A DNA stretch of 64,000 nucleotides from positions 1,088,001 through 1,152,000 of the forward strand of contig CAVZYA010000002.1 in the NCBI GenBank assembly GCA_963779415.1, given 5' to 3'. This DNA comes from an uncultured Acidobacteriota bacterium (GTDB lineage Bacteria; Acidobacteriota; Thermoanaerobaculia; UBA5066). The translations under genes and the position numbers were made by a program. Each line of letters starts with the position of its first letter. Within the stretch, counting starts at the first letter, position 1. Under the pieces are notes generated by a model. It did not search any database, was not told the origin of the DNA, and saw nothing but the letters and a program-made list of their open reading frames with translations. Below, piece after piece: positions 1 through 64,000 of this stretch.

Positions 1-1
1 G

Positions 2-613
2 GGGATCGGACCCTTCTTCATCGTCCTGGGGGCGGTGCTGTCGGCGTTGCCGATTCGCGCCCGGGCGATCGGCAAGGTGGCGTTCTACTTCGGAGCGATC
101 TTCTTCGCGCTCGACCTGGTCTCGAGCGAGCTGAAGCCGCTGCAATCGCAGCCGTGGTTCCAGCAGGCGCTCGTCATGGCGAGTGCGCCGGCGGTCGGAG
201 TCCTGGTCGGCCTGGTTTTCACCGCTCTAATCCAGTCGAGCAGCGTAACGACCGGCGTGGCGATCATGCTGGTTCAGCAGGGACTGGTCCCCCCGGAGTC
301 GGCAATCGCGATCGTCCTGGGGGCCAATGTGGGATCGACCTCCACGGCACTGATCGCCAGCCTCGCCATGAAGCCGACAGCCCGGGCGACGGCAATCTCG
401 AACTTCCTGTTCAACGCGTCCGGCGTCGTGATGTTCTTCCCTTTCCTCGGGCCGTTCTCGCGGGCGATGGCTGCTCTCGGGCCACCGGCTGCGGCGGTCG
501 CCGCCGCGCATCTCCTGTTCAACCTCGCGGTTGCCGCGGTCTACCTCCCGGCGCTTGGATGGGTCGAGCCGATTCTGCGCCGGCGCCTCGGCGCCGATGC
601 CGGCGCAGGTTGA
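2..613 (+). CDS. Na/Pi cotransporter family protein (5' truncated by window edge)
   Basis: Frame open from base 2; hydrophobic; IQSSSVTT and [10 protein letters not shown] motifs typical of the Na/Pi cotransporter repeat. Confidence 0.85.
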
Positions 614-847
614 CGGGCAGGCTGCGTCGGCCGGGAGGTTCCGACCGCGCGAACCTGCTCAGGGACGGCTGCAGAGGATCCGGCGCCGTCAGCCAGCGCT
701 TCGTGCGCGGGATGGGAACGGGATCAGGCTGGTCCGTCATTCTCGGAGTCCCTTCCGGGAGTCGCCCACCACATCCCGATCGTGAATCGAATCTATCCGA
801 GCCGGCCTTGTCCCCGCCGGGTCCGCGCGAAGGGTAAACTTCTGCAT

Positions 848-863
848 TGCACTCGCCGTGCCG
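848..863 (-). promoter_or_regulatory. Putative sigma54 -24/-12 promoter
   Basis: Minus strand CGGCACGGCGAGTGCA has GG-N10-GC spacing, close to TGGCACG-N4-TTGCW. Confidence 0.35.
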
Positions 864-949
864 GCGGTGATCCGCTGAGGAGATTGGACACGGCGGCGTG
901 GTAGCGTGTTCCCTTGCCGGCGAGAGGAAGTGCATGATGAAAGAGACCG

Positions 950-1636
950 TTGTCCGCCATGGTCACTAAGCCCGTGGCTGACGAGCCCCCGGGATCCTCT
1001 CGGCGGGTGCTGGACCCCGTCGAACACACGTCCGAGATCCTGTTCGGCCTGATCATGGTCATGGCCTGCACGGGCTCGTTCAGCGTCGCCGGTGCCGGCC
1101 GGGCACAGGTCCGCACGATGCTCCTCGCCGCCCTCGGCTGCAATCTGGCTTGGGGCGTCATCGACGCCGTCTTCTACCTGATGGGCCGTCTTGCCGAGAC
1201 GGGACAGGTCATCAAGATCCTGAACGCCGTACGCCAGAGCGCAGATCCCGAGGAGACGCAGAAGGCCCTCGCCGGGACGCTGCCGCCGCAGGTCGCTTCC
1301 GTCCTCGAGCCACGGGAGCTGGGGGCGATGTGCCTTCGATTGAAGGCGCTCGATGAAGCGTCCGATCCGAAGTTCCCGAGCAAGGACGATCTTCTGGGCG
1401 CCCTGGGGGTCTTCCTGCTGGTCTTTCTCTCCACGTTCCCGGTGGTCATTCCGTTCCTCTTCATGAAAGACGTCCGGATGGCCCTGCACGTCTCCAACGC
1501 CGTCGCCATCGTCCTGTTGTTCGTGACGGGCTATCACTTCGGCAGATCGGCCGGGCGCCGCCCGGTCCGGACCGGAACCCTGATGGTCCTTCTCGGGGCG
1601 GCCCTCGTGGGGCTCACGATCGCTCTCGGAGGATGA
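950..1636 (+). CDS. VIT1/CCC1-like membrane protein
   Basis: About 5 TM segments; EILFGLIM, GCNLAWGVIDAVFY, PVVIPF and SNAVAIVLLF pattern. Confidence 0.7.
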   Translation: MSAMVTKPVADEPPGSSRRVLDPVEHTSEILFGLIMVMACTGSFSVAGAGRAQVRTMLLAALGCNLAWGVIDAVFYLMGRLAETGQVIKILNAVRQSADPEETQKALAGTLPPQVASVLEPRELGAMCLRLKALDEASDPKFPSKDDLLGALGVFLLVFLSTFPVVIPFLFMKDVRMALHVSNAVAIVLLFVTGYHFGRSAGRRPVRTGTLMVLLGAALVGLTIALGG

Positions 1637-2277
1637 CGCTGAGGCGTGCGATTCGGGCGCTCCCGGCCGTCCTGGCCCTGTGCGCCTGTCCATTGCTGGC
1701 GCAGTCGACGGCGACGGCCGGCACGGAATCGGAGAAGGCCTGGTCCTACTCGGCGTCGATCTACGGCTACCTCCTCCCGGAAAGCACGGACTACCTGCAG
1801 CCGACAGTCACGGCGGACCGCGGATGGCTCCACCTCGAGGCTCGCTACAACTACGAGGCCGCGAGGACAGGCTCCTTCTGGGTCGGTTACAACTTCAGCG
1901 TCGGGAAGGACGTGACTCTCGACTTCACGCCGATGCTCGGCGGCGTCTTCGGCGACATGACCGGTATCGCGCCCGGATACGCGGGCTCGCTCCGCTGGTG
2001 GAAGCTCGAGCTCTACAGCCAGGGCGAATACGTCATCGACACCAGCCCCTCGTCCGAAAGCTTCTTCTACACCTGGTCGGAGCTGACGATGGCCCCAGCC
2101 GACTGGTTCAAGTTCGGCTTCGTGATCCAGCGGACGAAGCTCTATCAAACCGAGTTCGACATCCAGCGCGGCGTCCTGCTGGGCTTCTCCTGGAAGAAGG
2201 CGAACTTCACCGCCTACGTCTTCAACCCGGACGCGAGCAAGCCGGTGGTCGTCCTCGCACTCGGCCTGGACTTCTGA
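1633..2277 (+). CDS. Hypothetical outer-membrane beta-barrel protein
   Basis: Signal peptide, aromatic-rich alternating strands, C-terminal Phe (LGLDF); ATGA overlap with the upstream stop. Confidence 0.65.
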   Translation: MTLRRAIRALPAVLALCACPLLAQSTATAGTESEKAWSYSASIYGYLLPESTDYLQPTVTADRGWLHLEARYNYEAARTGSFWVGYNFSVGKDVTLDFTPMLGGVFGDMTGIAPGYAGSLRWWKLELYSQGEYVIDTSPSSESFFYTWSELTMAPADWFKFGFVIQRTKLYQTEFDIQRGVLLGFSWKKANFTAYVFNPDASKPVVVLALGLDF

Positions 2278-2279
2278 CC

Positions 2280-3014
2280 GTGTTTCCGCGCGACGGGGCC
2301 GGGCTCCCCGGTTGCCGGTTCCTGATCCTGTGTCTTGCGTTGGCTCTCGCCCGTACCGCGCGGGCCGGCGATCCCACCGAGTTCTGGCCCGAGCTGAATC
2401 TCTACGAGGGCCTCGGCCCCACGACGAGGCTCTACTTCGCCACGGCGTACGCCAACGGCAAGGAATCCGAGTTCCGGACGCTGGACCTCGCCGGGTATCT
2501 CGACGTCACCTTCAAGCCGTTCCTCAGGGACAAATACAAGGGGGACTGGAGGTCCGACGAGGACTGGAGGAAGAAGAGGTACTTCTGGGTCCGGGTCGGC
2601 TTCGACTACGTCGGGAAGCAGTCGACGGCGGACGGCACGTCCTCCACGCCGGAGTACCGGGGAATACTCGCGGCCCTCGGGAGGGTCTACCTTCCGGCCG
2701 AGATCCTCCTCGAAACCCGCTTTCGGGTCGACTTTCGCTGGATCGGCACCGACTACTCGAACCGGTACCGCCCGAGGATCGAGCTGAACCGCGACTTTCC
2801 CGTCTTCGGAACCGTCGCCAACGTCTACTTCCAGGCCGAGTTCTTCTATGACACCCGGTACGACGGATGGGCCCGGCAGCTCTACCAGGTGGGAGCGGAG
2901 GTCACGCTCACCAGGCATTTCCGGATCGAGCCGTTCGTCGCGCGGCAGATCGACCGCCTCCCCGCCGCGTCGGGGCTCTACGCAATCGGGCTCGTCGCCC
3001 GCTGGTACTACTGA
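2280..3014 (+). CDS. DUF2490-like outer-membrane beta-barrel protein
   Basis: 3' part of track ORF 1680..3014; GTG at 2280, signal peptide, EYR / RFRVDFR / RYRPRIE pattern, aromatic C-terminus. Confidence 0.6.
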   Translation: MFPRDGAGLPGCRFLILCLALALARTARAGDPTEFWPELNLYEGLGPTTRLYFATAYANGKESEFRTLDLAGYLDVTFKPFLRDKYKGDWRSDEDWRKKRYFWVRVGFDYVGKQSTADGTSSTPEYRGILAALGRVYLPAEILLETRFRVDFRWIGTDYSNRYRPRIELNRDFPVFGTVANVYFQAEFFYDTRYDGWARQLYQVGAEVTLTRHFRIEPFVARQIDRLPAASGLYAIGLVARWYY

Positions 3015-3023
3015 GAGGGAAAC

Positions 3024-3896
3024 ATGGCAGACTCGAGATCAGAAAGAGAGGTCCGGTACATGGGTAAGAAGAAGAAGAAAGAACACGGGGACCCGACGAA
3101 GGCCGATGTGGGGGTGCCCGGCGAGAAGATCTCGAAGAAGGATTACGCACGGGAGATGAAGAAGCTTCACGTGGAACTTGTCAAGCTCCAGGAGTGGGTG
3201 AAGCACAAGGGGCTCAAGGTCTGCGTCGTTTTCGAGGGGCGCGACGGCGCCGGCAAGGGCGGCACGATCAAGGCGATTACGGAGCGGGTGAGCCCTCGGG
3301 TCTTTCGGGTCGTTGCGCTGACCGCTCCGACCGAGCGCGAGAAGTCGCAGATGTACGCGCAGCGCTACATGCCGTACCTGCCGGCATCGGGTGAGGTGGT
3401 GATCTTCGACCGCAGCTGGTACAACCGGGCCGGGGTCGAGCGCGTGATGGGCTTCTGTACTGAGGAGGAGGCCCGGCGTTTCCTGAAACTTGTGCCGCTG
3501 TTCGAGAAGATCGTGGTCGAGTCCGGCATCATCCTCCTGAAGTACTGGCTGGAGGTGAACCCGGACGAGCAGACGCGGCGGCTCAAGGCGCGCATCGACG
3601 ACGGCCGCAAGATCTGGAAGCTTTCGCCGATGGACCTGAAATCGTACAGCCGCTGGTACGACTACTCGAAGGCGCGCGACGAGATGTTCGCCGCGACCGA
3701 TACCGCGTGGGCGCCGTGGTTCGTCGCGCGATCCGACGACAAGCAACGGGCGCGGCTGAACATCATCGCGCACCTTCTCGGCAGCATCCGGTACAAGGAG
3801 GCGCCGCGTGAGAAGGTGAAGCTGCCGAAGCGGCAGAAGCCCGGCGGCTACCACGAGCCGGACTATCCGTACAAGATCATCGCGGAGAAGTACTGA
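3024..3896 (+). CDS. ppk2: Polyphosphate kinase 2
   Basis: FEGRDGAGKGG P-loop, FDRSWYNRAGVERVMGFC and WKLSPMD motifs; alternative start at 3060. Confidence 0.95.
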   Translation: MADSRSEREVRYMGKKKKKEHGDPTKADVGVPGEKISKKDYAREMKKLHVELVKLQEWVKHKGLKVCVVFEGRDGAGKGGTIKAITERVSPRVFRVVALTAPTEREKSQMYAQRYMPYLPASGEVVIFDRSWYNRAGVERVMGFCTEEEARRFLKLVPLFEKIVVESGIILLKYWLEVNPDEQTRRLKARIDDGRKIWKLSPMDLKSYSRWYDYSKARDEMFAATDTAWAPWFVARSDDKQRARLNIIAHLLGSIRYKEAPREKVKLPKRQKPGGYHEPDYPYKIIAEKY

Positions 3897-3933
3897 GCGG
3901 GCCGCGTGATACGCTGCTAGCGGGAGACTGATC

Positions 3934-4653
3934 ATGCTCAAACGTGTAGGTGTCGTCGCGGGACTGGCGCTTCTCGTCACAGCCCTGCAAGCGCAGCAGC
4001 CCGGGCAACCCCAGGGACAGTCCCAAACCCCGCAAACGAAGGGTCAGGAGCCGCCGATCACCGTCTACCGTGTCGACCTCGTTCCCACCGGGACCGCTTT
4101 CGCGATGAACGAGCCGGTCTTGGAAGGAGACGTCTGGGTCTTCCGCAGCCTCCCGGACAGAACGCTCGAGCGGGTTCCCAAGTCGAAGGTGAAGGCGGTT
4201 TCCCGATGGTCGACGGACTACTCGAAGGAGTTCGTCTTCCAGGTGGAGTTCGTCCCGACGGGCGGGGTCCTCGTCCGCGAGGAACCGGTGAAGAAGGGAA
4301 CGAACTTCGTCTTCAAGACCTGGAGGCAGGGAACGCTTCTCTCCATGCAGGAGGCGGACGTCAAGAAGATCACGCGTCTGACGGGGTTCGAGGCGTTCAA
4401 GGCCGAGATGACGGAACTGGGGGTCGTCGTCCTGAAGGGCGAGACGACGGAAGCGGGCTTCAACAACGCGGCGGCGAATTCCCCCGAACCCGCCGGTGCC
4501 TCCTCCCAGCCCCCGGGGGCGAGGCCGGGCCAGGGCAATTGGACGTACCAGGGAACGCCGGGCTCGTCCGACGCGTACGCGCCGGCAGGCGGGACGGTTG
4601 CGAAACCGGGCGACACGCCGATGGCGCCCCAGCCGACCCGGCCTCCCCGCTGA
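3934..4653 (+). CDS. Hypothetical secreted protein
   Basis: Signal peptide; internal duplication (VDLVPTG.../VEFVPTG...); Pro-rich tail. Confidence 0.65.
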   Translation: MLKRVGVVAGLALLVTALQAQQPGQPQGQSQTPQTKGQEPPITVYRVDLVPTGTAFAMNEPVLEGDVWVFRSLPDRTLERVPKSKVKAVSRWSTDYSKEFVFQVEFVPTGGVLVREEPVKKGTNFVFKTWRQGTLLSMQEADVKKITRLTGFEAFKAEMTELGVVVLKGETTEAGFNNAAANSPEPAGASSQPPGARPGQGNWTYQGTPGSSDAYAPAGGTVAKPGDTPMAPQPTRPPR

Positions 4654-4680
4654 CGTCGCCTCTGCCCAGAGCGGGGTCGT

Positions 4681-5487
4681 TTAACTGTCTGTTCCCGTGG
4701 GCAGCCTGGGCGCGGCCAGGCGGCGGAAGAGCCGGTCGCGGTCGCTGTCGAAGTAGTAGAGCTTGGCGACCTCGATCCGCTTCGCGAGGAAGCTGCAGGC
4801 GAGAACGGCCAGGAGCATTCCGAAAAGCGGCCCGGCCCAGTAGATCCACCACCCCTGCCATTCTCCGGAGATGATCGCCGGACCGAGGCTGCGGGCAGGG
4901 TTCGTGCTGGTGCCGGAGATCGGCGACTCTGCCCAGACCATGATCGCGTAGAGAGGGGGGAAGATTCCCGGTGTGAACGGCCGGAGGTGCCGGAAACCGA
5001 GGAAAACGGCCAGGAGAGCGACCATCGCGAACGTCGTGATCACCTCGCCCAGGAACGCCGTCGAGAGCGTCGTGTCGGAACCCGGTAGGGTCGCTCCGAA
5101 GGCCACGCTCTTCCCCATCGCTCCCCAGAGAAGAAGAGGCAGGGACCCCACGACCGCGCCAACGAGCTGGGCCCCGATATAGACGAGGGTCGTCTTCAGG
5201 TCGAGTTTGCCCATCAGCCGGAAGCCGAGCGTGACGGCGGGGTTGATGTGCGCTCCGCTCACCTTCCCGACGGGAGAGAGCGCGATGGAGGCTCCCGTCG
5301 TCCCGAAGAGAAAACCGGTGATCAGGCGTCTGAGCCCCTCGCTCGGGAAAAGACGCGCCATTGGGGTGCCGGTTCCGAACATCAGGATGACGAGCGACAG
5401 GCCGACCAGCAGCAGGAGGGCCGTGCCGACGAGCTCGGAGAGGAACACCCGAGGGAGAGCTCCGGGTTCTTTCCGGTCGTTCGTCAT
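4681..5487 (-). CDS. MIP/aquaporin family channel
   Basis: SGAHINPAVT and STNPARSLGP (two NPA boxes); 6 TM segments. Confidence 0.92.
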   Translation of the reverse strand: MTNDRKEPGALPRVFLSELVGTALLLLVGLSLVILMFGTGTPMARLFPSEGLRRLITGFLFGTTGASIALSPVGKVSGAHINPAVTLGFRLMGKLDLKTTLVYIGAQLVGAVVGSLPLLLWGAMGKSVAFGATLPGSDTTLSTAFLGEVITTFAMVALLAVFLGFRHLRPFTPGIFPPLYAIMVWAESPISGTSTNPARSLGPAIISGEWQGWWIYWAGPLFGMLLAVLACSFLAKRIEVAKLYYFDSDRDRLFRRLAAPRLPTGTDS

Positions 5488-6665
5488 GGCGCGGGCGAAA
5501 AGAGGATGCAGACCGGTTCCGGCACCGCGACCGGAGTGCCGACGGCGTGAGGAAGCCCTGTCTCCGGATCGAGACGGAAAACGGCGACCGAGCCGGAGTC
5601 CTGGTTGGCAACGATCAACCAGCGGCCCGAAGGGTCGATCGCGAAGTGCCGCGGCGTGTGCCCTCCGGTAGGGACACGTCCGACGTGCGCGAGCCGACCT
5701 CCTGCGTCGATCGTCAAGATCGTAAGGGCGTCATCGCCGCGGTTCGAGACGTAGAGGAAGCGCCCGTCGGGCGCGACGGCGATCTCCGCGGACTTGTTGT
5801 CCCCCGAAAAGCCGGTCGCGACGGCCGGGACCGTCTGGAACGGCTCGAGGCGCCCACGCTCCGCATCCCAGCGAAACGCCGTCACGGTGGAGAAGAGCTC
5901 GTTGACGGCGTAGAGGATCCGGCCGGACGGATGCCAGGCGAGGTGGCGCGGCCCCGAACCCGGCTCGAGCGCGACGCCGGCCGACGCCTCGCCGGAGAGT
6001 GGGCCCGCGGCCCTGTCGAAGCGATCGACGAGGATCCGATCAGCTCCGAGGTCGACCGTCAGAAGGAATTTCTTCGAAGGGTCGAAGAAGACGCCGTGCG
6101 CGTGCGGTGACTGCTGCCGCGCGGCGTTCGGGCCCGATCCCGAGAGGGGTCGCACGCGGACAGCGGGCCGCAGCCGGCCGTCGGCATCGAGCGGAAGGAC
6201 GGCGACGGAGCCGCCGGAGTAGTTCGCGACAACCACGCTGCGGCCCTCCGAGTCCACCGCCAGGTGACAGGGATCAGCGCCCTCCGAAGGTACCTGGTTG
6301 AGGAGAGAGAGATTCCCCGTGGACGGGTCGACCGAAAAGGCGCTGACCGCGCCGGTGGGCCGGCCGCCGAAGGTCGGCACCTCGTTGACGGCGTAGAGGA
6401 TCCGGCCACCCGGACAGAGAGCCAGGAAAGAGGGATTCTCCGATTGAGCAGCGAGGACGGGCCCCTCGACGACGGCCCCGTTGGACGCATCCAGCTCAAC
6501 CTTGTAGATCCCCCGGCTTCCGGCGCCCGTGTACGTGCCGACGTAGACGCGGAGGAGATTCTTCGAGTCGCGACTCTCGTCGGGGCCGGGCTGCGCCGCG
6601 ACCGCTCCCGCGAGGAGGAGCGCGGCCGCCAATACCCTTCTGAGAAATCTCCCGGCCGACGTCAC
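5484..6665 (-). CDS. pgl: Lactonase, 6-phosphogluconolactonase (Pgl/YbhE) beta-propeller family, with signal peptide
   Basis: VYVGTYT, ANYSGGSV, PHAH, GSGPRHL, LYVSNRG, TPRHF and ANQDS motifs. Confidence 0.85.
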   Translation of the reverse strand: MTSAGRFLRRVLAAALLLAGAVAAQPGPDESRDSKNLLRVYVGTYTGAGSRGIYKVELDASNGAVVEGPVLAAQSENPSFLALCPGGRILYAVNEVPTFGGRPTGAVSAFSVDPSTGNLSLLNQVPSEGADPCHLAVDSEGRSVVVANYSGGSVAVLPLDADGRLRPAVRVRPLSGSGPNAARQQSPHAHGVFFDPSKKFLLTVDLGADRILVDRFDRAAGPLSGEASAGVALEPGSGPRHLAWHPSGRILYAVNELFSTVTAFRWDAERGRLEPFQTVPAVATGFSGDNKSAEIAVAPDGRFLYVSNRGDDALTILTIDAGGRLAHVGRVPTGGHTPRHFAIDPSGRWLIVANQDSGSVAVFRLDPETGLPHAVGTPVAVPEPVCILFSPAP

Positions 6666-6676
6666 CCTTCAGCGCC

Positions 6677-7726
6677 TCATGCCTCGGAGAACTGGATCAC
6701 GACCTTGATGTCGTCCGGTCTTCTTTCCAGAGCCTGCGTGAAGCTCTCCGGCTTTTCACGGCGTGTGATCAGGCGGCTCAGCCACTTCCGGTCCGCGCGG
6801 GCGAGGGCCTCGCTCGCCTTGTACCAGTGCCGCTTGTTCGCGTTGACGCTCCCGACGACGACGTTGTTCCGGAGGACCACGTTGGCCGCCACGTCCGCAA
6901 TCGGCATCGTGCCCGTGCGCCCGCCGCTCCCGACGCCGGTGAGGCAGACGACGCCGCCGGACGAGACCGCCTGCAGCGCGTCCGAGATGACCGCGCCGAC
7001 GCCGGTACATTCGACAATGGCATCGGGCTGGAAGCCGATGCCGGCGGCCGTGCCCGAGTGGTACGTCGCCCCGAGGGCCCGCACGAGGTCCGGCTTCGGT
7101 CCCGATTCGACCCGGTCCAGGACGTGGACCTCGAGGCCGCGCTGCATCGCCACGAGAGCCGCGAGGAGGCCGATCGGCCCGGCCCCCGCCACGAGGACCG
7201 TCCGAGGCTCCCAGAAGGCGCGGTGCCCCACGGCGGAGACCTGCTCCCATGCCTTCGCGACGACGGTCATCGGCTCGAGGAGGACGCCGAGGAGGCCGAG
7301 CGTCGGGTCGACCTTCATCGCGTACTCGGGCTCGATCCGCCACCGCTCCGACATGTAGCCGTGGATCTCCTTGATGCCGCGCTCGGTGTACTGCCCGTTC
7401 CGGCACATGTCCCACTCGCCGACGGCGCAGCTCGGGCAGGGGACCGGGTCCGGGCGGCGGACGATCCCGACGACGAGATCGCCCTTCTTCAGCGCGCCCG
7501 CCGGCCCCGGGTCGACGACGCGCCCGAGCGACTCGTGGCCGAGGACCAGGCGGCTCGCCCCGGGGGGCGCCCAGCCGTACTTCCCCTCCACGATCTCGAT
7601 ATCCGTCCCGCAGACACCGACGGCTACGGCCTCGACGAGGACGGACCCTTCGTGCGCACCGGGCTCGGGGAACTCTTCGAGCCGCGCGCTTCCCGCGCGG
7701 CGCGGTTCGACCGTGATCGCTTTCAT
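6677..7726 (-). CDS. Zn-dependent glucose 1-dehydrogenase (MDR family)
   Basis: VCGTD, LGHESLG, VRRPDPVPCPSC..C, GAGPIG and GSVNAN motifs; ATG at 7726 with GGAGG RBS. Confidence 0.85.
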   Translation of the reverse strand: MKAITVEPRRAGSARLEEFPEPGAHEGSVLVEAVAVGVCGTDIEIVEGKYGWAPPGASRLVLGHESLGRVVDPGPAGALKKGDLVVGIVRRPDPVPCPSCAVGEWDMCRNGQYTERGIKEIHGYMSERWRIEPEYAMKVDPTLGLLGVLLEPMTVVAKAWEQVSAVGHRAFWEPRTVLVAGAGPIGLLAALVAMQRGLEVHVLDRVESGPKPDLVRALGATYHSGTAAGIGFQPDAIVECTGVGAVISDALQAVSSGGVVCLTGVGSGGRTGTMPIADVAANVVLRNNVVVGSVNANKRHWYKASEALARADRKWLSRLITRREKPESFTQALERRPDDIKVVIQFSEA

Positions 7727-7748
7727 GACGGGACCTCCTCGGATTCGT

Positions 7749-8834
7749 TCATTCGTTCCGCCCCCGCTGGGCCATCGAAACCTTCCCCCAGAAGAGCTGG
7801 AGCGGCAGGTGGAGCCGGCTTCCCCACGCGGATTCCTCGTGCGCCTGGAGCGGGAAGGCGAAGTGGAGGAAGTCGCGCCCGTAGACATACCCGCGGCTCT
7901 GGAGGGCGATCGCCATCGCGAGCGTCGCCTCGAAGTTGTCCCCCGGCCAGCCGCTGTCGACGTAGAACTTCGCGGTGTTCTTCGGCTCGGTCAGGACCCG
8001 GTCGATGAGGTCGTCCCTGTGGGAGAAGGTACTGGACATGCAGGCCGCCGCCCCGAAGACCTCCGGCCACTGCCACGCCATGTAGAACGAGACGACGCCC
8101 CCGAGCGAGGAGCCCATGACGGCCGTCTCCTTCCGGCCCCCGATCAGCCGGAGACGCTGACTGGCCAAGGGGACGATCTCCTCCACGACCGACCGGCCGT
8201 AGGCCTCGTAGCCCGGCTTCGTGTACTCGGCCATCCGGTCGCCCGAGTGGACGCCGACGACGACGACCTTGTCGATTGCGTTCATCCCGTCGAGGAGCTG
8301 GAGCGACTCGCCGACGTTCCAGTCGTGGCCGGCGAACGCTTCCTCCGGAAAGAAGAGGTTCTTGCCGTCCTGCATGAAGAGGACCGGGTACTTCTTGAGC
8401 GTGTTTTCCTGGTAGCCGGGAGGGACGTAGGCCCGGACGGCGTGCCGCCGGCCGAGGATCGCCGAGTCGAGCTGGATGAGCGGCGAGAACGTCCCCTTCT
8501 CCGACCCGGAGAAGTACGGATAGACGTCTCGCGTGCCCGGAGAGGTCATCAGGACGAGCCCGTCGGCCCCGACCGCCCAGCGCATTTCGCTCCCGACCTT
8601 CCAGCAGGCCTTGAAATAGAGGAAGGGCCTCTTTGCTTCGAGCCGGAAGGTGAAGGTGGTCCCGTCGTCCGAGACTGAAGCTGCCTCGACGTCGCGGTCC
8701 CAGTCGAGATCGGTTCTCAGGACGATCCGTCCCTCCGCGAGCGGGTATCGGACGCGCAGCTCGCGACGGAGGACCGTTTCCGTCCGGTACAGCGCCTCCG
8801 AGTCGTCTCGCCCACCGGATCCGCCCGGACTCAT
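7749..8834 (-). CDS. Alpha/beta-hydrolase (putative esterase) with N-terminal beta-rich domain
   Basis: YPVLFMQDGKNLF, GSSLGG nucleophile elbow, HEESAW; ATG at 8834 overlapping the upstream stop. Confidence 0.8.
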   Translation of the reverse strand: MSPGGSGGRDDSEALYRTETVLRRELRVRYPLAEGRIVLRTDLDWDRDVEAASVSDDGTTFTFRLEAKRPFLYFKACWKVGSEMRWAVGADGLVLMTSPGTRDVYPYFSGSEKGTFSPLIQLDSAILGRRHAVRAYVPPGYQENTLKKYPVLFMQDGKNLFFPEEAFAGHDWNVGESLQLLDGMNAIDKVVVVGVHSGDRMAEYTKPGYEAYGRSVVEEIVPLASQRLRLIGGRKETAVMGSSLGGVVSFYMAWQWPEVFGAAACMSSTFSHRDDLIDRVLTEPKNTAKFYVDSGWPGDNFEATLAMAIALQSRGYVYGRDFLHFAFPLQAHEESAWGSRLHLPLQLFWGKVSMAQRGRNE

Positions 8835-10324
8835 GCGGGCCCCCTTCCCGTCACTCCGAAGACATGGTATCCCCATGCCGGAAGGTCGAGGTAGAGGCCA
8901 CGCGCCGTGAGGTCGTCGCCCGGGCGGTCGTAGACGGCGTCGCTCATCCGGTCGGCGAGACGCCAGGCGCGGCCGCCGAGGTCGCTCCACGGCATCGCGA
9001 CGTAGCACTGGCTCCGGTGCTCGGCGTAGTTCACGGCGACGAGACGGCGGCGGTCGCCGGGCCCGGTCCAGGAGAAGGCCGATGAAGTCGTCGCCGGTCG
9101 GGTTTCCGTCCCACGCGGAGCGGCACTCGAGGAGCTGCCACTCTCCGTCGCGGAAAGCCGGGTCTTTCAGACAGGCGAGAAGCCGGCCGTAGAAATCGCG
9201 TATCGCCTCGTCCACCGGCTCCGACAGGTCCCCGCCCGAGGTGGACGGGGATCCGGACCCGCTTTCCCTCGCGCTGCCCCTGGTGGATGAAGCGAAGGCC
9301 CGGTGAGAGGAAGGTGAGGACGGCGGCCGCCCGGTGCGACCTCCGGCGGGAACGTCGCGGCCGCCCGCGGCTCGTCGTGGTTCTCGAGGAAGCGGGCCAG
9401 ACGGTCCTGGTAGTCGAGGCCCGCGAAGAGGTGCTCGCGTACCGGGCGCGCGCGGCCCCGCGCTCGAGGCGGTCGTAGAGCCGCTTGTCGTACGTGTAGT
9501 CGAATCCCTGCTGCTGGAGCGTCCACTCGAGGTCCCAGTAGACCTCGGCCATGAAAAGGAAGCCCGGATGTTCCTGCCGAACGGAATCGATTGCCTTCGG
9601 CCAGAAGGGACGGCGCCGGATGCCCCAGGTCCGTTCGAAGACGTCGGGCAGGACCAGCATCGCCATGTCGCAGCGGACCCCGTCGCACTGTCGCGCGATC
9701 CGGGCCAGTTCGCCGATCATGGCCCGCTGCAGCTCCGGGTTGCCATAGTTCAACTGGAGCGTGTCGGGCCAGCCGTCGAAGTAGGGGTCGCGGCCGTACG
9801 CGAGGATGCGTGTTTCGCGGCCCGTTGACGCGGCAGTAGTTCTGGGGCGCGGCGGCGAGCTTCGCTTCCGTCCCCGTCGACGAAGAACTCCGGGCGGTTC
9901 TCGACCCAGCGGTGGTCCGGCGCCATGTGGTTGGGGACGAAGTCGAGGATCAGGCGGAGGCCGCGGCGCCGGAGCCTTTCGCGAAGGCGGGCGAGAGCCT
10001 GCGTCGCCGCCGAAGTCCTCGTGGACCCGGTAGTCGCGGACCGCGAAGCAGGAGCCGCAGACGTCGGACTCGCGGAAGTCGGGGAGGACGCGGCGGTATT
10101 CGGCGAGCCACTCCGGGCTTCGACCGCGACACCCGCCGCGCCGCCTCGCCCGTCTGCCAGACGCCGAGGAACCAGACGAGGTCGAAGCCGTCCGCGGCCA
10201 GCCGGTCCAGCTTCTCGTCCGTGATGTCGTCCAGCGTCGCCGTGCGGCCCAGCTCGGCGGACAGCTCCGAGAGCCGGACGCGCGTGTTGACCTGGAAAAG
10301 CGACGGGATATCGGACGGGGGACA

Positions 10325-10325
<1 letters not shown>
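8831..10325 (-). CDS. GH13 alpha-amylase-domain protein (several frameshifts, probably assembly errors)
   Basis: [22 protein letters not shown] and RFLENHDE are found in successive reading frames. Confidence 0.75.
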
Positions 10326-13102
<2,777 letters not shown>

Positions 13103-13180
13103 TTCGGCAGTCCTCCTGGGCGGTCCGCATCATAGCGACCGAACTCTAGTCGGACCCCCGAAGGGTGTGACCTCGGAAAA

Positions 13181-14842
13181 CTACGGGGATTCCCGGAGGA
13201 TCGACTCCGCTGCGCGGATGCCGGAATCCTGGGCGTCCTCGAAGAGCGGAAGGCCGGTGTCCGCGTGGGCGAACCGGACGCCGCCGAGCGGCTCGTCCGG
13301 AAGCCGCCGCACCGGGCTGGCCAGGAAGCCGGGCGCGGGGCGGAGCATCGCGTGCCCCCAGCGAGCCACGTCGAGACGCGTCACGAGCCCCGGAAGGTCG
13401 GGATGTGCACGCGAGAGGTCCGCGAGGACGGCCGCGGCGATCTCCTCCCACGTCATGCCGAATAGCTTCTCGCGCGCCGCCTTCGGCGCTTCGCCCGCGA
13501 AGGAGTGATACCAGGTGAATACCGTCGGCCCGTGGTCGCTTCCGGTCTGGTGCCCTGTCTGATGAGTAGCCACGACGTAGCCGAGCGACTTCGAGTCGTA
13601 GAGGACGTTGTCCCAGGCCAGCTCCACCCGGCGCTCCTTCGGCCGGCCGGAGAGGGTCAGGTTCGCCACGATCCACGGGGCATAGCCCATGTCTCGGAGA
13701 AAGGCGGGGGGCGCCTCCCGCCACGGGGCGAGAACGCGCGCCGCGACGAACTTCGGGAGGGCGAGGACGGCGTCGCGCGCTTCGACATCGACGACTTCGT
13801 TCTTCGCGGCGTCGAGGTACCGGACGAGGACCGGAGCGCCCGGCGTCCTCCGGGGGACGACGTCGAAGACCAGAGCCGACGGGACCATCCGGCCGGCCGC
13901 CGACTTCGAAAGGTGATGGACGAGCCTTCCGTTCCCCTCGGGCCAGGTCAGGAACGGGGCGGGCTCCTCGTCGGGAGCGTTCCCCGCCATCCGGGCGGCG
14001 TAATAGAAGATTCCTGCCCACGCGGAGATCTCGTCGAGGCTTCCGGCGTAGTCGTCGCGGCAGCCGTAGTCGGCCAGCCAGAGGAGGCGCGGCGAGTCGA
14101 ATCCCTTCGACCGCATCCAGTCGCCCATCGTCAGCCGGTCGAGGGAGGTGAACTCCGCGTCCTCGGAGGAGCCGCGGGTCGGGACGGCGAAGGCCCGCCG
14201 GCCTTTCGCATCCCTCATCGCCGCGAAGGCGGCCATCTCGGCCTCGAAGCGGTTCAGCTGCATGAGGTCCGCCGGCGAGGCGCCGGCGTGCGGGTAGAGC
14301 CCGGTGTGCCACTCGAAGCCGAAGAAGAGCCGCTCCTCCGGCTCCCGGCAGAGCATCTCCTCGGCGAAGAGAGGCCGGCCGTTCCCGTCGTGCCCCGTGA
14401 TCGCGCCGATCTCGGCAAGGAGCGTCTCTATTGCCGGATTCGGATAGGCGGGGACGGGGACGTAGTGCGCGCCCCACGGGAAGCGAGAGACGTCGTTTCC
14501 GCCTGAGATCGCCGTCCCGCCCGGCTCGGCCTCCAGGTCGTAGAGGCGGAAGTCCGTCTTGCCCGCTCGCGCCAGAGTCCACGCGGCGGAAAGCCCGGAG
14601 ACTCCTCCCCCGAGAATCGCCGTGCCGACGCGCTCCGTCCGGACGGCCGGGCGCGCGAGGAGGTCGGCGCTCCAGAGCCGGTGGCCGAGCGCCTCGTCCG
14701 GGACGACGAAACCCCCGTCGAACCGGAGCGCCCGCTCGTCCCTTCGCCCGCAGGAAGCGAGGGCGGAAGCGAGCGCCGCCGCGGCTCCCGTTCCCATCAG
14801 TGCGACGATCGCGTCGCGCCGCGTCAGTCGAACTTCTTCCAC
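13181..14842 (-). CDS. FAD-dependent oxidoreductase (amine oxidase/protoporphyrinogen oxidase-like) with Tat-lipoprotein signal
   Basis: TRRDAI twin-arginine motif and LASC lipobox; GGGVSG dinucleotide fold; PWGAHY, YGCRDDY and RWGHAM motifs. Confidence 0.8.
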   Translation of the reverse strand: MEEVRLTRRDAIVALMGTGAAAALASALASCGRRDERALRFDGGFVVPDEALGHRLWSADLLARPAVRTERVGTAILGGGVSGLSAAWTLARAGKTDFRLYDLEAEPGGTAISGGNDVSRFPWGAHYVPVPAYPNPAIETLLAEIGAITGHDGNGRPLFAEEMLCREPEERLFFGFEWHTGLYPHAGASPADLMQLNRFEAEMAAFAAMRDAKGRRAFAVPTRGSSEDAEFTSLDRLTMGDWMRSKGFDSPRLLWLADYGCRDDYAGSLDEISAWAGIFYYAARMAGNAPDEEPAPFLTWPEGNGRLVHHLSKSAAGRMVPSALVFDVVPRRTPGAPVLVRYLDAAKNEVVDVEARDAVLALPKFVAARVLAPWREAPPAFLRDMGYAPWIVANLTLSGRPKERRVELAWDNVLYDSKSLGYVVATHQTGHQTGSDHGPTVFTWYHSFAGEAPKAAREKLFGMTWEEIAAAVLADLSRAHPDLPGLVTRLDVARWGHAMLRPAPGFLASPVRRLPDEPLGGVRFAHADTGLPLFEDAQDSGIRAAESILRESP

Positions 14843-16344
14843 TCGCTCTCGTACATCCGGACGAGGACCTGGTCGTTCAGCCGGTTCACCGGCGCCTCGA
14901 CGCGTGAGATGTCGGGCCCGAAGACGAAGAGCGAAGCGAGAGTCTCGGACGAGAGGGCACGGAGGCCCGGCAGGACCCGCGTCGGCGCCTCGAACGGACG
15001 CGGCGCCGCGAGGACGTAGCCCCAGACGCCGAACGACGGCACCGTCATCTGGTAGGGGTGGACGAAGAAGCCGGCCGCCTCGATCGTCCGCGCGACGCTC
15101 CAGAACGAGGTCCGTGCAAAGAGGGGAGACGTCGACTGGACCGCCATGGCGCCCTGCGGGTCGAGGCGACGCTTCGCGAGCGAGTAGAAGCGCGTCGTGT
15201 AGAGCTTTCCGACCGAATAGCTGTTCGGGTCGGGGAAGTCGACGAGGATCAGGTCGAAGAGGTCCTTTCCCTCCTCGAGCCAGACCATCGCGTCCTCGTT
15301 GATCACCCGGACGCGCGGGTCGGCGAGGGAATCCCGGTTCAGGGCGGTGAAGAGGGGATGCGTCCGCGCGAGCGTCGTCATCGCGGGGTCGAGGTCGACC
15401 AGGGTGACCCGCTCGACTTCAGGGTGCTTGAGCACCTCGCGGACGGCGAGTCCGTCGCCGCCGCCGAGGACGAGGACTCTCCTCGCGTCGGGGACGACGC
15501 CGAACGCCGGGTGGACGAGCGCCTCGTGGTACCGGTACTCGTCGACGGAGGAGAACTGGAGGTGTCCGTTCAGGAAGAGCTGGAAGCCGGCCCGGTTCCG
15601 CGTCACGACGATCCTCTGGTACGGCGTCGACTTTGCGACGATCACCTCGTCGGCGTACTGCGTCTCCTCGGCCATGGTCGTCAGCCGGTCGGCTGAGGCG
15701 AACGCGCCGAGGAGGAGAAGGACGACGAGCCCGGCGCGCGCGAGGAGCCCTCCGGAGGGGCCGATCTGGCGCTGGAAGAGCCGGATCGACCAGAAGGCGA
15801 CCGCCGCGTTCAGGAGGCCGAAGAGGACCGACGTCCGGACGAGCCCGAGGCGGGGGACAAGGACGAGCGGGAAGAGAACCGAGGCCGCGAGGGAGCCGAG
15901 ATAATCAAACGTCAGGACCTGCGAGACGAGGTCCTTGAAGACGACCGAGTCCTTGAGGAGCCGCATCAGGAGGGGGATCTCGACGCCGACGAGGATCCCG
16001 ACGAGGAGGACGATCCCGAAGAAGACAGGCGAAAACCACCGGGGAGACGAGAAGGCGAAGAAGAGCGCGGGCGCCGAGAGGCCGCCGATCAGCGCGACGG
16101 CGGTCTCGGCCTCGACGAAGCGGCGGGCCACGTTTCGGGCGACGAAGCGCGTCAGGAACGCGCCCACGCCCATCGCCGTGAGGTAGATCCCGATGACGAG
16201 GGAGAACTGCGTGACCGAGTCGCCGAGGAGATAGCTCGCGAGCGTCCCGGCGACGAGTTCGTAGACGAGCCCGCACGAGGCGATGACGAGGACCGTCAGG
16301 TAGACGGGCCCCGGCCGGACGCGGGCGGTCTCCGGAGAGGTCAA
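14824..16344 (-). CDS. speE: Membrane-domain polyamine aminopropyltransferase (spermidine synthase-like)
   Basis: About 7 N-terminal TM helices (CGLVYEL), TPYQRI, DEYRYHEALVHP, VLGGGDG and DFPDP motifs; TTG start at 16344 is inferred. Confidence 0.85.
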   Translation of the reverse strand: MTSPETARVRPGPVYLTVLVIASCGLVYELVAGTLASYLLGDSVTQFSLVIGIYLTAMGVGAFLTRFVARNVARRFVEAETAVALIGGLSAPALFFAFSSPRWFSPVFFGIVLLVGILVGVEIPLLMRLLKDSVVFKDLVSQVLTFDYLGSLAASVLFPLVLVPRLGLVRTSVLFGLLNAAVAFWSIRLFQRQIGPSGGLLARAGLVVLLLLGAFASADRLTTMAEETQYADEVIVAKSTPYQRIVVTRNRAGFQLFLNGHLQFSSVDEYRYHEALVHPAFGVVPDARRVLVLGGGDGLAVREVLKHPEVERVTLVDLDPAMTTLARTHPLFTALNRDSLADPRVRVINEDAMVWLEEGKDLFDLILVDFPDPNSYSVGKLYTTRFYSLAKRRLDPQGAMAVQSTSPLFARTSFWSVARTIEAAGFFVHPYQMTVPSFGVWGYVLAAPRPFEAPTRVLPGLRALSSETLASLFVFGPDISRVEAPVNRLNDQVLVRMYESEWKKFD

Positions 16345-16354
16345 GAGGCCGGGC

Positions 16355-16580
16355 TCAGCCGCCCGTGACGCTCGCCGCGATGATGATCGACGATCGCGAT
16401 GATGATCGACCCGATCACGATCCCGAGGGCGATGTTCTGGTCCTCCTCCATCTCCTTCTTGATCGAGAAGGGGAGGACCTTCGGAAGGATGGCGAAAAAG
16501 ATCGAGAAGATGACGATCCCGATGACCGAAAAGATGATCGTCGAGACGACCTGATGCCCGTGGAGATTCCACCAGTCCAT
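16355..16580 (-). CDS. DUF350 small membrane protein (1-nt frameshift near the C-terminus)
   Basis: KEMEEDQNIALGIVIGSIII motif; the corrected frame ends IIIAASVTGG-TGA at 16355. Confidence 0.75.
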
Positions 16581-16747
16581 TACTTACCTCCGCTCCAGAA
16601 GTGGTAGCTGCGCCAGCCGCCGGCGTTCCGCGCCGTAGCCGGCAGGGTGTTTTTCTGCGTCCCGACCGAAGCGTCCCAGCCGCTGAACGCCGCCCAGGCG
16701 TAAAGGACGAGGAGCCCGGTTCCGAGGGCCCGGAAGATTCGTCTCAT
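16580..16747 (-). CDS. 55-aa small membrane/secreted peptide missing from the ORF track
   Basis: MRRIFRALGTGLLVLYAWAAFSGWDASVGTQKNTLPATARNAGGWRSYHFWSGGK; ATGA overlap upstream and TAATG overlap downstream. Confidence 0.75.
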   Translation of the reverse strand: MRRIFRALGTGLLVLYAWAAFSGWDASVGTQKNTLPATARNAGGWRSYHFWSGGK

Positions 16748-18778
16748 GAGTCATCTCCGCTCTCTTCTTCCGAGTCCTTTTCGGACCCCGTGGAAGAGAA
16801 GTCGCTCTCGGACCACCGCCGCCCTTCGAAGGCGGCGTGCGAGATCAGGAGGGAGAGTGGCCCGCAGAAGAGGAGGAAGAGGACGAGCGACGAGGTGGAA
16901 GAGCCGCGGGACTCCGCTCGTCAGCTTCACGCGGAACGACGGCGGGGGATTCGGCGAGTCGGTCTCCGGCTCGAGCCTGAGGACGTATCGCCCGGCCGGG
17001 AGGCGCGAGATCCACGTCGTGTGCGCCTGGCTCCCCTCGCTCCACTTTTCGCCGCCGTCCACGCCGGAGTAGCGGTCCGAGAGGAGGTAGAACGAATGGA
17101 CCTCGCCCGTCCCCTCGGCGATCAGGTCGGCCCCGGCACCCACCCAGTTGTTGTTCGTCGCCGCGAAGAAGTCGGCCTTCATGTTCGTCCGGCGCGTCGT
17201 CTCGAACGGCTCGCTGATGAGGACGCGTTCGGCGGCCCCCGTGGCCTGCGCGGTCCAGCTCCCGGACGGGGCCTCCGCCGTCCCCCGCTCGGCCCAGATC
17301 CGGTTCTTCGGGTCGACGAGATCGAAGGTCTTGTCGAGGACCACTTTCCGCGGCGCGAAGAGCGTCGCGACGACGAAGATGCCGATTGCGACCACGCCGA
17401 GGATTCCCGCCAGCCGCCACCAGAGATGCGAACGGCCGGCCTCGGGCCACGGCTGGCAGGCGCCGACTCCGGTCGGGGCGGGGAGCGGCTCCTTCAGCTT
17501 GAGTCCCGCCTCGATCTCCTCCTTCGGGACATAGACCCCTTCCGTCCAGTTGACCTCTTCGTCCGCCCCCTCCTTGGAGAGCATCCGTGGGGGAGCGACG
17601 AAGTCGACGGCGAGGGTCGTCTCCCCCTTCGAGACGGTCCAGTAGAACTCGCCGAGAACGGCCGCGACCGACGCGGGGTTTCGCGTGAAGATCCGGTAGC
17701 GGGCGCCGCGATATGTCGCGTAGCGCGGGCCTTCCACGACTTCCCCCGCGGCCACCGGGGCGAGGAGCGTGTGATGCCCGTTCGACTCGGCGAGCCAGTG
17801 ATACGCCTCGATCTTCGTCTCCTTCAGGAGGTACTCCGTCCAGAAATAGTCGGTCCCGCCCGAGTTCGTAGTCTTCAGGACGGCCCCGAGGAGGACGTAC
17901 GGGTGTCCGTTCAGGGTCCCTTCGCTCCCGAGCGGGAGGCGCGGCCGGAACGGAACCTCGGAGAGCTTTTCGAGGACCTCGAACTTCGTCGGAGGGCCGC
18001 CGGTCTCCTTCGGTGAGCCGAGGAGCGATCCGCACTAGGGGCAGGCGATCCGGACGGTCGCGGAGGGGTCCTTCAGCGAGAGCGCGCCGCCGCAGTTCGG
18101 GCAGTTGAGCGCCTGCGCGCTCGCCGCGACCTTCCGCTCCGTCCACGCCGCAAGCCCCTCGATGCCGAGGTCGGAAAGCTCGACCTTCCGTCCGACGAAG
18201 AAGCCGTCGAGGCCGGGGTCGTCTCCGTAGTCGAGGGTCCCGAGCGAGCCGTCGCCTCCGGAGATGTCCGCGTAGTGAAAGACGGCGCCCGGGGGCGCGA
18301 CGAAGGGAAGCTCCCCTTCCGCCGAGATGTAGGCCGCGCTCCGCCGCTCGGCGACGGTGAAGAGACCGTACGCCCCGAGGTTCAGACGCTCGCCCGGATG
18401 CAGCTCCTTCCATTCCGGGACGGGCGGCGGCGGGAGCGGCAGCATCATCCAGAAGGCCCCCTGCGCCTCGGCGAGCCACGCGTAGCCCCCCGATTCGAAG
18501 GCGACGTGCCATTCGTCCCACGTCCCCGACCCCGTCGAGAGCTGAATCCGTCCCACGATACGGAACGGCTTCGTCCCGTACTTCGGCCGCGCCGACATAC
18601 CGACCTTGAAGGGAGACGACGTCGGCACCAGCTCGGCGACCTTGCCGATCGCTTCGAGGTCCACTCCCTTCCGGGCCACGGCCGAACGGCACTGGGGGCA
18701 GACGGTGACGAGAGAGGAGCCCGCGGAGAAAAGGATCTCCTCACCGCAGTTGGGACACTGGGTCGCCCGGGCGCTCAA
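16744..18778 (-). CDS. DUF4178 domain protein with CxxC zinc ribbons (in-frame TAG at 18035-18037 and a C-terminal frameshift)
   Basis: CPNCG..CPQC, CPNCG..CP*CG; WDEW, GELPF, WTEYLL and GEFYW motifs; corrected C-terminus FEGRRWSESD ends at TGA 16744. Confidence 0.75.
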
Positions 18779-18839
18779 GGTGGGGGAATCTTACGGTACG
18801 TCCGTGCGGCGCTGTGGGAAGGCGGGAGACAATCGGCGT

Positions 18840-19436
18840 GTGAGAGACCGCGCGGCGTCCGTTCTGCCCTGGATTCTCGTGGCGCTCCTCTCCGCGGCAC
18901 TCGCCGCCGTCCTTGCGCGCCGGGGAGGGGGGACGGCGCGCGTCTCGGCGGCTCCTGTCGTCACGGTCGTGAACAACGTCCTGAAGCTCGCGACCGTCGA
19001 GATCGAGGTGTCGGACGTCCTTCGCGTCGAGGAGGTGAAGACGTTCGTCGTCGTGGACCTGCCGAAGAGCGCGATCCTCCGTCTGAAGGGGCGGGTCTCC
19101 GGGGGCTTCGACCTGTCGCGCGGCTCCTCGGTGAATGCGGACGAGTCGGCGCGCCGGCTCCGCGTGACGCTCCCGCACGCTTCCATCCTCTCCGTCGATC
19201 CCGTCGTCGAGTGGTTCGACGAGAAGAGCGGCTGGCTCAACCCGATCACGCCGGACGACCGGACACGCTGGCTCTCGTGGGCTCGCCTCTCGGTCGTCGC
19301 GGCCGCCCGCCGGGCGGGCATCGTCTCGAAGTCCGAGGAGCGCGCGATTTCCCTCGTCCGGGAAGCCGCCGCGGCTTACGGCTGGACCGCCGAGGTCACC
19401 TTCGTGGACGCCCCGGCACCCACGCCCATCCCGTGA
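18840..19436 (+). CDS. DUF4230-like protein
   Basis: N-terminal TM anchor; KLATVE, GRVSGGFDLS, VTLPHASIL and DEKSGWLN pattern. Confidence 0.65.
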   Translation: MRDRAASVLPWILVALLSAALAAVLARRGGGTARVSAAPVVTVVNNVLKLATVEIEVSDVLRVEEVKTFVVVDLPKSAILRLKGRVSGGFDLSRGSSVNADESARRLRVTLPHASILSVDPVVEWFDEKSGWLNPITPDDRTRWLSWARLSVVAAARRAGIVSKSEERAISLVREAAAAYGWTAEVTFVDAPAPTPIP

Positions 19437-19452
19437 CCGGCCGGCAGGGCCC

Positions 19453-19716
19453 TCAGCGGGATCGGTACACGTCTCCCCGGTGACCGACCGTGAGAACGAG
19501 GACGAGGAGGACGTCGTCGTGGATTTCGTAGACAACCCTAAAGTCGCCGACCCGGATCCGCCAGCGGTCACGTGAACCGGCCAGCTTTCTTACGCCGGGC
19601 GGCCGTGGTTCAACGGCAAGAGCTTCGATCTGAGGCTGGAGACGGGTTCGGACGGAGACGGGCAGCTTCAGGAAGGAGCGTTCGGCCGCAGGGCGAAACG
19701 CGATCCGGTAGTGCAC
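19453..19716 (-). CDS. relE: RelE/ParE family toxin
   Basis: PRPPGVRKLAG..WRIRVGDFRVVYEI..VGHRGDVY. Confidence 0.9.
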   Translation of the reverse strand: MHYRIAFRPAAERSFLKLPVSVRTRLQPQIEALAVEPRPPGVRKLAGSRDRWRIRVGDFRVVYEIHDDVLLVLVLTVGHRGDVYRSR

Positions 19717-19720
19717 GCCC

Positions 19721-19984
19721 CTACTTCAGCCCTGCTCTCTTCTTGACCGTCGTCCATGGGACGTTCTTTCCCTTCTCGCGAAGCGCCGCGTCGGCAGCCG
19801 CGTTGTCGAGCCGATCTTCTTCCTCCTCGGAAAGCTGCTCGAGGCGTTCGAAGTCGGCGACGGGAACGAGGGCGGCAATCGCCTTTCCCCGACGTTGCAG
19901 GATGATCCGCTCTCCGCGGTAGGCGACACGATTCACGGTGTCGGAGAAAGACTCCCGGGCTTTCGATGCGGTGAGCCGTGTCAT
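19721..19984 (-). CDS. Phd/YefM family antitoxin
   Basis: ASKARESFSDTVNRV..GERIILQRRGKAIAALVP; directly upstream of the toxin. Confidence 0.9.
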   Translation of the reverse strand: MTRLTASKARESFSDTVNRVAYRGERIILQRRGKAIAALVPVADFERLEQLSEEEEDRLDNAAADAALREKGKNVPWTTVKKRAGLK

Positions 19985-20010
19985 TGGCGTTTCCGTCCCT
20001 CTCGGCTGAA

Positions 20011-20037
20011 TTGTACGTCCCGTACGTTTCGTACGTC
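20011..20037. promoter_or_regulatory. Putative antitoxin operator, three GTACGT units at 9-bp period
   Basis: ttGTACGTccCGTACGTttCGTACGT lies about 30 bp upstream of the antitoxin start. Confidence 0.55.
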
Positions 20038-20163
20038 TACTTCGAAAGGTGGAGGAGCTGCAGCTCCCGCTGCCTATTCGGGGCCATCTGAAGGAACCGT
20101 GTCCGGGTACTAGCCGGACTGATCCCGAGGACGAGGCCGCCTCCTCGGCGAGGGGTTTACGAC

Positions 20164-21129
20164 TCAGGAGTCGTCGAACTCGTCGCTAACCTCATGGAGT
20201 TCTTCCTCTCGTCCGTGAAATCGCCGTCGGACTTCGGAGTCGATATCGAGAGGGTCCCCCCACGCTTTATGGAGGGACTCGTTCGGTCCATCCCAAAACG
20301 CTTGGATTTCGTCGTCGTTCTCGAAGCAGCGCAGTAGGGCCTCGTTATCAAGAAATCGGTGCCACGCATGGCTAGCTATTAGTTCAGCCTGGAACGAGAG
20401 ACGAAAGGATTCGCGGACTGGATCGTCCGTGGTCGGTTCTTCCCTCTTTACGAGATCCACCGGATTCTTCAAATGTTCGACATGACCCCTGAGTCGATAA
20501 AGGGCCTTCAAGAGCGATCTATGCTCTTCACGTTTCCCTATCAGGTATTGACCTCTGTGAATGAAGTCTCTTTCTCCACGGCCCTGTCTCGTTGCGAGCA
20601 ATCCATCTAGGGACCGAATTGCGAGGTGCAGCCTCTGCGCCGCGTAGTCCGCCCTCATCAGAGCGTCCATGGCCAGGAGGCCCATCCGGACCCTGTAGAA
20701 ATCATCGTGTGGGCGCATGACGTCTCCGACGAGGTTCACGTGTCGCGCCGCGAATTCGAAGACTTCCTTTCGAAGGGTGGGGAAGTAGACACGCGGTGTA
20801 GCGACGTACCGAGGCCATTCCTGAAACTGCTCAAGCCTTCCGCTGTGGCCGAGGCAGTAATACCCTGCCTGAGCCTTCGGCACGGACCCGAAACACGCTA
20901 GCGAGATGAGGTGTTGAAGGCGTCGCATCAGCTTGAAAGGTTCCGACGCCGCGTACTCTCCCGGATACCACGTCCTGGCGAGAAGTACGACGAGCGTGCT
21001 CTCTGAGATGGACTTGGCCGTCAGGTCGCCGAGGTTTCGCTTCCAGAACTCGTCAACTTCTCCTGGAAGCTTTTCGAGCAGCCAGCAACCTTCGCCGATT
21101 CCGAGAGGCGCCGGACCAAGACTAGACAC
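20164..21129 (-). CDS. Putative HEPN (Apea-like) domain protein
   Basis: RSLDGLL helix followed by YRLRGHVEH (Rx4H); visibly more AT-rich codons than the flanks. Confidence 0.55.
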   Translation of the reverse strand: MSSLGPAPLGIGEGCWLLEKLPGEVDEFWKRNLGDLTAKSISESTLVVLLARTWYPGEYAASEPFKLMRRLQHLISLACFGSVPKAQAGYYCLGHSGRLEQFQEWPRYVATPRVYFPTLRKEVFEFAARHVNLVGDVMRPHDDFYRVRMGLLAMDALMRADYAAQRLHLAIRSLDGLLATRQGRGERDFIHRGQYLIGKREEHRSLLKALYRLRGHVEHLKNPVDLVKREEPTTDDPVRESFRLSFQAELIASHAWHRFLDNEALLRCFENDDEIQAFWDGPNESLHKAWGDPLDIDSEVRRRFHGREEELHEVSDEFDDS

Positions 21130-21206
21130 GCGAGGCCCCTATAGGGCCGCGAGCGCAAAGCCGAAGTTATCGCCGAGTTCGGTAGGCCACCCGCTCAGTG
21201 GCCCTC

Positions 21207-23887
21207 CTACGCCGACGCGAGCTGGCGGAGGACGAAGTGGAGGATGCCGCCGTTCCGGTAGTAGTCGACCTCGTTCGGGGTGTCGAGGCGGCAGGTGACG
21301 GTGAAGGTCGTCTTCTTGCCGTCCTCGGCCGTCGCGGTGACGGTCAGGTTCTTCTTGGGCGAGAGCTCCTTCGAGATGCCGGAAATCGCGAAGCTCTCCT
21401 TTCCCGTCAGGCCGAGCGACGCCGCGTCCTGCCCGGCCTCGAACTGGAGCGGGAGGACCCCCATCCCGGCGAGGTTCGAGCGGTGGATCCGCTCGAAGCT
21501 CTTCGCGATCACCGCCTTGATTCCGAGGAGGTACGTCCCCTTCGCGGCCCAGTCGCGCGAGCTGCCGGTCCCGTACTCGGCGCCGGCCACCACGACGAGG
21601 GGAGTCTTCGCCGCCTGGTACTTCATCGACGCGTCGTAGATGGAGATTTGCTCGTTCGTCGGGAAGTGGAGCGTGACGTTTCCCTCGCTCCCGGGAATGA
21701 GGAGGTTCCGGAGCCGGATGTTGCCGAAGGTGCCGCGCATCATGACTTCGTGATTGCCGCGGCGGGCGCCGTAGGAGTTGAAGTCCTTCTGCTCGACGCC
21801 GTGCTCGACGAGGTACTTCGCGGCCGGCGACGTCTTCGCGATGTTTCCGGCCGGGGAAATGTGGTCGGTCGTGACGGAGTCGCCCAGGAGAACGAGACAG
21901 CGGGCGCCCGAGATCTCCTTCACCGGGGCCGGCTCCTTCGCGATCTTCTCGAAGAAGGGGGGCTTACGGACGTAGGTGGACTTCTCCTCCCAGAGATAGG
22001 TCCGCCCCTTCGGCACCTTCAGCCCCTGCCAGTTCCGGTCCCCGTCGAACACCTCGCCGTAGGCCTTCTTGAACTGCGAAGGCTTGAGGGAGGAGATCAT
22101 CGCCGCCTGGATCTCTTCCGGGGCCGGCCAGATGTCCTTGAGAAAGACCGGCGTCCCGTTCCGGTCGACGCCGAGCGGCTCGGTCACGAGGTCCTTGTCC
22201 ATCTCGCCGGCCAGCGCGTACGCCACGACGAGCGGCGGCGAGGCGAGGTAGTTCATCTTCACCTGCGGGTTGATCCGCCCTTCGAAGTTGCGGTTCCCGG
22301 AAAGGACTCCCGCCACGACGAGGTCGGCGCTCTTCACGGCCTCCGACACGGCTTTCGGGGAGCGGGCCGGAGTTGCCGATGCAGGTCGTGCAGCCGTAGC
22401 CGACGAGGTGGAATCCGAGCGCCTCGAGATACGGCATGAGGCCGGCGTCGGTGAGGTAGTCGGTCACGACCTTGGAGCCGGGGGCGAGCGAGGTCTTCAC
22501 CCACGGCTTCACGGTGAGGCCGCGCTCGACGGCCTTCTTCGCGAGGAGGCCGGCGCCGAGGAGGACCGACGGGTTCGAGGTGTTCGTGCAGGAGGTGATG
22601 GCGGCGATGACGACGCCTCCCTGCGGGATCTCGTACGAGATCCGCCCGTCCTTCACCGAGCCGGTCTTCGCGTCGGAGCCCGCGGGCTGCTTCTCGAGGA
22701 AGACCTTGAGCGACTCGCGGAACGCCTTCTTCGACTCCCGGAGCGGGACGCGGTCCTGCGGCCGGCGCGGCCCGGCGAGGGAGGGCTCGACGTCCGCGAG
22801 ATTCAGCTCCAGCGTGTCGGTGAACACGGGCTCGGGCGAATCCTTCGTCCGGAAGAGCCCCTGCTTCTTGCAGTAGGCCTCGGCGAGGGCGACGGTCTTC
22901 GCCGGGCGCCCGGTGAACTTCAGGTACCGGATCGTCTCGGCGTCGACGGGGAAGAAGCCCATCGTGGCGCCGTACTCCGGGGCCATGTTGGCGATCGTGG
23001 CGCGGTCGGTCAGGGCGAGCGCGGCGACGCCGGGCCCGTAGAACTCGACGAACTTCCCGACGACCCCCTTCTTCCGGAGCATCTGGGTCACGGTCAGGAC
23101 GAGGTCGGTCGCCGTCGCGCCGGCGGGGAGCGTCCCCTTCAGCTTGAAGCCGACGACATCGGGGATCAGCATCGACTGCGGCTGGCCGAGAAGGGCGGCC
23201 TCCGCCTCGATCCCGCCGACGCCCCAGCCGAGAACGCCGAGCCCGTTGATCATCGTCGTGTGGCTGTCGGTCCCGACGACCGTGTCGGGATAGGCGGTCT
23301 TCCCCTCGCCCGAAAAGACGACGCTCGCGAGGTACTCGAGGTTCACCTGGTGGCAGATCCCGGTGTCGGGGGGGACGACGCGGAAGTTCCGGAAGGCGTT
23401 CTGTCCCCAGCGGAGGAAGGCGTACCGCTCCCGGTTCCGCTCGAACTCGATCTGGGCGTTCGCGGCGAACGCCGTGCGTAGAGGCGAACTGGTCGACGAT
23501 GACGGAGTGGTCGATGACGAGGTCGGCCGGAGCCAGGGGGTTGATCTTCTCGGGGTTTCCGCCCATTTCGGCCAGCGCCTCGCGCATCGTCGCGAGGTCG
23601 ACGACGGCCGGGACGCCGGTGAAGTCCTGCAGAAGGACGCGCGCCGGGCGGAAGGCGATCTCCCGGTCGGTCGGCTTCTTCACGTCCCGCGTCGCGAGAG
23701 CCTCGATGTCCTCTTTGTGGACGGAGCGGCCGTCCTCGTGCCGGAGGAGGTTCTCGAGGAGGATCCGGAGGGAGAAGGGGAGCTTCCGGACCCGGGGAAA
23801 CTTCTTCTCGAGGGCCTTGAGGTCGTAGATCGTGTAGCTTGCAGATCCCACCTTGAGGCGGGTCTTCGTGTTGTAGCTGTCGTGCAT
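21207..23887 (-). CDS. acnA: Aconitate hydratase A (frameshifts near 23470 and 22355, probably assembly errors)
   Basis: [63 protein letters not shown] and [10 protein letters not shown] motifs. Confidence 0.92.
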
Positions 23888-23991
23888 GGGACCTCCGAAA
23901 GCTCCGCTGGAGGCGGGCGGCGGAATTCTAGTTGAGGGAGGGGCTCTTTCGACCGGCAGACGGCCCGATCTGATGCATCTGCTTCTCCGAA

Positions 23992-24687
23992 TCAGCGGGC
24001 CGACGCCGGGGAGGGGGCACCGGCCGGGAGGCGCGAGATCCGCCGGACCATCTCGTCCCACTCCGAATGCGTGAGCGCCTTCTGGAGGGCGGCGACGCTC
24101 GCAGCGAACCGGTCGTCCAGCTTCGCCTGAGTCTTGTCGAATCCCTCGATCCCCGACACGAAGTCGTCCCGCCTGGAACTCTGTTTTTCGAGGAGGCGGA
24201 AAAGCTCTCTCCGCGCCGCCTCCCGGTCTTCGGAGTTCCGTTCCACGACGTTTCCCATCTCCTTGAGGGCCTTGTCGATCTGCGGGCGCCGCGCCGGGTC
24301 GCTCACGAGCGAGGGAATTTCATTCTTGACGCCCTCGAAGAGCGTCGGCTCCGGGCCGCTGGACGTGAAGTCCTCGACCAGTTTCTTCCACTGGTCCTTC
24401 GGGAAGTCGCCCCGGACGGCGAGAAGCGCCTCGACGGCGTCGAGCGCGGCGAGCCGCCGCGTCCTGCGGAAATTCTCGAGGGCCATGTAATGGTCGGACG
24501 CCGTCGCGCCCCAGGTGAGGAAGACGGATTTCCGCTGGGCGTCGGCCTGCCGGATCGTCGTGACGGCCTTCTCGATGCGCGCCTGCGTGGCCGGGTCGAG
24601 GCTGCCCTGCTGGGCAGGGGCGGAGATCGCGGCGGCGAGAAAGGCCACGAGGCCGAAAGTGCGGAACGCCGTCGAGGAAGAACTCAT
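23992..24687 (-). CDS. Hypothetical secreted alpha-helical protein
   Basis: Signal peptide; two similar helical halves, each ending in a QWKKL/EWDEM-like motif. Confidence 0.55.
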   Translation of the reverse strand: MSSSSTAFRTFGLVAFLAAAISAPAQQGSLDPATQARIEKAVTTIRQADAQRKSVFLTWGATASDHYMALENFRRTRRLAALDAVEALLAVRGDFPKDQWKKLVEDFTSSGPEPTLFEGVKNEIPSLVSDPARRPQIDKALKEMGNVVERNSEDREAARRELFRLLEKQSSRRDDFVSGIEGFDKTQAKLDDRFAASVAALQKALTHSEWDEMVRRISRLPAGAPSPASAR

Positions 24688-24827
24688 GTTCGGAAGTCGC
24701 CGAAGCACCTGCATCATGCCACGAGCGTCCGGAACAGGGCCGGGCGCCGCGCCTCACCTCTCCACTTCCGCTATATTCCCCCGGCCCCGGAACGCTCGAC
24801 CGACGGTTTCGAGCGGGAGGATTCCCC

Positions 24828-26822
24828 GTGAGATCGCGTCCCCCGCTTCTATCGGGGGGTATCGCTCCGCTTCTTCTGGTCACGTGCCTCTCGGCGTTCC
24901 CCTCCGGGGCCGAGGAGCGGTTTCACCTTTTCCCGGAGACCGAAGGCCCTCCACCCTCGCCGCGCCTCCGCAGCCAGGTCGAGGGCTTACCGCCCGCCTC
25001 GCCGCTCGCGGAATTCACCGCGGCGACGGCCCTGCCCGTCTCCTCTCAGGCGCCCTCACTTCCGCCGGAGATCCTCCCCCCTATCCGACGGAGAAGCGCT
25101 TCGCGGCGGCGGCGCTCGAGACGATCGGGCTCGATCTCGTTCCCTGGTACCTCAACCGCTACGCCGCCGACTCTTTCTTCGCCGAGATCTCCACGGCGTC
25201 CACCCGGCACAACCTCCAGACAGGCTTCACGTACGACCACGATCCGTTCCCGACCAACCAGGCGTCGCACCCGTACCACGGGAGCGCCTACTTCAACGCG
25301 GCCCGGACGAACGGCTACTCGTTCTGAGAGTCGGCCCCCTTCGCGCTCGCCGGCAGCTTCTTATGGGAGATGTTCTCGGAGAGCCAGCCCCCCTCGATTC
25401 CCGATCTCGTCCAGACGACCTTGGGCGGCATGGCCTGGGGCGAGGGCCAGTTCCGTATCGCGAACATGATCTTCGACAACACGAAGAGCGGCTCCGAGAG
25501 GTTTCTCCGGGAGGCAGCGGGGCTCGTAGTGAACCCGATGGCCGGCTTCAACCGGCTTCTCCGCGGCGAGATGTGGAAGGACTTCCAGAACCCGCCGGAC
25601 CGCTATCCGGGCCGGCTCTACACGGAGCTGGACGGCGCCTACATCCACAATGGCGGGGCGGCGGCCGAAGGGACCTATCGGGACCAGGGAGGCGTCTCCG
25701 TCCTTCTGCGCTATGGAGACCCGTTCGACGGGGACCTCCGGCGCCCGTTCGACAGCTTCGAGGTCCTGCTGGGCCTTAGAGAGCCGGCTCCCGTCCTCCT
25801 GACGCGGCTCGACATCGACGGGCTTCTCGCGGAGTGGAAGCTCTCCGAAGAACCGGCGTCCGGGCAGAGGCTCGCGCTCTTTTTTGCCGGCTACTACCTC
25901 AACACGCCCCCCTGGGTCTTCGGGGCACAGGCTTTCGGCGTGCGCCACCTGACTCTCGTTCCGCTCGGAAGGGAAACCGATCTCCGGACAGAGGCTTCGG
26001 TGATGGGGATGCCGCTCGCGGCCTTTGGCGTCGACTATCCCGAGACGGGCATGGCAAGCCCGATCGGCCGGACGTACGACTACGGGCCGGGGCTCGGGGC
26101 GCAGGCGAGCGCCCGGGTGAGGCGGCGCGAGGTCGACCTTCTCGTCCTCTCCTGGTCGCTCATCGGCACCACCACGTCCAACGGCATCTCGAATCACAGC
26201 CGACTCCAGACGCTTTCCGCCGAGGCCCGGGCACCGCTCACCTCCCACCTCCTTCTCGGTGGAGCCTGGTCCTGGAGCGAGCGGCTGACCACGTACCCGT
26301 CTCTTTCCACGGTCCGTCTCGCCGGCACGTCGTGGAGCCTCCTCGCCGGGTGGGCGATCCCCGAAAGCCGGGGAGTTCCGGACCGGGGAAACGAGACGCC
26401 GGCTTCGCCGCCTGCCGGGCCGGACGTCGCCGGGCGCTTCGACTTGAGCGCGTTCGCGGGAGCTCTCTTCGGCACCCGTGACGGTCGACAACTGGGAGCT
26501 GGACGGTCTCTTCGGATTCGGCAGCCGGACGGTACGTGGCTATGTCGGCGTCGGGGGAGGCTTTCAGTCGATCCGCCCCTCCGTTCCCAGCCTCGACGCC
26601 TCGAGGGCGACCACGCGTTTCGCCGCGAACATCGCGCTCGGCGGGCTCTACTTCGTCACTCCCCATATCGCGCTGCGTGCGGACGGCCGTTACCGCTGGC
26701 GCGTGGCCGACGAGCGGGTCGGCAGTTTCGGCTGCGAGCCCGAGCCGATCGGCTGCAAGCCCTTCACGACGGATCTTTACTCGACGGGCGAGGTGACCGG
26801 CGGGGTGACCTTTCGCTTCTGA
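24828..26822 (+). CDS. DUF3943-type outer-membrane protein with a fused second small beta-barrel; disrupted (frameshift about 25078, TGA at 25325, frameshift about 26478)
   Basis: DPFPTNQASHPYHGSAYFNAARTNGYSF*ES..GSFLWE..PSIPDLVQTTLGG; RTYDYGPG; C-terminal GEVTGGVTFRF. Confidence 0.65.
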
Positions 26823-26995
26823 GCGGAAGCCCGTGTCGCGGCCTTCGATAAGACGGGGACGAAGGTTCCGGGGGGACGGGGGCCCGAAGCCTGAGGGGAA
26901 GTTCGAGGACGCCGTCCCCGCTCTCCTCTTCGCCGCCTCCGCCATCGTGACGGGGCTGGTCGGCCGCGCGCAGGGAGTCGCCGCGAAACCGCCGC

Positions 26996-27472
26996 TCAGC
27001 GCTCCGAAAGCTCCGCGGCGAAGGTCGCTGAGTCGACGACGCGCACGCCTTTCGAGGCGAGGGAAGAGAAGTGGCGGAGGTTATCCGTGACCACCACGGT
27101 CGCCGCCGCCTGACGAGCGATCTCGCCGATGTGCGCGTCGTAAACACGTCCGCCGACCAGATGCCCCTGGGTCAGGCCCATCAAGAAGGGCCGTCGGACG
27201 GCGCTCGGCAACTCCAGAATCTGAAACCTGCCGAGGATCTCTTCTTCCATCAGGCGGCAAGCGTCCGCCGGCGACAGGCGAAACTCCTCGGGCAGGCGGG
27301 TCGAAACCGCGAAGAACTCCAGGCAGCAGTGCCATGCCGTGAGCGGCCGAAGGAGCCGGCCCTCGGCGACCGACGTCAGGATCTCCTGGGCGGGTCGGGG
27401 CGCGGGACCGATCTCGACGAGGCCCGCGAGAAGGACGCTCGTGTCGAGGAATACCCGCGTCAAACGGGCCAT
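26996..27472 (-). CDS. vapC: PIN-domain (VapC-like) toxin
   Basis: VFLDTSVL, CLEFF, VYDAHI and VTDNLRHF acidic PIN motifs. Confidence 0.85.
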   Translation of the reverse strand: MARLTRVFLDTSVLLAGLVEIGPAPRPAQEILTSVAEGRLLRPLTAWHCCLEFFAVSTRLPEEFRLSPADACRLMEEEILGRFQILELPSAVRRPFLMGLTQGHLVGGRVYDAHIGEIARQAAATVVVTDNLRHFSSLASKGVRVVDSATFAAELSER

Positions 27473-27717
27473 CGGCTCCGCTCTTCCTCCACGAGGGCGG
27501 CGATATCAAGCGTTGGGAGGTCTCGCGCCGGCACGGATGGCCGGGCCAGCAGCCTTCGGCCCACCTTTACGAGACGGGGTCCGGGTACCTTCCGAAACAG
27601 CCGCACCGACACATCGTCCAGTACGACCTCCAGCGTCGTGCCGGGCCGGAGCCCGGCGCGCGCGCGAAGGGGGGCCGGAATGACCACCCGCCCTGCCTTG
27701 TCAATGGTTGTTCGCAT
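27460..27717 (-). CDS. AbrB/MazE/SpoVT family antitoxin
   Basis: MRTTIDKAGRVVIPAPLRARAGLRPG; overlaps the PIN gene. Confidence 0.88.
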   Translation of the reverse strand: MRTTIDKAGRVVIPAPLRARAGLRPGTTLEVVLDDVSVRLFRKVPGPRLVKVGRRLLARPSVPARDLPTLDIAALVEEERSRWPV

Positions 27718-27735
27718 GCCATCAATCTACCATAC
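27718..27735 (-). promoter_or_regulatory. Probable extended -10 leaderless promoter of the antitoxin
   Basis: Minus strand TGgTAGATTgatggcATG; no Shine-Dalgarno sequence. Confidence 0.45.
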
Positions 27736-27819
27736 ACACGGCTCGTCCGGCATCTGCTGAGGATCCGGGGTCCGCCCGGTTCCGGCCGAAGCGCCAGGCC
27801 GGCCGGGCCGTGGGCCGTC

Positions 27820-28365
27820 GTGGCGGCCTGGGGACCCGGCGGTTGGGCGGCGACGAGCGGAAACGTCTACCACCAATACGGAGCGACGTCGGGCGTCTCC
27901 CGCAGCTCGGCCGGCTACAACGCCTGGACCGGGAACTCCTGGAGCAGCAAGGTAGGGACCTCGTACAACTCTGTGACCGGACGCGTCTCGGCGGGGCAGA
28001 CGGCCTCCGTCTCGAACGCGTACACCGGCAACTACGCTACCGGCAGCCGGGGCGCGACGTACAACCCGACGACAGGCGTAGCCGCATCCGGCGGGAAAGC
28101 CACCGTTGGGAACGCATACACCGGTCAACAGGCCACGGTGGGGCACGCCGAAATGAGCGGGCCGGGCGGCCAGACCGCCCGCGTTCAGCAGGTGAACGGC
28201 AACACCTACGCCGAGAAGGACGGCAGCGTCTACAAGAACAGCGGCAGCGGGTGGCAGCAGAACAACGGCAGCGGAGGGAACAGAAGCTACGGCGGGGGTG
28301 GTGGCGGCAGAAGCTGGGGCGGCGGCGGCAGCTTCGGCGGCTTCCACGGAGGCGGGCGCCGCTGA
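27820..28365 (+). pseudogene. 5'-truncated Gly/Asn/Tyr-rich C-terminal remnant of a large secreted protein
   Basis: No RBS or signal peptide; NTYAEKDGSVYK..GWQQ resembles NDVYADRSGNVYR..GQWQK of the 39804-42035 protein. Confidence 0.5.
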
Positions 28366-28379
28366 CCTAGAATCTCCCC

Positions 28380-29174
28380 GTGGATTCTTTACGGCCGTTC
28401 CACGCCACCGCCCCGTGGCTTCTTGCGGCCTTTCTCACCGCCCCGCTCTCCGCGGCGGCCGGGTTTTTCGACGATCTGCCACGCCGTGGCTACATCCAGC
28501 AGGACGCACAGGTCGACGCCGTCCGGCGGGGCTCCGGGGTCGATCGGAGCGTCGTCGCGACGATCCGCTACCTCTCCATCCGCCTCGATCCCGGGAGCCG
28601 CGGAATCGCGATGGACCTCTGGCCGGTCCGATCGATGCTTCTCGTCGAGTACGCCGACGGCACGCGGATCGTCTTCGAGCGCGTCGACCGGGCGCCGGAC
28701 CCGAGCCACCCCGGGGACGGGGCGCCGGTCGGCAGGATCGGCCTCGACGGAAATGCCGTCGAGCTGTTTCGGCGGATTCCCGGAGCCGGCGGCGGCGCGC
28801 CGCTCCCGAACGCCTGCTCGGGGGCGTACGACGTTCTCGTCGCGGGAGGTCGGAATTTTCCCGTCGCGCCGGAGGACCTCGACGCCCCGACCGTGCGGGC
28901 GGGAATCGCCCGCTTTCTCGACGCGGCTCTCTCGTCGGGAGATCGAGAGACGATCGACCGGAGCGTTCCCCTTGTCCGGCGCGCGTCGCAGTCGCAGACA
29001 TTTCCGCTCGGGCCGCTCGACGTCTTGAGGACGCTCTTCCCCGGCCGGGAGTTCGCCTCGGCCGCCGAGGGGATCACCTTCGAGCCGACGCAGGTGACCC
29101 CCCTCGACCTCGGAGGCGCCTTCCGGAGCCTGACCGACGCACCGGAGCTCCTCCCCGGACTCCCGGCGTACTGA
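28380..29174 (+). CDS. Hypothetical secreted protein
   Basis: Signal peptide (LLAAFLTAPLSAAA); first gene of a tightly packed run. Confidence 0.55.
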   Translation: MDSLRPFHATAPWLLAAFLTAPLSAAAGFFDDLPRRGYIQQDAQVDAVRRGSGVDRSVVATIRYLSIRLDPGSRGIAMDLWPVRSMLLVEYADGTRIVFERVDRAPDPSHPGDGAPVGRIGLDGNAVELFRRIPGAGGGAPLPNACSGAYDVLVAGGRNFPVAPEDLDAPTVRAGIARFLDAALSSGDRETIDRSVPLVRRASQSQTFPLGPLDVLRTLFPGREFASAAEGITFEPTQVTPLDLGGAFRSLTDAPELLPGLPAY

Positions 29175-29176
29175 CG

Positions 29177-29809
29177 ATGGTCGCCATTCGCCGCTCCGCC
29201 CTCACGCTCGTCGGATTCGTCCTCGGCGTCGCCGCGGCGGCGCCTCTCGCGGGACAGGAGGTCCGGATGGTCCGGTTCTTCCGCGACGGAAACCCGGGGA
29301 GCATCTCGAGCGTCCGGGTCTCGCGCACGACGCCCGACGGAGAGACGGTGATCTTCGCGATCCAGGGCCCGGCCGGCCGGCGGCTCTTCCTCAGGTGGCA
29401 GCCGTCGGATTCCGGGAGCGTCTTCCATGAGGTCTGGCTCGACGCGCGCCCCGGTCTTTCGGTGACGCGCCGCGGCCGCGAGCCCGCCGTCGTCGAAGGG
29501 GGCGGCTGGTCGCTCCAGCTCTTCGAGCCGGACCTCGGCCGGCGCACCGTCCGCTGCTGGCTCGGAATCGTCGCGTCGAAGGTCGACCCGCGCCTCCTGA
29601 CGGCGGCCGCCGACTTCGGGGCCCTCTACGAGGCTTCCGGCCTGGGCCCGCTCGACCCGGCGTTCTATCCGGTCTGGCTCCTCTGGCACGTGGACGAGCC
29701 CGCCTCCCTTCCGCCGGGCGGTCCCCTCAAGTCCGAAGCCGGGCCGTTCTCCGGCGCGCCGTGGGACGACCTCGCGCGACTCGGTCTCGAGGAACTGGGC
29801 CGGCCGTGA
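29177..29809 (+). CDS. Hypothetical secreted protein
   Basis: Signal peptide (MVAIRRSALTLVG..PLAG); stop overlaps the cytochrome b GTG. Confidence 0.55.
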   Translation: MVAIRRSALTLVGFVLGVAAAAPLAGQEVRMVRFFRDGNPGSISSVRVSRTTPDGETVIFAIQGPAGRRLFLRWQPSDSGSVFHEVWLDARPGLSVTRRGREPAVVEGGGWSLQLFEPDLGRRTVRCWLGIVASKVDPRLLTAAADFGALYEASGLGPLDPAFYPVWLLWHVDEPASLPPGGPLKSEAGPFSGAPWDDLARLGLEELGRP

Positions 29810-31155
29810 CGGGTCCGGACTCACCGCGGGCTCCGTCGGACACTCCCCCCCAGTCCTCCGCGAAGAAGCCGGGAGGCTTCGCCCATCTCCTCCTTCACCT
29901 CCATCCCAAGTTGGTCCCCGAGGAGACTCTCGCTCTGGAGCGGACGTTCGGCCTCGGGGGGGTGGCGCTCGTCCTCTTCCTCGTCCTGATCGCGAGCGGA
30001 GCGCTCCTTCTCTTCGCGTACGAGCCGTCCACCGAGCGTGCCTGGGGGGCGGTCCGCGCCCTGGAGGACGAGGTGCCGTTCGGCGGCTTCGTCCGCGCGG
30101 TCCACCACTGGGCCGGGAACCTCTTCCTCGTCGTCGCGGCCCTTCACCTCCTCCGCGTCTTCTATACGGGAGCGTACCTTCCGCCGCGCCGCTTCAACTG
30201 GCTTCTCGGCCTTGGCCTTCTCGCGCTCGTGGCGCTCGGAAACTTCACCGGCTACCTCCTCCCGTGGGATCAGCTCGCCTACTGGGCCGTGACGATCGGG
30301 ACGGGGATGCTGAAGTACGTCCCCCTCGCCGGCGAGGGGCTCGTCCGGATGGCGCGCGGGGGCGCGGACGTCTCTCCCAAGACGCTCTCCCTCTTCTTCG
30401 TCTTCCACATCGCCATCATTCCGATCCTCCTCTTCGGCCTCGTCTCGTTCCACTTCTGGCTCGTCCGGAAAGCGGGGGGGGTGATGCGGAGGAGCCCGGT
30501 GGAGGGCGCCGCCGCGCGGCCCCGGCTCGTCCCGGTGAGCCCCGACCTCATCGTCCGCGAAGGAGCCGCCGCGCTCGTCACTCTCGCGGCCGTCTTTCTT
30601 TCGGCCGCGATCTTAAGGGCTCCGCTGGAAACCGCCGCCAACCCCGGCCTCTCCCCGAATCCCGCGAAGGCACCCTGGTACTTCATGGGAGTCCAGGAGC
30701 TGCTCGTCCAGATCCACCCGACGTTCGCGGTCCTCGTCGTACCGCTTCTCGGCGCGGCATTCCTCGCTGGCCTCCCGTTTCTGCGCTATACGGAGCCGTC
30801 GGACGGGTGCTGGTTCCGCTCGGCGCGGGGACGGAGATCGGCGGCGCTTTCGGCCGTCGCGGCGCTCGTCCTGACGCCCTCCGCGATTCTTCTCGCCGAG
30901 CGCGGGATCCGGCCGGACCGGCTCTTTCCGAAGCTCGCCCCCGTTGTCTCCGCGGGCGTCCTCCCGCTCGCGATCTGGGCGATCCTGACCGGAGCACTTC
31001 TCTTCGCCCTCGTCCGGACGCTCTCTCTCTCTCGACTCGAGGCGGTTCAGGCGCTCTTTACCTTCATTTTCGTCGTCTTCCTCGTCCTCACCATCGTCGG
31101 CACTCTTTTTCGCGGGCCGAGCATGCGGCTCTTCCTTCCGGGAGGAGGGACATGA
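29806..31155 (+). CDS. Cytochrome b of a Rieske/cytb complex (b6 and subunit IV regions fused, extra C-terminal TMs)
   Basis: Four heme-ligand His (VHHW..ALHLLR, VFHIA..SFHFW), FTGYLLPWDQLAYWA, NPAKAPWYF. Confidence 0.88.
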   Translation: MTGPDSPRAPSDTPPQSSAKKPGGFAHLLLHLHPKLVPEETLALERTFGLGGVALVLFLVLIASGALLLFAYEPSTERAWGAVRALEDEVPFGGFVRAVHHWAGNLFLVVAALHLLRVFYTGAYLPPRRFNWLLGLGLLALVALGNFTGYLLPWDQLAYWAVTIGTGMLKYVPLAGEGLVRMARGGADVSPKTLSLFFVFHIAIIPILLFGLVSFHFWLVRKAGGVMRRSPVEGAAARPRLVPVSPDLIVREGAAALVTLAAVFLSAAILRAPLETAANPGLSPNPAKAPWYFMGVQELLVQIHPTFAVLVVPLLGAAFLAGLPFLRYTEPSDGCWFRSARGRRSAALSAVAALVLTPSAILLAERGIRPDRLFPKLAPVVSAGVLPLAIWAILTGALLFALVRTLSLSRLEAVQALFTFIFVVFLVLTIVGTLFRGPSMRLFLPGGGT

Positions 31156-31637
31156 CGCCGGAACCGGGCGTCTCCCGGCGGGGCGTTCTCGGCCACCTCT
31201 GGAAGATCCTCGGCCTGGCCGCGGCCGCGGAGGCGGCGGTCGTCATCGTGGCTTTCCTCTGGCCGCGCAAGGGGAAGGAGGGGGCGCGGGGCGGCCTCGT
31301 CGTGGCCGGCCCCGTCGCGGAGTTCACCCCTGCCTCGGTGACGCCTTTTCCTGCGCACCGCTTCTACCTCGTGAGGCTCACGGACGGCGGCTTTCTCGCC
31401 CTCTCGAGCATCTGCTCGCACCTCGAGTGCAGCGTTCCGTGGAACGAGAGGGACCGGACCTTCCCCTGTCCCTGCCACGGTTCCGTCTTCGACATGACGG
31501 GCGAGGTGAAGAGCCCCCCCGCGCCGCGCCCCCTCGACCTCTTTCCGGTCACGCTCGAAGGGGGGATCGTCCGCGTCGACACGAGCCGGAAGATCCGCCG
31601 CTCTAAGTTCGAGCCGTCGCAGGTCGTCCGCCTGTGA
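31152..31637 (+). CDS. Rieske 2Fe-2S protein
   Basis: SRRGVL Tat anchor; CSHLEC and CPCHGSVFD boxes. Confidence 0.92.
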   Translation: MTPEPGVSRRGVLGHLWKILGLAAAAEAAVVIVAFLWPRKGKEGARGGLVVAGPVAEFTPASVTPFPAHRFYLVRLTDGGFLALSSICSHLECSVPWNERDRTFPCPCHGSVFDMTGEVKSPPAPRPLDLFPVTLEGGIVRVDTSRKIRRSKFEPSQVVRL

Positions 31638-34042
31638 GCGAAAGCGTCCCCGCTGCCCCCTCCGACGCCCCGGACCCGCTGCGTGGGTACCGGCTTGCGG
31701 CCGTCGCGGCGGCAGCCGTCGTCGTCCTCTCCGTTCCGCTCTACCTCGGGCTTCGCACCCTCGCCGGCCCGCCGAAGAGCGCGATCGCCTTGCCGCGCTA
31801 TGTCGGAAGCGACAGATGCGCGGCGTGCCACAAGCCGGCCTTCGACAAGTGGAAGGTCTCGAACCATGCCCTCGCCATGCAGGCGGCGAGACCGGAGACC
31901 GTTCTCGGCGACTTTTCCGGCGCGACCTTTCCGCACCGAGGAAAGACGTGGCGCTTCTACCGGCGTGGCGAGAAGTTCCTCGTCGATGCCGAAGGGCCCG
32001 ACGGCGCCCTCCACGAGTACGAGATCGCCTATACGTTCGGGATCCGGCCGCTCCAGCAGTACCTCGTCCCGTTCCCCGGGGGGCGCCTCCAGTGCCTTTC
32101 GGCCGCGTGGGACACGGAGAGGAAGCGCTGGTTCTTCGTCTACCCGGGGCGGGACGACATTCCGCCGGACGACTGGCTCCACTGGACGCGCCCGGGGCAG
32201 AACTGGAACACGATGTGCGCCGACTGCCACTCCACGGCGGTGCAGAAGCGCTACGACGTCGAGGCGGACCTCTTCCGGACGACCTGGTCCGAGATCGCGG
32301 TCGGCTGCGAGGCGTGCCACGGCCCGGGCTCTCTCCACGTCACGTGGGCCGACCAGCCGGCGATGGCGCGCCCTGCCGCCCCGAACTTCGCCCTGACGAC
32401 GAGGACGTCGAACCTCTCGAACGTCCAGCTCGTGACGCTCTGCATGCCCTGCCACTCCCGCCGCGCCCAGTTCGCCGACCAGGGAATGCCCGGCGGCGAG
32501 CCGCTCGACCACTATCTCCCGACGCTCCTCGGGCAAGGCGTCTTCCACGCCGACGGCCAGATCCTCGACGAGGACTTCGAGTACCACTCCTTCGTCCAGT
32601 CGAAGATGTATGCCAATAACGTCAAGTGCAGCGACTGCCACGACGTCCATCGCGCGCGGCGCTACAAGGAGGGAAACGACCTCTGCACACGCTGCCACCG
32701 GGCCGACACGTACGACGTCGAAACACACCATTTCCACAAGAAGATCGTGAAGGGAAAGTCGAGCGACGGCGCGCTCTGCACCTCGTGCCACATGCCGGGG
32801 CAGAACTTCATGGTCGTCCACTTCCGCCGCGACCACTCGATGCGCGTGCCGCGCCCCGACCTTTCCGTGTCGCTCGGAACGCCGAACGCGTGCAGCGCCG
32901 CGGGGTGCCATGCGGAGAAGCCCCTCTCGTGGTCCGTGGCCGCGTTCGAGAAGTGGTACGGCAAGGCGCGCAAGCCGCACTGGGGAACGGCGATCGCCGC
33001 CGGCCGGACCGGCACGCCCGAGGCGAAGGCGGGGCTCGTGACGCTGGCCGAGGACCTCCTCCGCCCCGCCATCGCGCGCGCCACGGCGCTCGATCTCCTC
33101 GGAGGTTACGGCGGCGCGGATGTCGAGGCGGTCTTCGATCGCACTCTCGCGGACCCCGACGCGTTGATCCGCCGGACCGCCGTGGCGCGGTTCCCCGGGC
33201 GAGACGCGGACCGGCTCGTCCGTCTTCTTTCGTCGCGCCTCTCGGACCCGGTGGCCGCCGTCCGGATGGAGGCGGCGGCCCGGCTGGCGGAGATTCCCGC
33301 CGCGAAGCGGACCGAAGCGCAGCGGGCCCTCGAGACGAAGGCCCTCGGGGAATACGTCGCCGCGCAGCGCTACATGTCCGACATGCCGTCGGGTCCCTTC
33401 AACCTGGGCAATCTCGCCATGGCGCAGGGGAATGCCGCCGAGGCGGAGCGCCAGTACCGGCGGTCGCTCCGGATCGACGACCGGAACGTCCTCGCGAAGG
33501 TCAACCTCTCGCTCCTTCTCGCGACAACGAACCGGATGGACGAAGCCGAGTCGCTTCTCCGTTCGGCCCGCGCATCGGGGGCGGGGGCGGCGACGATCTC
33601 GTTCAACCTCGGTTTGCTTCTGGCGGAGAGAGGAAAGAGCGCCGAGGCCGAGGAGGCGCTCCGTGCCGCGCTCAAGGCCGATCCGAATCTCGCTCCGGCG
33701 GCGTACAACCTCGGCGCCCTCGTCGGGGAGAAGAATCCGAGGGAAGGGGCGGCCCTCTGCCGTCGCGCCGCTGCCCTGAGCCCCGACCAGCCGCGATATG
33801 GCTTCTCCCAGGCCTTTTTCGAAGCTCGCGCCGGAGACTCACGGGCGGCGATCGCCACGCTGGAGACTCTGATCAAGCGACAGCCCGGCTATGCCGACGC
33901 CTGGCCGCTGCTCGGCCGGCTCTATCTCGGCGAGGGGCGCAAGGCGGACGCCCTTGCGCTCTACAGGAAAGGCGCCGAAACGGCGGAGCTTCCCGCGGAA
34001 GCGCGTAACGGACTCGCGGCGCTCGCGAAGAAGATTCAGTAG
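31634..34042 (+). CDS. Multiheme cytochrome c with HEAT and TPR repeats
   Basis: Seven CxxCH plus one CSAAGCH; N-terminal TM anchor; HEAT-like ADPDALIRRTA / SDPVAAVRMEA; TPR NLG repeats. Confidence 0.88.
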   Translation: MSESVPAAPSDAPDPLRGYRLAAVAAAAVVVLSVPLYLGLRTLAGPPKSAIALPRYVGSDRCAACHKPAFDKWKVSNHALAMQAARPETVLGDFSGATFPHRGKTWRFYRRGEKFLVDAEGPDGALHEYEIAYTFGIRPLQQYLVPFPGGRLQCLSAAWDTERKRWFFVYPGRDDIPPDDWLHWTRPGQNWNTMCADCHSTAVQKRYDVEADLFRTTWSEIAVGCEACHGPGSLHVTWADQPAMARPAAPNFALTTRTSNLSNVQLVTLCMPCHSRRAQFADQGMPGGEPLDHYLPTLLGQGVFHADGQILDEDFEYHSFVQSKMYANNVKCSDCHDVHRARRYKEGNDLCTRCHRADTYDVETHHFHKKIVKGKSSDGALCTSCHMPGQNFMVVHFRRDHSMRVPRPDLSVSLGTPNACSAAGCHAEKPLSWSVAAFEKWYGKARKPHWGTAIAAGRTGTPEAKAGLVTLAEDLLRPAIARATALDLLGGYGGADVEAVFDRTLADPDALIRRTAVARFPGRDADRLVRLLSSRLSDPVAAVRMEAAARLAEIPAAKRTEAQRALETKALGEYVAAQRYMSDMPSGPFNLGNLAMAQGNAAEAERQYRRSLRIDDRNVLAKVNLSLLLATTNRMDEAESLLRSARASGAGAATISFNLGLLLAERGKSAEAEEALRAALKADPNLAPAAYNLGALVGEKNPREGAALCRRAAALSPDQPRYGFSQAFFEARAGDSRAAIATLETLIKRQPGYADAWPLLGRLYLGEGRKADALALYRKGAETAELPAEARNGLAALAKKIQ

Positions 34043-34078
34043 AGTACCGATAAGAAAAGGAAGAAAAAGGCCAAGACG

Positions 34079-34774
34079 TTGACCATGCACGGATCGAAGG
34101 GCCAACCGCGCCCCGGGATCTGGCGTTACTCGGCGGCGGGCTTCCTCGCGACGCTCGTCCTGATGTTCGTGACGGAGCCGTACGTCGAGCGACTCCAGGA
34201 CGGCCGGATCATGGGTGCGGGGACCCTCACCCTCGTCCTCTTCTCCGCAGGGCTCGCGGTCGGTGAACGGAAGAAGCTCCTGATCTGGGCGGCGGTGCTG
34301 GGAATCCCTTCGATCCTCCTGAGCTGGCTCTGGCACTATCGTCCGGACCTCGTCTCCCGGGAGTACTCGATCGCGACCGGCCTCCTCTTCGTCCTTTTCG
34401 TCTCGTTCCGCCTCTTCCGCTTCGTCCTCGGGGCCCCGTCCGTCGACTCGGAAGTTCTCTGCGCAGCCGTCGCCACGTACCTCTTGCTCGCCCTCGGCTG
34501 GAGTTTCTCGTACATCCTCGTCGGGCTGGCCAACCCGCACGCTTTCGCCTGGGCGGCCGGTCCGGCGTTGGGCCAGGCCATGGACGGATTCACGGCGATC
34601 TACTACAGCCTCACCACGCAGGCCACGCTCGGGTACGGAGACATCGTCCCGGTCTCTCCCACAGCGCGGCTCCTCGCGATGTCGCAGGCCGTCGGGGGGA
34701 CGTTCTACATGACGCTCCTCGTCGCCCGACTGGTCACGCTCTACAGCGCGAGGCCGAAGTCCGGAAGGTCCTGA
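34079..34774 (+). CDS. Potassium channel family protein (Ion_trans_2)
   Basis: YYSLTTQATLGYGDI selectivity filter; multiple TM segments. Confidence 0.85.
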   Translation: MTMHGSKGQPRPGIWRYSAAGFLATLVLMFVTEPYVERLQDGRIMGAGTLTLVLFSAGLAVGERKKLLIWAAVLGIPSILLSWLWHYRPDLVSREYSIATGLLFVLFVSFRLFRFVLGAPSVDSEVLCAAVATYLLLALGWSFSYILVGLANPHAFAWAAGPALGQAMDGFTAIYYSLTTQATLGYGDIVPVSPTARLLAMSQAVGGTFYMTLLVARLVTLYSARPKSGRS

Positions 34775-34858
34775 AGAGATGAAAATGGCATACGATGCCG
34801 GCCCCGGCCACTGCCAGTCACCGGCAAAGTGGCCATGAAACAGGAGGATTCGCCGAAC

Positions 34859-35413
34859 ATGAGATCGCTGAAAACGGCCTTGACCGTCGTCGCCGCCATG
34901 GCGCTGTCGGCCTGCTCGACCCTGAAGACGTCCTACGATGCCAGGCCGGGGACGGACTTCTCGAAGTACAAGACGTTCGCCTTCAAGGACACCGAAGACA
35001 TCAAGAACACGATCCTCGTGGACCGGATCAAGGGCGCCCTCTCGACGCAGCTGACGGCCAAGGGCCTGACGAGAAACGAGAGCAACCCGGACCTCTGGGT
35101 CGTGGCCCACCCTCGCCTCTCGAAGCAGACCCAGATCAACACGTACAACACCGGCTGGGGCTACGGCTATTACGGGTACCGCGGCGGCATGGGAGGCATG
35201 GGAACCTCGACCTCGACCGTCGAAGAGATTCCCGTCGGAACGCTCGTCATCGACCTCGTCGACACGAAGGACAAGGAGCTGGTCTGGCGCGGTACCGCGA
35301 GCGACACCCTCCAGGAGAACGCCACTCCGGAGGAGCGGGACAAGAACCTGAACGCCGCCATGGCCAAGCTCTTCGAGAACTTCCCGCCGCCGTCGGCCGC
35401 CAAGGGCAAGTAG
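34859..35413 (+). CDS. DUF4136 lipoprotein
   Basis: ALSAC lipobox; DFSKYKTF and GTLVIDLVD..LVWRG motifs. Confidence 0.85.
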   Translation: MRSLKTALTVVAAMALSACSTLKTSYDARPGTDFSKYKTFAFKDTEDIKNTILVDRIKGALSTQLTAKGLTRNESNPDLWVVAHPRLSKQTQINTYNTGWGYGYYGYRGGMGGMGTSTSTVEEIPVGTLVIDLVDTKDKELVWRGTASDTLQENATPEERDKNLNAAMAKLFENFPPPSAAKGK

Positions 35414-35439
35414 GGCAGGAAGGAAGCTTCACTTTCGGG

Positions 35440-35484
35440 GCCGGGGGGAGCGCCGTCGCGGGTGCCTCCCCGGCTTTTTCTTTT
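35440..35484 (+). terminator. Rho-independent terminator
   Basis: GCCGGGGGGAGCGCC..GGTGCCTCCCCGGC stem followed by TTTTTCTTTT. Confidence 0.7.
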
Positions 35485-35502
35485 CGGACTCGCGCCCGCC
35501 CC

Positions 35503-36201
35503 TCATCCGTTCGTGGCGAAAAACGCCCGGATTGCGTCGAAAGAAGCCGACGGCGCGCGGTGGCCGCCGTCGAAGAGGAGGTGCTCGGCCGAGGCGAAGC
35601 GCGCCTCGAGTCGTCCCTTGTAAGGCGCGACCTTTCCGGGGGGGTACCACTCGTCCTGCCGGGTCGAGATGTGGAGGACGGGCGTGGCCTTCGAGAAGGA
35701 TGTCCCTCTCCCCCCGTCTTCCTTCCACTCTCCGGGAACGCCTCCGCAGAGTCCGACGACGGTGCGGAAGGAAGCGCCGTGCGGCGGGTCGAGGGCGAGC
35801 CGGTAGTTGAAGGAACAGGAGTGGCTGAAGCCGACGAGGGAGACGCGCGCGGGGTCCCCGCCCTGCTCGACGGCCCACTCGATGGCGGCGGCGACGGCCG
35901 CGCGATGAACGGCGCGGTTGTCCTCGACGTCGGGCGAGACGCCGAAGTGAAAGCCGACCTTGTGTTCCTCTTCGGAGGCTCCCGGGGCGTAGGCCGACTG
36001 CGGGCCCCGGATCGACACGAGGAGGAAGGAGCGCGGCGCGAATCGTTTCGCGAGGCCGAGCATCGGGAGGGCGTCCATCGCGTAGCCGTGCATCGCGAGA
36101 AGGACGGGAAATCGGCCGGCTCCCTGCTTCGAGGGAAGTGCCGGGAAGAGCCGGAGGGGAACGGGGATCGAGACGACGGAGGGGGCGGGCTTTTCGCTCA
36201 T
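35503..36201 (-). CDS. Phospholipase/carboxylesterase-type alpha/beta hydrolase
   Basis: MHGY, GFSHS elbow, QDEWYP and GGH motifs; ATG at 36201. Confidence 0.7.
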   Translation of the reverse strand: MSEKPAPSVVSIPVPLRLFPALPSKQGAGRFPVLLAMHGYAMDALPMLGLAKRFAPRSFLLVSIRGPQSAYAPGASEEEHKVGFHFGVSPDVEDNRAVHRAAVAAAIEWAVEQGGDPARVSLVGFSHSCSFNYRLALDPPHGASFRTVVGLCGGVPGEWKEDGGRGTSFSKATPVLHISTRQDEWYPPGKVAPYKGRLEARFASAEHLLFDGGHRAPSASFDAIRAFFATNG

Positions 36202-36261
36202 CGGGGACGAAGAGCCTAGCAGGCGGGAACAACACGCCCCCCGTTTTCGTATCAGGTTCCG

Positions 36262-37266
36262 ATGGCTCCCTCCGTCGAGGTCCATGCGCTGACGAAGGTT
36301 TATGGCCCCGGAACGGGGCGGCGCGGGATCCGCGCGCTCGACGGCGTGTCGTTCCGCGTGGAGCGGGGCGAACTCTTCGGCCTTCTCGGGCCGAACGGCG
36401 CGGGGAAGACGACGGCCGTGAAGATCCTCCTCGGCCTCACGCATCCGACCGAAGGCGAGGCGCGGCTGCAGGGTATGTCCGCGAGCGACCCGGCCAGCCG
36501 CCGCCACGTCGGCTACCTTCCTGAAGGGCACCGGTTCCCCGGTTACCTGACGGCCCGCGAGACGCTGCGGGTCTTCGGGAGGATGTCAGGGATGTCCCGC
36601 GAATCGATCTCGCGGCGGGTCCCGGAGCTTCTCGCCCGGGTGAAGCTCGCCGACTGGGCCGACGTGAAGGTGAAGAAATTCTCGAAAGGGATGACGCAGC
36701 GCCTCGGGCTCGCCGCCGCCCTCGTCCACGACCCCGACGTCCTCCTCCTCGACGAGCCGACGGACGGGGTCGACCCGGTCGGCCGGCGCGAGATCCGCGA
36801 CCTCCTCCGCGAGGAGGCGGCGCGCGGAAAGGCGATCCTCCTGAACTCGCACCTCCTCTCCGAGATCGAGGTGACCTGTGACCGCGTGGCCGTCCTCCGG
36901 AAGGGCAAGCTCGCGGCGATCGGGACGATCGAGGAGCTGACGGCGGGGACGAGAGATGGAGAACCGAGGAGTTCTTCGAAGGTGTACAGACTGGTCGCCT
37001 CTCCTCTCACCGAGGAACTCCTCGCGGCTCTGCGAGAGAAAGGCGCGGGGGCGGAGCGCTTGAACGGGCACGTGCAGCTGACGGCTCGCGACGTCGCCCA
37101 CCTCAACGAGCTGATCGACGAGCTGCGGGCGCGCGGAAGCGTCCTTTCAGAGTTGACGCCGGTCCGCTCGACCCTCGAAGACGTGTTCGTGGATCTCGTG
37201 CGGGCCGCCGCTCCGGCCAGCGATCCCCTCTCTTCACCTTCTGAGAAAAGCGACGTCACGGCCTGA
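36262..37266 (+). CDS. ABC transporter ATP-binding protein
   Basis: GPNGAGKT, FSKGM, LLDEP and SHLL motifs. Confidence 0.92.
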   Translation: MAPSVEVHALTKVYGPGTGRRGIRALDGVSFRVERGELFGLLGPNGAGKTTAVKILLGLTHPTEGEARLQGMSASDPASRRHVGYLPEGHRFPGYLTARETLRVFGRMSGMSRESISRRVPELLARVKLADWADVKVKKFSKGMTQRLGLAAALVHDPDVLLLDEPTDGVDPVGRREIRDLLREEAARGKAILLNSHLLSEIEVTCDRVAVLRKGKLAAIGTIEELTAGTRDGEPRSSSKVYRLVASPLTEELLAALREKGAGAERLNGHVQLTARDVAHLNELIDELRARGSVLSELTPVRSTLEDVFVDLVRAAAPASDPLSSPSEKSDVTA

Positions 37267-37281
37267 GGGAAGGTCACCGAG

Positions 37282-38136
37282 ATGCGAGCTTTGGCAGCCA
37301 ACATCGAAGACGTCTTTCGCGAGGCGGCGGCGCGCTGGACGCTCGTGGCGTACTTCGTCCTCTCGTCGCTCTTCATCCTCATCTTCGCCTCCGCCCTGAA
37401 CCTCGACGTCGTGAACGGCGCCCTCGCGGGCGCGAAGCTCTTCGGGAGAAGCGTCCGGATCGGGCACGGCGAAGTGGACCTCGACCGGCTCGTCCTCGGA
37501 TTCGAGGCGGGCTTCTCGGGGTTCCTCTACGTCGTCGGCACCTTCCTCGCGGTATTTGCGACGGCGCACCTCGTCCCGAGGCTCCAGGAGAAAGGGACGA
37601 TCGACCTCTACCTCTCGCGCCCCGTCGGGAGGGTCCCGCTCCTCCTCTCCCGCTATCTCGCCGGGCTCCTCCTCGCCGCCGCCAACGTCGTCTACCTCAT
37701 CGGCGCGATCTGGCTCGCCGTCATCATGAAGACGAGGGTGGTCCACCCCCGGTTCCTTCTTGCGGCAGCGATCATCCTCTTCGTCATCGCGGCGCTCCTG
37801 GCTTTCGCCTTCCTCGTCGGCGTCGTCACGTCGTCGACCGGCGTCTCGATCATGGCGACCTTCGCTCTCTTCTTTCTCGGAGCGATTCTCGCGGGGCACG
37901 AGAAGATCGAGGCGGCCGTGTCGTCCGAATGGGCGGCTCGGACGGTGCGAGTCCTTTACTGGATCCTCCCCAAGACGGCGGAGCTGGGCCGCGCCGTCGT
38001 GGCGCTCGTCTTCGGGAGCGAAGGGCCCGAGCGCCTGCGGGAAGGGCTGACCCTCGCGCCCTTCCTCACGACCTTCCTTTTCGGCCTCGGCTCGCTCGCT
38101 CTCGCCGCCGTGCTTTTCCGCAGAAAGGACTTCTGA
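37282..38136 (+). CDS. ABC-2 type permease
   Basis: 6 TM segments; EKGTIDLYLSRPVGR motif; FRRKDF C-terminus. Confidence 0.85.
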   Translation: MRALAANIEDVFREAAARWTLVAYFVLSSLFILIFASALNLDVVNGALAGAKLFGRSVRIGHGEVDLDRLVLGFEAGFSGFLYVVGTFLAVFATAHLVPRLQEKGTIDLYLSRPVGRVPLLLSRYLAGLLLAAANVVYLIGAIWLAVIMKTRVVHPRFLLAAAIILFVIAALLAFAFLVGVVTSSTGVSIMATFALFFLGAILAGHEKIEAAVSSEWAARTVRVLYWILPKTAELGRAVVALVFGSEGPERLREGLTLAPFLTTFLFGLGSLALAAVLFRRKDF

Positions 38137-38137
38137 C

Positions 38138-39115
38138 ATGAGACGAATCGCTCTTTCCCTTCTCCTCCTGGTCGCCGTCGCCTTCCCGGCCGCCGCGGCA
38201 AAGCCCGCCGACGACGCCCTCGCCCTGATCCCGCCGGATGCCGCGTCCGCCGGGCTCGTCCGCGTCCTCGATCTCCGGACGAGCCCGCTCTTCGAACGCG
38301 TCTTCAACGAGACGGGCCGGATGTCGGCCGACGCCGACGCGGCCCGCTTCCTCGCCGAGACGGGGCTCGACCCGAAGAAGGACGTCGACCTCGTCGTTTT
38401 CGCCGGCTCTCCGGGCCGGAGCGACGGCGGCTGGGTTCTCGTCGCCTTCGAGGGGCGCTTCGACGCGGCGAAGCTCGCCTCGGCGGCCGCGGAGCGCGGT
38501 GCCGGGAAGAAGACCACGGGCGACGGCGACTACTACCTTCTGAAGGAGATGAAGCACGGCGAGACCTCTCACGAGGGGGGTGCCATCGCCTTCGTCTCGA
38601 ACCGGCTTCTCGTGGCCGGGAGCGAATCGGCCGTGGCGCAGGCGCTCGCCCGGAGGGCCGCGGGGGGCGGGGGCTTCACCGCCGGTGCGGGGCTCGGCCG
38701 CGAGACCTCCCGCCTCGATCCGAAGGCGTCGGCATGGGTCCTCGTCGACGTGGCGAAGGTCCCGATGACAAGGCACGGGCACAGCGGGGACGGCGACAGT
38801 CCGGCTGCGGCCGTCATCTCGGCGATGAGATCGGTCTCGCTGGTCGCCCTCTCGGTCACCGTCGACGGCGACGCGCTGAAGCTCTCCGCGACGGGCGTCT
38901 CCACCGACGTCGAGTCTCGGCAGGACCTGGAAGACGCCATTCGCGGCGTCCTCGCCATCTGGCGGATGACGGTGCAGGAAAAGCACCCCGACCTCGTCCC
39001 GGTCCTCCGGGGATTCAAGGTGACTCAGGGAAAGGACAGCGTCACGCTCTCGGGAACGATCCCGGGCCCGACCCTGCGGGAGCTGGCGGCGAAGAAGGGG
39101 AACGCGGCGCATTGA
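38138..39115 (+). CDS. Hypothetical secreted protein
   Basis: Signal peptide, LALIPPDA N-terminus; starts 1 nt after the permease stop. Confidence 0.65.
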   Translation: MRRIALSLLLLVAVAFPAAAAKPADDALALIPPDAASAGLVRVLDLRTSPLFERVFNETGRMSADADAARFLAETGLDPKKDVDLVVFAGSPGRSDGGWVLVAFEGRFDAAKLASAAAERGAGKKTTGDGDYYLLKEMKHGETSHEGGAIAFVSNRLLVAGSESAVAQALARRAAGGGGFTAGAGLGRETSRLDPKASAWVLVDVAKVPMTRHGHSGDGDSPAAAVISAMRSVSLVALSVTVDGDALKLSATGVSTDVESRQDLEDAIRGVLAIWRMTVQEKHPDLVPVLRGFKVTQGKDSVTLSGTIPGPTLRELAAKKGNAAH

Positions 39116-39162
39116 AGACCATGGGCATAGAATCCGCCTTCTGAAAAGGAGGATTCCCCCAA

Positions 39163-39729
39163 ATGAGAACGTGGAAAACCCCGATTGCCCTTGCGGCGTT
39201 TCTCGCCGCCACCCTTTCCGTTTCGGCAGCTGACGAGCCGAAAGCAAAACCGCACTCGATCTCCCAGACCGAGACCGTCACCGCGACGATCACCGCCATC
39301 AACCCGGCGACGCGCGAGATCACTTTCAAGGGACCGGAAGGCAACTCGGTCACCCTGGTGGCCACCGAGGCGGTCAAGCGCTTCAACGAGCTGAAGGTCG
39401 GTGACCAGGTGAAGATCACCTACACCGAGTCGCTTGCGGCGCGCATCGCCAAGCCGGGAGAGGCCGCGACGTCCGCCGCCGGAGAGATGGGCCGGTCGAC
39501 GGGGCCGAAGCCGGGCGGCGCGGCGAAGGCCGAGGTGACGGTCGTCGTCACGCTCGAGAACGTCGACCCGAAGGTCCCGTCCGTCACATTCAAGACGGCG
39601 AACGGAGAGATGCACACGGTCCACGTCAGGCACGCGAAGAATCTCGAGGGCTACAAGGCGGGGGACAAGGTCGCGCTCACCTACACGGAGTCGCTGGCCA
39701 TCGACGTCGAGCCCGCAGCGAAGAAGTAG
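39163..39729 (+). CDS. Secreted protein with two OB-fold-like repeats
   Basis: Signal peptide; repeats ending ELKVGDQVKITYTESLA and GYKAGDKVALTYTESLA; AGGAGG RBS. Confidence 0.75.
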   Translation: MRTWKTPIALAAFLAATLSVSAADEPKAKPHSISQTETVTATITAINPATREITFKGPEGNSVTLVATEAVKRFNELKVGDQVKITYTESLAARIAKPGEAATSAAGEMGRSTGPKPGGAAKAEVTVVVTLENVDPKVPSVTFKTANGEMHTVHVRHAKNLEGYKAGDKVALTYTESLAIDVEPAAKK

Positions 39730-39756
39730 CTTCCGGAAATTCCCCGGAAAAAGGAG

Positions 39757-39788
39757 AGGAGGCGCCGAAGGGCGCCTCCTTTTTTTTT
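39757..39788 (+). terminator. Rho-independent terminator between convergent genes
   Basis: AGGAGGCGCC-GAAG-GGCGCCTCCT followed by a T run. Confidence 0.85.
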
Positions 39789-39803
39789 CGGCGGAACGGG
39801 CGA

Positions 39804-42035
39804 TCAGTTCGGCTTCTTCTTCCCGCCGCTCTGCGGGCGGCTGACCTGAGGCTTGCTCGTCTGCGGGCGGCTCTGCGTCTGAGGACGGCTCTGCTTCTGC
39901 GGGAGGGTCCGCGTCTGGGGACGGCTCTGCTGGAAGCTCTGGGCCTTCTGGTTGCCGCGGTCGCGGGCCGCCGCGTCTCTCTGGAGTTTCTGGCTGACGC
40001 TCGGGTCGTTCTGCCAGCCTCCTTTGTCGTGCTTCTGCCACTGGCCGGCGTCCTTCCGGTAGACGTTGCCGCTGCGATCCGCATAGACGTCGTTCGGCCT
40101 GGTCCTCGGCCGGGCCACGTCGCGGGTGACCGGGCCTCGGTCACGCGCCACCGGGGCCTCGCGGCCGGGGCGGTGCTGGGAGAGCTTCGCCTCGGGGGCG
40201 TTGCGCGTCCTGTTCGCCGGCCGGTTGTAGAGGTTGTTCGAGGCGTAATGCGTCGGCCGGGCGTTCCCGCCGGGAGGAGGACGGTATCCGAGCGGATACC
40301 CGCCGGCGGGGCGATAGCCCGGGTATCCGTGGCCGTAGTAGGGCGGCCTGTATCCGCCGGGGCCATACCAGCCGCCGTGCCAGCCGCCGTAGTAGCCGCC
40401 GTGGCCGTACCACCCTCCGCCCATGTTCCAGCTCATCCCGAAGCTCATGAAGCCGTTCGACCAGCCGAACCCCATCGACCAGCCGTACCAGGGGTTGTAG
40501 TGGACGCCGAGGCCGTAAGTAATGGGGCGAGGGTAGTAGTAGGCGCCGTACCACGGTCGATAGTGGTAGCCGGTCCCCCAGACGACGGTCGGGCCCCACG
40601 GATAGCAACCGACATAGCCGGGGGTGTAGCCAACATAGACGACGCTCGGCGTAGAGTCGTACACGTAGACGTACTTCGTGCTGTAGACGGGGCTCGAAGG
40701 GGGAATGTCGTCGACTTCGTCGGGCCGCATGTCGCTGACTTCCCACGGGCCCGTCGGGCTCGAGGAGACGTACCAGACGGCCTGGTCGCAGGCGAAGTAC
40801 CTCCCCTTCACCCTCAGAACTGGGGTGGGCGTGTTGATGGCGTACTCGATTCCGGCGCCGGAGATCGCCTCGAACTTCGGGGCTCCGTCGTAATTCACGT
40901 CGAGCTTCGCATTACTCCGGTCGATCGTCTGCGTCTGGGGGATCTGCGCGTCGAGGACGGCGTCTTCGGCCTCGTCGGTGCCGGCCACGCTCGCCCGCAC
41001 GTCGGCCGCGTCAGACTGGGGCGGAATCTTCGCGAAGTCTCCCGGGAGCTTGTCGGCGGGAACGTACGTCCAGGGGCCGTCGAACGACTTCGCCGAGTAC
41101 CAGCGGCCGGCGGCGAGTACCAGAGTCCCCTGTGACTCGATGTCTTTGAAGACATCGCTGGTGGTGTTCTCAGCGAAGAGGAGATTCGTTCCCGTGATCG
41201 GCTTCCACCTCGGCTCTCCATCGAACGAGATCAGCTCGGCCGGAACGGTGGAGACGACGATTGCCGGGGGAGAGTCCGGCTGGGGCTCCGGCTCCGCGTT
41301 CGGGTCCTTCGGCGTCTTCGCCAGGGCCTCCTTAACGACCCTTTCCACGTCGGCCGGGGGTTCCGGGATGCCCGTGAACGGCCCCGTCGCAGCCGGCGCT
41401 GCGTACCAGAACTTGCCGTTGGACGTGTAGAACTGCTTCCCGTCCGTCAGGATCGCGACGGGCGTATTGACGACGCGCCCGAGCGACGTCCCAGCGATCT
41501 CCTGGAGCTTCGGCTCGCCGTCGATCAGGACGAGGACCGACGGTTCGTTCTTCACGATGATCTTCGGCGGATCGGCCTTCAGCCCCTGGGCCGAAGTCTG
41601 CTCCCTTTCGGCTGCCGAGAGGGCCGCCGTGAAGCGGTCGAGCGACATCGTGAAGGTCCACTGGGCGATCCGGGGACCCGCGAGGTCCGCGAACCTCTTC
41701 TCCTTCTCGGGCGTGATGTTCGGGAAGCGCGTCCTCTCGATGAGGGCCTCCGAGAACGTGACGGTCCGCGCGTCGCGATCGGTCTTCACCTTCACCATGA
41801 GCCACGTGACGCCGAAGACCGGCTCGCTCTTCTGGTTTCCCTGATACGAAAGCGCGGCCCGCGCCTTCACGACGTCGCCCTTCATCGACTCGATCTGGGG
41901 CTGGTAGATCGTCACCGTTCCGTTCTTCATCGGAACCTCGCGCGGCCAGCCCGCGTCGTCGACGGCCAGCGCCACGCCCGCGAAGAGAACGATGCCGACG
42001 AGCGCAGAGAGAGAGATGCTTCGAAGGGTATTCAT
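39804..42035 (-). CDS. Large secreted protein with a Tyr/Gly/Trp-rich C-terminus (family often annotated as carbohydrate-binding V/XII)
   Basis: Signal peptide; GWPR..IYQPQIE, VRASVAGTDEA, IPPSSPVY and VYVGYTPGY motifs; GAGG RBS. Confidence 0.7.
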   Translation of the reverse strand: MNTLRSISLSALVGIVLFAGVALAVDDAGWPREVPMKNGTVTIYQPQIESMKGDVVKARAALSYQGNQKSEPVFGVTWLMVKVKTDRDARTVTFSEALIERTRFPNITPEKEKRFADLAGPRIAQWTFTMSLDRFTAALSAAEREQTSAQGLKADPPKIIVKNEPSVLVLIDGEPKLQEIAGTSLGRVVNTPVAILTDGKQFYTSNGKFWYAAPAATGPFTGIPEPPADVERVVKEALAKTPKDPNAEPEPQPDSPPAIVVSTVPAELISFDGEPRWKPITGTNLLFAENTTSDVFKDIESQGTLVLAAGRWYSAKSFDGPWTYVPADKLPGDFAKIPPQSDAADVRASVAGTDEAEDAVLDAQIPQTQTIDRSNAKLDVNYDGAPKFEAISGAGIEYAINTPTPVLRVKGRYFACDQAVWYVSSSPTGPWEVSDMRPDEVDDIPPSSPVYSTKYVYVYDSTPSVVYVGYTPGYVGCYPWGPTVVWGTGYHYRPWYGAYYYPRPITYGLGVHYNPWYGWSMGFGWSNGFMSFGMSWNMGGGWYGHGGYYGGWHGGWYGPGGYRPPYYGHGYPGYRPAGGYPLGYRPPPGGNARPTHYASNNLYNRPANRTRNAPEAKLSQHRPGREAPVARDRGPVTRDVARPRTRPNDVYADRSGNVYRKDAGQWQKHDKGGWQNDPSVSQKLQRDAAARDRGNQKAQSFQQSRPQTRTLPQKQSRPQTQSRPQTSKPQVSRPQSGGKKKPN

Positions 42036-42175
42036 CGGAATCACCTCGAGCCGACAGGACTCTAGCCCGCCGGTCGGCTCCAGTTTAGGACAGGGCTCCG
42101 GGAAGGGGGCGGCTCGGGCCCGCTGGCGGTCCCAAGGAAAGACGGCGACAATCCCGAATGAAAGAGAGAGAACCA

Positions 42176-43045
42176 ATGAAGAGACGCGCGATCTCGTCTG
42201 CCCTCGTCGTTTCGGCGGTCGTGGCGCTAACGCTCGGTCTTTCCCGGCCCGTGTCGGCCCAGTACGCGTCGTCCTACGGGGCCAGCCCCGGGATGGGCGA
42301 AACCTTCCGGATCGACTTCGGCGGCTTCTTCCAGAAGTTCGACACGAGCATCTTTCTCGAGTCGTCGAGCGGGGCGTCGACGGACATCAACCTCGAAAGC
42401 CTCTTCGGCCAGGACGTCCACAAGACGAGCTTCCGCGTCGACGGCTACTGGCGTCTCGGCCGGCACGCGAGCCTCGTCTTCGGATACGTCGGGTGGAACC
42501 GCTCCTCCTCGGCGACGATGCCCTACGACGTCCAGTTCGGGGACTACGTCCTCCACGCAGGGTCCTCGGTCGACTCGAAGGTCCGCGTGGCCGTCCCGCA
42601 GCTCTACTACGCCTACTCGACCGGCAACAACGGCACGGTGGAGCTCGGCGGGATGATCGGCTTCTCGACCTACATCAACAAGGCCAGCCTCGACGCCTCG
42701 GGGTCGATCTCGGGACCGGGTGGAACGGTGACGAATAGCTACAGCTCGGACCAGTGGCACCTCACGGTGCCGGTCCCGGCCACGGGCGCGTATCTCATGT
42801 ACTCGCTTTACCCCGGCCTGCTCCTCGACGCGAACGTCAAGTGGCTCCCGTCGGTGACGATCTCGGGGTACAACGGCGGCATGCTCGAGTACAAGGCGGG
42901 ACTCGATCTCTACTTCACGAAGAACATCGGAATCGGCGCGGCCTACCAGTACACGCATGTCCACGTCTATCACGTGGAGACGAACACGGTCGGATTCGAC
43001 TTCAAGTACAGCGGCCCGTACGCGTTTCTGAGCCTGGCGTTCTAG
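42176..43045 (+). CDS. Outer-membrane beta-barrel protein
   Basis: Signal peptide; C-terminal YSGPYAFLSLAF; paralog of 52103-52966. Confidence 0.75.
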   Translation: MKRRAISSALVVSAVVALTLGLSRPVSAQYASSYGASPGMGETFRIDFGGFFQKFDTSIFLESSSGASTDINLESLFGQDVHKTSFRVDGYWRLGRHASLVFGYVGWNRSSSATMPYDVQFGDYVLHAGSSVDSKVRVAVPQLYYAYSTGNNGTVELGGMIGFSTYINKASLDASGSISGPGGTVTNSYSSDQWHLTVPVPATGAYLMYSLYPGLLLDANVKWLPSVTISGYNGGMLEYKAGLDLYFTKNIGIGAAYQYTHVHVYHVETNTVGFDFKYSGPYAFLSLAF

Positions 43046-43071
43046 AACGGACGGGGCGTTACGATGGCCGC

Positions 43072-43785
43072 GTGAAGGCGGCGCGGGCAGCGGCGGGGAA
43101 GTTCGTCGTCGAGTTCGAGAGCGAGGAAGAACTTCGGGAGGAACACCGAACGAGCCTCGCGCACGGTGGGCTGCGCCTCCGCGTCGCGGAGAAGCCGGCA
43201 CTTTTCTCGAAGGTCGAGATCCTCCTCCGCGGGCCGCTCGGAGCGGAGTTCGCGCTCTCGGGAACGGTTGTCGCGCCGCTGCCGGACGGCGTTGCGCTGG
43301 CCTTCGAGGGGAACGGGGACGCGGTCCTCGAGGCGCTTCTCGCTCCTCCGGCCGCGGAGACCGAGCTGGAAGTGAAGGACGGAAGCAACTGGGACCGGCT
43401 CCGCGCCCTTTCGCGGACCGAGAAGCTGCTCCTCGCCCCGAAGGCCGACCGGACCGAGCGGCTCGTCCTGGTGCAGGAGAGCGACCCGCAGGTCCTCTAT
43501 TCGCTCCTCAAGAACCCGCGGATCACCATGGACGAAGTCGTCCGGATCGCGAAGTCGAGCTATCTCGTCTACCAGAGCGCCGAGCTGATCCTCAAGACCA
43601 GCCAATGGACGGCGAACCTCGACGTCCGCGTCGCGCTTGTTCACAACCCGAAGACGCCCCCCGCGTTCGCACTCAGGATCGTCCCGACGCTGCCGGAAGC
43701 GGAGCTGAAGACGATCGCGCGCGGAGCGGCCACGAGCATGGCGCTGAAGCAGGCGGCGCTGAAGCGGCTGCAGGGCGAAGCCTGA
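43072..43785 (+). CDS. Degenerate PilZ-like N-domain plus helical C-domain protein
   Basis: SLAHGGLRL..GTVV..GVALAF; LLKNPRIT..VRVALVHNPKTP; GTG start at 43072 is inferred. Confidence 0.55.
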   Translation: MKAARAAAGKFVVEFESEEELREEHRTSLAHGGLRLRVAEKPALFSKVEILLRGPLGAEFALSGTVVAPLPDGVALAFEGNGDAVLEALLAPPAAETELEVKDGSNWDRLRALSRTEKLLLAPKADRTERLVLVQESDPQVLYSLLKNPRITMDEVVRIAKSSYLVYQSAELILKTSQWTANLDVRVALVHNPKTPPAFALRIVPTLPEAELKTIARGAATSMALKQAALKRLQGEA

Positions 43786-43857
43786 ACGGCGGGGTCCGCC
43801 GGCCTCTCCGCCCGGAGCTAGAATCCGGGCCAACTTCAATCGGATGGAGAGAGAATC

Positions 43858-44385
43858 ATGAAGAAGATCTTCATTGCAGCAGGCGCTCTTCTCGTGACGG
43901 CGTCGCTCGTCGTACTTGCACAGGCCCCCCCGGCGCCCGCGGCGAATCCGCAGGCGGCCGGAATGGCCAAGTCGCTGGGCCTCGTCGTCTTCCCGGCGAA
44001 GGACCAGAAGCCCGAGCAGCAGCAGAAGGACGAATACGACTGCTACGTCTGGGCCAAGGGGCAGACGAACTACGATCCGGTCGCTCCGCCCCCCACCCCT
44101 ACGGCCGTCGCCGCCGAACAGAAGAAAGGCGGGGCCGTCAAGGGCGCAGCGAGAGGCGCCGCGGGGGGCGCCGCGGTCGGCGCCATCGCGGGCGACGCCG
44201 GGACCGGGGCGGCGATCGGCGCGACAGCCGGCGCGGTCAAGGGCCGGAGGCAGCAGAAGGCGTCCGAGGCACAGGCCACGGAGAAGGCGAAGTCCAATCA
44301 GGCCGCGGCCGCCGCGGGGCCGAAGGACCAGTACAAGAAGGCCTTCAAGACCTGCCTCCAGGGGAAGGGCTACACCGTCAACTGA
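43858..44385 (+). CDS. Glycine-zipper (YMGG-like) secreted protein
   Basis: QQQKDEYDCYVWA, GAAGGAAVGAIAGDAGTGAAIGA and CLQGKGYTV motifs. Confidence 0.85.
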   Translation: MKKIFIAAGALLVTASLVVLAQAPPAPAANPQAAGMAKSLGLVVFPAKDQKPEQQQKDEYDCYVWAKGQTNYDPVAPPPTPTAVAAEQKKGGAVKGAARGAAGGAAVGAIAGDAGTGAAIGATAGAVKGRRQQKASEAQATEKAKSNQAAAAAGPKDQYKKAFKTCLQGKGYTVN

Positions 44386-44491
44386 GTCCGTTCCCGTCTC
44401 CCCGACACCGACGCCGACACCGCCAAGCACTTCGAGCGGAGCATCGAGTCGACGCTTGACAGAGGGCGGCCCTGCGACGAAGGCGACGACG

Positions 44492-47400
44492 ATGGGCCGG
44501 AAGGCTCTCGTGTCGGCCGCGGGCGTCCTGATCCTCGGCCTCGCCGGCGCCGCCCTCGCCCCCCTCTGGATCAATCTCGAGCCGGTCAGGAAGCGGATCG
44601 AGTCCGCCGCTTCCTCGGCTCTCGGCGGCACGGTGACCGTCGGACGAATAGACCTCTCCGTCTTCCCGCGCCCCGGGGCGACGATTCATCAGCTGAACGT
44701 GACCGTCCCGGGGAAGGTGCGCGGCACCGTCCGTTCCGTGGGCGTCTCGCCGGTAGTCCTCGCGCTCCTCCGGGGCCGGTTCCGCCCGGCGAGCGTCCGG
44801 GTGGACGGGCCGGACCTGACGGTCGAGCTTCCCGAAGCGACGAAAAAGGACGCGCCGGCCCCTCTTCCGGATCCGCTGAAGAGCCTCGCGCCTCTCCTCG
44901 CCGGGGTCGTCTCCGAGGTGCCGGGGATGGCCGTCGACGTGAACGGGGAGCGGCTCGTCGTTGCCCGCGGAGGAAGGACTCTCGCCTCCGTCGAAGGCCT
45001 GAGGCTGAGCGTCCGCGTCTCTCCGGGGACGCGCGACAGGCTTCATGCCGACGTCGGGGTCGCCGCGGAGTCCGTCTCTCTCCGGCGAGAGGGCGGACGG
45101 ACTCTCGAGATCGATGGCGTCCGCATCGAAGGGGCCTTCGACTCCCGTGAAGGACGGTCGGAGATCACGCTCTCGCGCCTCTCCACGAAGTCCCCGCAGT
45201 TTCTCGCCGAGATCGCGATTTCGGCCGAGCCGGCGGTCCCGCGGGTCGATCTGTCGGCCCGTGGCAGCGGTCTCGATTTGACGGCGCTCCGCCGGAAGCT
45301 CCTCCCCTTCGCGGGGGACGACCCCACCCTCGCCGCGATCTTCGCGATCCTCCGGGGCGGCACGCTCACCTCCTTCTCCTTCGCCTCCGGAGGACGGACG
45401 GCCGGGGATCTGGGGGTTTTGGAGGGGATGTCGATCCGCGGCACCCTCGCGGAGGGGAGCGTCCGGATCGGGAGCGTGGGCCTCGACTTCGAGGAGGCGC
45501 GTGGAGACGCCGCCGTCGAGAAGGGGGTCCTCTCCGTAGAGCATGCGGCGGCGCGAATCGGCAACTCGCAGGCGTCGGACGGAAGCGTCCGGGTCGGGCT
45601 CTCGGCAAACGACGACACCCTGCGCGTCGAGGCCACGGTGCGGTCGGACCTCGCGGAGCTTCCCGCGATCCTCTCCCGTGCGGTTCGTGGCGGCTCGCTC
45701 CACGAAGAGCTTCCTCTCGTGGAGGACCTAGAGGGGAGTGCGATGGGTCGCCTCACGCTCGAGAACCGGGCGGGAGCGTTGACGACAACGGTCGCCGTGT
45801 CGGAGATGCGGCTCTCCGGCCGCTACCGGAAGATCCCCTTCCCGATCTCGATCCGGCGAGGGACCTTCTTCTACGACGGGAGGCGTCTCGCGGTCGGCGG
45901 GCTCTCCGGAAGCGTGGGACGCTCGATATTCTCCGGCCTCGATGCGCGCCTGGGGCTCGGGGATTCCCCTTCCTTCGACGGAGTCTCGGGCACGGTCGAG
46001 CTGTCGCTCGACGAGCTCTACCCGTGGCTGGCCTCCCGGGAGGGGATGGAGGCGCTCCGGACCGGGATTCCCCGGCTGCGGGGATCCGTCGGACTCTTCG
46101 TCGAGCGGCTCAGCGGGCCGATCTCCCGGCCGGGGGAGTGGCAAGGCGGGGCGGCCGGATCGCTGAAGGATCTCTTCCTTGACGCTTCGTTTCTCACCAA
46201 TCCTCTCGAGGTGAGAGCCGGAGATTTCCGGATCGACGACGAGACGATCCGCGTGGCGGGGATCGAAGCGAGGACGATCGACGCGGCCCTGAAAGTCTCA
46301 GGCACGCTCGACGGCTACCGGCGAGGCCTTCGGAGACTCGAGGCCGTCGTGGACGGCGAGATGGGACCCGAGGCGGTCCGGTGGGTCTGGGAGAAAGCCT
46401 TGCTTCCGCGCGGTCTCCTGCCTGCGGCGCCACTCGCGCTCGAGGAGTTCCGCATCGGGTTCGGCGGCGGAGGCGCGTTCTCGCTTGCGGGGAAGGTCAC
46501 GGTCGGGAGGGGCCCTCTCGTGACACTCGACGTGGTCGGAAGCGAGACGGGGACGGACGTCCGCCGCCTGACGATCGCCGACCATCTCTCCGATGCCTCG
46601 GTCTCCCTCGGTCTGAAGAAGAGCGAGTTCAAAGTCGGCTTCGCCGGCCGCCTGGACGGCGCGACCCTGGAAGACATGCTCGCCGAGAGGAGGCAGCGGC
46701 ACGGCCGGATCGAGGGCGAGTTCCGCGCCCTCGTGAGGCGCGAGCACCCCGCGGAGTCGTCGGTGGACGGATGGCTCACCGGGAAGGATCTCTTGATCCC
46801 CACGACGGCTGGCGACGTCACGGTCGAGAGCCTCGACCTTCGCGCCTCGGGGGACCGGCTCACCGCGGCGTCTTCCTCCGTCGTCCTCGACGAGCAGCGC
46901 TTCTCGGTCACCGGCAACGCGGCGTTCCGGGACGAAGGGCTCGTTCTCGACCTGGACGCCGCGACCGACGCCCTCTCGTGGGAGCGCGTTTCGGCGGTTC
47001 TCGACCGGAAGAAGGAGGAGGAAGGGCAGCGCCTCCGCGCCAACGGAGGAGACGACTCCCGCGCTGGCGGTCCTCGGCGACGTCCGTTTCTCTCTCGGTT
47101 CGTTCGCGTACCGGAATCTCGTCTGGAAGCCCGTCCTCGGCACTTTCTCTCTGGCGCAGGGGACGACCACCCTCACGGTTCGGGACGCCGACGTCTGCGG
47201 CATCAAGACGACCGGGGCGATCCAGCTCCGGGAAGGAGGGCCGGCCGAGGTCCGTGCCAGGGTCTCGGCGGCCGGTCCCGACATCGCCGTCCCGCTCGCC
47301 TGTCTCGGCTTCTCGAGCCTCCAGATGTCCGGGGCCTTCGAGGCGTGTCTGGAGGTGGAAGGAGAAGAGGAGGCCGCAGAGCTTCCGCGGGTCGTTCGGG

Positions 47401-47894
47401 GACCGGTGATGCTGAAGGCGTCCCGGGGGCGAATCGGAAAAGCGACGCTCCTGACGAGGATTCTCGACGCCCTCAACGGCACCTCCGTCTTCGCCGGCAA
47501 GAGGCGCGAGCAGATCGGCGAGGCGATGGTCTACGACACGCTCACCGTCGAGGGAAGCCTCGAAGCGGGTCGCTTCGCGATCCGCGAGGGCGTGCTTCGG
47601 ACGCCGTCGTTCACGATGGCGGCGAACGGCACGGTCGGCACCCTCGACCGCTCCGTCGACCTGATGGTCCTCGCGCACCCCTTTTCGACGATGGACAAGG
47701 TCGTCCGGGCGATTCCGGTCGTCCGGTACATCCTCGGAAGGGACTTCCTCTCCGTGGGGGCGAAGGTGACGGGGAGCCTCGGAGATCCGAAGGTCGACAT
47801 TTCCCCCGCGCGGGACGCGAGCCGCGGGCTCATCGACATCCTCGCGAGAACGGTGACTCTTCCGGTCAAGGTCTTCGATCCGGAGGTCCGCTGA
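44492..47894 (+). CDS. AsmA-like/YhdP-type envelope bridge protein (frameshift about 47030)
   Basis: N-terminal anchor then SALGGTVTVGRIDLSVFPRP; repetitive beta strands; C-terminal IPVVRYILG..VTGSLGDPKV. Confidence 0.75.
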
Positions 47895-47939
47895 CGGCGG
47901 GCGGCTCCGCCGCAGCGGCATGGCGCCGCGTCCGCGCGC

Positions 47940-48860
47940 CTAGTCGAACCAGAGAAACTGGTAGGCGATCGCGTACGTCGTGAAATTCGCCCCGATCCGG
48001 GCCGTGGCGCCCTTCGCGACGGCGAACTTGAGGGAGTGCTGTTTGGCGAGAGGGAGGACAAACGTCAGGCCGACACGGCTGTTTGCCTGCCGCGTGTCGT
48101 TCACGACGCCGCCCGTCGTCGTCTGTCCCCCCGTGTAGTAGGTCCCGTCGAGCGAGACCCACATGTGGGTCCGGATCGTGTAGGCGACGTGAGCCTGGAA
48201 GCTGTAGAGCGGATCCTGGGTCCGCTTGACGCCGCCGTAGAAGTCGTTGTTGGCCAGGAAGAGGAAAACGCCGGCGTAGGCCTCGAACGTCCACGGCCCC
48301 GAAGGCTGCGAGAAGCCGACCTCCGGCTTGAAAGCCCAGCGGTTCGTCCCGATGTTGATCAGCTTCGCCGGGTCGTACTGGCCGGTCGGAGCGGAGAGCG
48401 AGAGACTGACGCCGAGGATCGTCTCGGGAGTGCGCGCCGCGAACTCGCGGGGCGTCAGCGCCGGGCCTCCGAGGATGTTGATCGCTCCCCGAAACTTGAG
48501 ATCAGCCAGTCCCGACCGGTAGATCTCGTTGTAGACCTCGGCGACGTTTCCCGAGATATTCCCCCACGCGTAGGGGAGGGCGAATATCACGGAGGCGGTC
48601 CGGCCGAAGAGAGCGAAGCTCCGGCCGTAGGCGAAGTTCACGCCGTTGATGCGGGCATTCACATCCGTAAAAGGGAGAGACGGGTCGAAGAGGACTTCAC
48701 CCGTCTGGTAGCCGTATCCGACGAGAAAGAAGTTCACGCCGACGGGATTCGGGGAATAGGCGCGGGGCTCCAGATCCTGCGCGCCGGCGGCCCGGGCAAG
48801 GAAGACGGCGGCCAGCAGGGGGAGGATGAGACGTCTGTCGAACAGGGTGGCTCTCCGCAG
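47940..48860 (-). CDS. MetA-pathway/SphA-like outer-membrane transporter family beta-barrel
   Basis: AQDLEPRAYSPNPVG, APTGQYD..NIGTNRW, C-terminal YQFLWFD; the signal peptide lies upstream of track start 48737; CTG start is uncertain. Confidence 0.75.
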   Translation of the reverse strand: MRRATLFDRRLILPLLAAVFLARAAGAQDLEPRAYSPNPVGVNFFLVGYGYQTGEVLFDPSLPFTDVNARINGVNFAYGRSFALFGRTASVIFALPYAWGNISGNVAEVYNEIYRSGLADLKFRGAINILGGPALTPREFAARTPETILGVSLSLSAPTGQYDPAKLINIGTNRWAFKPEVGFSQPSGPWTFEAYAGVFLFLANNDFYGGVKRTQDPLYSFQAHVAYTIRTHMWVSLDGTYYTGGQTTTGGVVNDTRQANSRVGLTFVLPLAKQHSLKFAVAKGATARIGANFTTYAIAYQFLWFD

Positions 48861-49074
48861 CGAACCGGGGTGCTGTCGCGGCGTTCGCTCGGGGGCGGAT
48901 GATACAGCGCGTCTCTTTTCGAAGGCCCCGGGGAAAATCCCCAGTCCTCGTTTCGGGACGGGCGAATTGGCGGTAGACTACCCGGTCGTGACCCCCCCGA
49001 TCGTGACCGGGCCCCCGGGAACGAAATTCGCGAGTCATCGCCCCGAACGGGCGAATAGTAGAAGGAGGATTGGA

Positions 49075-49806
49075 ATGTCCAGATCGAAAGTGGTTTTCCT
49101 CGTAATCGTCGCGGCGCTTCTCGTCACGGGATCGGCGTTCGCCCAGCAGACGACCGCAAAGGTCGAGAAGGTGGAAGTCGAGATCGTGTACGTGCATGGC
49201 AACACGGTCGTCTTTATGCGGGACGGCCAGGTGCGGCAGCGCGAAGTGCCCCCTGACTTCAAGGTGGATGTCGGCGGCCAGATGGTGCCTGTCTCCGAAC
49301 TCAAGCCCGGGCAGAAGGTCATGGTCGAGATGACGACGACGACCACGGTCCTCCCGCCGGCGAAGGTCGTGACCGTCCGTAACGGCGAAGTCGTCCAGGT
49401 CGTCGGCAACACCCTCATTTACAACGAAGCGGGCCAGAACAAGAAGGTCGTCCCCCCGAAGGACTTCAAGTTCCAGGTCGAGGGGAAAGATGTTGGCATC
49501 GGCGAGCTGCGGCCCGGGATGAAGCTGACCGCCACGATCATCACGGAAAAGCCGGTGGCCCCGGTGACGAAGACCGCGATGAAGGCCTCTGCCGAGCCCG
49601 CGAAGCCGAAGGCGCCCGCCCCGGCCCCCGCTGCTGCGGCTCCGGCTCCGGCTCCGGCCCAGGCTGAGGCGGCTCCGGCTCCGGCTCCCGAGAAGAAGAA
49701 GCTGCCGAAGACGGCCACGCCGCTGCCGCTCGTCGGCCTCACCGGTGGGGCGCTCTTCCTGCTCGGCTCGGGCGTCTCGGCCCTCCGCCGTCGCCGCGCT
49801 GCCTGA
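49075..49806 (+). CDS. Secreted sortase substrate with LPKTA sorting signal
   Basis: Signal peptide, two about 65-aa repeats, Pro/Ala linker, LPKTA + hydrophobic helix + RRRR; AGGAGG RBS. Confidence 0.85.
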   Translation: MSRSKVVFLVIVAALLVTGSAFAQQTTAKVEKVEVEIVYVHGNTVVFMRDGQVRQREVPPDFKVDVGGQMVPVSELKPGQKVMVEMTTTTTVLPPAKVVTVRNGEVVQVVGNTLIYNEAGQNKKVVPPKDFKFQVEGKDVGIGELRPGMKLTATIITEKPVAPVTKTAMKASAEPAKPKAPAPAPAAAAPAPAPAQAEAAPAPAPEKKKLPKTATPLPLVGLTGGALFLLGSGVSALRRRRAA

Positions 49807-49825
49807 TTTCCGATAACGGTTCGAA

Positions 49826-49868
49826 GCGGCCGCCCCGGGAAGCGTCCCGGGGCGGCCGTCTTCTTTCT
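49826..49868 (+). terminator. GC-rich hairpin with short T tract between substrate and sortase
   Basis: GCGGCCGCCCCGGGA..TCCCGGGGCGGCCGT followed by CTTCTTTCT. Confidence 0.65.
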
Positions 49869-49876
49869 GCGGCCGG

Positions 49877-50590
49877 ATGATCCGATTCCTCAAGCGTCCC
49901 GAGAGAATTCTGATCGCCGTGGGGCTGGTCCTCCTCGGCATCTATGGCGCTGCATGGGCGCACCGCGTCATCCTGAGCCGATCGAGCCTTCGCGCCTTCG
50001 AGAAAGCGAAGCTCGCAGCGCCGACGGCGACCCCGGATCCGGCCGTGGCCCTGCCCGCCGCCTCGCCCCCGGCGGTCCCCTCACCGCGCCTCGACCTCTC
50101 GAGCGGCATCCCGGCGGACGTGGACACGTCGCTCTGGTCCGAAAAAAGGATCCGCGACTACAGGGCAAGCCTGAAGAAGCGTTTCGACCTGCCGCTCGCT
50201 GTCCTCCGGATACCGAAGATCGGTCTCGAAGTGCCGGTCCTCGAGGGGACGGACGACCTCACCCTCAACCGCGGCGTGGGCCACATCGAAGGGACGCCAC
50301 AGCCGGGCGAGGCCGGGAACTCCGGGATCGCCGGCCATCGCGACGGGTTCTTCCGCGGCCTGAAGGACATCGCCGTGGGGGACCGGATCGGACTCGTCAC
50401 GCTCGTCGGGAACGAGTCGTACGAGGTCGACCGGATCACGATCGTCTCTCCCGACGACGTCTCGGTGCTCGCGGACAGCGGGGAGCCTTCGCTCACACTC
50501 GTGACCTGCTACCCGTTCTACTTCGTTGGCGACGCGCCGCGCCGGTACATCGTCCGGGCCGTCCGCGTTGCTCCCGTCGCCGGCCGCTGA
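49877..50590 (+). CDS. Sortase (class D-like)
   Basis: N-terminal TM; GIAGHRD (His), TLVTCYPF (Cys) and RRYIVRA (Arg) catalytic triad. Confidence 0.92.
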   Translation: MIRFLKRPERILIAVGLVLLGIYGAAWAHRVILSRSSLRAFEKAKLAAPTATPDPAVALPAASPPAVPSPRLDLSSGIPADVDTSLWSEKRIRDYRASLKKRFDLPLAVLRIPKIGLEVPVLEGTDDLTLNRGVGHIEGTPQPGEAGNSGIAGHRDGFFRGLKDIAVGDRIGLVTLVGNESYEVDRITIVSPDDVSVLADSGEPSLTLVTCYPFYFVGDAPRRYIVRAVRVAPVAGR

Positions 50591-50726
50591 ACGCGTCGTC
50601 CTCGTCTGCGAGCGGCTGACATCACCGGGTGCAGACAAGGCTGGCGAAGCGTGATTTCCTGCCGTGGGCTGTCGTAACATCGCCGCCCGTGTCGCCTGAC
50701 CAATCGTTCTTTTTCACCCGGAAAGA

Positions 50727-50742
50727 CGGAACACACATTGCA
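50727..50742 (+). promoter_or_regulatory. Putative sigma54 promoter
   Basis: CGGAACACACATTGCA has GG-N10-GC with TTGCA, about 55 bp before the ATG at 50798. Confidence 0.5.
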
Positions 50743-50797
50743 TGATTTCCGAGGAATCCCGCCCGTTGCGGGCGAACTGTCCTCCAAGGAGGTCTTC

Positions 50798-51454
50798 ATG
50801 AATCGCTTCGGAAGAATTCTCGCGGCGACAGCAGGCGTCATCGTGGGGGCGCTTCTCATCGCGGCCCCGGCCACCGCCCAGAACGTCCCGAACACTTGGG
50901 AAGTCACCGTCCTCGGTGGCGGCGAGTTCGGGAACCAGATCTATCAGGGGCACCACACCGACGTCGACGTGGCGACCGCCTTCACGTACGGCCTTCGCCT
51001 CGGCTACAACATCACTCCGGCGTTCGAGGTGGAAGTCGGATGGAACGGGTCCAAGGCCGACCTGAACGCCACGGCGTGGGGGCCGGGTGGACAGGACGGA
51101 AAGATCGGGACCCTGAGGCAGGACATCTACGAAGCGAGCGCGCTCTGGCACTGGGGGAGCCGCCGGGTGAGCGGCTACGCCGGCCTGGGTCTCGGGGCGA
51201 TCAACTTCTCGCCGGACATCAGCGGAGTCAGCGCATCGTCGAGCACGAGGTTCACGGGGAGCTTCGTTCTCGGCGGGAAGTTCAGCCTGACGCCGCGCGT
51301 CGCGCTGCGGGTGGAAGGACGCCTTCGCAGCTCCGACACCGGCCAGCAGACCTCTTCGGGGGGCTGGTGTGATTACACCTACGGCTGCTACTACTACTCG
51401 ACCACCTGGTACACCTCAGGAGAGGTGACGGGCGGCCTGCTCGTCCGGTTCTGA
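50798..51454 (+). CDS. Small (OmpA/OmpW-type) outer-membrane beta-barrel
   Basis: AAGGAGG RBS, signal peptide, YGLRLGY, C-terminal GGLLVRF. Confidence 0.78.
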   Translation: MNRFGRILAATAGVIVGALLIAAPATAQNVPNTWEVTVLGGGEFGNQIYQGHHTDVDVATAFTYGLRLGYNITPAFEVEVGWNGSKADLNATAWGPGGQDGKIGTLRQDIYEASALWHWGSRRVSGYAGLGLGAINFSPDISGVSASSSTRFTGSFVLGGKFSLTPRVALRVEGRLRSSDTGQQTSSGGWCDYTYGCYYYSTTWYTSGEVTGGLLVRF

Positions 51455-51458
51455 GGGC

Positions 51459-52028
51459 GTGGCGGAATTGGACTCCCCGGTGGCGCATCGCCTCCTGCGT
51501 GCGGTGCTCACCGGGGTTTTCCTTCTCGTCGCCCCGGCCTGCTCGACGCTCAAGGTCAGCACGGACTACGACCGGACCGTCGATTTCGCCGCCTACCGGA
51601 CGTACGGCTGGATCGACACGCAGGAGATCCGCAACACCCTCCTGAAGAAGCGCGTCATGGCCGCCGTGGACGAGGAGCTGCAGGGGAAGGGGCTGGTCCT
51701 GAAGCAGGACGGCTCCGACCTCGAGGTCGCCATCCATCCGCGCTTCTCGAGCGAGGTCATGGTGAACACCTACAGCACCGGATGGGGCTACAGCTCTGGC
51801 TGGGGCGGGTGGGGGGGCGTCGGGGCCGGAGGGACGACCTCCACCGTCAGCGAGGTCCCCGTCGGGACGCTCATCGTCGACCTCGTCGACACGCGCCGGA
51901 AGGAGCTGGTCTGGCGGGGGACGGCCACGAGCCCGATCGACTCGGAGGCCTCGGCCGGGGAGCGGCAGGAGATGGTGAACGACGCCATCCGGAAGCTCTT
52001 CGAGGACTACCCGCCGAAGAAGAAATAG
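51459..52028 (+). CDS. DUF4136 lipoprotein
   Basis: APAC lipobox; DFAAYRTY and GTLIVDLVD..LVWRG motifs. Confidence 0.85.
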   Translation: MAELDSPVAHRLLRAVLTGVFLLVAPACSTLKVSTDYDRTVDFAAYRTYGWIDTQEIRNTLLKKRVMAAVDEELQGKGLVLKQDGSDLEVAIHPRFSSEVMVNTYSTGWGYSSGWGGWGGVGAGGTTSTVSEVPVGTLIVDLVDTRRKELVWRGTATSPIDSEASAGERQEMVNDAIRKLFEDYPPKKK

Positions 52029-52102
52029 ACCCCTCTCGAACGAGAAGCGGAGAAGGCGCTAGACTCTCACGCATCGATCCCCGAGGTACGGAAAGGAACA
52101 AG

Positions 52103-52966
52103 ATGAGCGCCAGCCGGAAACCCGTACAGCTTCTCCTCGCCGCCGCTTTCGTCCTCGCCACGAGCGCCGAAGCCCAGGTCGGGAACTCCTATTACGCCCA
52201 GCAGCGCGGGATGAACGAGAGATTCCGGCTGGACATCGGCGGCTTCTTCCAGAAGTTCGACACGACCGTCTCGGTTGAAGGGTCGGACGGACGCCCCGGG
52301 ACCGAAGTCAACCTGGAGGACGTCCTCGGCCAGAACTCCCACCAGACGAACCTCCGGCTGGACGGCTACTGGCGGTTCGGCCCGCACGGGAGCCTCGTCT
52401 TCGGTTACCGGGGATGGCACCGGACAAACGAGCACGTCATCGACCGCGACATCAACATCGGTGACACGACCTATGAGGCCGGTGCGAACGTCTCCACGGA
52501 CAACCGCGTCAACGTCTTCCAGCTCTACTACGCCTACTCGTTCATCAACAACGGCGACATGGAGCTGGGGGCGATGCTCGGCCTCTCGGCCTACTACACG
52601 AAGCTGTCGTTCGAAGCGTCGGGATACGTCATCGGGCCGGGGGGTTCCGTCGGCGCGACGACCGGGAACGAGGCCAAGAACCTCCTCGCGCCGGTTCCGG
52701 GCATCGGGGCTTTCTTCAAGTACACGCTCCTTCCCCGCACCTTCATCTACGCAGAGATCAAGGGGCTCCCGACGGTCACTATCAGCGGCTACAGCGGAAG
52801 CATGATCGACGTCACGGCAGGGCTTGACTACTACTTCACGAAGAATGTCGGCATCGGCGGCGGATACGAGTACTCGAAAATTACGTACCACGGCGCCTCG
52901 ACGCCGCGGGTCGGGATCGACTACAAGTACAGCGGGCCTCTCGTCTACGTGACCATTGCCTTCTGA
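52103..52966 (+). CDS. Outer-membrane beta-barrel protein
   Basis: Signal peptide; GGFFQKFDT shared with 42176-43045; C-terminal YSGPLVYVTIAF. Confidence 0.75.
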   Translation: MSASRKPVQLLLAAAFVLATSAEAQVGNSYYAQQRGMNERFRLDIGGFFQKFDTTVSVEGSDGRPGTEVNLEDVLGQNSHQTNLRLDGYWRFGPHGSLVFGYRGWHRTNEHVIDRDINIGDTTYEAGANVSTDNRVNVFQLYYAYSFINNGDMELGAMLGLSAYYTKLSFEASGYVIGPGGSVGATTGNEAKNLLAPVPGIGAFFKYTLLPRTFIYAEIKGLPTVTISGYSGSMIDVTAGLDYYFTKNVGIGGGYEYSKITYHGASTPRVGIDYKYSGPLVYVTIAF

Positions 52967-52980
52967 CGCGTCCCGGTTCC

Positions 52981-53673
52981 GTGAAGGGGATCCTGGAAGG
53001 GCTGACCCTCTTTCAACGTATTACGTATCCGCAGCACAGGGACCTCTTCGAACGTCTCGCCCGGAAGCAGACGCCGCAGGCCGCGTTCGTCGCCTGCTCC
53101 GACTCGCGCATCGTCCCGAACCTTCTCGTTCAGGCCGAGCCCAGGGACCTCTTCATCGTCCGAAACGCCGGAAACATCGTCCCGCCGGCTGGCTCGGGGT
53201 ACGACGGCACGATCGCGTCGCTGGAGTACGCGATCTTCGAGCTCGGCATCCGCGACGTCATCCTCTGCGGCCAATCGAACTGCGGCGCGATGAAGGGGGT
53301 CCTCCATCCGGAGAAGCTCGACGAGCTGCCGGCCACGCGGCAGTGGGTCGGCTATGCCGAGCCGGCGCGGCGCGCGGTGGAGGCGGCCCATCCCGGGGCC
53401 GACGGCGAGGAGGCGCTGGGTCTCGCCGCGAAGTACAACGTGATCGCCCAGGTCCGGAACATCCTCACCTATCCCCGCATCCGGCCCCTCGTCGAGAGGA
53501 ACGAGCTGGAACTGTACGGATGGGTCTACGACATCGCCACGGGGCACGTGAAGGGTCTCGACGCGAGCGGCCGGAAATTCGTCTCGCTCGGCGGCGACGA
53601 GAAGGGCTCACCCGACGAGCGGCACGTCCTCGCCTCCGTCGAGAACGACGAGGAGTTCTGGGAGAAGCTCTAG
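52981..53673 (+). CDS. Beta-class carbonic anhydrase
   Basis: ACSDSR, FIVRNAGN, GWVYDI; the usual CGHSxCG reads CGQSNCG (Zn-ligand His replaced by Gln). Confidence 0.85.
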   Translation: MKGILEGLTLFQRITYPQHRDLFERLARKQTPQAAFVACSDSRIVPNLLVQAEPRDLFIVRNAGNIVPPAGSGYDGTIASLEYAIFELGIRDVILCGQSNCGAMKGVLHPEKLDELPATRQWVGYAEPARRAVEAAHPGADGEEALGLAAKYNVIAQVRNILTYPRIRPLVERNELELYGWVYDIATGHVKGLDASGRKFVSLGGDEKGSPDERHVLASVENDEEFWEKL

Positions 53674-53915
53674 GAGAGCCGCAGGGCGTCGAGAAAGGCC
53701 CGCGGCGAGACGACCGCGACGCCGTGCCTGAGGCGCGCGGGGAAGTGGCGGAAGTTGTCCGTCACGAGGAACTCCGCTCCGGCCGCGACGGCGACTTCGA
53801 GAAAGGGCTCGTCGCTTTGGTCCGTGAGACGCCCCAGAAGCGGATGCGTCAGGACTTCTTCGCCATCACCTTCGATCTGCTCGAGAAGGCGGGCGACATC
53901 GAGCGGGTCGAAATC
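53670..53915 (-). pseudogene. C-terminal fragment of a PIN-domain (PIN_3-like) toxin
   Basis: DQSDEPFLEVAVAAGAEFLVTDNFRHFP..VSPRAFL; no N-terminal DTNV motif in frame. Confidence 0.6.
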
Positions 53916-54001
53916 TCCACGCCCGCGCCTTCCTTGTCTTTCTGGCGGAAGAGTCCGGCACCGTGACCCGGGTACCGTCCACCGTCTCGCGGCCCTCAGG
54001 C

Positions 54002-54574
54002 CTATTCGAGAGCCTTCGTCAGGAGGTCGGTGACGCCGAGCGTCCGCGCATGGCGCTCGAGGTAGGGGCGGTCGATCGTCCCGGCGCTCATTCGGAGAAC
54101 GCCGAGCACGTCGGACCATTGCCGCTCCGAGCACTCCCCTCCGAGCCGGTACCATTCCAGCTTTGCGAGGACGACGTCTTCCGCCGAAGCGATGGGAACG
54201 CGGATTCCGTCCTCGCCCCCCTCGACAGGCTCCTTCAGGGCGCGGGCGAGAGCCTCCGCATCCCAGGGACGGCCACGCGAGACGAAAACGTCCACCTTCA
54301 TCATCGTCCCGAGATGGACCAGGTTGAAGGACGACCGGTGTGCGATCGCGTCCCGAATCGCCTCCTCGCTCACGTAGTAATCGGGGCGGAAACCCTCCAC
54401 GAGCGCCGACACCTGCTCGATCTGGAGATCGGCCACGAGGTCGACGTCGAGGCTCGCTCGTGCGAGCCCGCGGGCCGAGCTGGCGATTGAGCCCCCGACG
54501 AAGAACCGGATTCCGAGGGAGTCCAGGACCCGGGCCACCGCAGCGAGAGTCTCGACGAGATCGGAACGCTTCAC
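54002..54574 (-). CDS. Nucleotidyltransferase-fold protein
   Basis: GGSIAS..R.SLDVD (GG/DxD), KVDVF, EDVVLAKL and WSDV motifs; GTG overlaps the upstream stop. Confidence 0.75.
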   Translation of the reverse strand: MKRSDLVETLAAVARVLDSLGIRFFVGGSIASSARGLARASLDVDLVADLQIEQVSALVEGFRPDYYVSEEAIRDAIAHRSSFNLVHLGTMMKVDVFVSRGRPWDAEALARALKEPVEGGEDGIRVPIASAEDVVLAKLEWYRLGGECSERQWSDVLGVLRMSAGTIDRPYLERHARTLGVTDLLTKALE

Positions 54575-54825
54575 GTACGCCGAGCCAGATCCGCGCGCAC
54601 CGCCCGTGCGAGCTCTTCCCCGTAGGAGAGAGCGACGAAACGGAGGCCGACTTCCCGTTCCGTGAATCCTGGATTCGCCCTTCGAATGGCGCGTCTCGAG
54701 AGCGCGCAAACGGACTCGCTGAGCGACAGCGCCAGGGAAAGCCTCCGCGCGGGGCTCGCGCGCCGGAGAAGCTCGATCTGGACAGCCTCGGCCTCGGGTC
54801 GCGTGTCGGAGACGATGGTCGGCAT
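54571..54825 (-). CDS. Small helical protein, putative partner of the nucleotidyltransferase
   Basis: DTRPEAEAVQIELLRRASPARRL..YG; translationally coupled to the downstream gene. Confidence 0.7.
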   Translation of the reverse strand: MPTIVSDTRPEAEAVQIELLRRASPARRLSLALSLSESVCALSRRAIRRANPGFTEREVGLRFVALSYGEELARAVRADLARRT

Positions 54826-54863
54826 CCGTCCGCGATTCTATGGCCGAACGGGGGCCGCCGCGC

Positions 54864-56969
54864 TCAGTACGCGAGCGTCTTCCGGACCGCCTCGAGCAGT
54901 TTCTCGGTCGAGGGAAGGACGGCCCGCTCGAGGATCCGGCTGAATCCGACGGGAGTGAAGGCCGAGCCGACGCGCTCGACGGGGGCGTCGAGATGCGCGA
55001 AGAGCTCCGAGGCGATCCGGGCCGCGATCTCGCCGCCGAACCCTCCGTGGACCTTGTCTTCGTGGGCGATGACGACCCGCGAGGTCTTCCTCACGGAAGC
55101 CGCGATCGCCTCGAAGTCGAGCGGGACGAGCGACCGGAGGTCGATCACCTCCACTTCCGTCCCCTCCGTCGAGAGCGTCGAGGCCACCTCCAGCGCGTGG
55201 TGGACCGGAGTGCCGTAGGCCAGGATCGTCAGGTGCCGTCCCTCGCGGCGGCGGCGCGCCTTTCCGAAAGGCACGGCGAAGCCGCGCGGGATGCGGGCGC
55301 GCGCCGTCGGGAGGTTGTAGAGGTACTTCGGCTCCAGAAAGAGCGTGAGCCCCCTCGAGCGGATCGCCGTCCGAAGCAGCCCCGCCGCGTCATCGGCGAA
55401 GGACGGCACGACGATCCGGATCCCCGGGAGCGTCGTCAGCCACCCTTCGATGTTCTGCGAATGGTAAAGGCCGCCGCCGATGTAGCCGCCGGAGGCGAGC
55501 CGGACCGTCACGTTCGGGACGAACTGCCCGTTCGACCGCCAGTAGTCGTGGGACATCTCCACCATCTGCTCGGCCGCAGGCCAGAAGTAGTCGGCGAACT
55601 CGGCTCCCTCGACGACGATTCGGATCTTCTCGGAGAGGCGCGAGAAGCCCCCGGCCGTTCCGAGGATGAAGTCCTCGGCGATGGGGGCGTTGAAGACCCG
55701 CCGTTCGCCGAACTCCTGCTGCATCCCCTTCGTGACGTTGAAGACGCCCCCCTTGTCCTTGTTCGCGATGTCCTGTCCCCAGAGGAACGCGTCGGGGTTC
55801 TCGCGGAACGTCTCTTTCAGCGCCGTGTTGATCGACTGGAGCATCGTCATCTCCGGCGCCGTGTCGGATGCGGGGGTCACGTCGACCGAGGCGAGACCGT
55901 CCCCTTCCGGGACCCAGGGCGCGGGGGAGACGAAGTCGAAGATCGACTCCGCTTTCGGGTCGGGAGCCTTGCGGGCACGGTCCGTGGCGTCGTCGTAGGA
56001 CTTCTGGTTCCGCGCCTCGACCTCCGCGATCTCCTCCTCGGAGAAGGCGCCCCCTTCGACGAGGAGGCGGCGGAGCCGCGGGAGCGGGTCGCGCGCCTTC
56101 GCGGCGGCCAGCTCCTCGGCCGAGCGGTAGAGTTCGTGGCGGTCGGAGTTGGAGTGCGAATGGATCCGGACGCAGTCGGCGTGGACGATCGCGGCGCCGG
56201 CGCCCGTCCCGAGGAAGGCCACGGCCTCCCGCATCGCGCGGACCGAGTCGAAGAGGTCCGTCCCGTCGCAATGGAGGATCCGGAGGTTCAGGAACCCCCG
56301 GAAATTGTCGGAGGCGAAGAGGTTCGCCGTCTGGTCCCGCTTCGGCACCGAGATGCCGTAGCCGTTGTCCTGGACGACGAAGACGACGGGAAGCTTCTCC
56401 TTCGAGGCACCGTTCACGGCCTCGTAGAAGTAACCCTCGGAGGTCGACGACTCGCCGGTCGAGCAGTAGACGATCTCCGAGCGGCCGTACGCCTTGACCG
56501 CGCGGGCGAGCCCGACTGCGTGGAGGGCGTGGTTCGAGACGGAGGAGGAGACGTTCTGGATCCGGAGCGCGAACTTCGCGAAGTGGTTCGACATGTGCCG
56601 GCCGCCGGAGGCGAGGTCGGTCGCCTTCGACATCCCGTTGAGGAGGATCTCCTCCGGCGTGATCCCGGCCGCGAGGCAGGTCGCGAGGTCGCGGTAGTAC
56701 GGGAAGAGCCAGTCGCGCCCAGGCCGGAAGGTCGTGCCGAGGGCGATCTGGATCCCGTCGTGACCGGCGCAGGGAGCGTGGTACGACCAGCCGAGCCCCT
56801 GCTTGAGATAGTTCGGCGCCTTGTCGTCGAGAAGACGCGCCATGTGCATCAACGCAAACCACCGCCGAAGCTCCTCGCGGCTCGGCGAGAGGAGCGCCAG
56901 TGCGGAAGAGATCGCCGCCGCGGCCCCCGAGGACGAAGACGGCGGGGCGGCAAGAAGAGGATCGCGCAC
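54864..56969 (-). CDS. 2-oxoacid (probably branched-chain) dehydrogenase E1, fused alpha/beta
   Basis: PYYRD, GESSTSEG..DNGYGIS ThDP motif, HSNSD, GGGLYHSQ and FLEPK; GGAGG RBS before TTG/GTG at 56972/56969. Confidence 0.9.
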   Translation of the reverse strand: MRDPLLAAPPSSSSGAAAAISSALALLSPSREELRRWFALMHMARLLDDKAPNYLKQGLGWSYHAPCAGHDGIQIALGTTFRPGRDWLFPYYRDLATCLAAGITPEEILLNGMSKATDLASGGRHMSNHFAKFALRIQNVSSSVSNHALHAVGLARAVKAYGRSEIVYCSTGESSTSEGYFYEAVNGASKEKLPVVFVVQDNGYGISVPKRDQTANLFASDNFRGFLNLRILHCDGTDLFDSVRAMREAVAFLGTGAGAAIVHADCVRIHSHSNSDRHELYRSAEELAAAKARDPLPRLRRLLVEGGAFSEEEIAEVEARNQKSYDDATDRARKAPDPKAESIFDFVSPAPWVPEGDGLASVDVTPASDTAPEMTMLQSINTALKETFRENPDAFLWGQDIANKDKGGVFNVTKGMQQEFGERRVFNAPIAEDFILGTAGGFSRLSEKIRIVVEGAEFADYFWPAAEQMVEMSHDYWRSNGQFVPNVTVRLASGGYIGGGLYHSQNIEGWLTTLPGIRIVVPSFADDAAGLLRTAIRSRGLTLFLEPKYLYNLPTARARIPRGFAVPFGKARRRREGRHLTILAYGTPVHHALEVASTLSTEGTEVEVIDLRSLVPLDFEAIAASVRKTSRVVIAHEDKVHGGFGGEIAARIASELFAHLDAPVERVGSAFTPVGFSRILERAVLPSTEKLLEAVRKTLAY

Positions 56970-57144
56970 CAATACCTCCGGATTCGGCGGTCGCGGTGAT
57001 CGCGAACGGCCGGGCAACCTGACGGAATCTTACGTCATCTGACGGGGAGTCCGGCCGCGGTTCGGATAGAATCCGGCCCCCCGCCACCTGACGGCGCCCC
57101 GAAGAGGCTCGCCCCGGGAAGACATGCGGGAAGGAGTCCGATCC

Positions 57145-58638
57145 GTGCCCGAAACCGCCGCTACGACGACCGTTCTGGAGACCCTCGAAGCCGCCGACCG
57201 CCGTGCCTTCGAGGACGCACTGAAAGCCGACGACGCCTCCTCGAAGAAGAAGCTCGTGGAAGGCGAAACCGTCCTCGGCGTGATCGCCGGCATCACCCCC
57301 GACATCGTCCTCGTGTCGCTCGGGGGGAAGACCGAAGCGCTCATGGAGAAGGCCGAGCTGGAGGGGCTCAAGGTCGGCGACCGGGTGGAAGCCGTCGTCG
57401 TGAAGGCCGGTCCGGATGTGCGGCTCTCCCGCCGCCTCGCCCTCGGGCAGCGGACGCGGGCCGAGCTGCGCGCCGCGGCGAGCGCCCGGATCCCCGTGCA
57501 GGGGAAGGTGAGCTCCCGGAACAAGGGGGGGTTCGAGGTGATCCTCGGCGGCTCGTCGGGGCTGCGCGCCTTCTGTCCGGTCTCGCAGATCGACATCGGC
57601 CGGCACGAAGAAGAGGAGCTGAAGGCCCACCTCGGTCAGAGCTACGACTTCCGGATCCTCGAGTACACCGAGGACGGCCGGCGGATCGTCGTCTCGCGGG
57701 CGGCGCTCCTTCGCGAGGAGCAGGAAGCTCACGCCGCGGAGGCGCGGGAGAAGGTCGTGCCGGGCGCGGTCCTCCACGGCAAGATCCGCTCGATCACGGA
57801 CTTCGGCGCCTTCGTGGACCTCGGCGGGATCGACGGCCTCGTCCACGTGACGGAGATCTCGCGTCGCCGCATCGCGCACACGAAGGACGCTCTCACCGTC
57901 GGCCAGGAGGTCGACGTGAAGGTCCTCAGGATCGAGCAGGACGGGAAGAGGATCTCTCTCTCGATGAGGGAGCTGGAGGCGGACCCCTGGGAGGGGATCA
58001 CCTCGCACCTCGCGCCCGGCGCTCCCTTCTCGGGGAAGGTCGCCCGGCATGCCGACTTCGGCCTCTTCGTCGAGATCGAGCCGGGCGTCGACGGCCTCGT
58101 CCACGTGTCGCAGCTCCCGCCCGGCCTCACGCTGAAGGATGCCGCGGTCGCCGTCGGCGAGACGGTCACCGGCTGGGTGAAGGAGATCGATCTGGGCCAC
58201 CACCGGATCTCCCTGACCCTTCGCGAGGTGGCGACGGCCGACCCGTGGGAAGGGATCGAGGCGCGTTTCGGCGAGGGGACGCTCGCGAGCGGCGAGGTCG
58301 AGAACGTGGCCGCGTTCGGTGTCTTCGTCCACCTCGCGCCCGGACTCACCGGCCTGATCCCGAACTCGGAGACGGGCCTTCCCCACGGCACGCCGGCGAC
58401 GAAGAGCTTTTCCCCGGGGCAGAAGGTCGAGGTGAAGATCATCGGCCTCGACACGAAGCGGCGGCGGATCTCCCTCTCGGTGGCGGGCGCGAAGGCCGAC
58501 GCCGACCGTGTGGACCTGAAGCGCTACCGCGAGGACTCGGCGAAGCGCGAGAAGGAGAAGGCTCCCGCCGTCACCAACTTCGGCGCCTCGCTCCTCGCCG
58601 CGCTCGGAAGCCCGAAGAGCAGGCAGCTCCGAAAGTAG
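57145..58638 (+). CDS. rpsA: Ribosomal protein S1-like protein (five S1 domains)
   Basis: FGAFVDLGGIDGLVHVTEIS and four related repeats; GAAGGAG RBS. Confidence 0.75.
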   Translation: MPETAATTTVLETLEAADRRAFEDALKADDASSKKKLVEGETVLGVIAGITPDIVLVSLGGKTEALMEKAELEGLKVGDRVEAVVVKAGPDVRLSRRLALGQRTRAELRAAASARIPVQGKVSSRNKGGFEVILGGSSGLRAFCPVSQIDIGRHEEEELKAHLGQSYDFRILEYTEDGRRIVVSRAALLREEQEAHAAEAREKVVPGAVLHGKIRSITDFGAFVDLGGIDGLVHVTEISRRRIAHTKDALTVGQEVDVKVLRIEQDGKRISLSMRELEADPWEGITSHLAPGAPFSGKVARHADFGLFVEIEPGVDGLVHVSQLPPGLTLKDAAVAVGETVTGWVKEIDLGHHRISLTLREVATADPWEGIEARFGEGTLASGEVENVAAFGVFVHLAPGLTGLIPNSETGLPHGTPATKSFSPGQKVEVKIIGLDTKRRRISLSVAGAKADADRVDLKRYREDSAKREKEKAPAVTNFGASLLAALGSPKSRQLRK

Positions 58639-58694
58639 GCGCCACGCGCTCCCGGCTCGCCGGGACGTGATAGCGTTTCCCCGCGTTCTTTCAA

Positions 58695-58905
58695 ATCGTT
58701 CTCGGGTTCCCCCTTCCTCCGGGGGACCAGCCGCCATGCGCGGCCAAGAGGGAAGCGGGTGAGATTCCCGCGCGGCCCCCGCCACTGTGACCGGGGACGC
58801 GACGGACACGATCCCACTGGAGACGAGAAATCGGGCGGCGCCCGGTGGCGTCTCCGGGAAGGGGTCCGATCGCGGACGATCCGGGAGCCAGGAGACCTGC
58901 CCGGG
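58695..58905 (+). ncRNA. Cobalamin riboswitch
   Basis: AGAGGGAAGCGGGTGAGATTCCCGC, GCCCCCGCCACTGTGA, CCACTGG..CCGGGAAGG and GAGCCAGGAGACCTGCC elements; upstream of a TonB-dependent receptor. Confidence 0.92.
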
Positions 58906-59026
58906 GACATTGCATTCGCCTCGCCTTCTCCGGGGCTCGGGAGGGATGGGCCGCGCTCCGGGCGCACCCGGGACGCCGCCCTCTCCCTTCCGATGGGAAG
59001 ACGCGGCCGTCGCCCGGAGGGTCCCG

Positions 59027-60883
59027 ATGCTCCCATCCCTCTTTTCCAGGTTCCGCCGCACTCTCGCGGTCTTCGTTCTTATCGTCCCTTTCCCGCTCCT
59101 CGCCCAGTCGGTGCCGCCGGTCGAGGCCGAGCTGGTCGTCACGGCCGGCACCGAGCCGGAGCCGCGTCGGACCCTCGGCGTCGCCGCCACGGTCATCGAC
59201 ACAGACGAGATCGAGCGGTCGAAGGGGACCTCTCTCGCGGACATTCTGCGGACGGTTCCGGGGCTCGACGTCGTCCAGTCGGGCGGCGCGGGGACCGTGA
59301 CCTCCCTCTTTCTCCGCGGGACGAACTCCACGCAGGCGCTCGTCCTCGTGGACGGCGTCAAGCTGAACAGCCCGTTCTTCGGCGGCGCGGACATCTCCTC
59401 TCTCTCCACCGCGAACCTCGAGAAGGTGGAGATCGTGCGCGGCCCGTTCTCCGCTCTCTGGGGCTCGGAAGCGATCGGGGGGGTCGTGCAGCTCTTCTCC
59501 CGGCACGACGCGGGGGAGAAGGGGTTCGAGGGGCGGGTCACGGGAGCGCTCGGCAACGGCGCGGCGATGCAGGGGACGGCCGACGTGGCGGTCCGGGCCG
59601 GCGCGGTCACGCTCACGGGCGGCTTCCGGCGGGCGACCGAGGACGGCGCCCTCCCGAACGAGTTCTTCGCCGTGACGAATCTCTCGGGGGGCGTGGAGGT
59701 CGCGCTCGGAGAGGGCTCGCACGCGGGCGTCGTCCTCCGCCGCGACTCGGGGGTGACGGGAATCCCGTTTTCCGACGGAGTGCCCACGCCGTACCGCAAG
59801 ACGACGGCCGAGACGACGACGCTCGCCCTCCCGGTCTCCATCGCCCTCGACGCGAAGAGCTCCCTCGAGGCGTCCTTTCTCGCTTCGCGGGACCGGCCCG
59901 GATTTTCCGATCCGGCCGACCCGTACGGCTACACGGAGTCCCAGACCGACGCGAGGCGGGTCGGCGGGCGCCTCGTCCTCTCGCGCGATTTCGGCGCGAA
60001 CCGCCTCTCGGTCGGGAGCGATTACGAGCGGACGAGCGTCCGGAGCGCCGACAGCTACGGCGTCTCCTTGGACGGCGAGACGACGGGGAACTTCTCACTC
60101 TTCGCCGAGGACCGCCTCTCGCTCGATCGCGACCGTCTCGTCGTGACGGCGGGCCTCCGCCGGGACGAGCAGAGCGCGTTCGGAGCGGCGTGGTCGCCGC
60201 GCGGGACGGTCGTCTATCTCGTGACGCCGGCTCTCAAGCTCCGGGCCGCCGGCGGCGCGGCCTTCCGGTCGCCGACGACGGGGGAGCTCTACTACCCGTT
60301 CTCGGGAAACCCCGATCTCAGGCCGGAGCGCTCCGCGAGCTTCGAGGCCGGCGTCGAGATTGCCATCGCGAGCGGGCTCTGGTTCGAGACGACCGTTTTC
60401 CGGAACGACGTCCGCGACCTGATCCAGTACGACCCGCAGAGATTCACGAACGAGAACGTCGGGCGCGCCCGGACGCAGGGCGTCGAGACGGTCCTCCGCG
60501 GCGAACTCGGCGGCGGATTCACCGCCCGCGCGTCCTACACGTATCTCGTCGCGACGGACCTCGAGACCGGGAACCCTCTTCTGCGGCGACCTAAGAACTC
60601 CGTCTCGGCCACGGTGGGACGTTCGTTCGGGTCCGGTGCCTCCGCCGAGCTCTCGGGGACCTGGGTCGGAAGCCGTCTCGACGGGGACGCGATCGACTTC
60701 ACGAAAGTCGTCGAGATGCCGGCCTATCTCCGGGTCGACGCGGCGGCGACCCTCCCGCGCCTTCTCGGATACGTCTCCCCGTACGTGAGGGTCACGAACC
60801 TCCTCGGGGCCTCGTACGCGGAAGTGAGCGGCTTTCCGGCCCCCGGGCGGCGGTTCCTCGCCGGGATCGAGGCGAGCTTCTAG
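59027..60883 (+). CDS. btuB: TonB-dependent receptor, BtuB-like
   Basis: LVVTA TonB box, LRGTNS..VLVDGV, EIVRGPFSALWGSEAIGGVV, GNPDLRPE and LLRRP; terminal Phe; riboswitch upstream. Confidence 0.85.
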   Translation: MLPSLFSRFRRTLAVFVLIVPFPLLAQSVPPVEAELVVTAGTEPEPRRTLGVAATVIDTDEIERSKGTSLADILRTVPGLDVVQSGGAGTVTSLFLRGTNSTQALVLVDGVKLNSPFFGGADISSLSTANLEKVEIVRGPFSALWGSEAIGGVVQLFSRHDAGEKGFEGRVTGALGNGAAMQGTADVAVRAGAVTLTGGFRRATEDGALPNEFFAVTNLSGGVEVALGEGSHAGVVLRRDSGVTGIPFSDGVPTPYRKTTAETTTLALPVSIALDAKSSLEASFLASRDRPGFSDPADPYGYTESQTDARRVGGRLVLSRDFGANRLSVGSDYERTSVRSADSYGVSLDGETTGNFSLFAEDRLSLDRDRLVVTAGLRRDEQSAFGAAWSPRGTVVYLVTPALKLRAAGGAAFRSPTTGELYYPFSGNPDLRPERSASFEAGVEIAIASGLWFETTVFRNDVRDLIQYDPQRFTNENVGRARTQGVETVLRGELGGGFTARASYTYLVATDLETGNPLLRRPKNSVSATVGRSFGSGASAELSGTWVGSRLDGDAIDFTKVVEMPAYLRVDAAATLPRLLGYVSPYVRVTNLLGASYAEVSGFPAPGRRFLAGIEASF

Positions 60884-60908
60884 ATCTCCATGCGCGAGCG
60901 GCTCCGGT

Positions 60909-60937
60909 TTGACGTCCCGCGCAGCGGGTGCTACCTT
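60909..60937 (+). promoter_or_regulatory. Sigma70-type promoter of the tRNA
   Basis: TTGACG-17 nt-TACCTT. Confidence 0.55.
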
Positions 60938-60953
60938 TCGCCTCCATCCGAGT

Positions 60954-61030
60954 GGGGCTGTAGCTCAGTTTGGGAGAGCGCCTGAATGGCATTCAGGAGG
61001 TCGACGGTTCGATCCCGTTCAGCTCCACCA
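60954..61030 (+). tRNA. tRNA-Ala(GGC)
   Basis: GGGGCTG acceptor stem with G3:U70, anticodon arm CCTGA-ATGGCAT-TCAGG, GGTTCGATCC T-loop, encoded CCA. Confidence 0.97.
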
Positions 61031-61049
61031 TTGATTCTAAAAGACTTAT

Positions 61050-61071
61050 AGCCGCCCCGCGAGGGGCGGCT
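61050..61071. terminator. Hairpin between the tRNA and the convergent gene
   Basis: AGCCGCCCC-GCGA-GGGGCGGCT perfect stem. Confidence 0.6.
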
Positions 61072-62307
61072 CACCTGCCCAGCGTGAACGACCCCGAGAG
61101 GCTCGGTCCACAGCAACCCGCACCACTGATCAGGCCCGAATACGTCCCGGCAATTCCTTGCGATGAGAACACCGTCGCATCCCCTGTAGCGGATCCGGCG
61201 CAGGGGCTAGTTACGACCGAGAACTGCGTGGAGTTCCCGTAGATCGTTCCCGACATGGTTCCGAGGGGCGTGGCGGCCGTGAAGGAACATCCACTCTGAG
61301 TGACGACAACGGGACCGCTACCGGTCGCGCCACAGCGGTTACACCACGCGAATGTCCAGGTACCCGAGATATCGGCGCAGGGCGTGTCGTTGCGCCACGA
61401 GCCCAGAAAGAGGTCGGCGTCGTTAGTGACGTTGTCGTTCACGACGGCGTAGCCGGTTGCGTATCCACTGGTGACCGTGAACAAGACGTCGCCACCCGGC
61501 TCAGGTATGTTGTAGCCGGTCAGGCTTTGCTGAGCGGACGAATACGGCAGCAACGGAAGACTAACCTCCCCTAGGTTGGTTCCATCGGTGCCATACACGG
61601 TCACGATGCAGGTCGTTGGCGCGGAGTCGTGGTTGTAACAGCCGACGTTCGACCGCTTTGAGGTCGAAACGACAACGCCCGGCGTGTCCGTATATGTCGA
61701 GTCCGAGATGAGCCAGCCTGTCGTCGCCGGAAGTGTTGTCGAATACGAACCGCCAGTTGCCCCGGCGGTGTAAGTCCGACCCCAAGCGGAGAGCAAAGAG
61801 AAGTCCCCGATGGCCGTGCTGGCGCTCTCGTCTACATGAATCAGGATGGTCGCCGCACCGGTGACGCCGGCCGAACCGACGATGTCTCTGAACGAAGTGA
61901 AGACGTTGTCCGGAATCGAATACCGTTGCCCGTTGAGCTGCGAGTTGTCCTGGTTCGCCGGCAGCACCCAGAGATCAAAGAACGATGTCACCGGACCCGC
62001 CGCCACTCCCCGACAGGAAGATATCCGTCCGAAAGTACGAGCCGAGGCGGCCGGCGGCGTTGGCGGCTCCAAAGATGTAAATCCAGTGCGACGGACCTTC
62101 GACGCGGGTGTTGTACGCCTGACGGCCCGAAGGTACCTCCGCGTGCTGGCTGGTCCTCAAGTAGTCGGCCAGCACGCCGGGAGTCACCCCGAGATGCCGG
62201 GGTTTCACGTCTTCAGCTCGAAGGATGCCTGGAAGGACCACGCACACCAGCAAGCCAGCGAGAAGCCAGCGACCCGAAACGTCGAGCACGGTGCTAACGC
62301 GACGCAT
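61071..62307 (-). CDS. Secreted beta-rich protein with a Cys-containing C-terminal domain (frameshift about 62000)
   Basis: Signal peptide and ANAAGRLGSYFRTDIF in ORF 61975..62307, continuing into ORF 61071..62072 (RSNVG, YAVVNDNVTND); GGAGG RBS; lower GC. Confidence 0.65.
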
Positions 62308-62407
62308 ATTCCCTCCTTTTTCGGACGGGTCTTTCCGCGGAAATACGTGCCTGACCCCGATTCTACGGGATGCTCCCGGCGCGGAGGCTCATGGGGTCCG
62401 TCTCTTC

Positions 62408-62716
62408 TCAGCGGCCGGCCCGCGGGCGGTATCGCGACGGGGCCGTCCGCTCGGCCTCGCGGCGCTCGACGAGCCGGTGGCTCGCCGTCGCGTCCAGTTC
62501 GAGGTCGTAAACCTTCCGCAGCTCGAGGATCTTCGCGCGAGACGCCGGTCCGAAGGGCGCCTTGCCTTCGAAGGCGTGCAGGACGATTCCCTCCAGGAGA
62601 TCGCCGAGGGTGAGGTCGTGGTACTCCGCGAGCCCCTTCAGGACCTTCAGGATCCGTCTCTCCATCCGGACGCCGGTCTGGACGCGTTCCACGGGGATTC
62701 GAGTGTCGTTCTTCAT
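62408..62716 (-). CDS. Small conserved protein, possible ribbon-helix-helix DNA binder
   Basis: RVQTGVRMERRILKVLKGLAEYHDLTLGDLLEGIV (strand-helix-helix pattern). Confidence 0.7.
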   Translation of the reverse strand: MKNDTRIPVERVQTGVRMERRILKVLKGLAEYHDLTLGDLLEGIVLHAFEGKAPFGPASRAKILELRKVYDLELDATASHRLVERREAERTAPSRYRPRAGR

Positions 62717-62721
62717 GGGAT

Positions 62722-62751
62722 CAATGTACATTGGTACCAAGATAATGTCAA
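62722..62751 (-). promoter_or_regulatory. Near-consensus sigma70 leaderless promoter with overlapping palindromes
   Basis: TTGACA-17 nt-TACATT-6 nt-ATG; palindromes CAATGTACATTG and TTGGTACCAA. Confidence 0.75.
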
Positions 62752-63025
62752 GGATTCCAGGTGGCCGGGAGGATCGGCGCTGCGTCGGGTCGACCGCTCG
62801 ATCCAGTTCAGGCCTGGAAAGTCATTAGAACCGATACCTGACCCCGATTCTTCGAACGTGATTCCAGCCTTACGCCTCCTTTCCCTCGAATCCTTTCCTC
62901 TTTGCAGAACTCTCCCTTCTTGACTCCACGGAGAGCCTCAAGACCCCCGTGGTTCCGTTTTCGGAATGCGGGTCAAGAGCATCAACTCGTTGCGATGCAT
63001 TTAACTCATTGTGCCAGAGACGGTA

Positions 63026-63041
63026 CGGCACGAGAGTTGCA
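63026..63041 (+). promoter_or_regulatory. Sigma54 promoter with an upstream IHF-like site
   Basis: CGGCACGAGAGTTGCA; ATCAACTCGTTG at 62981-62992. Confidence 0.6.
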
Positions 63042-63828
63042 CGAACACAGTATCTATTCGGTCAAGAAACGTGCCCGGTTCGTGGACGTCCATCGCGCTC
63101 GCCATCGCGCAGGAGTACCAGGAATGAGACAGTTACGCGGCCTGCCAGTCACGATGGCTAGGGTTATGGCCGCGTCTTTAGCGTTCGTCGAAGACGGGCT
63201 CCCTTTACAAAATTGTGGCGCTTCGCCGTACCGATGCCCTTGGAAAGCCGACGAATTTCGTCGACTGTCGGTGCCGGCAGCCTTGGCCAGCTTCGGCAAT
63301 CAGCCCTCCCACTGCGGACCTCTCGGCGCTCTACCGTCTCCGTCCCTTCCCTCGTCGCCGTCCAGCCGAGCCAGTTCGCCAACACACGAATGTGGAGCGG
63401 CCCCGGCGGCCAGCGGGGCCTACCGCCTCCGAACACGACGACGCGACCTTTCACCACCGACAAGCAGTGACGCGTTCCAATGACGGCTCACGCGATCTTC
63501 GTTCCGTTCAAACCGGTGATCATGACCTCGAACGGCCCCTCCCGGGAGCGGTTGCACGAAGTCCAGATGCCACTTGCGTTGCTTCCGAACTTGACGGCTA
63601 CGGAGCCGGGAGGCGAATGCGAGCGTAATGCCGATCAGCACTGTGGCCACCTGGCCGTGCATTTGAACGGACCAGCGGGGAAACCACTGCCCCGAGGATT
63701 GAAGAAACGTACCGGTGCGGCACGGTCCCCTTCGCCTGGCCCCGTGCACAGGGAAAACAGGAAGTAGATGAAGCGGTTCCCCGAAATGTCTTCGATTCTG
63801 TCATCAACGGTATAGACAAAAAGGAAGC

Positions 63829-64000
63829 ATGACAATGAGAAAGCTATATTCGGGCCTTATCGGTTTACTCATCTGTCTTTTCCCTCTGTATGCCGTGGCT
63901 GATAAAGTTCAGTCCAGAGCGCAGTTAGAAAGAACAATGGCTGCTCGTCACTCCTCAACAAATATTCAGGCACCATATGTTACCGCACAGGTAACAAGTG
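63829..64000 (+). CDS. Secreted protein N-terminus, AT-rich, runs off the window
   Basis: AAGGAAG RBS; MTMRKLYSGLIGLLICLFPLYAVADK signal peptide; open to the end. Confidence 0.6.
   Translation, partial: MTMRKLYSGLIGLLICLFPLYAVADKVQSRAQLERTMAARHSSTNIQAPYVTAQVTS

Follow-up and report, generated by a model that had tools for sequence, protein, structure and literature searches.

A widespread envelope operon couples a membrane-fused aminopropyltransferase to a peptide with a candidate acceptor lysine

Introduction

'Spermidine synthases' fused to a membrane domain are very common, and annotation treats them as housekeeping enzymes of polyamine metabolism. What does such an enzyme modify when its gene is coupled to those of a small peptide and a lipoprotein flavoenzyme, as in the minus-strand operon of the 64,000-nucleotide stretch of Acidobacteriota DNA analysed here (the window)? 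Operons that join a 7TM-spermine/spermidine-synthase with YjfL/DUF350 and DUF4178, in one variant together with AdoMet decarboxylase and polyamine oxidase, are described in the available text of Ravi et al. 2024 (PMC11237479), which suggests 'aminopropylation of other substrates' and cites Li et al. 2019. In so far as that text goes, operons of this type, and a substrate that is not putrescine, have been put forward in print before, and the idea is not new. In the literature covered, which takes in few of the subscription journals, no paper names the peptide, its lysine or the product of the SpeE enzyme. We find that the best pointer to what SpeE modifies is an invariant C-terminal lysine of the peptide.

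Results

Gene order and assembly state

As read from the sequence, five coupled genes follow one another in the order DUF4178 protein, 55-aa peptide, DUF350 protein, membrane SpeE and flavoenzyme (Table 1). Their junctions are an ATGA overlap (DUF4178/peptide), a TAATG overlap (peptide/DUF350), a 10-nt gap (DUF350/SpeE) and a 19-nt overlap (SpeE/flavoenzyme), in agreement with the earlier note, which had listed five minus-strand genes that overlap or nearly abut. Its gene list stands; overlooked were three defects of the genes as assembled, namely an in-frame TAG at 18035-18037 of the DUF4178 gene, where an orthologue has CPYC, an extra base near 16888 of the same gene and another near 16390 of the DUF350 gene, the extra bases being judged against the intact locus L006 and the last of them absent from relatives' contigs. 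Because neighbouring genes carry many 1-nt insertions of like kind, all three are probably long-read assembly errors. A longer start that would yield a 582-aa SpeE was rejected, the extension being a shadow frame of DUF350. The divergent neighbour gene of the operon is DUF4230, and a scan for promoters and terminators gave results at chance level.

Table 1. Genes of the operon, with positions in the window
Feature	Position	Strand	Basis
DUF4178 protein	16744..18778	-	Pfam PF13785 twice; translation; intact orthologue L006
55-aa single-TM peptide	16580..16747	-	K-blind extraction, conserved K55; no Pfam family above cut-off
DUF350 (YjfL-type), two-TM, ~75 aa	16355..16580	-	Pfam PF03994 above cut-off; frames
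506-aa membrane aminopropyltransferase (SpeE)	14824..16344	-	NCBIfam PRK03612, AlphaFold, fold matches
553-aa Tat-type lipoprotein flavoenzyme	13181..14842	-	Pfam PF01593 + PF13450, model, fold matches

The DUF4178 protein consists of two Zn-ribbon/DUF4178 repeats, a TM, a middle domain, a second TM and a short acidic tail. Its orthologues are ~680 aa long, and the intact one in L006 (682 aa) has two TM and four CxxC motifs, as expected from the Zn ribbons seen earlier; the repeats would lie in the cytoplasm and the domain between the TMs in the periplasm. A neighbourhood survey, which the earlier note had proposed, finds the partner genes co-conserved: among 80 loci the flavoenzyme is present in 60, DUF350 in 57 and DUF4178 in 55. 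A band-7 gene occurs in 5 of the 80.

The membrane enzyme and its predicted sidedness

SpeE matches NCBIfam PRK03612/NF002956 over its full length (residues 14-504; 655.7 bits, cut-off 472), and falls below the cut-offs of canonical spermidine synthases (137.9 vs 249.55 and 174.9 vs 260 for TIGR00417/PRK00811). When aligned to solved aminopropyltransferases it retains the donor and catalytic residues, and all 75 sequences agree at Q243, Q263, Y272, H273, D297 (in GGGDG), D317, D351, D369, D372 and Q403. We take loss of the GGGD aspartate, here D297, to be the mark of conversion to a methyltransferase, and D372 is presumably the distal-amine acid of the canonical enzymes. Methylation had been offered as an option; since every residue for aminopropyl transfer is kept, with GGGDG and the donor-binding acids invariant throughout, it is unlikely. 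The AdoMet decarboxylase that an aminopropyltransferase requires is encoded in the genome.

The AlphaFold model (pLDDT 88) contains seven TM helices, the number previously estimated. Residues 7-195 adopt the six-TM fold of an MFS half-transporter (Z 15-18, rmsd ~3 to single MFS halves), of which the chain holds only one, and four acidic residues of the TM helices (E29, E80, E122 and D147) are invariant. Residues 224-503, after the seventh helix, form a spermidine-synthase fold with Z 28-36 to true aminopropyltransferases (1uir: Z 35.9, rmsd 2.2 over 273 residues); the closest solved enzymes, those of Thermus and Pyrobaculum and thermospermine synthase, act on polyamines. Mean K+R counts are 1.3/2.9/3.2/3.2 in the predicted inside loops vs 0/0.9/1.8/1.0 outside. 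Given an MFS half followed by one helix, and the matching charge bias, the catalytic domain appears from the model to lie outside the cytoplasmic membrane, on the side of the peptide tail and the flavoenzyme.

In the human enzyme the putrescine cavity is capped by Trp28 (PMC12812037). Compared by sequence offset from Q243 and by secondary structure rather than by coordinates, its equivalent in SpeE is T222 (Thr in 67/75), which the model places in a linker helix with no hairpin, and by this measure SpeE has no Trp28-type cap. K380 (GKLY) was considered as a family-specific carboxylate anchor and rejected, as two solved polyamine synthases have a Lys in the same stretch. Of 401 genomes sampled from one phylum, that of Myxococcus (one of them, G201, unpublished), 199 have a membrane-fused spermidine synthase above cut-off, as does C. 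glutamicum, one of the controls.

A displaced speD

That the operon lacks speD, as the earlier note held, is literally true and nevertheless misleading. A genome-wide search, which had been proposed at the time, finds one on the same strand ~59 kb downstream, outside the window (G000:C2:1041976-1042296), as an open frame that matches PF02675 and TIGR03330 above cut-off. This displaced speD stands behind a sixth gene, for a His-rich membrane protein. In L007, L014 and L019 a speD block comes immediately after the flavoenzyme gene, and 33 of the 55 DUF4178-containing loci carry speD (23 upstream, 10 downstream); its distance in this genome is a local split or rearrangement. An identity as a 'speD-less variant' is therefore rejected, and the absence of speD no longer serves as an argument against ordinary spermidine synthesis. 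The three other SpdS-like genes of the genome are membrane fusions without GGGDG, so that the operon SpeE is the only canonical SpeD partner found. The genome, which is 92% complete, gave no match to the arginase/agmatinase family.

The peptide and its terminal lysine

The 55-aa peptide has a single TM and a Gly/aromatic tail that ends in GGK (WSGGK in this copy, with the K55 codon at 16585-16583). Its sequence predicts an N-in/C-out orientation, and 43 of 51 copies have a charge bias for N-in. It matches no Pfam family above cut-off and only unnamed clusters in the Atlas. The peptide had been listed before, and its terminal lysine missed: extraction blind to K gives a C-terminal Lys in 53 of 55 loci, K55 is the sole invariant column among the 51 Lys-ending rows, and the background in the same genome is 7.6% of 1026 long ORFs. 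Arg stands at the C-terminus in one of 54 picks, visibly a wrong ORF. On sequence grounds K55 would be the likeliest aminopropyl acceptor.

Like tails occur on unrelated scaffolds, including proteins of 61 aa (..GGHK) and 78 aa (..GPESGK), a 510-aa lipoprotein (..GPSSGK) and DUF4247 proteins, 17 of 35 of which have a Lys tail. In a reverse search that started from the sister tail GGGPxxGK, and not from the WSGGK of this window, a membrane SpeE lies downstream in 21 of 55 true-stop loci vs 0 of 25 controls with TGG (a Trp codon), on the same strand and 36-1888 nt from the tail (Fisher p 9e-5, the loci not being independent); where at least 2 kb is available downstream, the counts are 14/28 vs 0/18. 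The tail is not exclusive: real proteins end in this way with no SpeE nearby (L099, L119, L126, L141 and L142, for example), as do 11 of the 17 DUF4247 Lys-tail loci in the available DNA, mostly short contigs. Where the SpeE gene stands alone, a DUF4178-GGK peptide-DUF350 cassette is found elsewhere in all five such genomes (5/5). A predicted complex of SpeE with the peptide scored 0.11 against a mark of 0.32, and is evidence neither way.

Flavoenzyme and His-rich protein

The N-terminus of the flavoenzyme carries TRRDAI and the lipobox LASC, and approximates the F-L-K of the Tat consensus. Conservation across 41 orthologues is 90% or higher at R8, R9 and C31, the twin Arg is present in 42 of 44 orthologue N-termini and a strict lipobox pattern in 28 of 44, which bears out the twin-arginine signal and lipobox previously assigned to this FAD enzyme. 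The model (pLDDT 88.5) has the flavin amine-oxidase fold (MAO/PAO/LAAO/PPO), consistent with PF01593, and matches many members of the superfamily at Z 20-28. The top rank (Z 27-28) is shared by MAO, putrescine oxidase, phytoene desaturase (PDS) and LAAO, and PAO/Fms1 follow at Z ~22; identities are 11-22%, and the fold does not specify a substrate. A single-sequence PDB search returned nothing. No match to the flavoenzyme came up in any locus of the reverse search, and it is therefore not core.

The His-rich protein is polytopic. Among loci that offer enough sequence it accompanies the flavoenzyme gene in 25 of 46, and none of the 15 loci lacking a flavoenzyme has it. It matches nothing in Pfam, NCBIfam or PDB sequences and only unnamed clusters in the Atlas; it is possibly a metalloenzyme that acts on lipids.

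Discussion

The operon is probably one not of ordinary spermidine synthesis but of extracytoplasmic, membrane-coupled aminopropylation and oxidation, much as the earlier note had envisaged for an exported substrate. We consider it an even chance that the terminal lysine of the peptide is aminopropylated outside the cytoplasm, with the oxidase erasing or oxidising the mark. SpeD, by its established chemistry, would make dcSAM in the cytoplasm, its gene being present in this genome and, as a rule, part of the cluster. The MFS half of SpeE, probably as a homodimer or with DUF350, would pass dcSAM out and MTA back. The outward domain would then add an aminopropyl group (+57.058 Da, possibly repeated) to the epsilon-amine of the C-terminal Lys; here the topology is predicted and the catalytic residues and tail conservation are seen, and the chemistry is what these suggest. 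The Tat-exported flavoenzyme, as an accessory, might remove the group oxidatively or turn it into an aldehyde. A scaffolding or reading role would fall to DUF4178 and DUF350, and the published linkage to PspA and band-7 suggests an envelope-stress response as the probable setting. Against the transport step, a half-MFS need not transport anything; against the Lys-tail reading count the retention of D372 and the polyamine-acting solved relatives, and a conserved terminal Lys might serve just as well for binding, sorting or regulation.

Is the modification confined to this peptide? Somewhat short of an even chance, in our estimate, it is a widespread and reversible one, placed outside the cytoplasm on the Gly-rich Lys tails of unrelated membrane-anchored proteins, in which the half-MFS fusion exports its own dcSAM, the flavoenzyme is eraser or oxidiser and the His-rich metalloenzyme belongs to the pathway. 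GGK micro-peptides, DUF4247 proteins and long lipoproteins would be the tail carriers, a part that shares the tentative standing of the whole.

A different envelope amine may be the acceptor, such as a lipid head group, a peptidoglycan diamino acid or an external polyamine, with the Lys peptide docking in the site as subunit, pseudo-substrate or regulator. The same topology and open pocket would fit it, as would a possibly lipid-acting His-rich protein that keeps to flavoenzyme loci, and the available text of PMC11237479 goes only as far as 'aminopropylation of other substrates'. It does not by itself explain why scaffolds with no relation to one another should converge on a flexible Gly tail, one that ends moreover in the sole residue with a free aliphatic primary amine and not in Arg, and we regard it as unlikely, though a serious contender. 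Improbable is that the tail is the substrate and the catalytic domain cytoplasmic, the lysine being modified before export or kept inside. No dcSAM would then have to cross the membrane, a simpler logistics as dcSAM is cytoplasmic. In its favour too is that an ATP-grasp ligase requires cytoplasmic ATP. Such a ligase is used by DUF350-linked sister operons (available text of PMC11237479). Against this, a canonical MFS half within a set of seven helices, together with a charge bias that agrees, places the domain outside, and the predictions for the Tat oxidase and the peptide tail put them on that side as well.

Quite improbable is an ordinary polyamine synthase (of spermidine, thermospermine or aminopropylagmatine) that is anchored to a transporter and has its product turned over by the oxidase. 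Li et al. in 2019 reportedly found E. coli speE not complemented by such fusions. The domain faces outward in the model and has no Trp28-type cap, the DUF350, DUF4178 and Lys-tail partners look obligate, and arginase/agmatinase-family matches are absent; on the other side stand the NCBIfam name 'polyamine aminopropyltransferase', the best structure matches, the genome's one speD and only GGGDG enzyme found, and the M. tuberculosis orthologue, in print still 'spermidine synthase' (PMC11841054). The possibility that the peptide Lys is methylated by a SAM-dependent enzyme of spermidine-synthase fold (METTL13-like or putrescine N-methyltransferase-like) has the METTL13 C-terminal domain among the fold matches (5wcj, Z 17.7) and the non-adjacent speD in its favour, but with D297 invariant, speD co-conserved and far higher Z to true aminopropyltransferases it is very improbable.

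If the tail is indeed aminopropylated on its lysine, this would be a bacterial protein modification for which we found no published example, and it would use a SAM-derived donor outside the cytoplasm. With the Lys tail, SpeE acquires a defined candidate substrate, and the modification a defined mass shift.

Comparison with known systems

Amino-alkylation of protein lysine is known from the hypusination of eIF5A and from polyamine-modified silaffins, which are functional analogies only: an aminoalkyl group on the Lys epsilon-amine, made by other enzymes from other donors in other domains of life. Closer are the clusters of AdoMetDC, MFS-SpdSyn fusion and DUF350 reportedly described by Li, Kurihara, Kim, Liang and Michael in 2019, who are said to have proposed aminopropylation of a substrate other than putrescine and to have named none; these too reportedly fuse an MFS-like membrane domain to a SpdSyn-like domain, with speD and DUF350. 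The soluble aminopropyltransferases (T. thermophilus 1uir, T. maritima 1inl, human SRM, thermospermine synthase 6bq2) share the fold and the donor and catalytic residues, whereas SpeE is membrane-fused and predicted to face outward, and has no counterpart of their first beta-hairpin with the Trp28 cap. Their Tyr241 is Phe in SpeE, as in the Thermus enzyme, and R271, invariant in the SpeE family, is missing from five solved structures compared. SpeE is a member of NF002956/PRK03612, the membrane SpeE of Rv2601 type, a family whose name implies a polyamine product.

Like the operons in the available text of Ravi et al. 2024 (PMC11237479), this one combines 7TM-SpdS, DUF350, DUF4178 and a secreted or lipoprotein partner, one variant there including AdoMetDC and an amine oxidase. 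Unlike them it is without pspA, a CesT-PspA dyad, DUF4247+DUF2617 or a band-7/SHOCT gene; its partner is the 55-aa GGK peptide in place of DUF4247 or the Ctha_1186 lipoprotein, its DUF350 is a two-TM protein and its speD stands apart. That text is silent on the terminal Lys, the outward topology and the His-rich membrane gene. With 7TM-SpdS fusion, DUF350 and DUF4178 together, the operon fits the class described there, and is an ordinary member of a widespread envelope module.

Results

Sequence reading and Pfam matches bear out the five coupled minus-strand genes described in the earlier note (see table). The assembly interrupts the DUF4178 gene, by a TAG at 18035-18037 and an extra base near 16888, and the DUF350 gene, by an extra base near 16390. 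Given that a close relative is intact at these positions and that neighbouring genes carry dozens of 1-nt insertions relative to it, these breaks are likely, though not proven, to be assembly errors; the assembly appears indel-prone. The divergent DUF4230 gene has no counterpart in aligned loci of relatives, and the glycoside-hydrolase-like and aconitase labels in the table come from reading translations.

Genes of the operon and its surroundings (window positions unless stated)
Feature	Position	Strand	Remarks
DUF4178 gene	18778-16744	minus	Pfam PF13785 twice
55-aa ORF (peptide)	16747-16580	minus	
DUF350 gene	16580-16355	minus	Pfam PF03994
Membrane SpeE, 506 aa	16344 (TTG start) to 14824	minus	Pfam PF01564; PRK03612
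Flavoprotein, 553 aa	14842-13181	minus	Pfam PF01593/PF13450
360-aa polytopic membrane protein gene	~1042317-1043411 of the genome's own contig G000:C2 (= L001:1842-2936), outside window	minus	overlaps speD start
DUF4230 gene	18830-19436	plus	divergent from operon, ~60 bp between
Phd/YefM antitoxin and ParE-family toxin pair	19453-19984	minus	variable region between acnA and operon
321-aa ORF	20164-21129	minus	lower-GC stretch, no Pfam match
Glycoside-hydrolase-like and aconitase genes broken by 1-nt insertions relative to related locus L006	9000-13100 and 21200-23900	minus	

The membrane enzyme scores above the PRK03612 cut-off and below the canonical SpeE cut-offs (NCBIfam). Because none of its donor and catalytic residues varies across an alignment of 75 sequences (of 77 extracted plus query, excluding near-duplicates), its chemistry is most likely aminopropyl transfer rather than methylation, an option in the earlier note that is not favoured. 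Its AlphaFold model has seven TM helices, matching the earlier count of about seven. In fold comparison, residues 7-195 resemble a single half of numerous MFS transporters (Z 15-18), while residues 224-503 resemble the Thermus aminopropyltransferase (Z 35.9). Since an MFS half starts and finishes in the cytoplasm, the seventh helix is predicted to carry the catalytic domain out of it, and loop charges are consistent with this orientation. Four invariant acidic residues within the helices (E29, E80, E122 and D147) would fit the movement of a cation such as dcSAM. In the human enzyme, Trp28 closes the putrescine cavity (PMC12812037); the corresponding position, matched by offset and not by coordinates, is Thr in 67 of 75 sequences and lies within a linker helix, suggesting that the acceptor site has room for a larger molecule.

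The peptide, picked blind to its last residue as the most hydrophobic small ORF after DUF4178, has a C-terminal Lys in 53 of 55 loci (50 GGK, 1 WGK, 2 HK), the two misses being a frameshifted locus and a wrong pick. Among 1026 long ORFs of the genome, terminal Lys occurs in 7.6% and GGK in three. The peptides, predicted N-in/C-out, share ~32% column identity. In annotated plasmid loci the partner protein varies while the ending persists: GGHK on a 61-aa protein in Ralstonia wenshanensis, GPESGK on a 78-aa one in Ensifer, and GPSSGK on a 510-aa lipoprotein in Alteromonas. The latter lies on a 610-kb plasmid (L087), in a variant cluster with SpeE, speD, a toxic-anion-resistance protein, a short DUF4178 and a long DUF350.

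For a reverse test, metagenomes were scanned for GGGPxxGK followed by TRR, with TGG matches as internal control; at least 120 stretches were obtained and 80 of them, those with DNA, were analysed. A membrane-type SpeE lies downstream on the same strand in 21/55 true-stop loci versus 0/25 TGG loci. Of the tail proteins, 35 were scanned (3 from plasmids and 32 of the 39 from the reverse test), and 17 of them are DUF4247, named by Ravi et al. as the partner in the actinobacterial variant (PMC11237479); DUF4247 proteins are taken as predicted N-anchored and extracellular in PMC3726780 and PMC8854784. The same ending also occurs on several unrelated proteins, which counts against exclusivity. Where SpeE stands alone, a DUF4178-GGK peptide-DUF350 cassette is located elsewhere in 5/5 genomes tested. 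Many Myxococcaceae carry the SpeE gene apart from the cassette (L035, L036, L038, L044, L050, L053, L056-L058; further L060, L063, L066, L067, L069, L076), and two Myxococcaceae genomes have second, longer DUF350 genes with no DUF4178 nearby (L214, L215), possibly a glutathionylspermidine-synthetase-type sister operon.

The twin-arginine signal and lipobox Cys noted earlier in the flavoenzyme are conserved among orthologues. It folds like a member of the flavin amine-oxidase superfamily; monoamine oxidase, putrescine oxidase, phytoene desaturase and LAAO are level as best matches, so the fold does not fix its substrate. The flavoenzyme is accessory, since none of the 80 reverse-test loci analysed, of at least 120, has a match to it.

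The neighbourhood survey that the earlier note proposed finds the partners co-conserved: among the best 80 of 565 related loci, the flavoenzyme occurs in 60, DUF350 in 57, DUF4178 in 55 and speD in 35. In these 55 DUF4178 loci, speD lies upstream in 23 and downstream in 10, the remaining 22 having none within the stretch examined, some stretches being incomplete. The operon holds no speD, as claimed; the genome nevertheless has one above cut-off, on the same strand ~59 kb beyond the flavoenzyme gene. The block holding speD directly follows the flavoenzyme gene in related loci L007, L014 and L019, in L006 and L012 that gene is followed by the window's own downstream genes, and in a same-genus genome the block is ~39 kb away. 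From this pattern the split is real but recent, a local rearrangement. The genome's three other SpdS-like genes (L003, L004, L005; one above the NF037959 cut-off) encode long membrane fusions without GGGDG, probably methyltransferase-like or inactive.

In the window's genome, speD is preceded by the gene for a His-rich 360-aa protein whose D-x-x-H, H-F-x-x-Q-Q, N-x-x-x-H and E-E motifs are invariant; the protein has no family match in Pfam, NCBIfam or PDB sequences (unnamed clusters only in the Atlas). It occurs in 26 of the best 80 of 565 related loci, across four phyla; loci where it is paired with the flavoenzyme gene come from Acidobacteriota, Myxococcota, Planctomycetota and Bacteroidota. 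It is present in 25/46 loci with flavoenzyme and enough sequence versus 0/15 without flavoenzyme. Searched by itself in two samples of 61 genomes, it gave 14 loci, of which 7 adjoin the flavoenzyme gene and 6 speD (3 both), and 4, including the 3 most distant, neither. Judged by sequence, it is likely a membrane metalloenzyme and probably part of this operon variant, left with speD by the split.

Discussion

What was computed is which genes are present and how far they are conserved, the type of active site, the predicted sides of the membrane and the convergence of the tails. On this base we give an even chance to the likeliest reading, a module acting outside the cytoplasm: SpeD would supply dcSAM, the MFS half would deliver it outward, the catalytic domain would add an aminopropyl group to the Lys that ends the anchored peptide, the lipoprotein oxidase would then remove or oxidise that group, and DUF4178 and DUF350 would scaffold the module or read the mark. 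Transport, the residue that is modified, the role of the oxidase and the module's physiological purpose are what we infer.

That another envelope amine is the substrate, and the peptide a subunit or regulator, is a less probable, though still credible, reading. That the Lys tail is the substrate and is modified in the cytoplasm seems improbable. Ordinary polyamine synthesis is harder still to credit; MFS-SpdSyn fusions, in the work of Li et al. 2019, reportedly did not complement E. coli speE. Methylation, set against invariant donor and catalytic residues, is the most far-fetched.

A literature search returned no mention of the Lys tail. Rv2601 is still named spermidine synthase in PMC11841054, and PMC11107197 and PMC10407285 merely cite Li et al. 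2019. PMC11237479 describes 7TM-SpdS/DUF350/DUF4178 operons, one variant of which also encodes AdoMet decarboxylase and polyamine oxidase, and puts forward 'aminopropylation of other substrates', citing the same work. The window operon, with its nearest related loci in Thermoanaerobaculia and other Acidobacteriota, is a real, ordinary member of this described but unsolved system, whose long-open substrate question becomes directly testable.
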